Below, piece by piece: positions 1 through 64,000 of a stretch of DNA of 64,000 nucleotides. The notes beneath the pieces were generated by a model, which worked only from the letters and a program-made list of their open reading frames with translations, searched no databases and was not told where the DNA came from. A program made the translations under genes and the position numbers. Every line of letters starts with the position of its first letter. Position 1 is the stretch's first letter. Origin of the DNA: Chiloscyllium plagiosum (Eukaryota). The stretch is taken from positions 29,857,564 to 29,921,563 of the forward strand of contig NC_057734.1 in NCBI RefSeq assembly GCF_004010195.1. The letters are read 5' to 3'.

Positions 1-192
1 TTGAGTTTTGTTTGTTTGTGTTTTTTTTTCTTTTCGTTTTTTTTTGTTTTGTTTTTTTTCTTTTTTTGTCAAATTTTGGTTATTGTATATTTGAGCTAAT
101 TGTATATCAATGTTTATATCTGAGAGTTTTGTTTATTTTTGTAAACTTGTAAAAATGTTAAATTTCTAATAAAAATATCTATAAAAAAAAAG
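1..192 (+). mobile_element. 3' tail of a poly(A)-terminated non-LTR element (L1-like)
   Basis: T-rich 3'UTR-like tract, AATAAA at ~168 followed by an A-run. Confidence 0.45.
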
Positions 193-772
193 AAAAGCGT
201 GCCTCGTGTTGTAATCTGTTAAACTGTAAGTCACAGAGAACTCCCAATTTCCATTATTTAAACAATACTAACAAATTATTTTCCTAACTCTAATAGTGAA
301 CACTAAACAATAATTACTAACAAATCCAAGCTCTCCTTCTTCTTAACTACTTACTATCCGACCCCAACTCTATAAAACATGCTATTCCAATAACACACTT
401 TTTAAGCATTACATTAACTTAATTTCAAGACCACACAGTGTTTGTCTTCTCTGCGGTCTTCAATTTTCCATTTGTTGATATCCTTGGTTTTCTTCTTTCT
501 TTTTACTGCAAGTATGTTTTAAATGAAAAAGTACTTTTGATAGAGCGTGCTTTCTAATTTTTTATGAGCAAGGTGTTAGATGGGCAGTTTGCTCTCCAAC
601 TCTACAGCAGTTGCTTGGCTGATCAATGGCAGTTCCTTTCTGCCTTTTTGAAATACACCCTAACATCATACCATCTCATTGGTCCAATGTTGTCAAAACA
701 ATAAATTAGAATTCGATTGGGTTTTAATATCCTGGGCATATTTTAAACTAATTGGTTAAATTCAAAATGTTA

Positions 773-905
773 GGAGAAAGTGAGGACTGCAGATGCTGGA
801 GACCAGAGTTGAAAAATGTGGTGCTGGAAAAACACAGCAGGCCAGGCAGCATCTGAGGAGCAGGAGAATCGACATTTTGGGCATAAGCCCTTCTTCAGGA
901 ATGAG
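773..905 (-). mobile_element. Penelope-like element family A, solo terminal repeat (hammerhead degenerate)
   Basis: Closely matches the copies at 2273-2404, 51511-51632 and 53876-54004, and the 3' end of the GIY-YIG-bearing copy at 42255-42738. Confidence 0.75.
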
Positions 906-1489
906 CAAATGTTGGCAAAGCAGCAACCAAAACTCAGGTATCCATTTAACAGCCATTTACTATGTGTTTATATTTTGTAACAGTTTGTCTCCCAGCAATT
1001 CCATTTGGGCAGCTGAACCTGCACTTTAAGTTTACTTCAAAATTCAGAAAACACATTCTATTTTAAAGTGAACATACATGCTTTTGACTTCGTAACACTC
1101 GCACCACCATTTGTTGCCTATCAGTAATATTCCTGAACTTAATGGTTTCATGGGCCATTTCAGAGTGCAGTTAAGAGTCAATCCAAACCTGGAGTCCCAT
1201 GTAGACCAGATCAGGTCAGGATGGCAGACTTTCTTCCTCAAAGGACATTAGTGATCCAAATGGATCTTTATGACAATTGATGGTACAGCAGCTTTTGTGT
1301 TAATTTCAGATTTTATTAATTTAAATTTCACCAATTTGAACATACTTGCTCAGGAGATTTATCTGGATCTCTGGATTACTATTTCAGTGACAGTCCCACT
1401 GCACCATTGTCTACCACATTTATCCCAACCCCACATGTATTCAACAATGGTCTATCCACAGTTTTCTGAGGTTGAGAATTCTGAAGTTT

Positions 1490-2850
1490 TACAATGCTTT
1501 GAGTGCAATAATTTCCCCTCATTTCAGTCCTAAGTGAACAGGCCTTATCTTGAGACATTGAGCACTGAGTTTTAGTTCCTCCAACCAGCAGAAACAAACT
1601 CTCAGCATTCACACTATCAAGATTCTTCAGAATATTGTATATTTCAATTAGGCTGCCTCTCACTCTTCTAAACTCCATTGGACAGAGCTGAAAATGTGTT
1701 GCTGGAAAAGCGCAGCAGATCAGGCAGCATCCAAGGAGCAGGAGAATCGACGTTTCGGGCATAAGCCTTTCTTCAGGAATGAGGAAAGTGTGTCCAGCAG
1801 GCTAAGATAAAAGGTAGGGAGGAGGGACTTGGGGGAGGGGCGTTGGAAATGCGATAGGTGGAAGGAGGTCAAGGTGAGGGTGATATCTCTGACAGAATCA
1901 GTTTTGTTAGCACCAGCCTGGTCAATTGGTAGTGGAGTATTTGTTAAAATAGATAGCCTCTCTCACATATGTCAAGTGCACATTGATAATTTCTATCAAA
2001 ATATTTATGATTTAGCTGACTTATATTGCTCACTCATGAGGCATGTGCCTGATTAATATGTGAGAGATGGGGTGTGTATGTGTGGTAACCCGACTGAATT
2101 TCATGTCCTGGTAGTTCAATTTTCACTTGCTGTCATATTTTAGCACTTCTGCAGATTGGTACCTTTCAAACTTTCTTCAGGGTCACAAAGTAATTGAGTG
2201 GCAGGTGAAAGTAGGCATGCTGTGAGCAGGTGTAACCGTTGCACTTGGAGAGTAGATTGGATTGAAGAAGGGCTCATTCCTGAAGAAGGGCTTATGCCCG
2301 AAACATTGATTCTCCTGCTCCTTGGATGCTGCCTGACCTGCTGCGCTTTTCCAGCAACACATTTTCAGCTCTGATCTCCAGCATCTGCAGTCCTCACTTT
2401 CTCCTCCATTGGACAAAGGCCATTCCTATACAGTTTTTCATCATAGAGCAACCCTTTTATCCCAGGGACCAATTTACGGAATCTTTGTAATACTGCCTCC
2501 AATGGAAATATATCCTGCCTTAAATATGGAAATCAAACCACCATGCAGTCCAATCTAGATGTGCTCACCAAACTTCCACACTATTATAGCAAATTTTCCT
2601 TATTTCTATACTTCAACCTTTGAGCAATAAAGGTCAATATGCTATTCACCTCCCTAACTGTTTGCTGTATCTGTTTCTAACTTTCTGTGTTCAGTGCTTA
2701 ACTACATTCACTGAACGTCAGCATTTATAACTTTCAAAAACAATTCTGCTTTTTTAATCTTGTAACCTCACACTAGTCTACATGATAATCCATCTGTCAT
2801 GTTGTCCATTTGCTTAACCAGCCTATGTCTCTTTGTAATCTCTGTCTGCC
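1490..2850 (-). mobile_element. Old CR1-type LINE 3' fragment interrupted by a PLE-bounded insertion (1685-2403)
   Basis: Minus-frame RRVRGSLIEIYNILKNLDSV resembles the CR1 RT C-terminus; the LINE sequence resumes after the 12-bp repeat CTCCATTGGACA. Confidence 0.65.
1685..2403. mobile_element. Composite insertion: inverted PLE-A end + ~380 bp unrelated DNA + PLE-A end, with 12-bp TSD
   Basis: CTCCATTGGACA at 1673-1684 and 2404-2415; PLE-A at 1685-1885 (-) and 2273-2404 (+). Confidence 0.75.
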
Positions 2851-4084
2851 CTCCTCATAGTTTACACTTGTTGTGCCTTGGTTCCCAATGTTATCTAAAG
2901 TTGGTGCCACAACAGGTGAAGAAGACTTTGGTTCTGACTTCACGTGTTTCTGCTTAATTACTTAGTCATGAGTCAGTCATAAGTGTTAATAGTTACTCCA
3001 CTCTGCTATTGACTTTCTTCCACCTATACCCTCCTAACCCCCTCTCTCCTCACCAGCCCACCCTTGGGATCCATTTGAAAAGTGGCAGTAAGTAAGAAGA
3101 CAATATTCTCACAGTGAAGAAGAACAAGGAAGGAGCGCTCTCAGCAGGAGCCCATTAAAAAAAAACTTTGCAAGGAGAACTCACTTCCAAAAGGCAATAA
3201 TTAATTGAAAAAAGTGCAAATTGTTAAATCCTCTTGTTGCTAAACAAACAGCATGAAGGCCTGGAGAATACAAAGCACCATTATTAATTCCAATGGAAGT
3301 TCCATTAAGTAGGTATTAGCAAGATTCTAATTTGTGCAATCAGGTGCCAACAATGATGCCACTGAGACTGCCAGTTTGGTAAGAAGAGGCAAAGGCTTCC
3401 AGTCTCCATTGCGTACACCTCAATATCCTGTAACTTTACATTCTCCAGTTTTTCTGTTTCTTGCTTTTGTTTTCTACTGTTCATAAATAGCCCTCTCCAC
3501 TTCACCAGTGTGCTCATACTATATTAGAAAACCTGGATTTCTGGCTCTCTGTCTTAAGCCACCGAAAGTGTATGACTCAGCATAAAATACGAAAGCAGCA
3601 GTTTGGATTAAAACAATTAAATGCCATCTGCAACAACAAGTGCACAGAGCCTGAACTCTACAATCTGATATTGGAAATGCATATTCTCCAGAATAAACCG
3701 AGATACTGCTGGCAAATGGAAGATAACATGGGCCAATTCATAAAAGTAAGAAATGTACATTATCTACAGAAACCTGATGCTCAGTGGAATATTCAATAAA
3801 TTCTTTTCTAATATTGAAACAGTAAAAATCAATCCAATTCACCAGAATTAATTGGAAAGGGAATATGATTGTTCTAATTCTGTTATTGCATTTTACCATT
3901 TCATTTTATCTGAGAGAACAGCTGCAATGATAAAAGCATTAAAGAGAACATTTCCGTAATTTCAAAGAAATCTGACATTTCAACATATTGCATACCAATG
4001 GAATGGTTATTAAAGTTATCAAAGTCTGAATGCCTCCAAAGTTCAGTGATTCATTTTAGTATGTTTAACAAAATTAAGCTGTGG

Positions 4085-4290
4085 AAAGTTAAAAATCACA
4101 CAACACCAGGTTATAGTCCAACAGGTTTAATTGGAAGCACTAGCTTTCGGAGCGATGCTCCTTCATCAGGTGATGAAGGAGCAGTGCTCCGAAAGCTAGT
4201 GCTTCCAATTAAACCTGTTGGACTATAACCTGGTGTTGTGTGATTTTTAACTTTGTACACCCAGTCCAACACTGGCATCTCATAAATCAT
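4085..4290. mobile_element. PLE family B end as a 170-bp palindrome (4085-4254) plus 3' extension
   Basis: 84-bp arms with a 2-nt centre; same sequence as the inverted ends of the GIY-YIG element at 48499-49668. Confidence 0.85.
4138..4172 (-). ncRNA. Minimal type-I hammerhead ribozyme motif (PLE-B)
   Basis: CAC-CUGAUGA-A-GGAGC(AUC)GCUCC-GAA-AGCU-A|GUG: intact core, stem I CAC/GUG, palindromic AGCU in place of stem III. Confidence 0.7.
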
Positions 4291-4547
4291 AAGCTGTGGA
4301 AGATTTTCAATTTTTAATACAAACTGTTTCAACACCTTTAGGAGACATTCAGTAACACAGAAAATACATTAGCAGTCTCTGAGTAGAATTGTTTTACAAA
4401 AACTGGAACAAAGTACTAAAAATATGACTTCAGGCTCTAAGTTTCTTGTAAAATATTAGATTCAAATTTACAAGCTGTTCAGAACAGGTGTAAATTCAGG
4501 AAATTTGAATGAGCTGTACTTTTCAGTGGGCGTACAGGTATGTCTAT

Positions 4548-4875
4548 GAATCATAGAGTCACAGAGTCATGTACAGCATGTAAACAGGCACTTCGGTCCA
4601 ACTGTCGATGCCGACCAGATATCCTAAATAAATCTAGTCCCATTTGCCAGCATTTGGTCCATATCCCTCCAAACCCTTCCTATTCATGTACCCATCCAGA
4701 TGCCTTTTAAATGTTGCAATTGTACCAGTTTTCACCACTTCCTCTGGCAGCTCATTCCATACACGCACCACCCTCTGTGTAATAAAGTTGCCCTTAGGTC
4801 CCTTTTAAATATTTCTCCTTTCACTTTAAACCTTTGCTCTCTGATTTTGGAACCCAAACCCAGGAAAAAGACCCG
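4548..4875 (-). mobile_element. CR1 LINE 3' end fragment
   Basis: Reverse-complement match to 9290-9630, including the short tandem-repeat tail. Confidence 0.8.
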
Positions 4876-5084
4876 GGAAAAAGAGTTGTAGAGTAAGTAT
4901 TAGTTCACTTTTATTTGTACCACTACTGAGACCAATGGGGATTTCCACTGGTTCATCCAGATACAGAAGAAACATTTTCAACTTATAAAATCAGGGATTC
5001 ACCTTATAGATGCAGGCATAATAAATCTTAGCTTGTCTGATTCAATATTTATAATTCTATGTTTACATTCTATATTTCTTTTGT

Positions 5085-5225
5085 TCGTTTTTCTATTTGT
5101 ATCTAAGATTTGTACCTAAGTACTTTGTACCTAAGATGGCGCTGTGAGAGGTGACATTTAAACTTTTCACTGTACTCCTGTATTACTGTACTTGAGTACA
5201 TGTGACAATAAACCTAATTCTAACT
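5085..5225 (+). repeat. Non-LTR element 3' tail (copies at ~27720-27870 and ~45470-45600)
   Basis: Shared GTACCTAAG..GATGG(C/T)G..CTTTTCACTGTAC..TGACAATAAA signature in three places. Confidence 0.6.
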
Positions 5226-7059
5226 CTAGTCGATAAGAGTAATCAAAAATGGCATCCTGAAGTCCATGAATCCACCTAAATTTGTGGTTGTTTCGCAATT
5301 GTTTTGCAAAGATTCAATGAGGCAGAAAATACTGGGATAAAAAAAATAGGAAAATGGAACCAAAGTAGACCATTCAGCCCCTTGAGCTGTTTCACCATTC
5401 AATGGGTGATCTGTGGCCTAAATCCATATACCTTGCCTTTGGCCCATATCCTGTAATAGCTTTGCTTAACAAAAAAAAAACCTTTCTCAGATTCAAAATT
5501 AACAACTGATCCTGATCAGCTGCTATTTGTAGAAGCGAGTTTCAAACCTCCACCACCCTTTGTGTGTAGAAATCCTTCCTAACATCTCTCCTGAATTGTC
5601 TGGTCCTAATTTTTTTGACTAGCTCCCTAATTCTAGAATCTCCAGCCAGTGGAGATTACCTACTCTGCCTTTTCCTGTTATTCTCTTGAAGACTTTGAGC
5701 AGACCACTGTAGCACATCCTCACACCTCTGTATTAAAGCAGAGTGGAAGAACATAGGGAAGAATAATTGGAAAATGATACATCAGCTTCAGGATCTATTT
5801 CAGTGTTTCACATGAAATCTTAACAGAAACACAGATAGCAAAACAAGTATGATGGATCAAATCCAAAACAGCTTGAAATACAAACTTCAAGGAAGCAACC
5901 TTAGTTTCACATCGACTGTGCATAGATTGCTCCGGGCACAACTGAACTTTGAAAGCATGAAAATGCAAGTAAGTCTTCTTTGTGCAAAAATTATCAGACT
6001 GCATCTTGGGATTCCTGAAAAATAACTTGTTATCCACATTTTATCTGTTTTTAACTGATTTATCCACTTCAGAGCTTCTGGTTATTGATATGGTTTTGGT
6101 CTCACAGCACAAGTCATCGTTCAGGATCTCTGTCGCGAGCCAGACTTTCAGCTACTTAAAAACTAATCTCTATCCAACCTGGGGAAATGTTCCAGAGGTA
6201 TACAGCAGGAAATTAAATTGCAAAGCTAGGTACTGGGCAACCAGACACATCAAGCAGATTTGCAGTGTGGTCTCATTGCATTTCCATGAACACAAGGAAA
6301 CACTTCATTAAATGACACACAGACTGGTGCAATATTATCAGAATCAGCCACTTAAGTTTGCAACCTTGACTGACTTGACTTCAACTACAGCAGAAAAGTG
6401 CACCGACCACTCTGAAAGTGATGCTATGAATTGTATAATGTTAGTGTGCACTAATACCCCAGATCTCAAAACAGTGTTACACATCACCTGGTCAAATATA
6501 TTGGACAACATTGAAGTAATATATTGCATAAGACTTGGCTAATATATTGGACAATACTGGGCCAATGATCTAACACCATTGACTGTGAAGTGTGTGAGAC
6601 CTTGGCTGGGGACAGAATCCAAAAGGCAGTCACTTCCGGATCGTATGTGCAAGAGCGGACAACATTAAATGGAGATTATTTCATGAAAGTTCTGTTAGCT
6701 CTAATCACACATCATAAAAAATGCTCTTTACACCTTTACACCTTTACTAACAAGTTGACCTTGTTATTTTCTCTACTAATTTTATTATTACTGCAAAACA
6801 TAGATAAAGAATATACTATAGTGCACTGCATAGTCATAAGTTTGATGAAATGCGAAGAGACTAGCTGGAAATGAATCCTCTATTGAACACACTGATGAAT
6901 TTGTATGAAAGTAAGAGTGATAGTAAATTAAATTGTACTTGCTGAGGACTGATCAAGAAGGTGGAGGACTAAAATGAAACATAAAATAATAGCTGTTCTG
7001 TGAATTGGAACTGGGATTTGCATGATGTCAAATTCCTCTAAAGACAAAGCAATACAGAA

Positions 7060-9630
7060 ATGATCACCTTATTGGGATTGTATTATAGACCCCCTAATAG
7101 TCAGAGGGAAATTGAGAAACAAACTTGTAAGGAGATCTCAGCTATCTGTAAGAAAAATAGGGTGGTTATGGTGGGAAATTTTAACTTTCCAAACATAGGC
7201 TGGGACTGCCATAGTGTTAAGGGTTTAGATGGAGAGGAATTTGTTATGTGTGTACAAGAAAATTTTCTGTTTCAGTATGTGGATGTACCTACTAGCGAAG
7301 GTGCAAACCTTGACCTACTCTTGGGAAATCAGGCAGGGCAGGTGACTGAGGTGTCAGTGGGGGAGCACTTTGGGTCCCGCGACCATTATTCTATTAGATT
7401 TAAGATAGTGATGGCAAAGGATAGACTAGATCTCAAAGTTGAAGTTCTAAAGTGGAGAAAGGGCAATTTTTACGGTATTAGGCAAGAACTTTCAAAAGCT
7501 GATTGGGGTCAGATGTTCACAGGTAAAGGGACAGCTGGAAAATGGGAAGCCTTCATAAAGAGATAACGAGAATCCAGGGAAAGCATCTTCCTGTTAGGGT
7601 GAAAGGAAAGGCTGGTAGGTATAGGGAATGCTGGATGACTAGAGAAATTGAGGGATTGGTTATGAAAAAGAAGGAAGCATATGTAAGGTATAGACAGGAT
7701 AGATCGAGTGAATCCTTAGAAGAGTATAAAGGAAATAGGAGTATACTTAAGAGAGAAATCAGGAGGGCAAAAAGGGGACATGAGATAGCTTTGGCAAATA
7801 GAATTAAGGAGAATCCAAAAGGTTTTTACGAATACATTATATACAAAAGGATAACTAGGGAGAGAATAGGGCCCCTCAAAGATCAGCAAGGCGGCCTTTG
7901 TGTGGAGCTGCCGAAAAGGGGAGAGATTAAACGAATATTTTGCATCAGTATTTAATGTGGAAAAGGACATGGAAGATATAGAATGTAGGAAAATAGATGG
8001 CGACACCTTGCAAAATGTCGATATTACAGAGGAGGAAGTGCTGGATGTCTTGAAATGCATAAAGATGTATAAATCCCCAGGACCTGATCAGGTGTACTCG
8101 AGAACTCTGTGGGAAGCTAGAGAAGTGATTGCTGGGCCTTTTACTGAGATATTTGTATCATCGAAAGTCACAGGTGAGGTGCCGAAAGACTGGAGGTTGG
8201 CTAACGTGGTGCCACTGTTTAAGAAGGGTGGTATGGACAAGCCAGGGAACTACAGACCAGTGAGACTGACGTCGGTGGTGGGCAAGTTGTTGGAGGGAAT
8301 CCTGAGGTACAGGATGTACAAGTATTTGGAAAGGCAAGGACTGATTAGGGATAGTCAACAAGGCTTTGTGGGAAATCATGTCTCACAAATTTGATTGAGT
8401 TTTTTGAAGAAGTAAAAAAAAGGATCGATGAGGGCAGTGGTCGATGTGATCTATATGGACTTCAGAAAGGCGTTCGACAAGGTTCCCCATGGGAGACTGA
8501 TTACCAAGGTTAGATCTCACGGAATACAGGGAGAACTATCCATTTGGATACAGAACTGGATCAAAGGTAGAAGACAGAGGGTGGTGGTGGAGGGTTATTT
8601 TTCATACTGGAGGCCTGTGACCAATGGAGTGCTTGAGTCCTCTACTTTTTGTCATTTACATAAATGATTTGGATGCGAGCATAAGAGGTACACAGTTAGT
8701 AAGCTTGCAGATGACATCAGAATTGGAAGTGCAGTGGACAGCGAAGAAGGTTACTTCAGTTTACAACAGGATCTTGACCAGATGGGCCAATGGGCTGAGA
8801 AGTGGCAGATGGAGTTTAATTTAGATAAATGTGAGGTGCTGCATTTTGGGAAAGCAAATCTTAGCAGGACTTATACACCTAATGGTAAGGTCCTAGAGTG
8901 TTGCTGAACAAAGAGAACGTGGACTGCAGGTTCATAGCTCCTTGAAAGTGGAGTCATAGGTAGATAGGATAGTGCAGGAGGCATTTGGTATGCTTTCTTT
9001 TATTGGTCAGAATATTGAGTACAGGAGTTGGGAGGTCATATTGCAACTGTACAGGACATTGGTTAGGCCACTGTTGGAATATTGCATGCAATTCTGGTCT
9101 CCTTTCTATCTGAAATATGTTGTGAAACTTGAAAGGGTTCAGAAAAGATTTACAAGGATGTTGCCAGGGTTGGAGGGCTTGAGCTATAGGGAGAGGCTGA
9201 ACAGGCTGATTCTGTTTTCCCTCGATCATCAGAGGTTAAGGGGTGACCTTTATAGAGGTTTACAAAATGATGAAGGGCATGGATAGAGTAAATAGACAAA
9301 GTCTTTGCCCTGGGGTCGGGGAGTCCAGTACTAGAGGGCATAGGTTTAGGGTGAGAGGGGAAAGATATAAAAGAGAACTAAGGAGCAACTTTTTCATGCA
9401 GAGGGTGATAGGTGTATGGAATGAGCTGCCAAAGGAAGTGGTGGAGACTGGTTCAATTGCAACATTTAAAAGGCATTTGGATGGGTACATGAATAGGAAG
9501 GGTTTGGAGTGATATGAGCCGGGTGCTGGCAGGTGGGACTAGATTGGGTTGGGATATCTGGTCGGCATGGACGGGTTGGTCCAAAAGGTCTGTTTCCATG
9601 CTGTACATCTCTATGACTGTATGACTCTAT
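7060..9630 (+). mobile_element. 5'-truncated CR1-clade LINE; decayed ORF2 (endonuclease end + reverse transcriptase)
   Basis: Frameshifted ORFs with YYRPPN, GNFNFPNIGW, LDLLL, KSPGPD, PGNYRPVRLTSVVGKLLE, DFRKAFDKVPH, LFVIYINDLD; 3' tail CTCTATGACTGTATGACTCTAT. Confidence 0.93.
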
Positions 9631-10019
9631 TTGTACATTCCCTCTGCACCGAATTGTTTATCACTTCTTTCATAAGCTCTATTATAGCATTTTATGTTTG
9701 TGAATAATGATTTGGCCACTCCCAGTTTGTGGAATGAGCTATTCTCGTCTCAGTTGCAGATGGAAGGTTGGTTGCAGTGTATTCTGAGAGATCAAACAGC
9801 TTTCATTGCTCCAATGAATATTAATTGCATCAACAATAAACATTAGGGAGATTGTCTCACATTGGAGTCCACATGAAATAAGTCCTGCAGGCATTTGTGT
9901 ACACTAATTATGCAGTTGGCTCTCACTTCAAAGGAATGTAATTAAAGAGATAATCTGTTCTAGAAATATGTACATTTGTTTAATTTTAATATTCCTACAT
10001 TTTGTTTCTTTAAGGGAAT

Positions 10020-10468
10020 GCAATGGACTAGTTGTATTATTGCTGGACTGCTAATCCAGAAACCCTGGTAATGTTCTGGGGACCTGGGTTCGAATCCTGT
10101 TATGTTAGATGGTGGAAGTTGAATTCAATAAGCATCTGGAATTAAGAGGCAAATGAGGACCATGATTCCATTATCAATTAGAGTCATAGAGCCATAAAGC
10201 ATGGAAACAGACCCTTCAGTCCAACTTGTTCATGCCGACTAGATAGCCTAACCTAATCTCGTCCCATTTGTCAGTACTTGTTGGGAAATTGTTGGAAAAT
10301 TCTGTCTAGTTCACTAAAGCCCTTTAGGAAAGGAAATCTGCAATCCTTACCTGGTCTGGCCTACATGTGACACCTGACTCATAGCAATGTGATTGACATT
10401 TAACTGCCCTCTGGACAATAAATGCTAGCCTAGCCAGCAACACCCTCATCCTGTTAATGAATAAAAAC
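10020..10468 (+). mobile_element. tRNA-derived SINE with L2-like tail, interrupted by a CR1 3' fragment (~10180-10280, -)
   Basis: B-box GGGTTCGAATCC at 10086-10097; related pieces at ~38230-38395 and ~51187-51300. Confidence 0.6.
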
Positions 10469-12779
10469 TATTGTAAGTAGAGGCACTGTCATTATTCTGG
10501 AGATGTACAAACTGTACTAACATTTAGTACAGGTTCTAAATGCCCCTCTCCTCCCCACCTGCACCTAATACCTGCTAATTTAATATCAGTGATACCACAA
10601 GTCCTTTGACTGGATTTTGTTTTTCCTTTTATTAAAGAAGCCTACATGTGCATATTAACACAAATTCCACCACTTCCCCCTCCCCCCCCCCTCCCCCCCT
10701 CCCCCCCTCCACCCCAATCCCCGTTCTCCCAGTGATGAATCAGCCAATTTATATGTTGGGCATCTTTGGAACCAGGGTTCTGTCCTGTACCAAAGGACCA
10801 CCGAGTAACCTTGATCCTTTATCTGCACTGCTCCTTCTATGTCAGTCCACTACTTTCATTTGTTTTCGCTAAGGATATGAATGATTATCCAAGCAGCAGC
10901 AAGAGCATCTATTTGTCAGGTCACTTGTATCCTTTGCAGAGGAGCAGGTTTATTTGTTACAGTTGGCATCACAGCAAAAGCAACAACAGGGGACATCTAG
11001 CTTTGTTGCTTTCCCGAAGCTCCAGACATTTTTAAAAATAGCTATACATAATCTCTTTGCATAGTCCCACTGAATAGCCCAGGCTGTTGGTAGACAAATC
11101 TAGCCTGTGCACCCGCAGACAACGAATCAAATAAATATTCTTCCTCAGTCATGTTAAAGCATTTCTCACCCTGATTAATTCAAGTTGACCTGAAAAACAC
11201 ATTGTCTTCCTACACCACAGTATTATATTCTCTAAGCACATTGTTTGATTTCTTTTTTCATTGCAGGCATTATTGGCAGCTTTAGAGGCATTTTGGACAC
11301 AGCAGGACACAATTCCATCAATGGCAAATAAGATTAATAACCAGTTAATGTATTTTGGTGGTGCTGCTGGTGAAGAATATTGGCTGGACACAAAAACAAA
11401 CAGTCCTTGCCCTCTTTAAAACATGAGATGGAATCATATGCAGTCACAATCGGTTTTCTCAGCTGAAACAAAAATACAACAATCACTTGTTTTTAATGAG
11501 CTCAGTTAGCAGGATATTGCCACATCATTCATAACTTACGGACACAGTGTTCTTCTGTCTTGTCGTGCCTTGCCTCTGAGCGCATAAGGCTGCTTGTCAT
11601 GTTAGCCAGCAGTAATTAGTCAAGGGGGTTGATGCGTTGCTTTATCGCACCACTGTACCTCAATGACACATCTGGAGTATATGCAAGCAGCCTATATGGC
11701 AAACATACTGAATGTATTTCCATCAAATGTCCATTTCTGAAAATCTAAGAGAATAATCCTCAGACGAGTTAAGGGGATCTGTTGTCAATCAAGGAGTACC
11801 AGTACCATAAGTCAAAAGCATTGACTGCTATCCATCCAGGGTTTTTGGAACAGTCAGTTGGGCACTTGGGGCAATGAGGATTCGAATTCCATATATGTCC
11901 TGAGAGTGGGCCATCTTCAGCCCTTCAGGTTGGGTATTACCCAACAAGGGATTAATGGTCAGTCAGACGGGAACTGTACAGAGATCAACTAGTGATCAGC
12001 TGGGATTGTTTTTCTATGTTGGTTGAGTGGTGTGAAGACGTTATGTTATGCTGGGCTTTGGGGAAAGAGTAGCAACCCTCTACGCATGATATGGAACTCG
12101 GGACTGGTAGCCTATGTAGTGTGATTCTTGTAACTGTAGTTATTATGACAATCAGACAGGTGATGATGTAAATTGGCAATGAATGTGAGCATCTATTTCC
12201 AATGATGTGTCACCTATGAGCCCTCAGATGCTATTCCTTCTGTTTTTCCCTCCCAGGTTTTGTGCACACCTTTTCATGACTGACGGCAGTTGACCTGATG
12301 CACCACGGGACTTCAGGTATGGCATGAGGAGCTGAAATCCTGGAATGCCCCAGGAGAAGTGATGAGTACATAAGAGTGTTGCCAGAGAGGCATGGTGCAT
12401 ATAAAGAATCAAAAGATTTTACAGTGCAGAAGTAGCCCAGTTGACCCAACTGTCTGTACCAACTCCCAAAGTGAGTTGCGTGAGAAAACTCACTGGTGCT
12501 CACAAAACCCTCCACGAAACTCCCAGAAATTGACACTGAGCTGAATCTGGTCAAATTCAGCCCAGAGTTAAGGGATGCTTAACAAATGGCGAAATTCAAG
12601 GAGTGGACAATAAATTCTTCCAGAGGACCTCATTGGGTTTGGAACTTAAATTTTTTTTTTTAAATTGCTGGACTTTTATGTAGTTCTAATCAGGTTGTGT
12701 CCTCTGAGGCAGGTGACACACTATCATTGAATGAGAAGACTCTTCAAGGCAATAGGTTGAGGTCGAGGTTCAGCCAGCG

Positions 12780-12941
12780 CAGAGTTTGCCGGAACGGTGT
12801 CTGTGGGACCGGATTCCAGCCGGAATCCTTTCGCAAGGTGCCGACGGACACTTCCGGTGGGGGCACGTGTGTGCTGGATTTTACTGTCAATTCAGATTTC
12901 TGTTGTATTTCTGCGTCTGTTACGGTTTTCTTCCTCAGACA
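12780..12941 (+). promoter_or_regulatory. DHX37 CpG-rich, TATA-less promoter/5'UTR with ETS-type CCGGAA sites and a CACGTG E-box
   Basis: Local CpG enrichment; CCGGAA at 12789 and 12820, ACTTCCGG at 12850-12857, CACGTG at 12864-12869, just upstream of the ATG. Confidence 0.65.
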
Positions 12942-13053
12942 ATGGGCAGATTGCGGAAAAGGCACAATTGGAAAGCAAGACTTCAGGTTCAGAGCGTGGA
13001 ACCCTCTTCAGAACAGTCCTGCAGTGGCCTTAAAGTTGAGATTGAACTGGAAG
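12942..13053 (+). CDS. DHX37: DHX37 coding exon 1
   Basis: ATG at 12942, [15 protein letters not shown]...EIELE; donor AAG|gtgtgc; phase 1 matches exon 2. Confidence 0.9.
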
Positions 13054-16000
13054 GTGTGCATGAAAATAAATGTTTTACTCAACTCTATCCTTCATCTGAA
13101 AGTCTTCAATAGGATATGTGGCCCACGTAAAATAAAATGGGGTGACAGCATGCTGCCACAAAAAAACAACACTTTAATTGGCGTGAACTTGTTTAATTTG
13201 TTCCCTAACGCGTTAGACACATCTAGATGAGTATTTATAGTTAAACTCTGAACCCTGTGGCAAACTGTTGTATTTCAATATTTGCATCAGTAATATCGAC
13301 TGACTCCAGCACCTTTTCTTTGACGAGCCTCATGTAGCCCAGTCTCGCTCTGCTAAAAGTACCAGTCTCATCTGAGGTAGAAACTTATGATGCAAACGGA
13401 GTCTGTTTGGCTTGTTTCTGTGCTTTGCCGAGATAGAGTGATCCCGATCTCGCCTTTTTGATTTTTGTCTGTATTCATGCAAGTCGCAGCACTGGAAATG
13501 TACATCTAAGTGTTTTTTTTAAACACAATGAGGGTATCTGCCTTTACCAACCTTGGAGAAAGGGAGGACTGCCAACCTTTCCAACAGCGAGTTTCGGGTC
13601 TCTACCACACTCTGGGTGGGAAGTGAAATCTCGAATTCATCTCTAGTTTTTCTGGCAATTACTTATGTTCTCTAGCTGTTGGCCTCTGCAATGAAAAATA
13701 GGACCTTCCTATCCACTTTATCATAAAACTACAATATAAAGGAGTAGAGTTTGGCCATTTAGCCCATCGAATCTACTCTGTCATTTGACTATGGCTGACG
13801 TTTCTGAACCCCGTTCTCCTGCCTCCTCTCTGTAACCCTAGATCCCCTTTTGAACAAGAACCCATCCACCACTATCTTAAAGACACTCAAAGATTTGGCC
13901 TTCACGGTCCCCTCCATAATATTTTGTATCTTAATTAAATCATCCCTCAGTATTCTTTAAATATGAGGATATAATTGGGAGCAATTACCACACCATTGTG
14001 TGTGTATGTTCTGAATGTCATGAACAAGAAAGAAGAAAAATGTGGATGCCGATATATTCTTTGTAGCTGTTGACAAGAGCTTTAGTAGCGAATGATTATT
14101 TCATCAATACTAGAAAGATCAGCTGGAAAATCACGTGAGATTCTTTTCAAATAATACAATGTTTCCATACATTTTGATATCTGAATTACAAAGATATGTG
14201 CTGTAATAGTTTTATTTTGCATTTTGGTTGTTCTCTGCATCTCTTCCTGTTGTGCTGTTGAACATACAAAATCATTTATGCTACTGCAGATGGAGTTACA
14301 CTCAAAGGTGTTGATGAAAGTAACGCTCTAGTTTTACCTGCAAAGAGAGCAAAAAGAAAGCCGGTGATCGAAGATGTTAGAAAATCAAAGCAACCTTTGA
14401 GCAAGAAACAGAGGAAACAACTGGAGAAAATTCTAGAACAGAAGGAGAAGAAAACACAGGTGAACTATAAAATGCATGTTTTAAAAACTAATGTTTTAAA
14501 ACTAGACAAAGTCTGTTTAAACAAGATGTTTCAACACTGATGGAGTGCTTATCTTTATAATTTTGCACGATATTCTTTCTATACTGAATGCAAAAACAGC
14601 ATTAAACAAATCTCTTATTCATAGTAACAGAGCTGGTCAAGGCATACACAGTTGCAAAAAAAGCAAGGAGGTTTTATCTGTTTGGCTTAACAAAATGTGT
14701 ATATTTTGAGTGGCTATTTAATTTTCTTTTCCTATTTTCCATCACAGAGAAAAGAGATTCTGAATAAGTTGGCAGAATGCCAGGTCTCAGAATCTGAGAT
14801 GAAGCTTTTCTATACCACCTCAAAAATGGGCATCGGAAAGCGCATGTACCAACCTAAGCTGTATGTTATTTTCTTATTTTTCATTAAGACTAAACCCTAT
14901 TTGTTTAGTCAGGGTTGGACGGTTTGAATGTGCACTTAATGCTTCATATTTATTTTACTGTCATAGTTGGGTATGCTGATGAAAAGTAAAATACCAATGC
15001 ATCTCTTTCAGCCTTATAGTTTAAATTATACTCATAAAAGATGAAAAAGAGCAATGTCTTACATTATAGCCTCAAATATGACAAAAATCTTTCCAAAAAA
15101 ACATCTCTTTTACATAGAATCTTTTCCATGTTGTTTTAGATGTTAACTGCAATATACTAATATCAAGACCAAAACTTAGTGATTTCATAACTCCAGTCTC
15201 ACACAATTCTCAATCCCATTGCTTTTGGTACACAATCTGTACTTTGGCACTATTGAAGATCAGCTGAATGTTGTAATTGTAATTGAAGCATTTTTATTTT
15301 AAAGACTAAAGTGGAAAGAAAAGAAATCCAAGCATGATCACATGATGTGGGAGGTGGGTGTGGGCTTCAATTTTACTGAAGGAAAAATTTTACTGAAGGA
15401 CCTGTTTTGGCCATCAAAAAAAATGCAGCATGTAATAGATACTGTATAATCTGTCCCATGCTAAATAACTTGGTGCCAGATTACCAGTTTTACACTTTAC
15501 TTGTGGGAAGTGTATTAATTTCTATACTATGTTCTCATTTTGGTTTGATAGAATGGTTTGCTACTACTTTTATGTTTTAGATCTGGAAAGGAGGCTAACA
15601 GTCAGTGCAGAATCAGTAGTGTTAGCGGGGCCAATAAGAAAAGACACAGAAGAAGCTCTGAGATTGTGGACCCAGTGCCGGAATCTGAGACAAGCCCCTC
15701 TTCAGACAGTTCAGATGAGGAAGAACAAATGAATGATGCAGAGAAGATGAAAAATGACAGCACGCAGTCAAGTGAAGAGCGGGATGTCAACGCTGATGAA
15801 CAAATTCAAAACTCCTTGAGCAGTACAGAGACGACAGCTGAGAAGCCACCAGCATCAGTATTGATTAATAAGAAAACCAGTCTAAATGTGACGCAGCAGC
15901 CTTTCTCAGAACCTGCTATTTTCATTCCAGTGGACAGAACCCCAAAGATTCAGGTAGTCAATTGTGGTGAATTGCAAAATATGTTTTTACATTTCAAATT

Positions 16001-19000
16001 TAAATTCAAACATTATTTAAGTAAGGAATTAATATTGACTGAAATCCATATTCTTAAAAGGCAATTCTTTTGGTATTGTAATTTCTTGATGACCAATACC
16101 ATTGTAGGTGTTGAAAGTCCTGTTGTGATGCTATCTTGTGTATTTACATATTGTGTCTTGGCTGTTTTATACATTCCATTGTGACTAAACTATTATGGGA
16201 GCAGGAGTAATTCAAATTTTTTTATAGGGCAGTTTTTTTTTTCTTTTTAGTTTTCCTGTTTATTACGACAATGAGCAGATAATATGTCTATTGTACAAAT
16301 GGTAATTTGAAAGGCATAAAGATCAGATTTTTAAAAATGCTACCTGTCTTTGTACTAGTGTTATGTATTTAAACAATAATTTCTAAACTTGACAGTGCTG
16401 TGAGTATAAAATAGAACTGTTTGACAAAGGGGAATATAACTTCAGTATTAATTTGTGTCACATGTAATTGGTTCAGAATCATGGAAGTGTTATGGTGTGG
16501 TGTGTCCCACTGACTCTCCAAATGAGCTCCATGAATTAGTAGCATTTTCCTGCATTTTTTCCATATCCTTGCACATTATTTCTATTTAAATAAGCATCTC
16601 ATGCCTTCTTGAATGCCTCAGTTGAACTTGTCTCCACCACATGTCTATGCAGTGTATTCCAGTTCCAAAACATGTATCTCACACATCAATTTATTATTTT
16701 TGCAAGTCACTTTAAATCTATGCCCTCGCTCGTTTTATGAGTGGGTATAGTTTCTCACTATCTACTCTGTTGAGGACACTTGTGATTTTGCAAGCTTCTG
16801 TCAGATCTCTAGGCCTTCTCCTCCCTAAAGAGAAGAGTTCCAGCCTCTCCAATCCATACTCGACTGAATTAAGTCACAGGTTTGGAGCTTATAGCAGCCA
16901 GTGAAATTCAGCTTGATATAAGCTGCGTGAATTGGGTCATCAATGGAGAAGGGTCCAATAAGAAAAGTCAATCATTAAAAGTATTTTAGTAGACTCGTAC
17001 TGTTTATGGTAACCTACTTGTATTTTTATTAACAATTTATAAATTAACGATCTTTAAAGGAGGCATTTTCTCTTCTTCCAGGAAGCTCGTCTGCAGTTAC
17101 CAATTCTAGCGGAAGAACAAGTTGTCATGGAGGCCATTAAACATAACCCTGTGGTAGTTGTTTGTGGTGAGACAGGGAGTGGTAAAACTACGCAGGTGCC
17201 CCAGTTTCTCTACGAAGCTGGATATGCAAGGTACAGTGCACTTAAGTTTATAAAAAGTGTAATGTCACTGAATTGCAGATCACCACCAAATTGTGACCGC
17301 AGAATGAGGCCATTTATCCCATCCTGCCTGCACCAGCTCTCTGAATGAGCAATAACTTGGTGCCATCTCCCTCTTTCTTTCCATAACCCTGTACATTCTT
17401 GCTTTTCAGATAATAGTCTGATTCCCTTTTGAATGCTTCAGTTGAATCTGCCTCCACCATACCCTCTCAGGCAGTGCATTCCAGAACTTGACCTGTCCCT
17501 GCATCAAAACATATTTCCTCATGTTGATTTGCTTCTTCTATCAATTACTTTAAATCAGTGCCCTCTCATTCTTGATCCTGTCATGATTTTAGCATGTTCT
17601 CCCTATCTGTTCTGTCAAAACCGCTCATAGTTTTGAATATCTCTATTAAATCTTCTCATGGCCTTCTTTTCTCCAAGGAAAATAGTCTTAACATCTCCAG
17701 AGCTCTGTCTTCATAATTGAAGTCATAGAGGTGTACAGCACAAAAACAGATTCTTCAGTCTAACTCATCTATGCCAATCAGATATCCTAAACTAATTCTG
17801 TCCCATTTGCTAGCACTTGGCCCATATCCCTCTAAATCCTTTCTATTCATATACCCATCCACATGTCTTTTAAATGATGTAATTGTACCATCCTCCTCCA
17901 GTTCCTCTGACAGCTCATTCCATACACGCACCACCCTTTGCGTGAAGAATTGCCTCTTAGGTCCCTTTTAAATTTTTCCCCCTCTCACCCTAAATCTATG
18001 CCCTCTAGTTCTGGACTCCCCCACCCCAGGGAAAAGACTTAGTGTATTTACCCTATCCATGCCCCTCATGATTTTATAAACCTCTATGAAGTCTTACTAA
18101 AATTCTCAGCTGTTGTATTAGGATTTGAATTTATGTTTCTGCATCATTAGTCCATGTATTTCAGTTTACTGGTCTAATAACATAACGGTTATAGTACTGT
18201 ATCCCACTATATGACAGCATTCAACATAAAGTCAAGAATGTGGTGCTGGAAAAGCACAACAGGTCAGGCAGCATCCGAGGAGCAGGAGAATCATTGTTTC
18301 AGGCATAAGCCTGATGAAGGGCTTATGCCCAAAAAGTCGATTCTCCTGCTCTTTGGATGCTGCCTGACCTGCTGTGTTTTTCCAGCACTACACTCTCGAC
18401 TCTGATCTCCACATCTGCAATCCTCAATTTCTACTAGCATTCAACGTGGAGTTTACTGCAAAATGCTGATAAAATTCCATTTCCCATTCTTGGATCAGCT
18501 GTATCAGTATTCTTCCAAACAAAAGGAGATATAAAATATTGCAAGTGAAGAAATTCTTCCTAGCATAATTTACCATCATATGACAGTGACAAGACAGACC
18601 GCATATTTTGTTCAGCTTGTCAGTGGGTACCAATAAAACAATTCTCTTCCCTGTGTCCATTTCTGGTTTTATTATAGTCTAGGCCATTTAGGATGTTTTG
18701 ACATCTTTCATATAATGTCTGTTTTTATTATTTTCCATGATGATTATTTTAAAATTCTGAGGTTTGTTGTTGAGTTTTAAGCAACCTATCCTCACCCCCT
18801 CCTTTAGAAGATGTGATCCTATTTCACATTACAAATTTTGAACAGTTGCTGGTTCACGGTTCTCATTAATTATTACTAAGAAAAACATCTGATCTGAGAA
18901 AGTGTCCACTGCAGATGTTAAGCCATAAACATTTTTCTGGTCATTGTCTACAGTGGTAATGGAATCATTGGGATCACAGAGCCCAGGCGGGTAGCAGCTA

Positions 19001-22000
19001 TAAGTATGTCCCAGCGGGTTGCAACAGAAATGAATCTTTCACACAGGTAACAATGTTTCTTAATGTGAACTTAAAAAAAACCTCGGGATTGGGGAAGGGA
19101 GGAGGTCAACAAAAACAGTAATGTTCAAGATTTTACCTTATTGGATCATATGTGCATATGAAGGAGTTTCTGGCAGAAATAAAAGTTAAATTTATCTTTG
19201 CATTAATATGGAGATATTTCAAGTTGCTAATGCAAATAGATCTTGCTGTACTGATTTGGGGTTCATCTGTCATTGAAGTGACATTACCAAAAGAATTGCA
19301 AGCCTTCAGGTCCACAGATTTCAACTAAACAAGTCAGTATATGGAAGTAAATATATATAATAGTATTTCTTATCAAATGGTACCTTTTAGTAATTATATT
19401 CCCTAGCAATCATATGCTTGACTGTTAGATACACACCACAATTGCCAATTGCTAAGTTATGTGCGGGTGTAGTGTCTGTATAATTAGCCTAATTTTTGTT
19501 TCCATTTTCTCCTTATTGGTTGTATCTTTATCTGGTGTGCAATACTTAGTTTTTATTGTGAAGGTCATATAACGACAGCTGATATTGTTGAAGAGTGTAG
19601 CTATGCTGTATATTTAACTTACTGCATTTGTAGGGTGGTTTCCTATCAAATACGATATGAAGGAAATACAACTGAAGACACAAAAATAAAGTTTATGACA
19701 GATGGAGTGCTTCTAAAAGAAGTACAGAGGGTGAGTTGAATTTCCTTGTTGAATATTTGTTGAGTAGGAAAAGCAATTAATTGATGAGGATGGATTACAG
19801 GGTGAGAACTATTTTGCATAATTTTTTGTAATTACTACAAAAGCTTTAATACAACTGAATACTGAACCCTGAATACATCAAAATGTCGGAGTATGTAATC
19901 CTAATTGTCTATACGCAACTATCTTGACTATGCAAAACTACTGGTTCACTTAAGGGTCTAACTGCAGGCTGTCTGTTGATGCATTGGCTGGATGGTATGA
20001 AGCTGCTTATCTTCACATTGTTGTGATATGAAGGAAATGGTGGATCTCTCATGACCATCTGTTTGCAGATTTTCAATATTTGACCAAAGTTAGCAGAGTA
20101 TAGTTGTACTCCGTAATGCCAAATTAAGAGCCATTGAGAACTGTATTTAAAAGGCGAGCTTGAGATACAGAGCTGAACTCTATTAATGTGATACTTCAGC
20201 AATGTGATGTGCCACATTCCTAAGGTTGTGCTACAAGCTATGGACATACAAATATGTAAACATCGAAGGGAACTTGCAGAAGGAGAGGAGTAAGCTACAC
20301 ATGAAAATTGCCAAGACTTTGGTGATGTGTTGTTGGCCGGATGATTTTCAGTCTCACCATATTATGTTTTTGATGATAAAATGGTAAAGGTGTACATAAC
20401 ATAAAGTCTTTGTCACTTGTATATACAGTAGTCAAAACTAGGCTTTTGTTATTTATCAGTTTTGTTGACCTTCCTGTAATCATGTTGACCACAATTAACC
20501 AGAAATTGGTTTGTGAAAAAATGTTACTTATTCTTCCAGGATTTTTTACTCTCCAAATACAAAGTGATTATTATAGATGAAGCTCATGAGCGGAGTGTCT
20601 ATACAGATATACTGATTGGCCTGCTATCTCGTATTGTCCCTTTGCGAGAGAAGGTAAATAGGGTTTCTGTCGTATATGAGTCTTTTATTTAGATTTGTCT
20701 AAATGCAAACCTTCTGAAATGCAGAGCTGAATTTTTAATGTAAAATGCTTCATGTCTCACCTTTAATATATGCAGCCATAAATAAGAGAGAGAAGAATCT
20801 ACTGATGCTGAAAAATAATAGATAATAGATGTAATACTTGGATACACAATTACAGGAAAGTACTCTGCATATTCTGATATTATTTCCATTTATTTCCAGC
20901 AATCGTGTTGCACCTTTGTGGGCTTCACAATTGGTTGAAATATTCAAAGGGCGGGTTATTGAAGAAATTTTATTAAATATAATTGACAGGTACATTCCCT
21001 GTAATTCTGATTTTGATATTGACCTTACCAACACACTATTAGAGCCATATTGACATTACTAAGTGGATACTTTATGCTCATTATCTTTTAACCCACACTT
21101 ACACCCACAAAGTATTTTGCTTGTTCCAACAGAAAGGGCAACCGATGAAACTGATTATAATGTCTGCCACTCTACGTGTGGAGGATTTCATAGCAAACAA
21201 CAGACTGTTTCCAACTCCACCTCCTGTTGTTCAGGTAATTTTATCAAGTGTAGCAGAAATATTCACATAGGATTTATCAATTGAAGTCTGTTGTAGTTAG
21301 CTCAGTTAGCTGGACAGCTGATTTGCGATCCATAGGAACGTGAGCAGTGCAGTTTCAATTCCTATAAGGGTTGAGGTTTCCAAGAAGGTTCCGCTTCTCA
21401 ATCTAGCCTAAGGCATGATGACTCTCAGGTTAATCCACCACCATCTCTCTCTAATGAGAGATCAGCTCTCCGGTCATTTGGGACCATAGTGATTTTACTT
21501 GTAAGAAAACATTGAAATGTCTACTGTCAAATCTTTCTGGTGCACTTGAGTTTACTTTCAGCAATTTAAAGTGAGTGCAACCCAGTTGTTCCTTTGATAA
21601 TTTTTTTAAGGTGGATGCCAGACAATTTCCTGTCATTGTTCACTTTAATAAGCGAACTCCACTTGATGACTACGCAGGAGAGACTTTTAGGAAAGTCAGC
21701 AAAATCCATCGAATGTTACCTCCAGGTAAGCAAATTACTCTACTTATCTTTCCTTTCACAAGTTGCTGCTTTCCATTATAATTTAATTCCTTTTTGTTTG
21801 AATTCTTTTTTATTTAAGGATAGCTAGAATTTTCCAGCTTTTGGGCAATTCTTGTCAATGTGATGAATGAGAGCATAAGTTTGTCATTTAGAACACTTCT
21901 AGGATTTTCCCCAAAAATTAGATTAGAATGTCAGGCAAGACTTGAATATTTCCAGTTAGGATTAAGTTTTTAATTACTTTTTTTTCTCAAATTGCATATT

Positions 22001-25000
22001 GTTACTGAAGCATTTAGACTCCTTCTTCTGGAGTTTAATTTTGATTTGTAATTACTTGTCTCCAAATAGGAGGTATTTTAGTGTTTCTGACTGGACAGGC
22101 AGAAGTACATTCTATGTGCAGAAGATTGCGAAGAGCCTTTCCTTACAGACCCAACAGCAATATACAAGGTAAATGTTTTACACCACAGTACTCAAACATC
22201 TGTTTTTAAACACCATTGCATTTTTCTTTGTCAAATATTGGTTTGAGGTTGACTGATTATGTGTTGAAGACCATTCTGAAATGAGTCTTGTTCATAACTA
22301 TGTATTTGCTATGTGTCAACTTTTATTAGCTATTGGGCAACATGCTCTGGGTTGCATAAAAATAAATTTTGCATAGCTATGAATGGTGTTAACAGGTAAA
22401 ACAAATCAGCCTTTATTATGTAATACTGTCATATAATCTTTCACTTCTCAACCTTTATTTTCTGATCTTTCCATGGCGTTTTTTTTCCAGATTTCTGTAA
22501 TTTTCTCCAGCCCTGCAACGTTCCGAGATTCATATAATTCTGACCTGTTGAGCAACTTTAATTGTTACACATTGGTGACCATACTTTCAGTTACTTAGCT
22601 CACAAATTCCAAATCCTCTTTCCTTGTCCTTTACCTTGCTCCTTAAAACCAATCTCTTCGATACACTATTTGGCGATCTGCCCTATGTGTAATTTTGCTG
22701 TGTGATTTTTCAGTGAAGGCTGTTAAGATGTTTTATTATATTGAAGGTGTTGTGTGAATTTGGATTGTTGTCTAATGTTGATGCCCTGTTGAAACATATA
22801 AGAGCTTAAGTTTCCTAACCAGAAAAGAAGTTGCTGAAAACTTTTTCTTTCTGTCGATTTCCAGAGATTTGCTGTGGATGAGAATGATTTCTTGCTACTC
22901 ATGACTAAATCCTAAAGGTGGTTGTCAAGGATGTGTTCACAATTTTGCTACAAATAAATTTAGGAAATATTCCACGGAGTGTTAAATTGATGGTTAAAAA
23001 TATTTGTCAGAAATGTTCATGGTATATCATTTTGGGCCATTAATATTGAATTGTGGTGCTGTCTTGAAATAGGAAGCATCTGTTGACTATTTCAGTAGGT
23101 TTTCCCAAGTTCTAGCCAGTAGGTTTGACTGACAGCAGTGCTTCCCAAAATTATTCCCATTGTGATCCAAATTTCAGTACTTAAAATTGGTGCGGCCCTA
23201 GAGAGAGTCATTGGGAATGGGGAATTTGTCCACGATTATTTTGAAGATTTTGCTGTGACCTCAGCTAAGAACCACATGCGTGAATGTAATGGTGATACCA
23301 ATACTGTCCGGTTACAGTCTCTGCCTAGTCACCTGCCTTGGAGCTTGCAGTCCTAAATGATTGCCCAAATAGGTGTCACAACTCACAGCCTGTGAACCCC
23401 ATCAGATCTGAATTTGCAAAGATCCCAAACATGGTTTCCTAAGAAGGGGCTCTCTTTGTCAGACCTCTTGAGAGTCGCACTGAGTATTTAAGCATATTTA
23501 GATGTTAAGTGCTTATTGTTGATTGGGCTCAATTCTAAAATTATGATGTGTAAATTTAAATAAAAATTAATGATCACATTGCTGGAATTTGGGCAATTAA
23601 GGCAGTTATTAACAAAGCATGAGTGTTCCTCAGTCATACAAAGTTGGAAGGTTTGTATGAGAATGACTACATCTAAACAATGGAGGCTCAGTATGTTTCA
23701 CGTTGTTGTTTATTTTCATTCAAACTCTAGAAGTTGATGCTGCCTCATATGATTCAGTTGAAGCAACCAGGAAATTTAAAAAGGCCAAACCTAAACCTGT
23801 AAGTGTTATGATATTTTATTCTGTACTTTAATTTGAGTATTATGATAGTATTATAAAGCCAGTATATCCTTTTGCTTAATATTCTAATACAAAGACAACA
23901 GAGCATGAATCATTGAACCCATGTCTATCTTGTTGAATTAACTTAAAAGCAAGCATGAAGATGCTGTGGAATTTCCCTCATCCATTTCATCCATTTAATT
24001 AACCTGGTGGATTCAACAGTACCTGAAATTGAGAAACAATTTATGACTTTAGGCACCAGTTTATAGTTACCTGATTGCTGTAACTGCCTTCTAAAGAAAC
24101 AGTGTCTGAACTGTCTCCAGCAGCACTTGTTTTAATTGCTTCAACAAGGGCCTGTTTGTGGAGAAACCTGCAGGAGAGTGATCCTTGAAAAGCAGCACAA
24201 GTACCTAATTTATCTTGCACTTTAAGCATTGCTTTTTAAAAAAAATCTCTCATTATGTACAAAATGAGTAAGTAGTATAGATAAAAACTACAGTGTCTGG
24301 ACTTCCTGGACTTGACACCACAAGCTTTTTTAAAAATGTTAATTGTGAGAGGTGGGTGTCATTGGCAGAGCCAGGTAAAAGTGAGCCACTTTCTTGAACT
24401 GATGCAGCCCATATGATAAAGATACTCCCAAAGTGCTGTTCATTAAGGGACGCAGGACTTGGATGCAGTAGTGAAGTCAGGATAATGTGTAACTTGGAGG
24501 GGAATTTTCAAGTGTTGGTATTCAGACATGCCTGCTAACCTGGTCTTTCTAGGGAGTAAAGGTTTTTTTAACCGAAAAGACAAATCAAGTTTCTGTTGCG
24601 CTGCCTCCAAACGTCAGTTTGGTTATTGTTTTAAGTTAATGGAAGTCCTTTTAAGTTTAAGAAGCAGTTTTATCCCTATAATTGGCTATCTAAAGCCATG
24701 TCCTCCAGTTACTCTGACAATATTGAGGTGATTAGCAGTTATGTGTTCTTTATCACTGTGACTATAACACTGTATCAACTTTTGGTTTTATTTCTTTTAC
24801 ACAGAATTTGCCAAAAATTAACCTTGATAATTACTCTGCAATGCCAGCGGATGAGGGAGATGAAGATCGAGAAGCTGGGATTGATGATGAAGATGAAATT
24901 GCCTCTGATCTAGATCTGGATTTGGGTGACGGTGATGATTGTGAAGAAGGTACATAATATTACAATTGTCACTTCTGTCAGCTCCCTAAAAATCAAGTAG

Positions 25001-28000
25001 TGGAGAATATCAGTGTTTTGTAGGCTGAAAAGTTAGACTAATCCAAATTTGAATCAAATGGCCATGTTTATATTTTAGCGAATGCACTGGCAGATTGCAT
25101 GGGTATGTTTTTTGAAGTGATATTAGGGATTTGCACACAACTTTTCCTGGTATGTGGTTTTTATAAAATCAATCTTTGTATCTATTTTCTCTATACACAG
25201 TTGAGAAATCAGATCCTTCTCTTCCACTGTATGTTCTTCCACTCTTTTCATTGTTGGCGGCAGAGAAACAAGTGAAGGTGAGCATTTGCTTCCCTGACTA
25301 AAGTTTAAATGCTGAAATGTGAAGTATTGGAAAAAGCAGATAAATGCTCACACTTTGCAGCTATGTTGACAGCATATTTAAATGGGAACGATAATATTAA
25401 TCCCTTATGATATTAAACATGAACGTTCTGAGAAATTTAGTATCTATATTGGAACTTCAATTAACATGCAGAATGTTGATTGCTTTCCCTGATTTCATAC
25501 ACTCCTCGCTGAATTACAAAATTATGTAGTATTTCGACTTCAGTGTTTTTAGTTCGGTTCTCTTATGTGGAAAAAGTAAATGTATGTTTGTAAATGCACA
25601 CATTGATGAGATGTAATTTAACAACTTGGGGAACAGTAAATGTTGCCCTAGCCAGCAATGCCCATGTCCCATGAACAATTTTTTAAAAAAAAATCAGTCT
25701 TTTGGCCTGGTTCATCATTTACTGAGATCAAACTGATCTGATTGTGGCCATTGCTCTACTTTCCTTGACTTCCTGGTAGATTGAAAACTGTTCAGTTCAA
25801 TTGAATATATTCAGTGAACCAGCCCACACTCCTGTCTTTGGAGCATTGGATTATGCTACATTCCTTCACTGACTAACATTGAGCGCTGTGTTATTTTGTA
25901 CAGATTCTGACAGGGAATGGTTGGTTCATTTGTAACTTGAGTATGTGTGGTTTTGCTGCACTTTGTGAAAACTGACAGCAAATGCACTAACTGTTGATGA
26001 CTATTTTTGTTTCTTTTTTTTCCCAGTCAATAGTATATTGTGGAGGTTGCTGTAGGTTTCAGCAAAAACTTTTGAAATAAACAATACTGAAGATTTCAGA
26101 CTAGCAGAGTGATTTTCTAAGTCGGGTACTTTCTCAAAGAATTGAAACACATCCTCGGGAATCCCTCGTCTTTTCTGTAAAAGTGTCAGTTAACTGAAGA
26201 AAATCATAATTTAAAATGTTTGAAATTAATATGGCAACCGGAATTAAGTGGTACAAAGTCAACAAACAAAGAATTTGCAAAACAATGTACCCCTGGGTGG
26301 AGAAAAATTTTAACAACAAAGAGAATATCTGTCCCAAGAACCTGTTATGAGCTTCCTGATGATCACTAACCATAAGTTAAAAAGATATAAATGAATATAT
26401 TTGTGCAAAATACATTTTTATTTACTCCAAATTAGAAGGAAATTAGAAATCAGTATCATGAAATTCTAAATTCTGTTACTTAGGTATTTCGTCCACCTCC
26501 AAATGGCACACGGTTGTGTGTGGTAGCAACCAATGTAGCTGAAACGTCTCTTACTATCCCAAATATTAAATACGTGGTGGACTGTGGAAAAGTGAAGAAA
26601 CGTTTTTATGATAAAGTGACTGGAGTCTCATCATTCAAAATCACCTGGATCGCTCAGGCTTCAGCAAATCAAAGAGCAGGTCGTGCTGGTCGTACAGAAC
26701 CAGGTCACTGTTACAGGTCAGTTCTGGAATTTAATATTAAATAGTAACCATTTTTAAAACTAGACCAGCTCAACAGGCCAAAATTCTGTTGGAAATGTGT
26801 TGCTGGAAAAGCGCAGCAGGTCAGACAGCATCCAGGGAACAGGAGAATCGACGTTTCGGGCATAAGCCCTTCCTCTGTTGTTTTGTGAAACAGTTGATTT
26901 TGAGTCCAAATCTGGAATCCTGCACTCAGTGAATTCTTAATGTTTCTGGACTGATAGAAGGTGAGTTGAGAGAGAACGCCTCCCACCTGCATTGTCAGGA
27001 TGAAAAGTTGTTAAGCTGATCTCAACTGTAGCATCTATATAGTTCCTAGTGGGACTGCATTGGTCTTAGGAGCTGGCCGTTAGAGAATGCTGTGGAAATT
27101 TGGCCAAGCCTACAAAAGGGAGAAAATCATATTTCTTTTAATTGTAGAAAAAAAGGTTAATTAGATTTGATTCGATCAATGTTTTCTTTACAATATAAAT
27201 GTTAAAAGTTTGATTTGACAATCATAGTCAGTGGAGGATGTTGTAAGTTTTACACAGGATGTTTAGTGATAATGCTATGGTACATTCCTCACAAGATGTG
27301 CATGTTGTCTTAAGTGTACAGCAGAATAGTTCAATCTTAGTCCGGACTTTGTAAAAGTCTTTTAAATCCCAACTGAGGATGGTCATTTATTTCTTCCAAA
27401 GCAATGAGCTTTGTCCATAATAACTGATTTAAAGAGTAATTCATGCATTCGATTCTCTCTAACGGAACCACATCACAGGGTGTGTGACCCTGAGAGTGCA
27501 AAGAAAAGCCCTAGTTTTCTTACAAGCGTGGCTCTTGCTGGAAATTTAGGAGCATGTTATCATCCCAGAGGATTTACTTACATGTTTGTGTGTTGATGAG
27601 CAAGTTATATACTGTGAATGTAATACTGTAAAAGCTGTAATGTCAATCCTTCAACTATGTTATATCTTATTTCTAACATATTTTTAGACACTAAGTAATG
27701 CTACTACTTTTCTTTTTATTCCTGTTTGCATCCAAGATTTGTACCTAAGTACTTGTACCTAAGGTGGCACCTTTAGAGACAGCCAATGTAAAAACATTTC
27801 ATTATGTTCCAGTATTTCTGTACTGGAGTATATGTGACAATAAAGGATATTCTGTATTCTATTCTGTTCTAATATTTACATCTAACTAGCTGCCTTTTAA
27901 AAACAAATTCATGTCCTAAGAATGTAAAATTATTGAATATTGTATTTGCTATTGAATTTCATGTCAATCCTGTAATATTTGGACATGTGAAGTATGGTAA

Positions 28001-31000
28001 TTAAATGCCATAAATGTTTGGGTGCAGGCTTTACTCTTCGGCTGTTTTTGCTGACTTTGAAAAATTCTCTGCAGCTGAGATCACAAGGCGGCCTGTAGAT
28101 GATCTTGTTCTGCAGATGAAAGACTTGAACATTGAAAAGGTATGAATACAAGAAGTTAATTTTGTGTTAGAAGTATTTTCTGTGTTTGACTGCAATATGA
28201 TCTTGTTATTGAGTTTTAATTCAGACTGAAGCCCTTCCTGGTGAAAACCAAATAATTCAGGAAGTAAAGATTTATCAAACCTGTTATGTTCATTGATTCT
28301 TTTTGGATAGGTGATCAATTTCCCATTCCCAACATCTCCATCAAGAGAGTCATTGATAGCTGCTGAGAAATTACTTATTTCTCTTGGAGCTTTGGAGGAG
28401 CCACCGAAACATGGACGGTAAGGACAGGATTAATCTGCTTCCATTCACATTGTCACTGAGAGTTGCTGACTAAAAGAATCACTTTATAGATTGCCTTAAG
28501 CCTTGTCCAATTTCACCAGGAACTTGTGCTAAAATTATTGTCTGCCTTTCAGGTTTAAAGAATTGGAACAGGCAAAATTGACCTGTCCTATCACCCCGTT
28601 GGGTAGAGCTATGGCTTCATTTCCAGTGGCACCTCGATATGCGAAAATGCTTGCTTTAAGCAAGCAGCATGACTGTATGCCATATGCCATCATCATAGTT
28701 TCAGCCATGACTGTAAGAGAGCTATTTGAGCAGATTGATAGGTAAAGTTTTCATTCATATTTGAGTAGAAACATACTCGCATGTCCAGTGGTTATCTGTA
28801 TGCAGCAGGACATTGTTCTGAGATGCACTGTCCCTGCAGTCACAGCTCTAAATTTGCAATTGCTCCTTAAAGTGACTGCAATGTATTTCAAAGTGCACTG
28901 CCTAATTCTTTGAACAAACATAAATGAAACTAAAAATTTATTGTTGGTTATTGAAGTAAATGGTAAATAGAAAATGTATAATTAGACTTAAAATGTGTGA
29001 AGAATATTACTTAGATAAGGTTCCAGCGTTTATTGCTTTTCATAGAACCACAGTTCATTTTTAACTTAAAAAGAATCCCTGTAATTTTAAGGTGGCGTAT
29101 TAAAGCTTTCTTCCTCTTCTCACTTGCTATCTGAAAAAGAAAATCAGATAACATATTGTGTAATGTTTCTGCTTTTTATGCAGTGTGGCAAATCATTTTT
29201 TAAAAACAATTTTGTTGAACATTTTTGACTTGTTTGCAGACCAGCTGTAAATGATGAGGAGACAGAAAAACTGAGAAGGAAAAAGGCCAGAATCTCTCAG
29301 ATGCAATGGATCTGGGCAGGCCAAGGCCCATCTCTCAAACTTGGAGACATTATGGTCATGCTTGGTAATAAAAATTATTTAAATAGCAGGCAACTACATC
29401 ACTGACTTGCAGTATGGTAGATTATCAAACAGTTTGACAATTTCAATTCTGTCCGATGTGATATTTATGCTCAACCTTTTTTTATTTGAGAAGGCAGTCA
29501 ATAGAAAATTACCAAAGAACAGAGCCAACTACCAAAGGAATCTTGGAAAGGATATCTGCAGACATTAGAGTGCTTGTTCTAGTTCAGAGAAGTGCACAGG
29601 CTCACGTTCTGGAATTCTATCCCAAAACCCCTTGCGTTTTCACTCTTCTATTTTCCTTAAGACCTGCAATAAAACTTTATTTTGTCATCTGCCCTAATGC
29701 TGCTTGTTTGTTTTGTTTGACATTAAATATATTACATTAATAGTAAGCCAGCTAAAACTTTCTGTCCAAGTTCATGTATGTAAATCAGCAATTACAACTT
29801 TTATTTATTATAATCTCACTGTAGTGAGACCTTCCAGTATGCTTCATATGAGCAATATAAAGTTAAATATAGCACTAATCTCCATAGTGATATTCGGTCA
29901 CATGACTAAAAGCTGGTCAGCGAGGTAGGTTTTAAAAAACGCCTTAAGGGAGGAATATAAAATTGAGAGGCAGAGAATAGGAATTCCAGAGCTTAGGGCC
30001 TGGATGAGTGAAAGCACAGGAAATAGAAAATGAGACAGTGGTATGTTGGATAAGAAGTCATAATACCAAGGTAATGAAGAGCTAATCCAGCCACTTTCAG
30101 AAAGGAGGTGTCTGTGGTGAAATTGGGATAATGTTATTTGGATTAATGTTTAGCACAACTGTTTTCAAGTAGGGCTTAGGATGAGAGGAATTAAAACTGT
30201 GCAAAATGGATTCAGTTCACAACAAATTCTGAATAGTTTTAAACACAAGAAATGATTAGTGATTGAGTTTAAAAGTTTAAAGATAAATATTGTACATAAA
30301 ATAGCAAAGTGATGGTACTAGCGTTACAACACAATCTTAAAAATGACGAAAGCTTGATCATCTGTTACTGTCTGAGTAATTACCCTGATTTCTACACAAT
30401 GTTGTCTTTTCCAGGTGCTGTTGGTGCTAGTGAGTATGTAGGATGTACCCCTGAATTCTGTAGAGCAAATGGACTTCGACATAAAGCAATGGTTGAAATC
30501 AGACGTTTGCGAAGCCAGCTGACTAACGTTGGTACGAATCAATGAGGATAAATGGACCAACCTATATTATGGAGTATTAAAGAATGTTTCAAAATATAAT
30601 ATAGAATAGAATTGGGGATAGTTTTGCAATGTAGCTTGGTCATTTGTTTGGTAGTAATAGCATAGTAATAAAGTATTAAAGTTTGAACTTTACTTTTACG
30701 TAAATACAAGACCTTTACTATATCACTGAATGTATAATAGAATTGATGTTGTTTCTTTGCTGAAGGAACAAAAAGCCATTGCTTGATTTAACAAAGGCTT
30801 ACATTATATAAAATGTATGATCTAATAACAGCAAAATTGTTTATACTGCTAAGCGATACATTTTATCAAAGGTTTTCATCTTACACTTATCAGGATTTTT
30901 GCAAGAATATACATTCAAGACAACATTTCTACTACAGGAGTGGAGTGTGTAGATTGGTTAGCAAGTGAGCTTTGATTGGAAGAGGCATTGCCATGGACAG

Positions 31001-34000
31001 TGCAACAATTAATGCAGATTGACAGTTAGCTTCCAAGCATTGTTTAAATTTTAAAACAGGTATATTGATAGGTCAAGGCATTGTCCCAAGGAATGAATCA
31101 GTAAATGGTTGTCATCCGATTTGATTCAGTTGAAACGGGTAGAGTGCATATCTGTGTTCTCTCTGTCCATAAGAAGGAGGGGCCCGTGTGTTCAGAAACT
31201 TAGTACCCAACATTAGACTGAGTATTATCTGAGAGTTTTGCAAGCATGATCTTTGTTGGTACAGTCAGTACCTTGTTTGTTGCGGACAATCAAAAGGTAT
31301 TGTTGTTTAATAAAGTCCACCAGTTTATATACCTGGCACCACACAGGCACTGAAATTCATATACCAGATCACCCATTTGTGTGATAGACCGAACATCTTT
31401 TTGGCTTGGCTTGACTTATTTACTACCAAATGACTATTTGCAAATATAATTGCTATTGGAAAATCTCTGAGAGTAATTTTGTTAGTTTCCTGAATAGTTG
31501 TTCCCTTTTTCTGCTCTTCTACAGTGAATGCTATCTTCCCTGGACCCGGCTTGTTTATTGATCCCAAGATGAAACCACCAACAGAAACTCAGATCATGTA
31601 CTTAAGACAGATTGTAATGTCTGGTTTTGGGGATCATATTGCCAGAAAAATCCAATCAGAAGAGATGCTGGATGAAAAATGGAGAAATGCATATAAGGTG
31701 AAGTGAATGTAAATTGGATATTTAGATGTGATATTTGAGTAGGAAGGCTTTCCAATCGATACTCTTGAATGTAAATGAATGATTGGGCATCAAGGATTAA
31801 CAGCAGATCAGCACTCTCCAAGTTTTTCAAGTGTCACATCTTTGAATTACGTGGCGATGTCATTGAATGAGAAATTTTTAAAAAAACTCTTTAAACTGAA
31901 TCATTTGGAAGGTTTTGCTTTACTGTCCAATGAAGTTAGTTTTTGGATTAGGTTGCAAAATTGCTTCAGCAAACATTTTCATGTTTTTTATTTAGTTGTC
32001 GTAATGGAAAATATTATTTTCAAAATTATCATGCTTCTAAAAGAAAATGGAACTGGGACCTTAAATATCTTCAACATTTTGTTTTAAGAAGTCAACTTTC
32101 TTGCTGTCATGTAGATTTTAAAGTGTGTTTTCCTTTCATGCGATTTTGTTCAGTGTCAGAAATAACTTCTTGTAATCATATAAACATTTATATACCCTGG
32201 TAACATTGGTTGCATCACTGATTCTGGGGTGTACCTTCAAAGAAGCAGATTTCCCAGCTGCTGGATGCAGCACGACACAACTGAGAAATTAGAAAGCATT
32301 CTGCCAATAAGACTTTTTTTTTAAGAGTTTGGCATGTCTGGAGCAAATCTTGAAATTTCAAGCTACGTCTCATTGGCTTTATAATTGAGATGTTCAGGAA
32401 TGGACTGATGTCCTCTGCATTTGGTTTCAATGGATTTGTCCAGCAGCAAGTCAGACCCTGTTCATAGGTATTAATATGCACTGTGTACCTTTTAAAATAT
32501 GACCTCCTTTCTCCCAGTTTCTCAGTCTTCTTTGCATGATAATGCCACCTTCTACAGGGGGACCTCAGAAATGTCTTTAACCAAGGATTCCCAGCTACTG
32601 TGGTTGACAGGGCCTTTAGCCATGATCTAGATTAGAGTGGTGCTGGAAAAGCACAGCAGGGCATGCAGCTTCCGAGGAGCAGGAAAATCGACGTTTCGGG
32701 CAAAAGCCCTTCATCAGAAATAGAGGCAGGGTGCCTGCAGAGTGGAGAGATAAATGAGAGTGGGGTGGGGGTGAGGACAAAGTAGCATAGAGTACAATAG
32801 GTGAATGGGGGTGGGGATGGAGGTGATAGGTCAGAGAGGAGGGTNNNNNNNNNNNNNNNNNNNNNNNNNNNNNNNNNNNNNNNNNNNNNNNNNNNNNNNN
32901 NNNNNNNNNNNNNNNNNNNNNNNNNNNNNNNNNNNNNNNNNNNNNNNNNNNNNNNNNNNNNNNNNNNNNNNNNNNNNNNNNNNNNNNNNNNNNNNNNNNN
33001 NNNNNNNNNNNNNNNNNNNNNNNNNNNNNNNNNNNNNNNNNNNNNNNNNNNNNNNNNNNNNNNNNNNNNNNNNNNNNNNNNNNNNNNNNNNNNNNNNNNN
33101 NNNNNNNNNNNNNNNNNNNNNNNNNNNNNNNNNNNNNNNNNNNNNNNNNNNNNNNNNNNNNNNNNNNNNNNNNNNNNNNNNNNNNNNNNNNNNNNNNNNN
33201 NNNNNNNNNNNNNNNNNNNNNNNNNNNNNNNNNNNNNNNNNNNNNNNNNNNNNNNNNATCTCTGCCTACCTGCTCACTCCTTTTTCTCCCACCAACTGTC
33301 TTCAGCTTATATATCAACATTTTCCTATTTGCTATCAGTTCTGAAGAAGGTTCACTGGACTCGAAGCATTAACTTTGCTTTCTTTCCACAGATGCTGCCA
33401 CACCTGCTGTGTCTCTCCAACAATGTCTGTTTCTGTTTCAGATTTCCAGCATCTGCAATTCTTTGTTTTACCATTGACTGTTGTGTTTCACAGACCCCAC
33501 TCATAGATGAGCCAGTGTTTATCCATCCAAATTCGGTACTATTCAAACATCTTCCTGAGTTTGTGGTTTACCAAGAAATAGTGGAGACTTCCAAGATGTA
33601 TATGAACGGTAGGAAGGAACCAACTCTTTCCAAATTATAACTACTGTAGTTTTCATAATTGACAGCACAAAGCTTTTTTTTAAATTAATAAATGTAAGGC
33701 ACTGCCAATAATGTTCCGCTATATAGTTTATAGCCCATCACTGCAGAATTTGCCACTTTGCAAATAGGAAATTAAATTATAAATGAGCTACATCTTTAAT
33801 AACATAGAAGCTACTCATTTTTAACGGCTGATAGCTCTGTAAAACTTGTGTGACTTTTGTAATAACGTTCTTAAACAAATATATATTTCACTTGACCGAA
33901 GATAGCATCATTTACCTGCACCATTTATTACCATGTGAGGCAGGCTGATTCAACTCTTAACTATAAACATTCCCAACCAACTGTAACAAATACTGGCTTA

Positions 34001-37000
34001 AAATACATAGTATGGCTCTGTTAGGGAATCTTTCATCTTGCCAGGCTAAGTGCTGTTTTATAAATTTGCTAGTTTTACATTTATGCCAGCCTCCCTTGCA
34101 ATCATGCCTCTCCCAATTACTATGTTTTATGTCTGTGTTGCATCTGTAATCAGTAATGAAAGTATTAGACAATATTTGCAATGAACAGCATACCATGTTA
34201 CCTGAGAAAATTACTTCTGGTGACAGAGTAAGGCTGAATGGTTCCAGGAATTTTTTGAATGAGGATATGTTTGATTGGCTGAATTAAATTGTCAAGTGTT
34301 TTGCATTTTAAGCCTTTCAGACTCATGACAGCAACTTTGTTATGAGCATTATATTCAATACAGGCCATACCTTTCTACTGTCACTTAAGGCAAATTAAAA
34401 ATTGTAAAATCAAATCTTATTACCAGGACTGACTGTGATTGAAGCCGAGTGGATCCCTGTCCTCCTTCCCCAGTACAGTCACTTCGGAAAACCTCTGGAT
34501 ACACCACCTCCACGTTACTGCCCTGAGACTGGATGGGTTAAATGTCACCAAAAAAGCACTTTCTGTAAGTTTGCATTATGTAATTTAGATTTGTTTTTTA
34601 ACATTATTAGCTAATTTTTCTCTATATTAATGGGTGGATTTTGTCCCTATGGGTAAGCAGTGACACATAAAAACTGCAGAATGTGTGGGGGAGGAGTTTA
34701 ACTTTATGCGAGTGCAGCATGAACATTCTCTGACTTTTTTTGTTTGTGTAGATTTGGTAAGTATTTTATATTGATCACTCTTTGTTTCCCTCTGATGATA
34801 GTCAGAGTTGGCTGGCAGCTTCCTGCTGTAGAAGTGGATTATCCAGAAGGGTTGGACCGATACAAATATTTTGCTAAGTTTTTGTTGGAAGGAGCGGTGA
34901 GTATTTCTTGTTCTAAAGAAGCAGATACTTGCTGTTTGGTTTGATACCCTGCCTAAAGATTGTCATTTTATTATTACAACCTTTTCACTAAAATTATTAA
35001 TGGGATGAATTTAAGAGTGGGCAAATACATAAATTGCAGCTTCTTTGAGGATGGTGTTTTACTTTTGCTTTTTTTATTTTTCCCCTCCTGGTTCTCTTTA
35101 GAGATGTTGACTACTTACTGAGATACATTTTCATCAATGACAATTGGCACCTGCTCTTTTGAGTAATTATCCTTCATATGTGGGCCGAGATAGTGAGTTG
35201 TAGTTGTGTTATTCAGTTGCGTGAAGTATCACACTTATCTGTGTCTTTAATAAACACTCACACTCGATTTGTTTTATCCCCACTATCACTAAAGGGTGAT
35301 GTAGCTAAGAGCCGTAGAGTCAACACTAGAAGGCTAGGACCACCTTGTTTGTATTGCTGAGGTACTTAAAATTTGAGCACTGCATGCTTAAATTGCAGCA
35401 GTACAATATATTGGTTCTTAAATAATTCACTCGTTTTGTTGCAATGGTGGTGCTTTCAGCCAGTGAAGTTTAAAAGATTATTTCTAAAGTATTCAATAAA
35501 GATGTTAATGTGAACGAAGTTGTATCCCTATCAAAACTCAGAAATTCTAATAATGAATTGTTACAAAAAGCATCATCATGGACATTTTTACTGTATTTGA
35601 ATCAAATAGATCTTGATTTCACAGTTCCAGTACATATGTGGTTATGTGCCAGTGCCAGTCTAAAGCAGTATGAAGGGTGCAAATATGCAGTGCTATTAAA
35701 TGGAAAGGGAACTTCATACACCTCCATCAGTTCTAGTTTCATTTATGTGACTCTTCTAAAATGCTGTTCGTAGATTGGGACTTCCCCATGTAAGAAACAT
35801 TCTGGGTGAGCTTTCCTTTGGTCATACCTAAACTTAGAGTGGTACTAGGGCAAACACTTCAGAAAAGGTACCCAACTGATTTATATGTGGTCAGAGAGTT
35901 TTACTTGGGGTTTGGAGGGGCATGGGATTGAGAGGGAGAAAAATAAAGTATTGTCATGTGACTCTCAGGGCTCTTGAAGTTTGTTTTAGTTTTGGTTGCA
36001 AGGTGAATGGACAGTTACTAATTTCTTGATCTGTAGATTGAGATGCAAGTGAACTTAGTTAAAAGTTAACAATGTAACTTTCCTTTGGCGATAATTGTTC
36101 ATTTATTTTTCTATCCTCCACTGAAGGTCATTAAAAAACTTGGTCCGTATGCCAGTTATCTACTTTCCAGTCCGTCAACAATGTTGAAAACATGGGCCAA
36201 GTAAGTTTCCACACTGGACCAGATTTGAAATCGGTGTCAAGGATAATGGCATAAGTCCTCAGTCAAGTCAAGGGATGTGGCCTTCAGTCAGGGGCTTCAA
36301 GCACAATAAGTCAAGGGCAGTCTCTGATATCAGTTCAGACACTGACACAGTCAGTTGGCCACTTGGAGCGATCAGGGTCCTGTCCTCATAGGGTGGTGAG
36401 GGGCTGAATATCTGATAGCCCACCACCTGTCTTGGCTCGGGGGGAGGGGGGGGGGGGGTTGCCAAGGTCTCCCAAAAGAGCAGTTGTGCATCGACCATCC
36501 AGGGTTCACGAGGTTGGAGTGGATAAGAGTGAATTAGGGAAGATATTGCGTGTGACAGTGAGAGGGGCCGAGCATGAGTCTTGGTATGTGCAGTAGTAGG
36601 GCAAGCGAATGGGAGCAAGCAGTGACTTTCTTCCTTTCCTGCTGAGACTGCAGTGACCGGGGTTGGGGGGGTGGGGGGAGAGTGGCAACCTCAGACAATG
36701 CTGGGAGGGTCTGATGCATTGGACTTCTCTGCTGGCCTTATGGAAGAGGACCAAGTACCTGTCCACAGAGCACGGTGCCAATTGTCCCTTCTCTACCATG
36801 TTGGGGTAAATTTGAAGGATCTGTGGGCAACTCTAGTCGGCATGAACAGTTGGACCGAAGCATCTGTAATCGTACTATACAACTCTATGACAGTACTTGT
36901 TTGAGTTCACAACAGTCTTTTGAAGCTGGTGAGACAGGCAGTAGGATATCGGGATTTTCCTGGAGTGACAAGTTCTTTGGGCTGCAGTGAGTGACAGAAT

Positions 37001-39099
37001 TGATCTAGTGTCGGACATTAGCGTGAGACAGATAGTTCATGAGGCAAGTTTAGAACGATATTGTAAGAAAACTCCCTTGATTCCTCAGAGAGAAACCCTT
37101 TTTAAACCTCAGGAAAATTAATACCTTAGCAGATCTGTTAAGACCATTTCAACATTTGCTAACTATTGCTTTTCAGCCCTGGTTTTAGCATGTCACTCCT
37201 TGCTCAATCATTGTTTGTTTCTAGTCTTTAAGTAACAACAGTTAAAGTAGATTAAAAGCATATTTCTTAGCCTATATAAATGTTATGAGGCAACACTATT
37301 TAGATATTAATTGTTTGCAGTTATTTGTTGATCAGTAATCGCAAATCTGCTGTTTTACAGGCTTCAGCCTAGGACAGATGCGTTGTTGGGAGCTCTAGTT
37401 TCTGAAAATGTAGACAATCATGATGCATTACTTGCTGCCTGGAAGAAAAATAGCAAATGTGAGTATGTTGTTGTATTGGTGTCTTATGCTGAGAAACCAG
37501 CTTTTACAACTCAAAAGCTTCTTTGTGAAAGTAGAAATGCTGCAGTAAAATTACATGATGCCAATTGTGCCTTTCACTTTCAGCTTTTGTCATGAGCTAA
37601 AGCTTTTTAATTTGTTTGACTATACAAGACTTAGTTTTCTTTCATATTTGTGCACTTTTTAAGAATCCTCAGTGTAGTTCGAAAATCTTGAAGCAGTTGT
37701 TTCCTGAAAATTCCAGATTCCATCATTTTATTTTTGCAAACTATTTTTAAAATATATATAGAGGGGAGAAATTGGATACTTTACTGGATGAGCACATTGT
37801 TCTTTCACTAACGTATCTATTACACTTTCAGCAATTAACCAAGAAATAATTTGCATTTAAGTAATACTTCTCACAGTTTCAGAGCATTACAAAGTACTTA
37901 ACAGCCGAAACAAGTATGAAGTCTGCTAGCTGTTGTAACATAGGAGCTAATCTGAAACTGTTAAGTTATTAATATGATTAAAAGAGAAGGAAAAGAAAGA
38001 TGATATGAAAACTGAAAGACGCTTAAATCCTGAATGGGGATTCAGGCAAGGTTGGCCTTCTATGTATGCACACCTTGTTTAACGTGGAGTAATTAGAAGG
38101 GGTTGGAATTTTCAATTTTCTCCATCATTACTGATTCAAAATATGATATACCTAACAAATATCACTTAATTGAACATATATAATCCACTCTCAATTAGCT
38201 GATTTTGTTTGTCAAATTGAAGAAATAGATTTGGTTTCTTTATGTCCTTTAGGGAAGAAAATTACTAACCTCACCTCGTCTGGCCTACAGGTGATTCCAG
38301 ACCCACAGCAATGGGGTTGACTCTTAACTGCCCTCCAGGCAATTAGGGATGGGCAGTAAGTGCTGTGCCCATAATCCTGTGAATGATTTTTTTTAATTGA
38401 AAAAATGCATTACTTGTACTGTTGAGGCTGAAACTTAAAAAGGTGAGGAAAGAGATTTTAAGTCTTGGGCTGTGGTTTCAGTCCAGACAAGAGAGATGCA
38501 AGCCAAGTCTGTGTTTTAAAACTGCTGTAGCAAATTGAAGTTGGCAGATCTGATCCAGTTCCTAGTAAGACTTGAGCACCATTTGATCTGTTGCTAACAT
38601 TTAATAGTAGCCATGATGTGGAAATGATAGTTTTGGGTTGGGCTGAACAAAATCAGAAGTCACACAACACCAGGTTATAGTCCAACAGATTTATTTGAAA
38701 TCACAAGCTTTCCCAGCACTGCTCCTTCATCAGATAAAGTGAAGGTAATGACTTCATCTGACAAAGGGGAGCACTCCAAAAGTCAAACATTTTAATACAA
38801 ATGATCAATCTCCTTAAGAGATGGTACTGTTTTTTGGAAAATCAAACTGATGCATTACATTAAGGGGCAAATTGAGGAGCTAGCTTTAAATTCATAATTG
38901 TAAGATGCTGTAGTTTAAAAATAATGTTTCCATTTTGCTAAGACTCTTGGATAATTTTTTATTTCCATTTTGTGATGGTTAATCTTCTACTGTTGCTTTC
39001 ATTTTCTTTGAAACAGACCTGTTATCAGCATATTGTCAATGGCTTCCTGAGGCAATGCATGCTGATGTTTCAAAGCACTGGCCTCCAACGCAAGTATAA
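12942..39099 (+). CDS. DHX37: DEAH-box RNA helicase DHX37, whole spliced CDS span (27 coding exons, 3486 nt, 1161 aa + stop)
   Basis: Manual exon assembly: all 26 introns are GT-AG with matching phases. Motifs [32 protein letters not shown] and QRAGRAGR are present. N-terminus [13 protein letters not shown] and C-terminus [11 protein letters not shown] resemble vertebrate DHX37. Confidence 0.97.
14290..14459 (+). CDS. DHX37: DHX37 coding exon 2
   Basis: cag|; [17 protein letters not shown]...[19 protein letters not shown]; |gtgaac. Confidence 0.93.
14748..14860 (+). CDS. DHX37: DHX37 coding exon 3
   Basis: [37 protein letters not shown]; cag| and |gtatgt. Confidence 0.92.
15581..15953 (+). 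CDS. DHX37: DHX37 coding exon 4
   Basis: [24 protein letters not shown]...[14 protein letters not shown]; tag| and |gtagtc. Confidence 0.9.
17082..17230 (+). CDS. DHX37: DHX37 coding exon 5 (Walker A)
   Basis: [13 protein letters not shown]...[20 protein letters not shown]. Confidence 0.96.
17721..18092 (-). mobile_element. CR1 LINE 3' fragment (DHX37 intron 5)
   Basis: Reverse-complement match to 9240-9620. Confidence 0.8.
18231..18425. mobile_element. PLE family A end as a ~170-bp palindrome (18231-18400) plus 3' extension
   Basis: Two inverted PLE-A ends joined at CTGATGAAG. Confidence 0.8.
18954..19046 (+). CDS. DHX37: DHX37 coding exon 6 (motif Ia)
   Basis: [30 protein letters not shown]. 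Confidence 0.95.
19634..19730 (+). CDS. DHX37: DHX37 coding exon 7
   Basis: [32 protein letters not shown]. Confidence 0.95.
20540..20653 (+). CDS. DHX37: DHX37 coding exon 8 (DEAH box)
   Basis: [38 protein letters not shown]. Confidence 0.96.
21133..21234 (+). CDS. DHX37: DHX37 coding exon 9 (SAT motif)
   Basis: [34 protein letters not shown]. Confidence 0.95.
21290..21500 (+). mobile_element. Decayed tRNA-headed SINE-like repeat
   Basis: A-box-like TAGCTCAGTTAG and B-box-like GTTTCAATTCC; no cloverleaf. Confidence 0.45.
21611..21725 (+). CDS. DHX37: DHX37 coding exon 10
   Basis: [38 protein letters not shown]. Confidence 0.95.
22070..22168 (+). CDS. DHX37: DHX37 coding exon 11 (motif IV)
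   Basis: [33 protein letters not shown]. Confidence 0.94.
23731..23798 (+). CDS. DHX37: DHX37 coding exon 12
   Basis: [23 protein letters not shown]; tag| and |gtaagt; phases 1/0 bridge exons 11 and 13. Confidence 0.85.
24805..24949 (+). CDS. DHX37: DHX37 coding exon 13
   Basis: [48 protein letters not shown]. Confidence 0.92.
25201..25277 (+). CDS. DHX37: DHX37 coding exon 14
   Basis: [25 protein letters not shown]. Confidence 0.93.
26484..26716 (+). CDS. DHX37: DHX37 coding exon 15 (motifs V, VI)
   Basis: [26 protein letters not shown]...[15 protein letters not shown]. Confidence 0.96.
26791..26872 (-). mobile_element. PLE family A short end fragment
   Basis: Matches the family A consensus; ends just after hammerhead stem II. 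Confidence 0.75.
28028..28139 (+). CDS. DHX37: DHX37 coding exon 16
   Basis: [37 protein letters not shown]. Confidence 0.94.
28311..28417 (+). CDS. DHX37: DHX37 coding exon 17
   Basis: [35 protein letters not shown]. Confidence 0.94.
28553..28741 (+). CDS. DHX37: DHX37 coding exon 18 (HA2 domain)
   Basis: [33 protein letters not shown]...RELFEQID. Confidence 0.95.
29240..29364 (+). CDS. DHX37: DHX37 coding exon 19
   Basis: [41 protein letters not shown]. Confidence 0.93.
30415..30531 (+). CDS. DHX37: DHX37 coding exon 20
   Basis: [39 protein letters not shown]. Confidence 0.94.
31525..31697 (+). CDS. DHX37: DHX37 coding exon 21
   Basis: [41 protein letters not shown]...WRNAYK. Confidence 0.94.
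32625..32844 (-). mobile_element. PLE family A end running into an assembly gap; intact hammerhead core at 32686-32720
   Basis: Minus strand CUGAUGA-A-GGGC(UUUU)GCCC-GAA-ACGU-C|GAUU. Confidence 0.75.
32845..33257. other. Assembly gap (N run)
   Basis: Ns. Confidence 1.
33258..33470 (+). mobile_element. PLE family C end with degenerate hammerhead (33338-33373)
   Basis: GTT-CTGAAGA-AGGTTCACTGGACTC-GAAGCATT-AAC followed by CAGATGCTGCC..CCTGCTG..TCCAGCATCTGCA, related to family A. Confidence 0.6.
33494..33608 (+). CDS. DHX37: DHX37 coding exon 22 (OB fold)
   Basis: [38 protein letters not shown]. Confidence 0.95.
34427..34564 (+). CDS. DHX37: DHX37 coding exon 23
   Basis: [46 protein letters not shown]. 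Confidence 0.93.
34802..34896 (+). CDS. DHX37: DHX37 coding exon 24
   Basis: [32 protein letters not shown]; tag| and |gtgagt. Confidence 0.92.
36127..36200 (+). CDS. DHX37: DHX37 coding exon 25
   Basis: [24 protein letters not shown]; |gtaagt. Confidence 0.92.
37361..37458 (+). CDS. DHX37: DHX37 coding exon 26
   Basis: [32 protein letters not shown]. Confidence 0.93.
38612..38790 (-). mobile_element. Older PLE family B-related end
   Basis: TCACACAACACCAGGTTATAGTCCAACAG..AGCTTTC..GCTCCTTCATCAG. Confidence 0.65.
39017..39099 (+). CDS. DHX37: DHX37 coding exon 27 (terminal)
   Basis: [27 protein letters not shown]; TAA at 39097-39099. Confidence 0.93.
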
Positions 39100-39814
39100 A
39101 GTGTAAATGAATGGAAATTGGCTTTCACCAGCAACTGTGACCTCTGCAATACTAACCATCAGTGGAACCAATATTTGTGTGTATTTGATCAAGCAAATAC
39201 AATGAGAGATTTTGTAGAAAGTATGAAGTAGAGCTCAAAAAAGGTATTGAGTGAACCTGTACTCTGCTCAAGCTAAAGACCGAGAAGGTGTATAAAGACA
39301 GGCAAGTACTGGAACTGCTCAGGTCTGGCAATATTTGTGGAGAGAGAAATGGAATTAACATTTCATCATAATAGTATAATATGGTACACTTGTTTGAGAA
39401 GAAAACCCATTTGGATTTTGGTTGTTTAACATTGGGAAAATCACTTTTACAGCTGACCCTTGTATCCAAACAACTCGCAATGGTGACATCAAAGACTTTC
39501 ATTCAATTTCTTGAATTCTCTTTATTGAACCATTTTTCTGTGCTGTAAAATTCTGTGAAATTTGAGAAATGAATGCTTCTTGTAGCATTTTTTAAATTGA
39601 ACTTGGACTGTAAATTTACTGTAGCAGTAAATTCATTTGTGTACAGTGCAAAAACCTTGTAAAGTGAGACCTGTGGTCTTTACAGAAATTGGGGTTGGGT
39701 AATTCTCAAATGCACTAAGGGGAGAAAAATACATGAAACTATTTAAAAGTATATAAATCAAGATGTTTGTATTGCCTAATTCATTCTTTTATGTGATTGG
39801 AGTTGTAAAAACTG

Positions 39815-39820
39815 ATTAAA
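39815..39820 (+). terminator. Candidate DHX37 polyadenylation signal ATTAAA (alternative AATAAA at 40121-40126)
   Basis: Hexamer ~700 nt after the stop codon, followed by a T/GT-rich tract; no transcript data. Confidence 0.4.
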
Positions 39821-40276
39821 CTTTAGTAGCTTTCAAGTGAAAGATGTAATTCAAAATTGTCTTTTGTGTCTCTCACTCATTTCGGAGTGTTCACTCTGAA
39901 CTCAAATTGATCATCAGTCAATATTTAACAGTCTGATGCAAATTGTTTGCCTAAAGATTAACATGAAGATCCTAATCCTTGTAAGCTTGCTTCCTGTAGA
40001 AAGAGGTGGATTCTTGTAGGCAACAAAATTTAGTACATTTTGGCAGGATTGTTTGATCGTTTGCTTATTTTAGATTTTCCCGCTATTGAGCTATGCTGTA
40101 ACTTGCTCCAGTTGGGTTCAAATAAAACATGCCAAATGAGATAGGAGATTTATTAGATATGTTTTTGAATAATTTGTTGGCAAAGAGTCAGGGGTCAGCA
40201 GACAAGCATGTATCCTCATGCTGACCTCAAAGAAAATTGCCCACAAATCTCTAATGTTTATCCCCTTGTTCAGCGG

Positions 40277-53524: not shown

Positions 53525-53592
53525 TCACTTTTTCTTTTGTTGTTTCACTCTGTAGTCAGCCAGAGCAGCTTTGATCGCATCTTCAGCAAGCA
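53525..53592 (-). CDS. ISCU: ISCU coding exon 5 (terminal)
   Basis: [22 protein letters not shown]. Confidence 0.96.
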
Positions 53593-56500
53593 CTGAAACA
53601 AAAGAGCAATTACATTATTAAAATTAACTACACATTTGCTTATTCAAATCCCAGAAAAAGGACATTTCCCCTCAATTGAACCTCCTTTGAGCCAACTCCA
53701 ATGCAGCTTTTGTGAAGGAAAACAGACTCCGAACTATACAGGTCATAACAGGTTATGTAAATGTAGAAAGGTCAGATCTCAGCCAGTGACTCAGTCTCAT
53801 CAAATCCAGACTATTGCCTCACCAATCTCCCAAAATTGCCACAATAGCTCCCTTGTGGATCAAAACTCTAACTCAAGGAGAAAGTGAGGTCTGCAGATGC
53901 TGGAGATCAAAGTTGAAACTTTATTGCTGGAACAGCACAGCAGGTCAGGCAGCATCCAGGGAACAGGAGATTCGACGTTTCGGGCACAGGCCCTTCTTCA
54001 GGAGTCAAAACTCTAACTCAGCCTTGAACAACTGAAATGACAACTTCCACTGCTTTCTAGGGAGTGAATTCCACAGAATAACAATTTTCAAATTTTTCTT
54101 ATTCTTATGTTGATTCTAGTCTCCCCACATCAGGAGGCAAACTCTAAATATCCAAACTTAGAATGTCCTGAGGAGACTTTACATTTGAAGAAGGTTACTT
54201 ATCATTCTTATAACTTTAATGTGTACAGGCCCAATCGTTCTACATAAAAAAAGACTTCTGAACCATGCCCAACAGTAATTTTAATTAAAACTGGTACCAA
54301 AAATACAACTCCAGATGTGATATCAACAAAGTCTTGTTCAACTGCAGTAAAACTTGCCAATTTTTACATTCCACTTCCTTTGCATTAAGACCAACATTCC
54401 ATTTGCGTGCCTCATCACATCTTGTATCTGCAGACTAACTGATTCCTATACTTAGATACCTATATCCTCTGTATCACAATTAAGCAACCTTGAAATAGAC
54501 GAGAAAGGAAACTAACTGCACTGAAAGGACAGGCGAGAACATGCAAAGTCCTGGACTGGTCCTTAAATCTACAGGCTTCTAAATCAGAAGCGCATGTGCT
54601 CCATTTAAAATCAAATTAAGTCTGCAGAGTGAGGCTGCAAAAAGAATCATAAAACAGGATACGCAAACTTGACCGACATCTTGTAATTTAAGCATTTGCT
54701 AAAACAAACTTTTTTTTAAAAGATACAGACAAATCACCTTCATAAATGTGTTTGAGCACTTTCTGCCAACTTTAAGTGCATTAATCCCTCTCAAATAGTG
54801 ATACATCAAGGTGGTAAATTAAACACTCATTTGCTAATGTTGCAAAGAGTAGCTTCTAGGCTGTTTAATAACATCCCTCTGTTGTATTATTGCTTCTAGT
54901 TTGCTGAAATGTTTCAGTGCTGTTTTCATTGAAAAAACTCTATTCTTGCAACATCTTCCACTTATATCAATAGCTTCCAGGTATAGCCCAAGGATATTCT
55001 GTCTCATCTCCCTGCTGTTAATGACAATGCCAATTACATTTTTAAGATTCAGGCAAATATCATGTCTAATTGAGCACTTTGATTAAATTTAACAAAAAAG
55101 GGAAACTGTGCTCCTTCACGAGGCTGTTACTCATTAATTTAGTCTAATGTTATATGCGTTTCACAGAAATTATAACTACTAGTGTACAACTGACATCTCA
55201 TACTGCATTGTCAATTAATGCATCACAAAAAGTCTCAATTTCATAAATTATCTAGCTTGGGATTGAATTATCACATCTCCATGATTGCTCTGATGTTTGT
55301 CTAGATGCAAGGCATCAACTTGTGGATGCACCAGACTTTCTGAAGCACAATATGTTAACGACCAAAACTACCTTCCAAATTTTCCTACTCCCCTCATGCC
55401 ACCATGTCTTCCTGGTTTCTGAAACAGTCATTTAAAAATACTGAAAAAAACAGTAAAATACATTTTGCCTAATACTTTCACTATCCACCTTATACAGTTA
55501 TTTTAAATGTAAAAAAAGGTTTCAAGCAGCTTAGTACAGTTAAGAAAAAAAATGACATTGAGCCAAAGGATAAGGAGAGAGACACTAAGTATGAAAACAT
55601 TATGTTCAGATTTCCGTTAAACATCCTCTGTTCTACGACTAGTGACAGAAACTTCAAGTCAAGTTGCCCTGCTCAGGAATCTCAAAGACAAGCCATTAAT
55701 GATATTAAGTTAATGAGTTGCACCTGCATATCCATAAAATAAACCCAAACTTACTTGAACAATGCAGTTTGACTGGAGGGAGACATAGCTCCTTAGCAAT
55801 GTCTGTGTTCTTAATCGTCAAAGCTTCATCGACCTGCAAATGAATGACTGTCAATGACTCTTTCTTCAAACTAAGCATGTAAGGCTGAGGCACAAAAAAT
55901 ACTTTCACAGGATGCAGTATAAACAGGTGCAATATTTTGATGAGATTTTATTATGTGGCTTTATTGAACATTCCAACAGTATATCAGTACACGGCAAGAT
56001 CCGCACTCATATCTGAATTAAACAATACATTTTCCACAAACAAAAATGAGAGCAAATTGAATGTATATCTGTAAGCCATTACTATACAAATCAAATATTT
56101 TCCCTCTACTTTCAGTTTTAATTTGTGTTTTGGCACCATCTTATCTTTAAATGGTCCAATAACAATTCCTGTTCTTATGTAATGGTAAAAGATTAAATGG
56201 GACTACCTTTCTGGACATTAATGTAATATTAAAGGCTTAAACTGCACTAACTGAACATTCTGGAAGTGGATGGGGATGGTATTCATGCAGGAATACGGAT
56301 GACGCCCAACCCATTTACACAGTCATTTGCTACTACTCGCCTACTATTATGAAATTAAACTATCATTCAGCCCCTTCCATTCATACTTTCATGGCCATCC
56401 CCCAGCCAATCAGGTTTGCTTGCATGATCATCCGACACGGAAGCATATCACACCTACATGGTCTGGGGAAGTAGCGGAGCCAGAATAATTTGCAGAGCCG

Positions 56501-59500
56501 CTCCGAAGCTAGGACATTCCACACCAACATAGTCTTGGGAAATCACTGAATCAGGAAATAGTCTGCTTAACAATTCCCCAGGATTAGGGCATTTATATTA
56601 TCTCAGAGGATGATCTCATCCTCTAATGTACCTGGGGTAACAGGTGGCTATTTTTAGGGGGGGTGGGGGGGTGGGATGGTGGTGGGGGAGGTGGCCAGAG
56701 TATCTGTCAGCATTACCAATTGACCTGTATAAAGGGGATGTGTTTTCTTTGTTCAGGGTCTCTCTTCTGAATCGACTTCACACACCTATGGAGACTGCCA
56801 GAGGGGTCACCCAGCTTGTACAAGCTTTAATAAAAAAAAACTTTACCTGTTTGCAGAAGTTGGTGTGTAGAACCTAACACATATCGCCATCTATGACTGA
56901 CAAGCATTTTTTTTTTACTGCCATGAAAGAAAAATATCTTGTGTCCAGCACATTTTACAAAAATCTAAGCATACAACGGACTAGTCAAGCTAATGTTGTT
57001 CAGACAAGTTCAAGAAATAGTCATTTCTTGGGTAGTTACCAACTGATTGAGGTTGGCACTTAATTTTAATCAGTATTTTAATACTGAAATGGATTATTCC
57101 TGTTCCTTCTGTATATTTCCATGGAATTACCTCAGAGAAGATGAATATCCTTACCGTTTTCCCTTTCACCCACTCTGTAGCCAGTGAGCTGGATGCAATT
57201 GCTGATCCGCAGCCAAATGTTTTAAATCTCGCATCAATAATTTTCCCATTTTCATCCACCTCAATCTATAGAAGAAAAAGTCAAAATGCAAGCAAGTTTT
57301 AACAATTATAATCTTTATCACAAAATTGAAATCATTTGAATATTTACCAGGCAGAAAATTGTAACAGAATCCAAACTGAGACTTCCAGATGACTGAAGAG
57401 AAAGAGCAGCCACACACATACATGCAGTTTCCAGAGGACAATACAACAGACTGGTCATATCCTCAAAAGAGGGAAGTTAACATTTGTTCTCAATGTGATC
57501 CCAGTCTTTCAGGAAAAATTGGTTTGAAATATTACACGTAGCGTAATTAGGAAATGGCTAATATATTAAAAATACTGGAGAACTTCAGTTCAATCAACAA
57601 GATGAAACAGAATTGAAGCTATCGAAGAAATCACTGCCTGATTGTTTTCATTGAATATTTTAACAAACATGAATGGAGGCTTATGCCCGAAACGTCGATT
57701 CTCCTGCTCCTTGGATGCTGCCTGACTTGCTGTGCTTTTCCAGCACCACACTTTTGACTCTGAACTCCTCAGTAGTTTATTACGAGTGTAACTCTGACTA
57801 CAGAAAAGCAAACCTTCTGAATCATACGACAGCACTAAATGTAGAAAAATATTTAACTTTATAGCAATACCCTTTTCTGAAGGCATGGCGATGGGGCCAG
57901 AACGTGACCCTCCATTCACATTTATTTGGCTCATGAACATAATGCTCAAAACACAGGGAAGTGGAATGACAAATTTGCAACGAGCTGCCACCCCAGTGTG
58001 AAGGCAAGTGTTACCTTTCTTCATTTCACTATGGAGATGTATATATAGTCCGTCCATGAGTCATAAGCTCTCTCTATATACACAAAACTGTGGCAACATA
58101 CATTCCACACTTGGCTCCAAGCACACTCACTTCAACCCCATCACTGTCATTGGTAGCACACACTCTGGCTGTTACTGAGATCTTAGCGCACTCAAAGAGC
58201 ACAGGAGTCAAGATGGGAAAGTAGGCTTCAGATGCTACAAGGAACAGTCTCACAATAGTGTACATTTGTTCAGGCTGGTAGAGTCTAAGACTGTGCAAAA
58301 TAAGGACATGTGCCCTATCAATTTCACAGGCATCTCCAAATTCCAAACTCAGTGGTATAATGGCCTAGGGCAAGGCTCAGGGAAGGCTGAGGAAGCAGGC
58401 CAGGGCAGAGAGGGTGGGAGGGAACTAGCGAATGAGTGAGGGAGTATGTATTTGCATATAGATGCAAGAGAATGAGAATCCTCAAGAGGGAGCTGCATAC
58501 ATGCATAAGCTTCTTCTCCCTTCAGCCAAACACCTAGTCACAAAGACTAGGAGGAAGAAATACCAAGCCTGAAAGGCAACCCACTTTCAACCCCTGCTTC
58601 GTGAATTCTACTGACATCAGCTCAATATGTGGCAGAAGCAAACACAAGGTCAGTTTCAGTTAAACTGAAATTCTTAAATCTGCCTCCATTTGAGGCAATC
58701 AGGAATTGGGGCCTAGTCTATCTCTGCCTCAGGTTCAGTTATTTCCTTCTGCTGCTTGGTGGTACTTTCCTGAAGAAGGGCTTATGCCCGAAACATCGAT
58801 TCTCCTGCTCCTTGGATGCTGCCTGATCTGGTGCGCTTTTCCAGCAACACATTTTTCAGCTCTGATCTCCAGCATCTGCAGTCCTGACTTTCTCCTAGGT
58901 ACTTAAAAATAGACTTGTTTGTTTTTTTGTTTAAATTATGCTTAAATAGTGATTCCTTTTTTTTGAAAAGGTGTTGAGTGCTGTGCCAAACCACACATTT
59001 TGAAAATATGCATTGGGTTCTTGAATGAGAAAAGAATTAAAATCTACTTGCTCACATGAAAAGGTTGGACAACCCTGAACTCTGGTGCTCACTCCTGTAA
59101 ATATCCTGGCAGCTACAACTCAAGTGTCAATCTGCAAAATCCACAAATACCAGTAGCAAATTACCCACACCATTTGGCTACAGAGCAACCAGCATATAGG
59201 TTATTTTATATCTCCTGTGACAATAGCACAAGTTTCCATTAATTGAAGCTGTTATTGGACATTAGCATGGAAAACTGCCATCCCCCTGAAATACTTCTAA
59301 GAAACCCTGTTAAGTCGAGAACCTGTTAAACATCTGCATGGTTTCTCGTGTGGTATTGCTATTCAATTTTCTGTCTATGTCTCCTCACTTGAATGCACAA
59401 TTGCTTGGATTGCTGTATAGGCATGTATTATCTGCCTACAGGTTTAAAGAAATTGCTGTGTTTAAATGTAGCCTCATCTCTGGATCACTGATCAAATGTT

Positions 59501-62500
59501 GAGCTCTAATTTTCGTTCATCTAACCCTGTGGCACTGGAGCCAACTGTTGAGCTGAGAACAGCTCACTCATCCAAGAGCTCACTGAATGTTGACCCATAT
59601 CTTTTATTTCAACAATTGTCATACTGAGAAGCAAGCTGACCAACTGAACCATTAAATGCACCCCTTTAACTGTGCTAAGTAACAACTTCTTAAAAAGGGA
59701 TGCATATGTTGGTTTAATTGGCAAAGCTATGTTTAAATGGATCCTTATCCAACTCTGGATCACTGCATGCATTTAATAACTGTACCTGTAGTTTCATGAC
59801 ATCACCACAAGCTGGTGCACCAACCAGGCCTGTTCCAACATTTTTTGCATTCTTATCCAAGGATCCAACATTTCTGGGATTCTCATAGTGGTCCACCACC
59901 TGCAAGATTAAAGAAATCCAGTAGTGCAAGTCATGACGACTCAATAGAAGTCTAGCTTCTGAATGAGAAACTGAGTGTTTAAGTTACAGTTTGAGCATTA
60001 AAAATAAAGTTTAAAGTCCAGTTCAGGACTGATGGAATGTCGTGCTATCAGAACTGTTGTCATTTGCAAGGGAAGGTACAGTTTGCCCTATCAGGTGGAT
60101 GGAAAACATTCCACAACATTGGATAGATTCAACTCTGGAGACAATCAACATAGAGAGATTATGTGATCATGAGACCACATAGCTGTCTGTGGCAGTTTGA
60201 TTTACAGTATACAAATCAGTACTGCATTGCCTACATCATAACACTGACTCGTCATTAAAAGTACTTCAATGCAAGGTTTGTGAAGGTTTATAGCTCAGGT
60301 TGAGGCTTAAGATGTAGGTTTGCTCGCTGAGCTGTAGGTTTGATATCCAGACATTTCATTACCTGGCTAGGTAATATCATCAGTGGCGACATCCAAGTGA
60401 AGCGAAACTGTTGTCTCCCGCTTTCTATTTATATGTTTGTCCTGGATGGTGTTCCTGGGGTTTGTGGTGATGTCATTTCCTGTTCATTTTCTGAGGGGTT
60501 GACAGGTAATATCATCAGTGGCGACATCCAAGTGAAGCGAAACTGTTGTATGTTTGTCCTGGATGGTGTTCCTGGGGTTTGTGGTGATGTCATTTCCTGT
60601 TCATTTTCTGAGGGGTTGACAGATGGTATCTAGATCTATGCATTTGTTTATGCTATTGGGGTTGGAGTGCCAGGCCTTGAGGAATTCTCTGGCTTGTCTT
60701 TGCTTCGGCTGTCCCAGGATAGATGTGTTGTCCCAGTCGAAATTGTGTTTTTTTTTTCATCCGTGTGTAGGGCTACGAGGGAGAGAGGGTCGTGTCTTTT
60801 TGTGGCTAGCTGGTGTTAGTGTATGCTAGTGGCTAACTTTCTTCCTGTTTGTCCTATGTAGTGTTTGTGGCAGTCCTTGCATGGAATTTTGTAGATAACG
60901 TTGATTTTGTCCATGGGTTGTACTGGGTCTTATAAGTTTGTTAGTTTTTGTTTGAGAGTGTTGGTGGGTTTGTGTGCTACTAGGATTCCGAGGGGTCTTA
61001 GTAGTCTGGCTGTCATTTCTGAAACAACTTTGATGTATGGTAAGGTAGTTAGGGTTTCTGGCTGTATTTGGTCTGGTTGTCGTGGTTTGTTCTGGAGGAA
61101 TCTGCAGACTGTATTTTTTGAGTATCCGTTCTTCTTGAAAACATTGTATAGGTGGTTCTCCTCTGTTTTCCAGGACAAACATATAAATAGAAAGCAAGAG
61201 ACAACAGCTTCGCTTCACTTGGAGGTCACCACTGATGAGTAGTAAACAACACTTTATAAATTCAATTACTACTCCCTCTCCTCCTCCTATCATGCTTCCA
61301 TCTGGCCCTTGACCTCATTGCTAACCATCAGGCTGCTTCTCTTCTACACCCCCTACAAATACTGTCCCTGACCACACCTTCTCCGAAGATCTATCCGTAT
61401 TACTACTTCCCATCTCATCATCTGCCAACACTGCCGAACATGCTTAAATCATCTTCCCAAAAATTCTAATTGGGCTGCTTTAGCAGATCCACCATTTCAG
61501 TCCCCTCCCCGTCCCACATATTTCTTTCTATTTTCCTCTTGCTCACCTTTCTTATATACACACACTAGTTTTCTGATACTTTACACTGTTTCCTTTTTTG
61601 GCCCTAACTACCTTCCCTTCATGACTAACGTGCAATTCCTCAATCCCTATCTTCCTTTCATTTTACTAGGTTCAGCTGACTTTTTCCTTTCCTTGACTTC
61701 TATTCCCATTTTTGGGGATAAGGTGTCCACCAATATCCACTCCAAATCCACCATCTCTGACAGTTACCTTGACTACATTCCTGACTGTGCTACAAGGACT
61801 ACATTCCATCCTCTCAGCTTTTCTATCTCAACCATTGAGATGGTTGCCTTTGAAATGCCAGTTTTCTCCAACCACAATACCAAACATCTTTTTCTTTCCT
61901 ACTACTGTTCCTCAGAGACACCCTGATCTCCTTTACTTCTGACACTTCCTCACCTCTATGGCACATTTCCACAGAATTGCAGATTGCATACTGCCTATTA
62001 CTTGACCTCCTCACTGTTCAAGGTGAATCAGTAGTTTGCTTGCACAGGTCATTCTGCTATAGCACGTTTTGTTAATGCAAATTCACTATAACATGATTGA
62101 TGTATTGGGGTCACTTTCTAAAGCACAAACTTTTAAAGTGCATATTGGTTATTATGCAATTCCGGCCCAATTAGTTTAAATGGCACTGCTATTATGCAAA
62201 TAACCTGGTGTGGTGTGATTTTTAACTTTGCTTCAAGAAGCATTCCTTCGTTAGGCACCATTGCACCCTCCTTCGCACACCCTCTTACTGCAGCCACAAC
62301 GTTCTCCTGTCGTTAAAAACGGTTAAGAAATGTTGGAAACGCTCAAATCAAACACTATGTGTAAGATCACCCGCTTCACCAGGCGGTGCTGATATCAGGC
62401 CAACAGCCTCCAATCTACTCTCCATACATTTGCATCACTCCTCTGGCCCACCCCGATTTCGGCAGCAAGGAACCTCGGGGGGGGGCGCACTATCAGTAGG

Positions 62501-62631
62501 CGTAGGCCCTCAAAACCCCGCTCCTGCCAGTCCCAAAGCCCGATTACCTTCTTGTGATAAGCGGCGACAAGTGGTGCCCGAGCCCTCAGCACAAGCCGCG
62601 ACAGAGAGCACGGAACCATGACCGCCGCCAT
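53525..62631 (-). CDS. ISCU: Iron-sulfur cluster assembly scaffold ISCU, mitochondrial; whole spliced CDS span (5 exons, 151 aa)
   Basis: Exons 62631-62548, 59899-59786, 57265-57155, 55833-55755 and 53592-53525, all GT-AG and in phase. Three Fe-S ligand Cys (PACGD, FGCGS, LHCS), the LPPVK chaperone-binding motif and an Arg-rich presequence are present. Confidence 0.97.
53876..54004 (-). mobile_element. Solo PLE-A end with 16-bp TSD and intact hammerhead core (53971-54004), ISCU intron 4
   Basis: TCAAAACTCTAACTCA at 53860-53875 and 54005-54020; CUGAAGA-A-GGGC(CUGU)GCCC-GAA-ACGU-C. Confidence 0.85.
55755..55833 (-). CDS. ISCU: ISCU coding exon 4
   Basis: [26 protein letters not shown]. Confidence 0.97.
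57155..57265 (-). CDS. ISCU: ISCU coding exon 3
   Basis: [37 protein letters not shown]. Confidence 0.97.
57677..57768 (+). mobile_element. PLE-A end fragment, ISCU intron 2
   Basis: Begins within hammerhead stem II (GGCTTATGCCCGAAACGTC). Confidence 0.78.
58768..58897 (+). mobile_element. Solo PLE-A end with 7-bp TSD, ISCU intron 2
   Basis: GGTACTT at 58761-58767 and 58898-58904. Confidence 0.8.
59786..59899 (-). CDS. ISCU: ISCU coding exon 2
   Basis: [38 protein letters not shown]. Confidence 0.97.
59965..60270 (+). mobile_element. Decayed Deu-domain SINE (SacSINE1/AmnSINE1-like)
   Basis: Recognisable GCCCT-TCAGGTGGATG-AAAA..CC and CCTACAT..AACA-TGACT..AAAAGTACTTCA blocks; related pieces at ~11335-11470 and ~37850-37950 (-). 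Recognised by eye only. Confidence 0.5.
60272..61240 (-). mobile_element. 5'-truncated PLE family D with GIY-YIG remnant, internal tandem duplication and inverted end
   Basis: Minus frame [43 protein letters not shown]; duplication 60369-60503/60504-60622; 61170-61238 is the reverse complement of ~60377-60444. Confidence 0.88.
60347..60386 (-). ncRNA. Minimal type-I hammerhead ribozyme motif (PLE-D)
   Basis: CCA-CUGAUGA-U-AUUACCU(AGCC)AGGUAAU-GAA-AUGU-C|UGG: stem I CCA/UGG, 7-bp stem II. Confidence 0.7.
61680..61960 (+). mobile_element. Old PLE RT fragment
   Basis: [26 protein letters not shown] aligns by eye with the RT motif at 45050-45140. Confidence 0.55.
62548..62631 (-). CDS. ISCU: ISCU coding exon 1 (mitochondrial presequence)
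   Basis: [28 protein letters not shown]|gtaatc. Confidence 0.92.
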
Positions 62632-63257
62632 TGCCACCGAAACCAGACTGCGTCACACCACCTCCCCACCCCCAACTACATCACAAACTGACGTCACCAG
62701 CAGTGGACCCGCCTCATGCTGTTACGTAAGACTGGCCACACCCCCTAGCCTGCTTGGGTTGTATTTGTCGACTGAACATGCGCGTCGGAGGAGACAGAGG
62801 GCTGCAAATGCTGGAGAACATGCGCGACACCGCATAAACACGCCCACACGTTGTGACCGAAAAGACCTGCAACGCCTCTTACGTCGGGCAGTCTGGCCAC
62901 GCCTCCTTGCGCGGTTGCGTTGCCAACGGAAAAGTGCTCAACGTGGTAAACAAAACGTCGACGCTCTCAGTGCCCTTACCAAGATGGTGACAATAATACC
63001 CCGCTGTCGTCATCTTCAATCGTCCGTTTCATTAAAGCCCACAAGTCGCGTGTTTATGATGTATATATTACGCCCAATTATCCCATATTCACCCGAAAAT
63101 ATCTGTTTTAGACAGTCCCGCTCTAATGTGTGGGATTGTACTTCAGTTTGAAGCTTTGATTAAAATAAGGAATTGTTCTACAAGAGGAAGTTGTGTTTCT
63201 CGGGATGTGGAATGTTTCATTTGATCGGGCGACTTGGCCTTCCCCGCACTGCTTCGC
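62632..63257. promoter_or_regulatory. ISCU/SART3 bidirectional CpG-rich promoter
   Basis: 626 bp between divergent ATGs. CRE TGACGTCA at 62689-62696, TTACGTAA at 62722-62729, two GAACATGCGCG (NRF1-like) at 62774 and 62816, GC/KLF-like boxes. Confidence 0.75.
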
Positions 63258-63401
63258 ATGATGGCGACTATCGGGAGGCGACGGTCGAGTGAGGCCGAGG
63301 AATTGGAGGTTGGAAGTGGGGGTGACTCGGAGGAGGAAATGGAAGACTCTTCAGAAGATGAGCAAGAAAACGAGGCGGAAATTCAGCGGTTGGAAGAGCA
63401 G
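63258..63401 (+). CDS. SART3: SART3 (U4/U6 recycling factor p110) coding exon 1; rest of gene beyond the window
   Basis: MMATIGRRRSSEAEELEVGSGGDSEEEMEDSSEDEQENEAEIQRLEEQ|gt. The acidic N-terminus ending EIxRLEEQ resembles vertebrate SART3, and SART3 is head-to-head with ISCU in human. Confidence 0.88.
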
Positions 63402-64000
63402 GTGCGACGTGATGTCGGGCGGGAGAGAGCCCGCGGGATTTAAAACTGTAGCCCAACCTCTCCTGATCCCCCTCACCCCAATCCCACCGCCCACTCCACC
63501 CCCCCCCCCCGTGCCCTCACCCCAATCTCCCTGACACCTCCACTTCCCTGCCCCCTCGCCCCAATCCACCATGCCCCTCAATCCCCCGCACCCTCGCCCC
63601 AAAACTCTCTGCCCGCCTGAACTGCTCACCTTACAGAAAGACACAAAACAAAACACTTCTTGTTGATTGATGAAGTGTAACAAACATCTCAAGCTCCCCT
63701 CAAGAGTCACTTGAAAACCACTTGGTCAGTTTTTTTACAGAGAGAAAATATAGTCTTCTGATGGGGAATAATAAAGTAGCTTTATGCTGACTTATATGAA
63801 TGGCCCATTTTCTAGTTATGTACATATGATCAAGTCATGACCAATAAAATCAAAATGATTTGAAGCATATGCCTTGACTCACATTAAATCTCACTGGCAG
63901 TCAGTGACTAGTGGGATCAATGTTTGGACCTGGCTATTTGCAATACACATAATCGATTTAGATAAGGGAATTAAATGTAATATCTCCAAGTTTGTAGATG

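Follow-up and report, generated by a model that had tools for sequence, protein, structure and literature searches.

Positions 1886-2403 of the 64,000-nucleotide stretch of Chiloscyllium plagiosum DNA analysed here (the window) are one copy of a solo Penelope end together with the 377 bp that lie upstream of that end at another locus, i.e. a 5' transduction. The shared flank, stutter, diagnostic bases and internal duplication, together with a recipient site that is empty in a related organism (B), identify a locus on contig C13 as the donor, whilst the second, inverted arm of the insertion was copied from a different Penelope template. Host-DNA capture between Penelope ends has already been published; what is new here is that the source element can be traced, and that the two arms derive from two templates.

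Table 1. Features of the insertion and its target, in window coordinates
Feature	Position	Strand	Basis or remark
Target-site duplication, left copy	1673..1684	+	Present once at the empty sites in organisms B and C
Tail-less, 5'-truncated 3' end of a Penelope-like element (Neptune-type by motif): ~100 nt body and pseudo-LTR	1685..1885	-	Not C13-derived
Cargo: unique host DNA (377 bp) that lies upstream of the Penelope end at the donor	1886..2262	+	Genome search and alignment
Upstream copy of the donor's own 15-bp duplication, 1 mismatch to its C13 partner	2250..2264	+	Direct reading
12-nt stutter of the pseudo-LTR start, donor-inherited	2263..2274	+	Alignment; also in the organism B donor contig
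Solo pseudo-LTR with 32-nt tail (2372-2403)	2275..2403	+	A2305 and T2307 common to the donor
Minimal hammerhead motif, predicted: core 2280-2286, stem II 2288-2299, GAAA 2300-2303	2280..2311	+	Compared with the description in PMC4209133
Target-site duplication, right copy	2404..2415	+	Direct repeat; empty sites
Old interspersed repeat, the target; also left of 1684	2416..2770		Alignment to copies

The insertion is bounded by CTCCATTGGACA, a 12-bp target-site duplication that can be extended to 15 bp with one mismatch; its right arm ends at 2403, position 2404 being ambiguous with the duplication, and its inverted arms (1683-1783 and 2273-2373) are 96% complementary over 101 nt. When 1685-2415 is deleted in silico, seven of the eight copies of the old interspersed repeat align across the junction, at 60-68% identity, and the eighth aligns to the right side only, which bears out the continuity of this repeat proposed in the preliminary description. 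The empty orthologous site with a single duplication copy that it had suggested looking for is present in two related species: one contig of organism B joins 1672 directly to 2404, and in a contig of organism C, 17 letters separate 1668 from 2419. That description had also placed the 12-bp duplication, both inverted arms, the stutter and the unique middle correctly, and its central idea, a single Penelope-linked event that moved unique host DNA, is supported.

Searching G000 with the cargo returns two places, the window and G000:C13:25195345-25195723(-), and the middle (1886-2262) has no other match within the window. The alignment of 1886-2403 with the donor runs over 520 columns with three substitutions (2053, 2293 and 2385) and one 2-bp indel at 2072. 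At the donor, a Penelope end stands in register with the cargo, carries the same stutter and has its own 15-bp duplication with one mismatch, and sequence further upstream of the cargo is single-copy for the next 1021 bp. The copied piece stops at the tail end, and the donor's 3' flank is absent from the recipient. The two hammerhead changes common to donor and recipient appear to be rare, as the recipient 12-mer around 2305/2307 occurs in 0 of 122 other copies, a figure that rests on a local sample of copies. As for the stutter, which gives rise to an 18-nt near-duplication (2263-2280 and 2281-2298), its exact 29-mer occurs at 18 loci, and only two of these, donor and recipient, have the cargo flank in common; an origin of the stutter in this very event is therefore rejected, since it was inherited from the donor.

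The donor is also the older of the two loci. A 2092-bp contig of organism B aligns with 1886-2291, stutter included, after 1685 letters that lie off the window, so the donor with its stutter is present in the organism whose recipient site is empty, and hence predates the insertion. In organism C, there was no cover over 1941-2168 at 90% likeness. Donor and recipient differ by 0.6%, against 3.2-3.4% between organisms A and B, which makes the event a young one.

The preliminary description had offered two origins for the middle segment: a switch of the Penelope reverse transcriptase onto a host template, to be recognised by a single donor free of Penelope-like sequence, or a non-autonomous cargo-carrying family with many copies. 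A single donor locus does exist, but it is not free of such sequence; with end, stutter and duplication already in register there, the right junction lends no support to a jump onto an unrelated host template. Nor is a cargo family supported, as the cargo occupies only two loci in the assembly and sixteen of the stutter loci lack this flank. The left junction does join two unrelated templates, and this is the part of the earlier reading that has something in its favour; taken as a whole, we regard an unrelated, Penelope-free template or a multicopy cargo element as extremely improbable.

That the left junction unites two templates follows from the left arm itself, which includes ~100 nt of element body absent from the donor, has the family bases at both diagnostic sites, and contains a 66-nt stretch with two private bases; these features show that it was copied from a template other than the C13 donor, so that the arms of the focal pair come from two sources. 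An exact search with the 66-nt stretch finds the focal locus only, and returned no source for this arm. In the twin priming of L1 elements, primers from staggered nicks yield an inverted 5' part within one duplication, with one RNA serving for both parts. The focal insertion resembles that process in its presumed two primers from staggered nicks, its inverted part and its single duplication, but differs in that its arms were copied from separate sources, each beginning at the 3' end of the element. Fold-back or twin priming on one template is accordingly rejected, given the non-donor body of the left arm and its lack of both diagnostic bases. The junction between the left arm and the cargo (1885/1886) is blunt, without microhomology or added bases, as judged from the comparison of window and donor and from loose contig ends.

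Could the junction be a product of assembly rather than of retrotransposition? In such a misjoin, the arms would be real and the middle would have been filled with the other C13 allele by way of the shared Penelope end. Many Penelope copies in this assembly do contain N gaps, and the donor-recipient difference (3/518) is not far above that between individuals (5 in 2057 at the donor). Moreover, the X3 and X5 contigs of organism A show the donor form of the cargo only, the X3 contig running unbroken across the junction point and X5 having a depth similar to its flanks, and no contig crosses 1885/1886 among those examined. However, the focal insertion contains no Ns, the left junction offers no overlap that an assembler could use, the recipient lacks the donor's 2-bp gain (three organism A samples) and in this is like organism B, and contigs drop rare paths. 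The outer junctions, furthermore, are present in X3 (both) and X5 (left) with 22-23 letters of the element, short of the 31-letter standard for bridging. On balance, a misjoin seems to us improbable.

How, then, was the copy made? We think it probable that a read-through RNA served as the template from which the element's reverse transcriptase copied the C13 end and its 377-bp flank. A host transcript would cross the donor end in the sense direction and Penelope protein would bind it in trans; one nicked target strand would prime copying at the tail end, either of the donor RNA or of an ordinary Penelope RNA, and copying would continue through the donor's stutter and duplication into the upstream flank. 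For the other target strand, priming would occur on a second Penelope RNA, at its tail-less start; head-to-head joining of the two cDNAs would follow, with no microhomology involved, and the stagger between the nicks would account for the 12-bp duplication. As to where copying began, we tentatively prefer direct initiation at the tail of the donor read-through RNA, without calling it probable; a start on ordinary Penelope RNA with a homology-guided switch between RNAs within 2308-2384 appears unlikely.

We infer an RNA template because the copy stops exactly at the tail, its source is on a different contig, 1885/1886 is blunt, and a gene near the donor runs in the same orientation. The distance of the donor sets the event apart from the two other cargos traced in this family, both of which are local and come without a donor Penelope end, and the co-orientation with an RNF228-type gene has even odds by chance. 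Three considerations weaken the RNA route: the base at 2385, the family's habit of copying nearby DNA, and the hypothetical nature of a transcript through the donor. Position 2385, at which 55 of 56 copies agree, is of the family type in the recipient and private in the donor; initiation elsewhere followed by a switch would explain this equally well as a mutation that arose later in the donor. The interval 2308-2384 begins at the predicted hammerhead cut and would fit a jump from a cleaved RNA; we offer this as speculation, because it depends on one base, and the diagnostic sites are CpG changes whose place in this interval is coincidental.

These same observations could be read in terms of a DNA template, whereby a cDNA started on an ordinary Penelope RNA invades the homologous C13 end, extends on DNA past the stutter and the duplication into 377 bp of flank, and is joined to the other arm. 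Such a route needs no transcript; it would account for the family base at 2385, with the first donor-diagnostic base at 2307, and it has parallels in local captures by this family (on C25, 44 bp with a source 1.4 kb distant; in L047, 244 bp at 96% identity from within a few hundred bases). Yet the source here is on a different contig, the single difference at 2385 is within reach of later mutation, and 1885/1886 is without microhomology, some of which is usually left by repair-type capture. We consider templating by DNA rather unlikely, albeit the foremost competitor of the RNA route.

What RNA might have crossed the donor? The donor is intergenic. On its strand, the RNF228-type gene terminates 14.6 kb upstream, and nine AATAAA signals separate the stop codon of this gene from the donor, so that an RNA arriving at the Penelope end would have to be nascent read-through or some other transcript. 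A neighbouring gene, at 98% identity, marks the host as a shark close to Hemiscyllium. Paired-box exons are found on the donor's strand ~90 kb downstream of it. Of the read runs, X21 placed 69 reads, none on the unique part, and X22 placed none; X20 (organism B, its being RNA a guess) yielded two unstranded contigs of low depth, located 93-665 bp upstream of the cargo. Along C13:25.05-25.38 Mb, the exons follow in the order homeodomain and paired-box (-), RNF228-type (-), tRNA-synthetase B5/B3-4 (-) and acyltransferase (+), and candidate labels among these genes are PAX3, FARSB and MOGAT1.

The focal arms are the 3' end of longer copies with a reverse transcriptase and a GIY-YIG domain. The latter is detected above the cut-off in L050 (23.4 bits); in L069, GIY-YIG is preceded by an RVT_1 match that is weak and below the cut-off (E 0.0045), and YIDD is present in the translation. 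In the translations of the longer copies, the reverse transcriptase is followed by a CX4CxxC linker and then by a C-terminal GIY-YIG with a CCHH finger. According to PMC8557442, Penelope/Poseidon elements have neither a CX2-5CxxC linker nor an endonuclease CCHH finger, and the motifs thus point to an endonuclease-bearing (EN+) Penelope-like family of Neptune or Nematis type rather than of Penelope/Poseidon. The linker would not separate Neptune from Nematis with certainty, and our assignment to the Neptune type is one by motif.

The hammerhead of the focal copy is likewise a prediction. Its cleavage triplet is AUU, against GUC in the family, the motif is not the minimum-energy fold, and the Rfam scan gave no hammerhead match. 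It was tempting to see in a dead ribozyme the enabler of read-through; we dropped this argument, because the core pattern, as judged by sequence, is intact in 71 of 130 young copies and damaged in the other 59, because most family copies start upstream of the hammerhead cleavage site, and because cleavage is dispensable in vitro. The 12-nt stutter may represent a slip at the CTCAT common to the pseudo-LTR start and the stem-II loop; it recurs at loci L013-L030. Elsewhere in the window (4101-4290), we noted by eye an inverted pair of a different hammerhead-bearing repeat, with a CTGATGA core and a longer stem II.

Inverted pairs are a regular product of this family. All 39 duplication-bounded pairs that we collected, from fetched DNA partly chosen by pattern searches and including two without overlap between their arms, have exactly one tailed arm, the other being tail-less. 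The two arms of a pair have the same base at subfamily sites in 28 of 29 pairs at 2293 and in 30 of 34 at 2318, where random pairing would give about half. Given this agreement, most pairs look like products of a single source or of one subfamily, which makes the two-source focal case atypical. Some pairs share rare variants between their arms; L021, L026, L057 and L060 disagree, which suggests a minority of two-template insertions. At the arm junctions of 12 ordinary pairs, eight have 1-3 nt of overlap, one is blunt and three contain inserts. In a related family, a short direct repeat followed by apparent 5' element sequence and a pseudo-LTR produces false duplication calls (G000:C13:25280196-25280313 and 25334172-25334446).

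Cargo is uncommon in this family, with two local captures traced besides the focal event. In our survey, 198 arms gave 20 flagged rows, from which eight segments were examined, whilst the remaining rows stemmed from the focal event, repeated an insertion that already had a row, or contained Ns. Five of the eight proved to be Penelope body or stutter, two were local DNA, and one was LINE-like. A further 690 kb of C13 held 45 arms and two flagged rows, which resemble Penelope 5' sequence; across both sets of arms, no second flank transduction was found. The first local capture (L047:1237-1483) is an inverted pair with a 14-bp duplication around 244 bp that are an inverted copy (96%) of L047:557-798, a source just upstream of the site at which no Penelope end was seen. 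The second (G000:C25:29473157-29473210, L153) is an inverted pair with 44 bp that match inverted DNA 1.4 kb away at 93%. The LINE-like segment (L034:1747-2456, 710 bp) lies with a Penelope end inside an apparent 15-bp duplication, and may be a nested insertion or a capture. Apparent 750-bp cargos in L055 and L056 gave nothing in searches and turned out to be N gaps, and long 'open frames' likewise proved to be N gaps.

The closest precedent is found in Adineta vaga, where host DNA is mobilised between Penelope pseudo-LTRs (PMC3846280; summarised in PMC6431247). PMC3846280 mentions non-coding captures between solo pseudo-LTRs, and an LRR gene with a pseudo-LTR on its 3' side, and proposes self-priming. 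The focal event is alike in having host sequence between pseudo-LTRs, one duplication, an empty site and presumed action in trans. However, compared with what is described there, the source element is here identified, with its duplication and barcode inside the copy; the source pseudo-LTR lies only 3' of the cargo, a different copy supplied the second arm, and the cargo yielded no gene. A second likeness is with the 5' transductions of SVA elements, as presented in PMC12593883, in which an upstream flank is co-mobilised and the source confirmed by an internal duplication. Unlike SVA, the focal copy involves no poly(A) priming, would start at a Penelope tail inside the presumed RNA, and ends in an inverted second arm.

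A further comparison is with PAc, a Poseidon element of Anolis studied in vitro, for which PMC11167929 reports internal initiation of reverse transcription, with the tail end as a start site, cutting and extension of both target strands, and no need for hammerhead cleavage. Its two start sites lie about one tail apart, and the focal arms end at the corresponding sites; indeed, the one-tailed architecture of all 39 pairs matches these two in vitro starts (PMC11167929). The differences are that the focal family is Neptune-type by motif, and that our evidence is a genomic fossil. Within the accessible literature searched, we found no paper tracing a Penelope-like 5' transduction to its source element.

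The event moved 377 bp without a gene found and without a known effect, and its value is mainly that of a mechanistic fossil, relevant to the still debated mechanism by which Penelope-like elements come to form inverted insertions and to take up host DNA. The barcoded source reveals that arms can come from different templates, and that a copy can stop at the tail without the 3' flank of its source. With donor-recipient pairs gathered from the whole genome, the orientation of the donors would tell RNA templates from DNA templates. Perhaps any solo Penelope end is a portable handle at which reverse transcription can start, from the tail, on a sense host RNA and proceed into upstream host sequence, the other strand being primed on a different RNA; we put this forward as a possibility, and a little short of a probable one. 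Solo ends would number ~10^5, as extrapolated from 69 young arms in 964 kb. If the idea holds, shark genomes would possess a standing, poly(A)-independent system of 5' transduction, and donor-recipient pairs would record nascent transcription in the germ line and test the Penelope mechanism in vivo.

The preliminary description had also remarked on intron/exon signals within the middle segment. The motifs are there, CTGCAG (2149-2154) and GTAATT (2190-2195) enclosing 35 nt, but their reading as an exon does not hold: the cargo is an unspliced intergenic copy, colinear with the donor and containing no known intron, and it diverges from organism B by 3.4%, much like its flanks (3.2%). The splice-like signals are probably due to chance. 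Among 47 non-repeat frames of at least 45 aa in the 10 kb holding the donor, none gave a Pfam match above the cut-off.

At the recipient locus, the first detected exon of a DHX37-type helicase lies ~15 kb downstream of the insertion, the exons of this gene extending over 17058-37592 (+). The window further contains NifU_N (ISCU-type) exons at 55708-59983 (-), and two tRNA genes at 46315-46386 and 46882-46953 (-).
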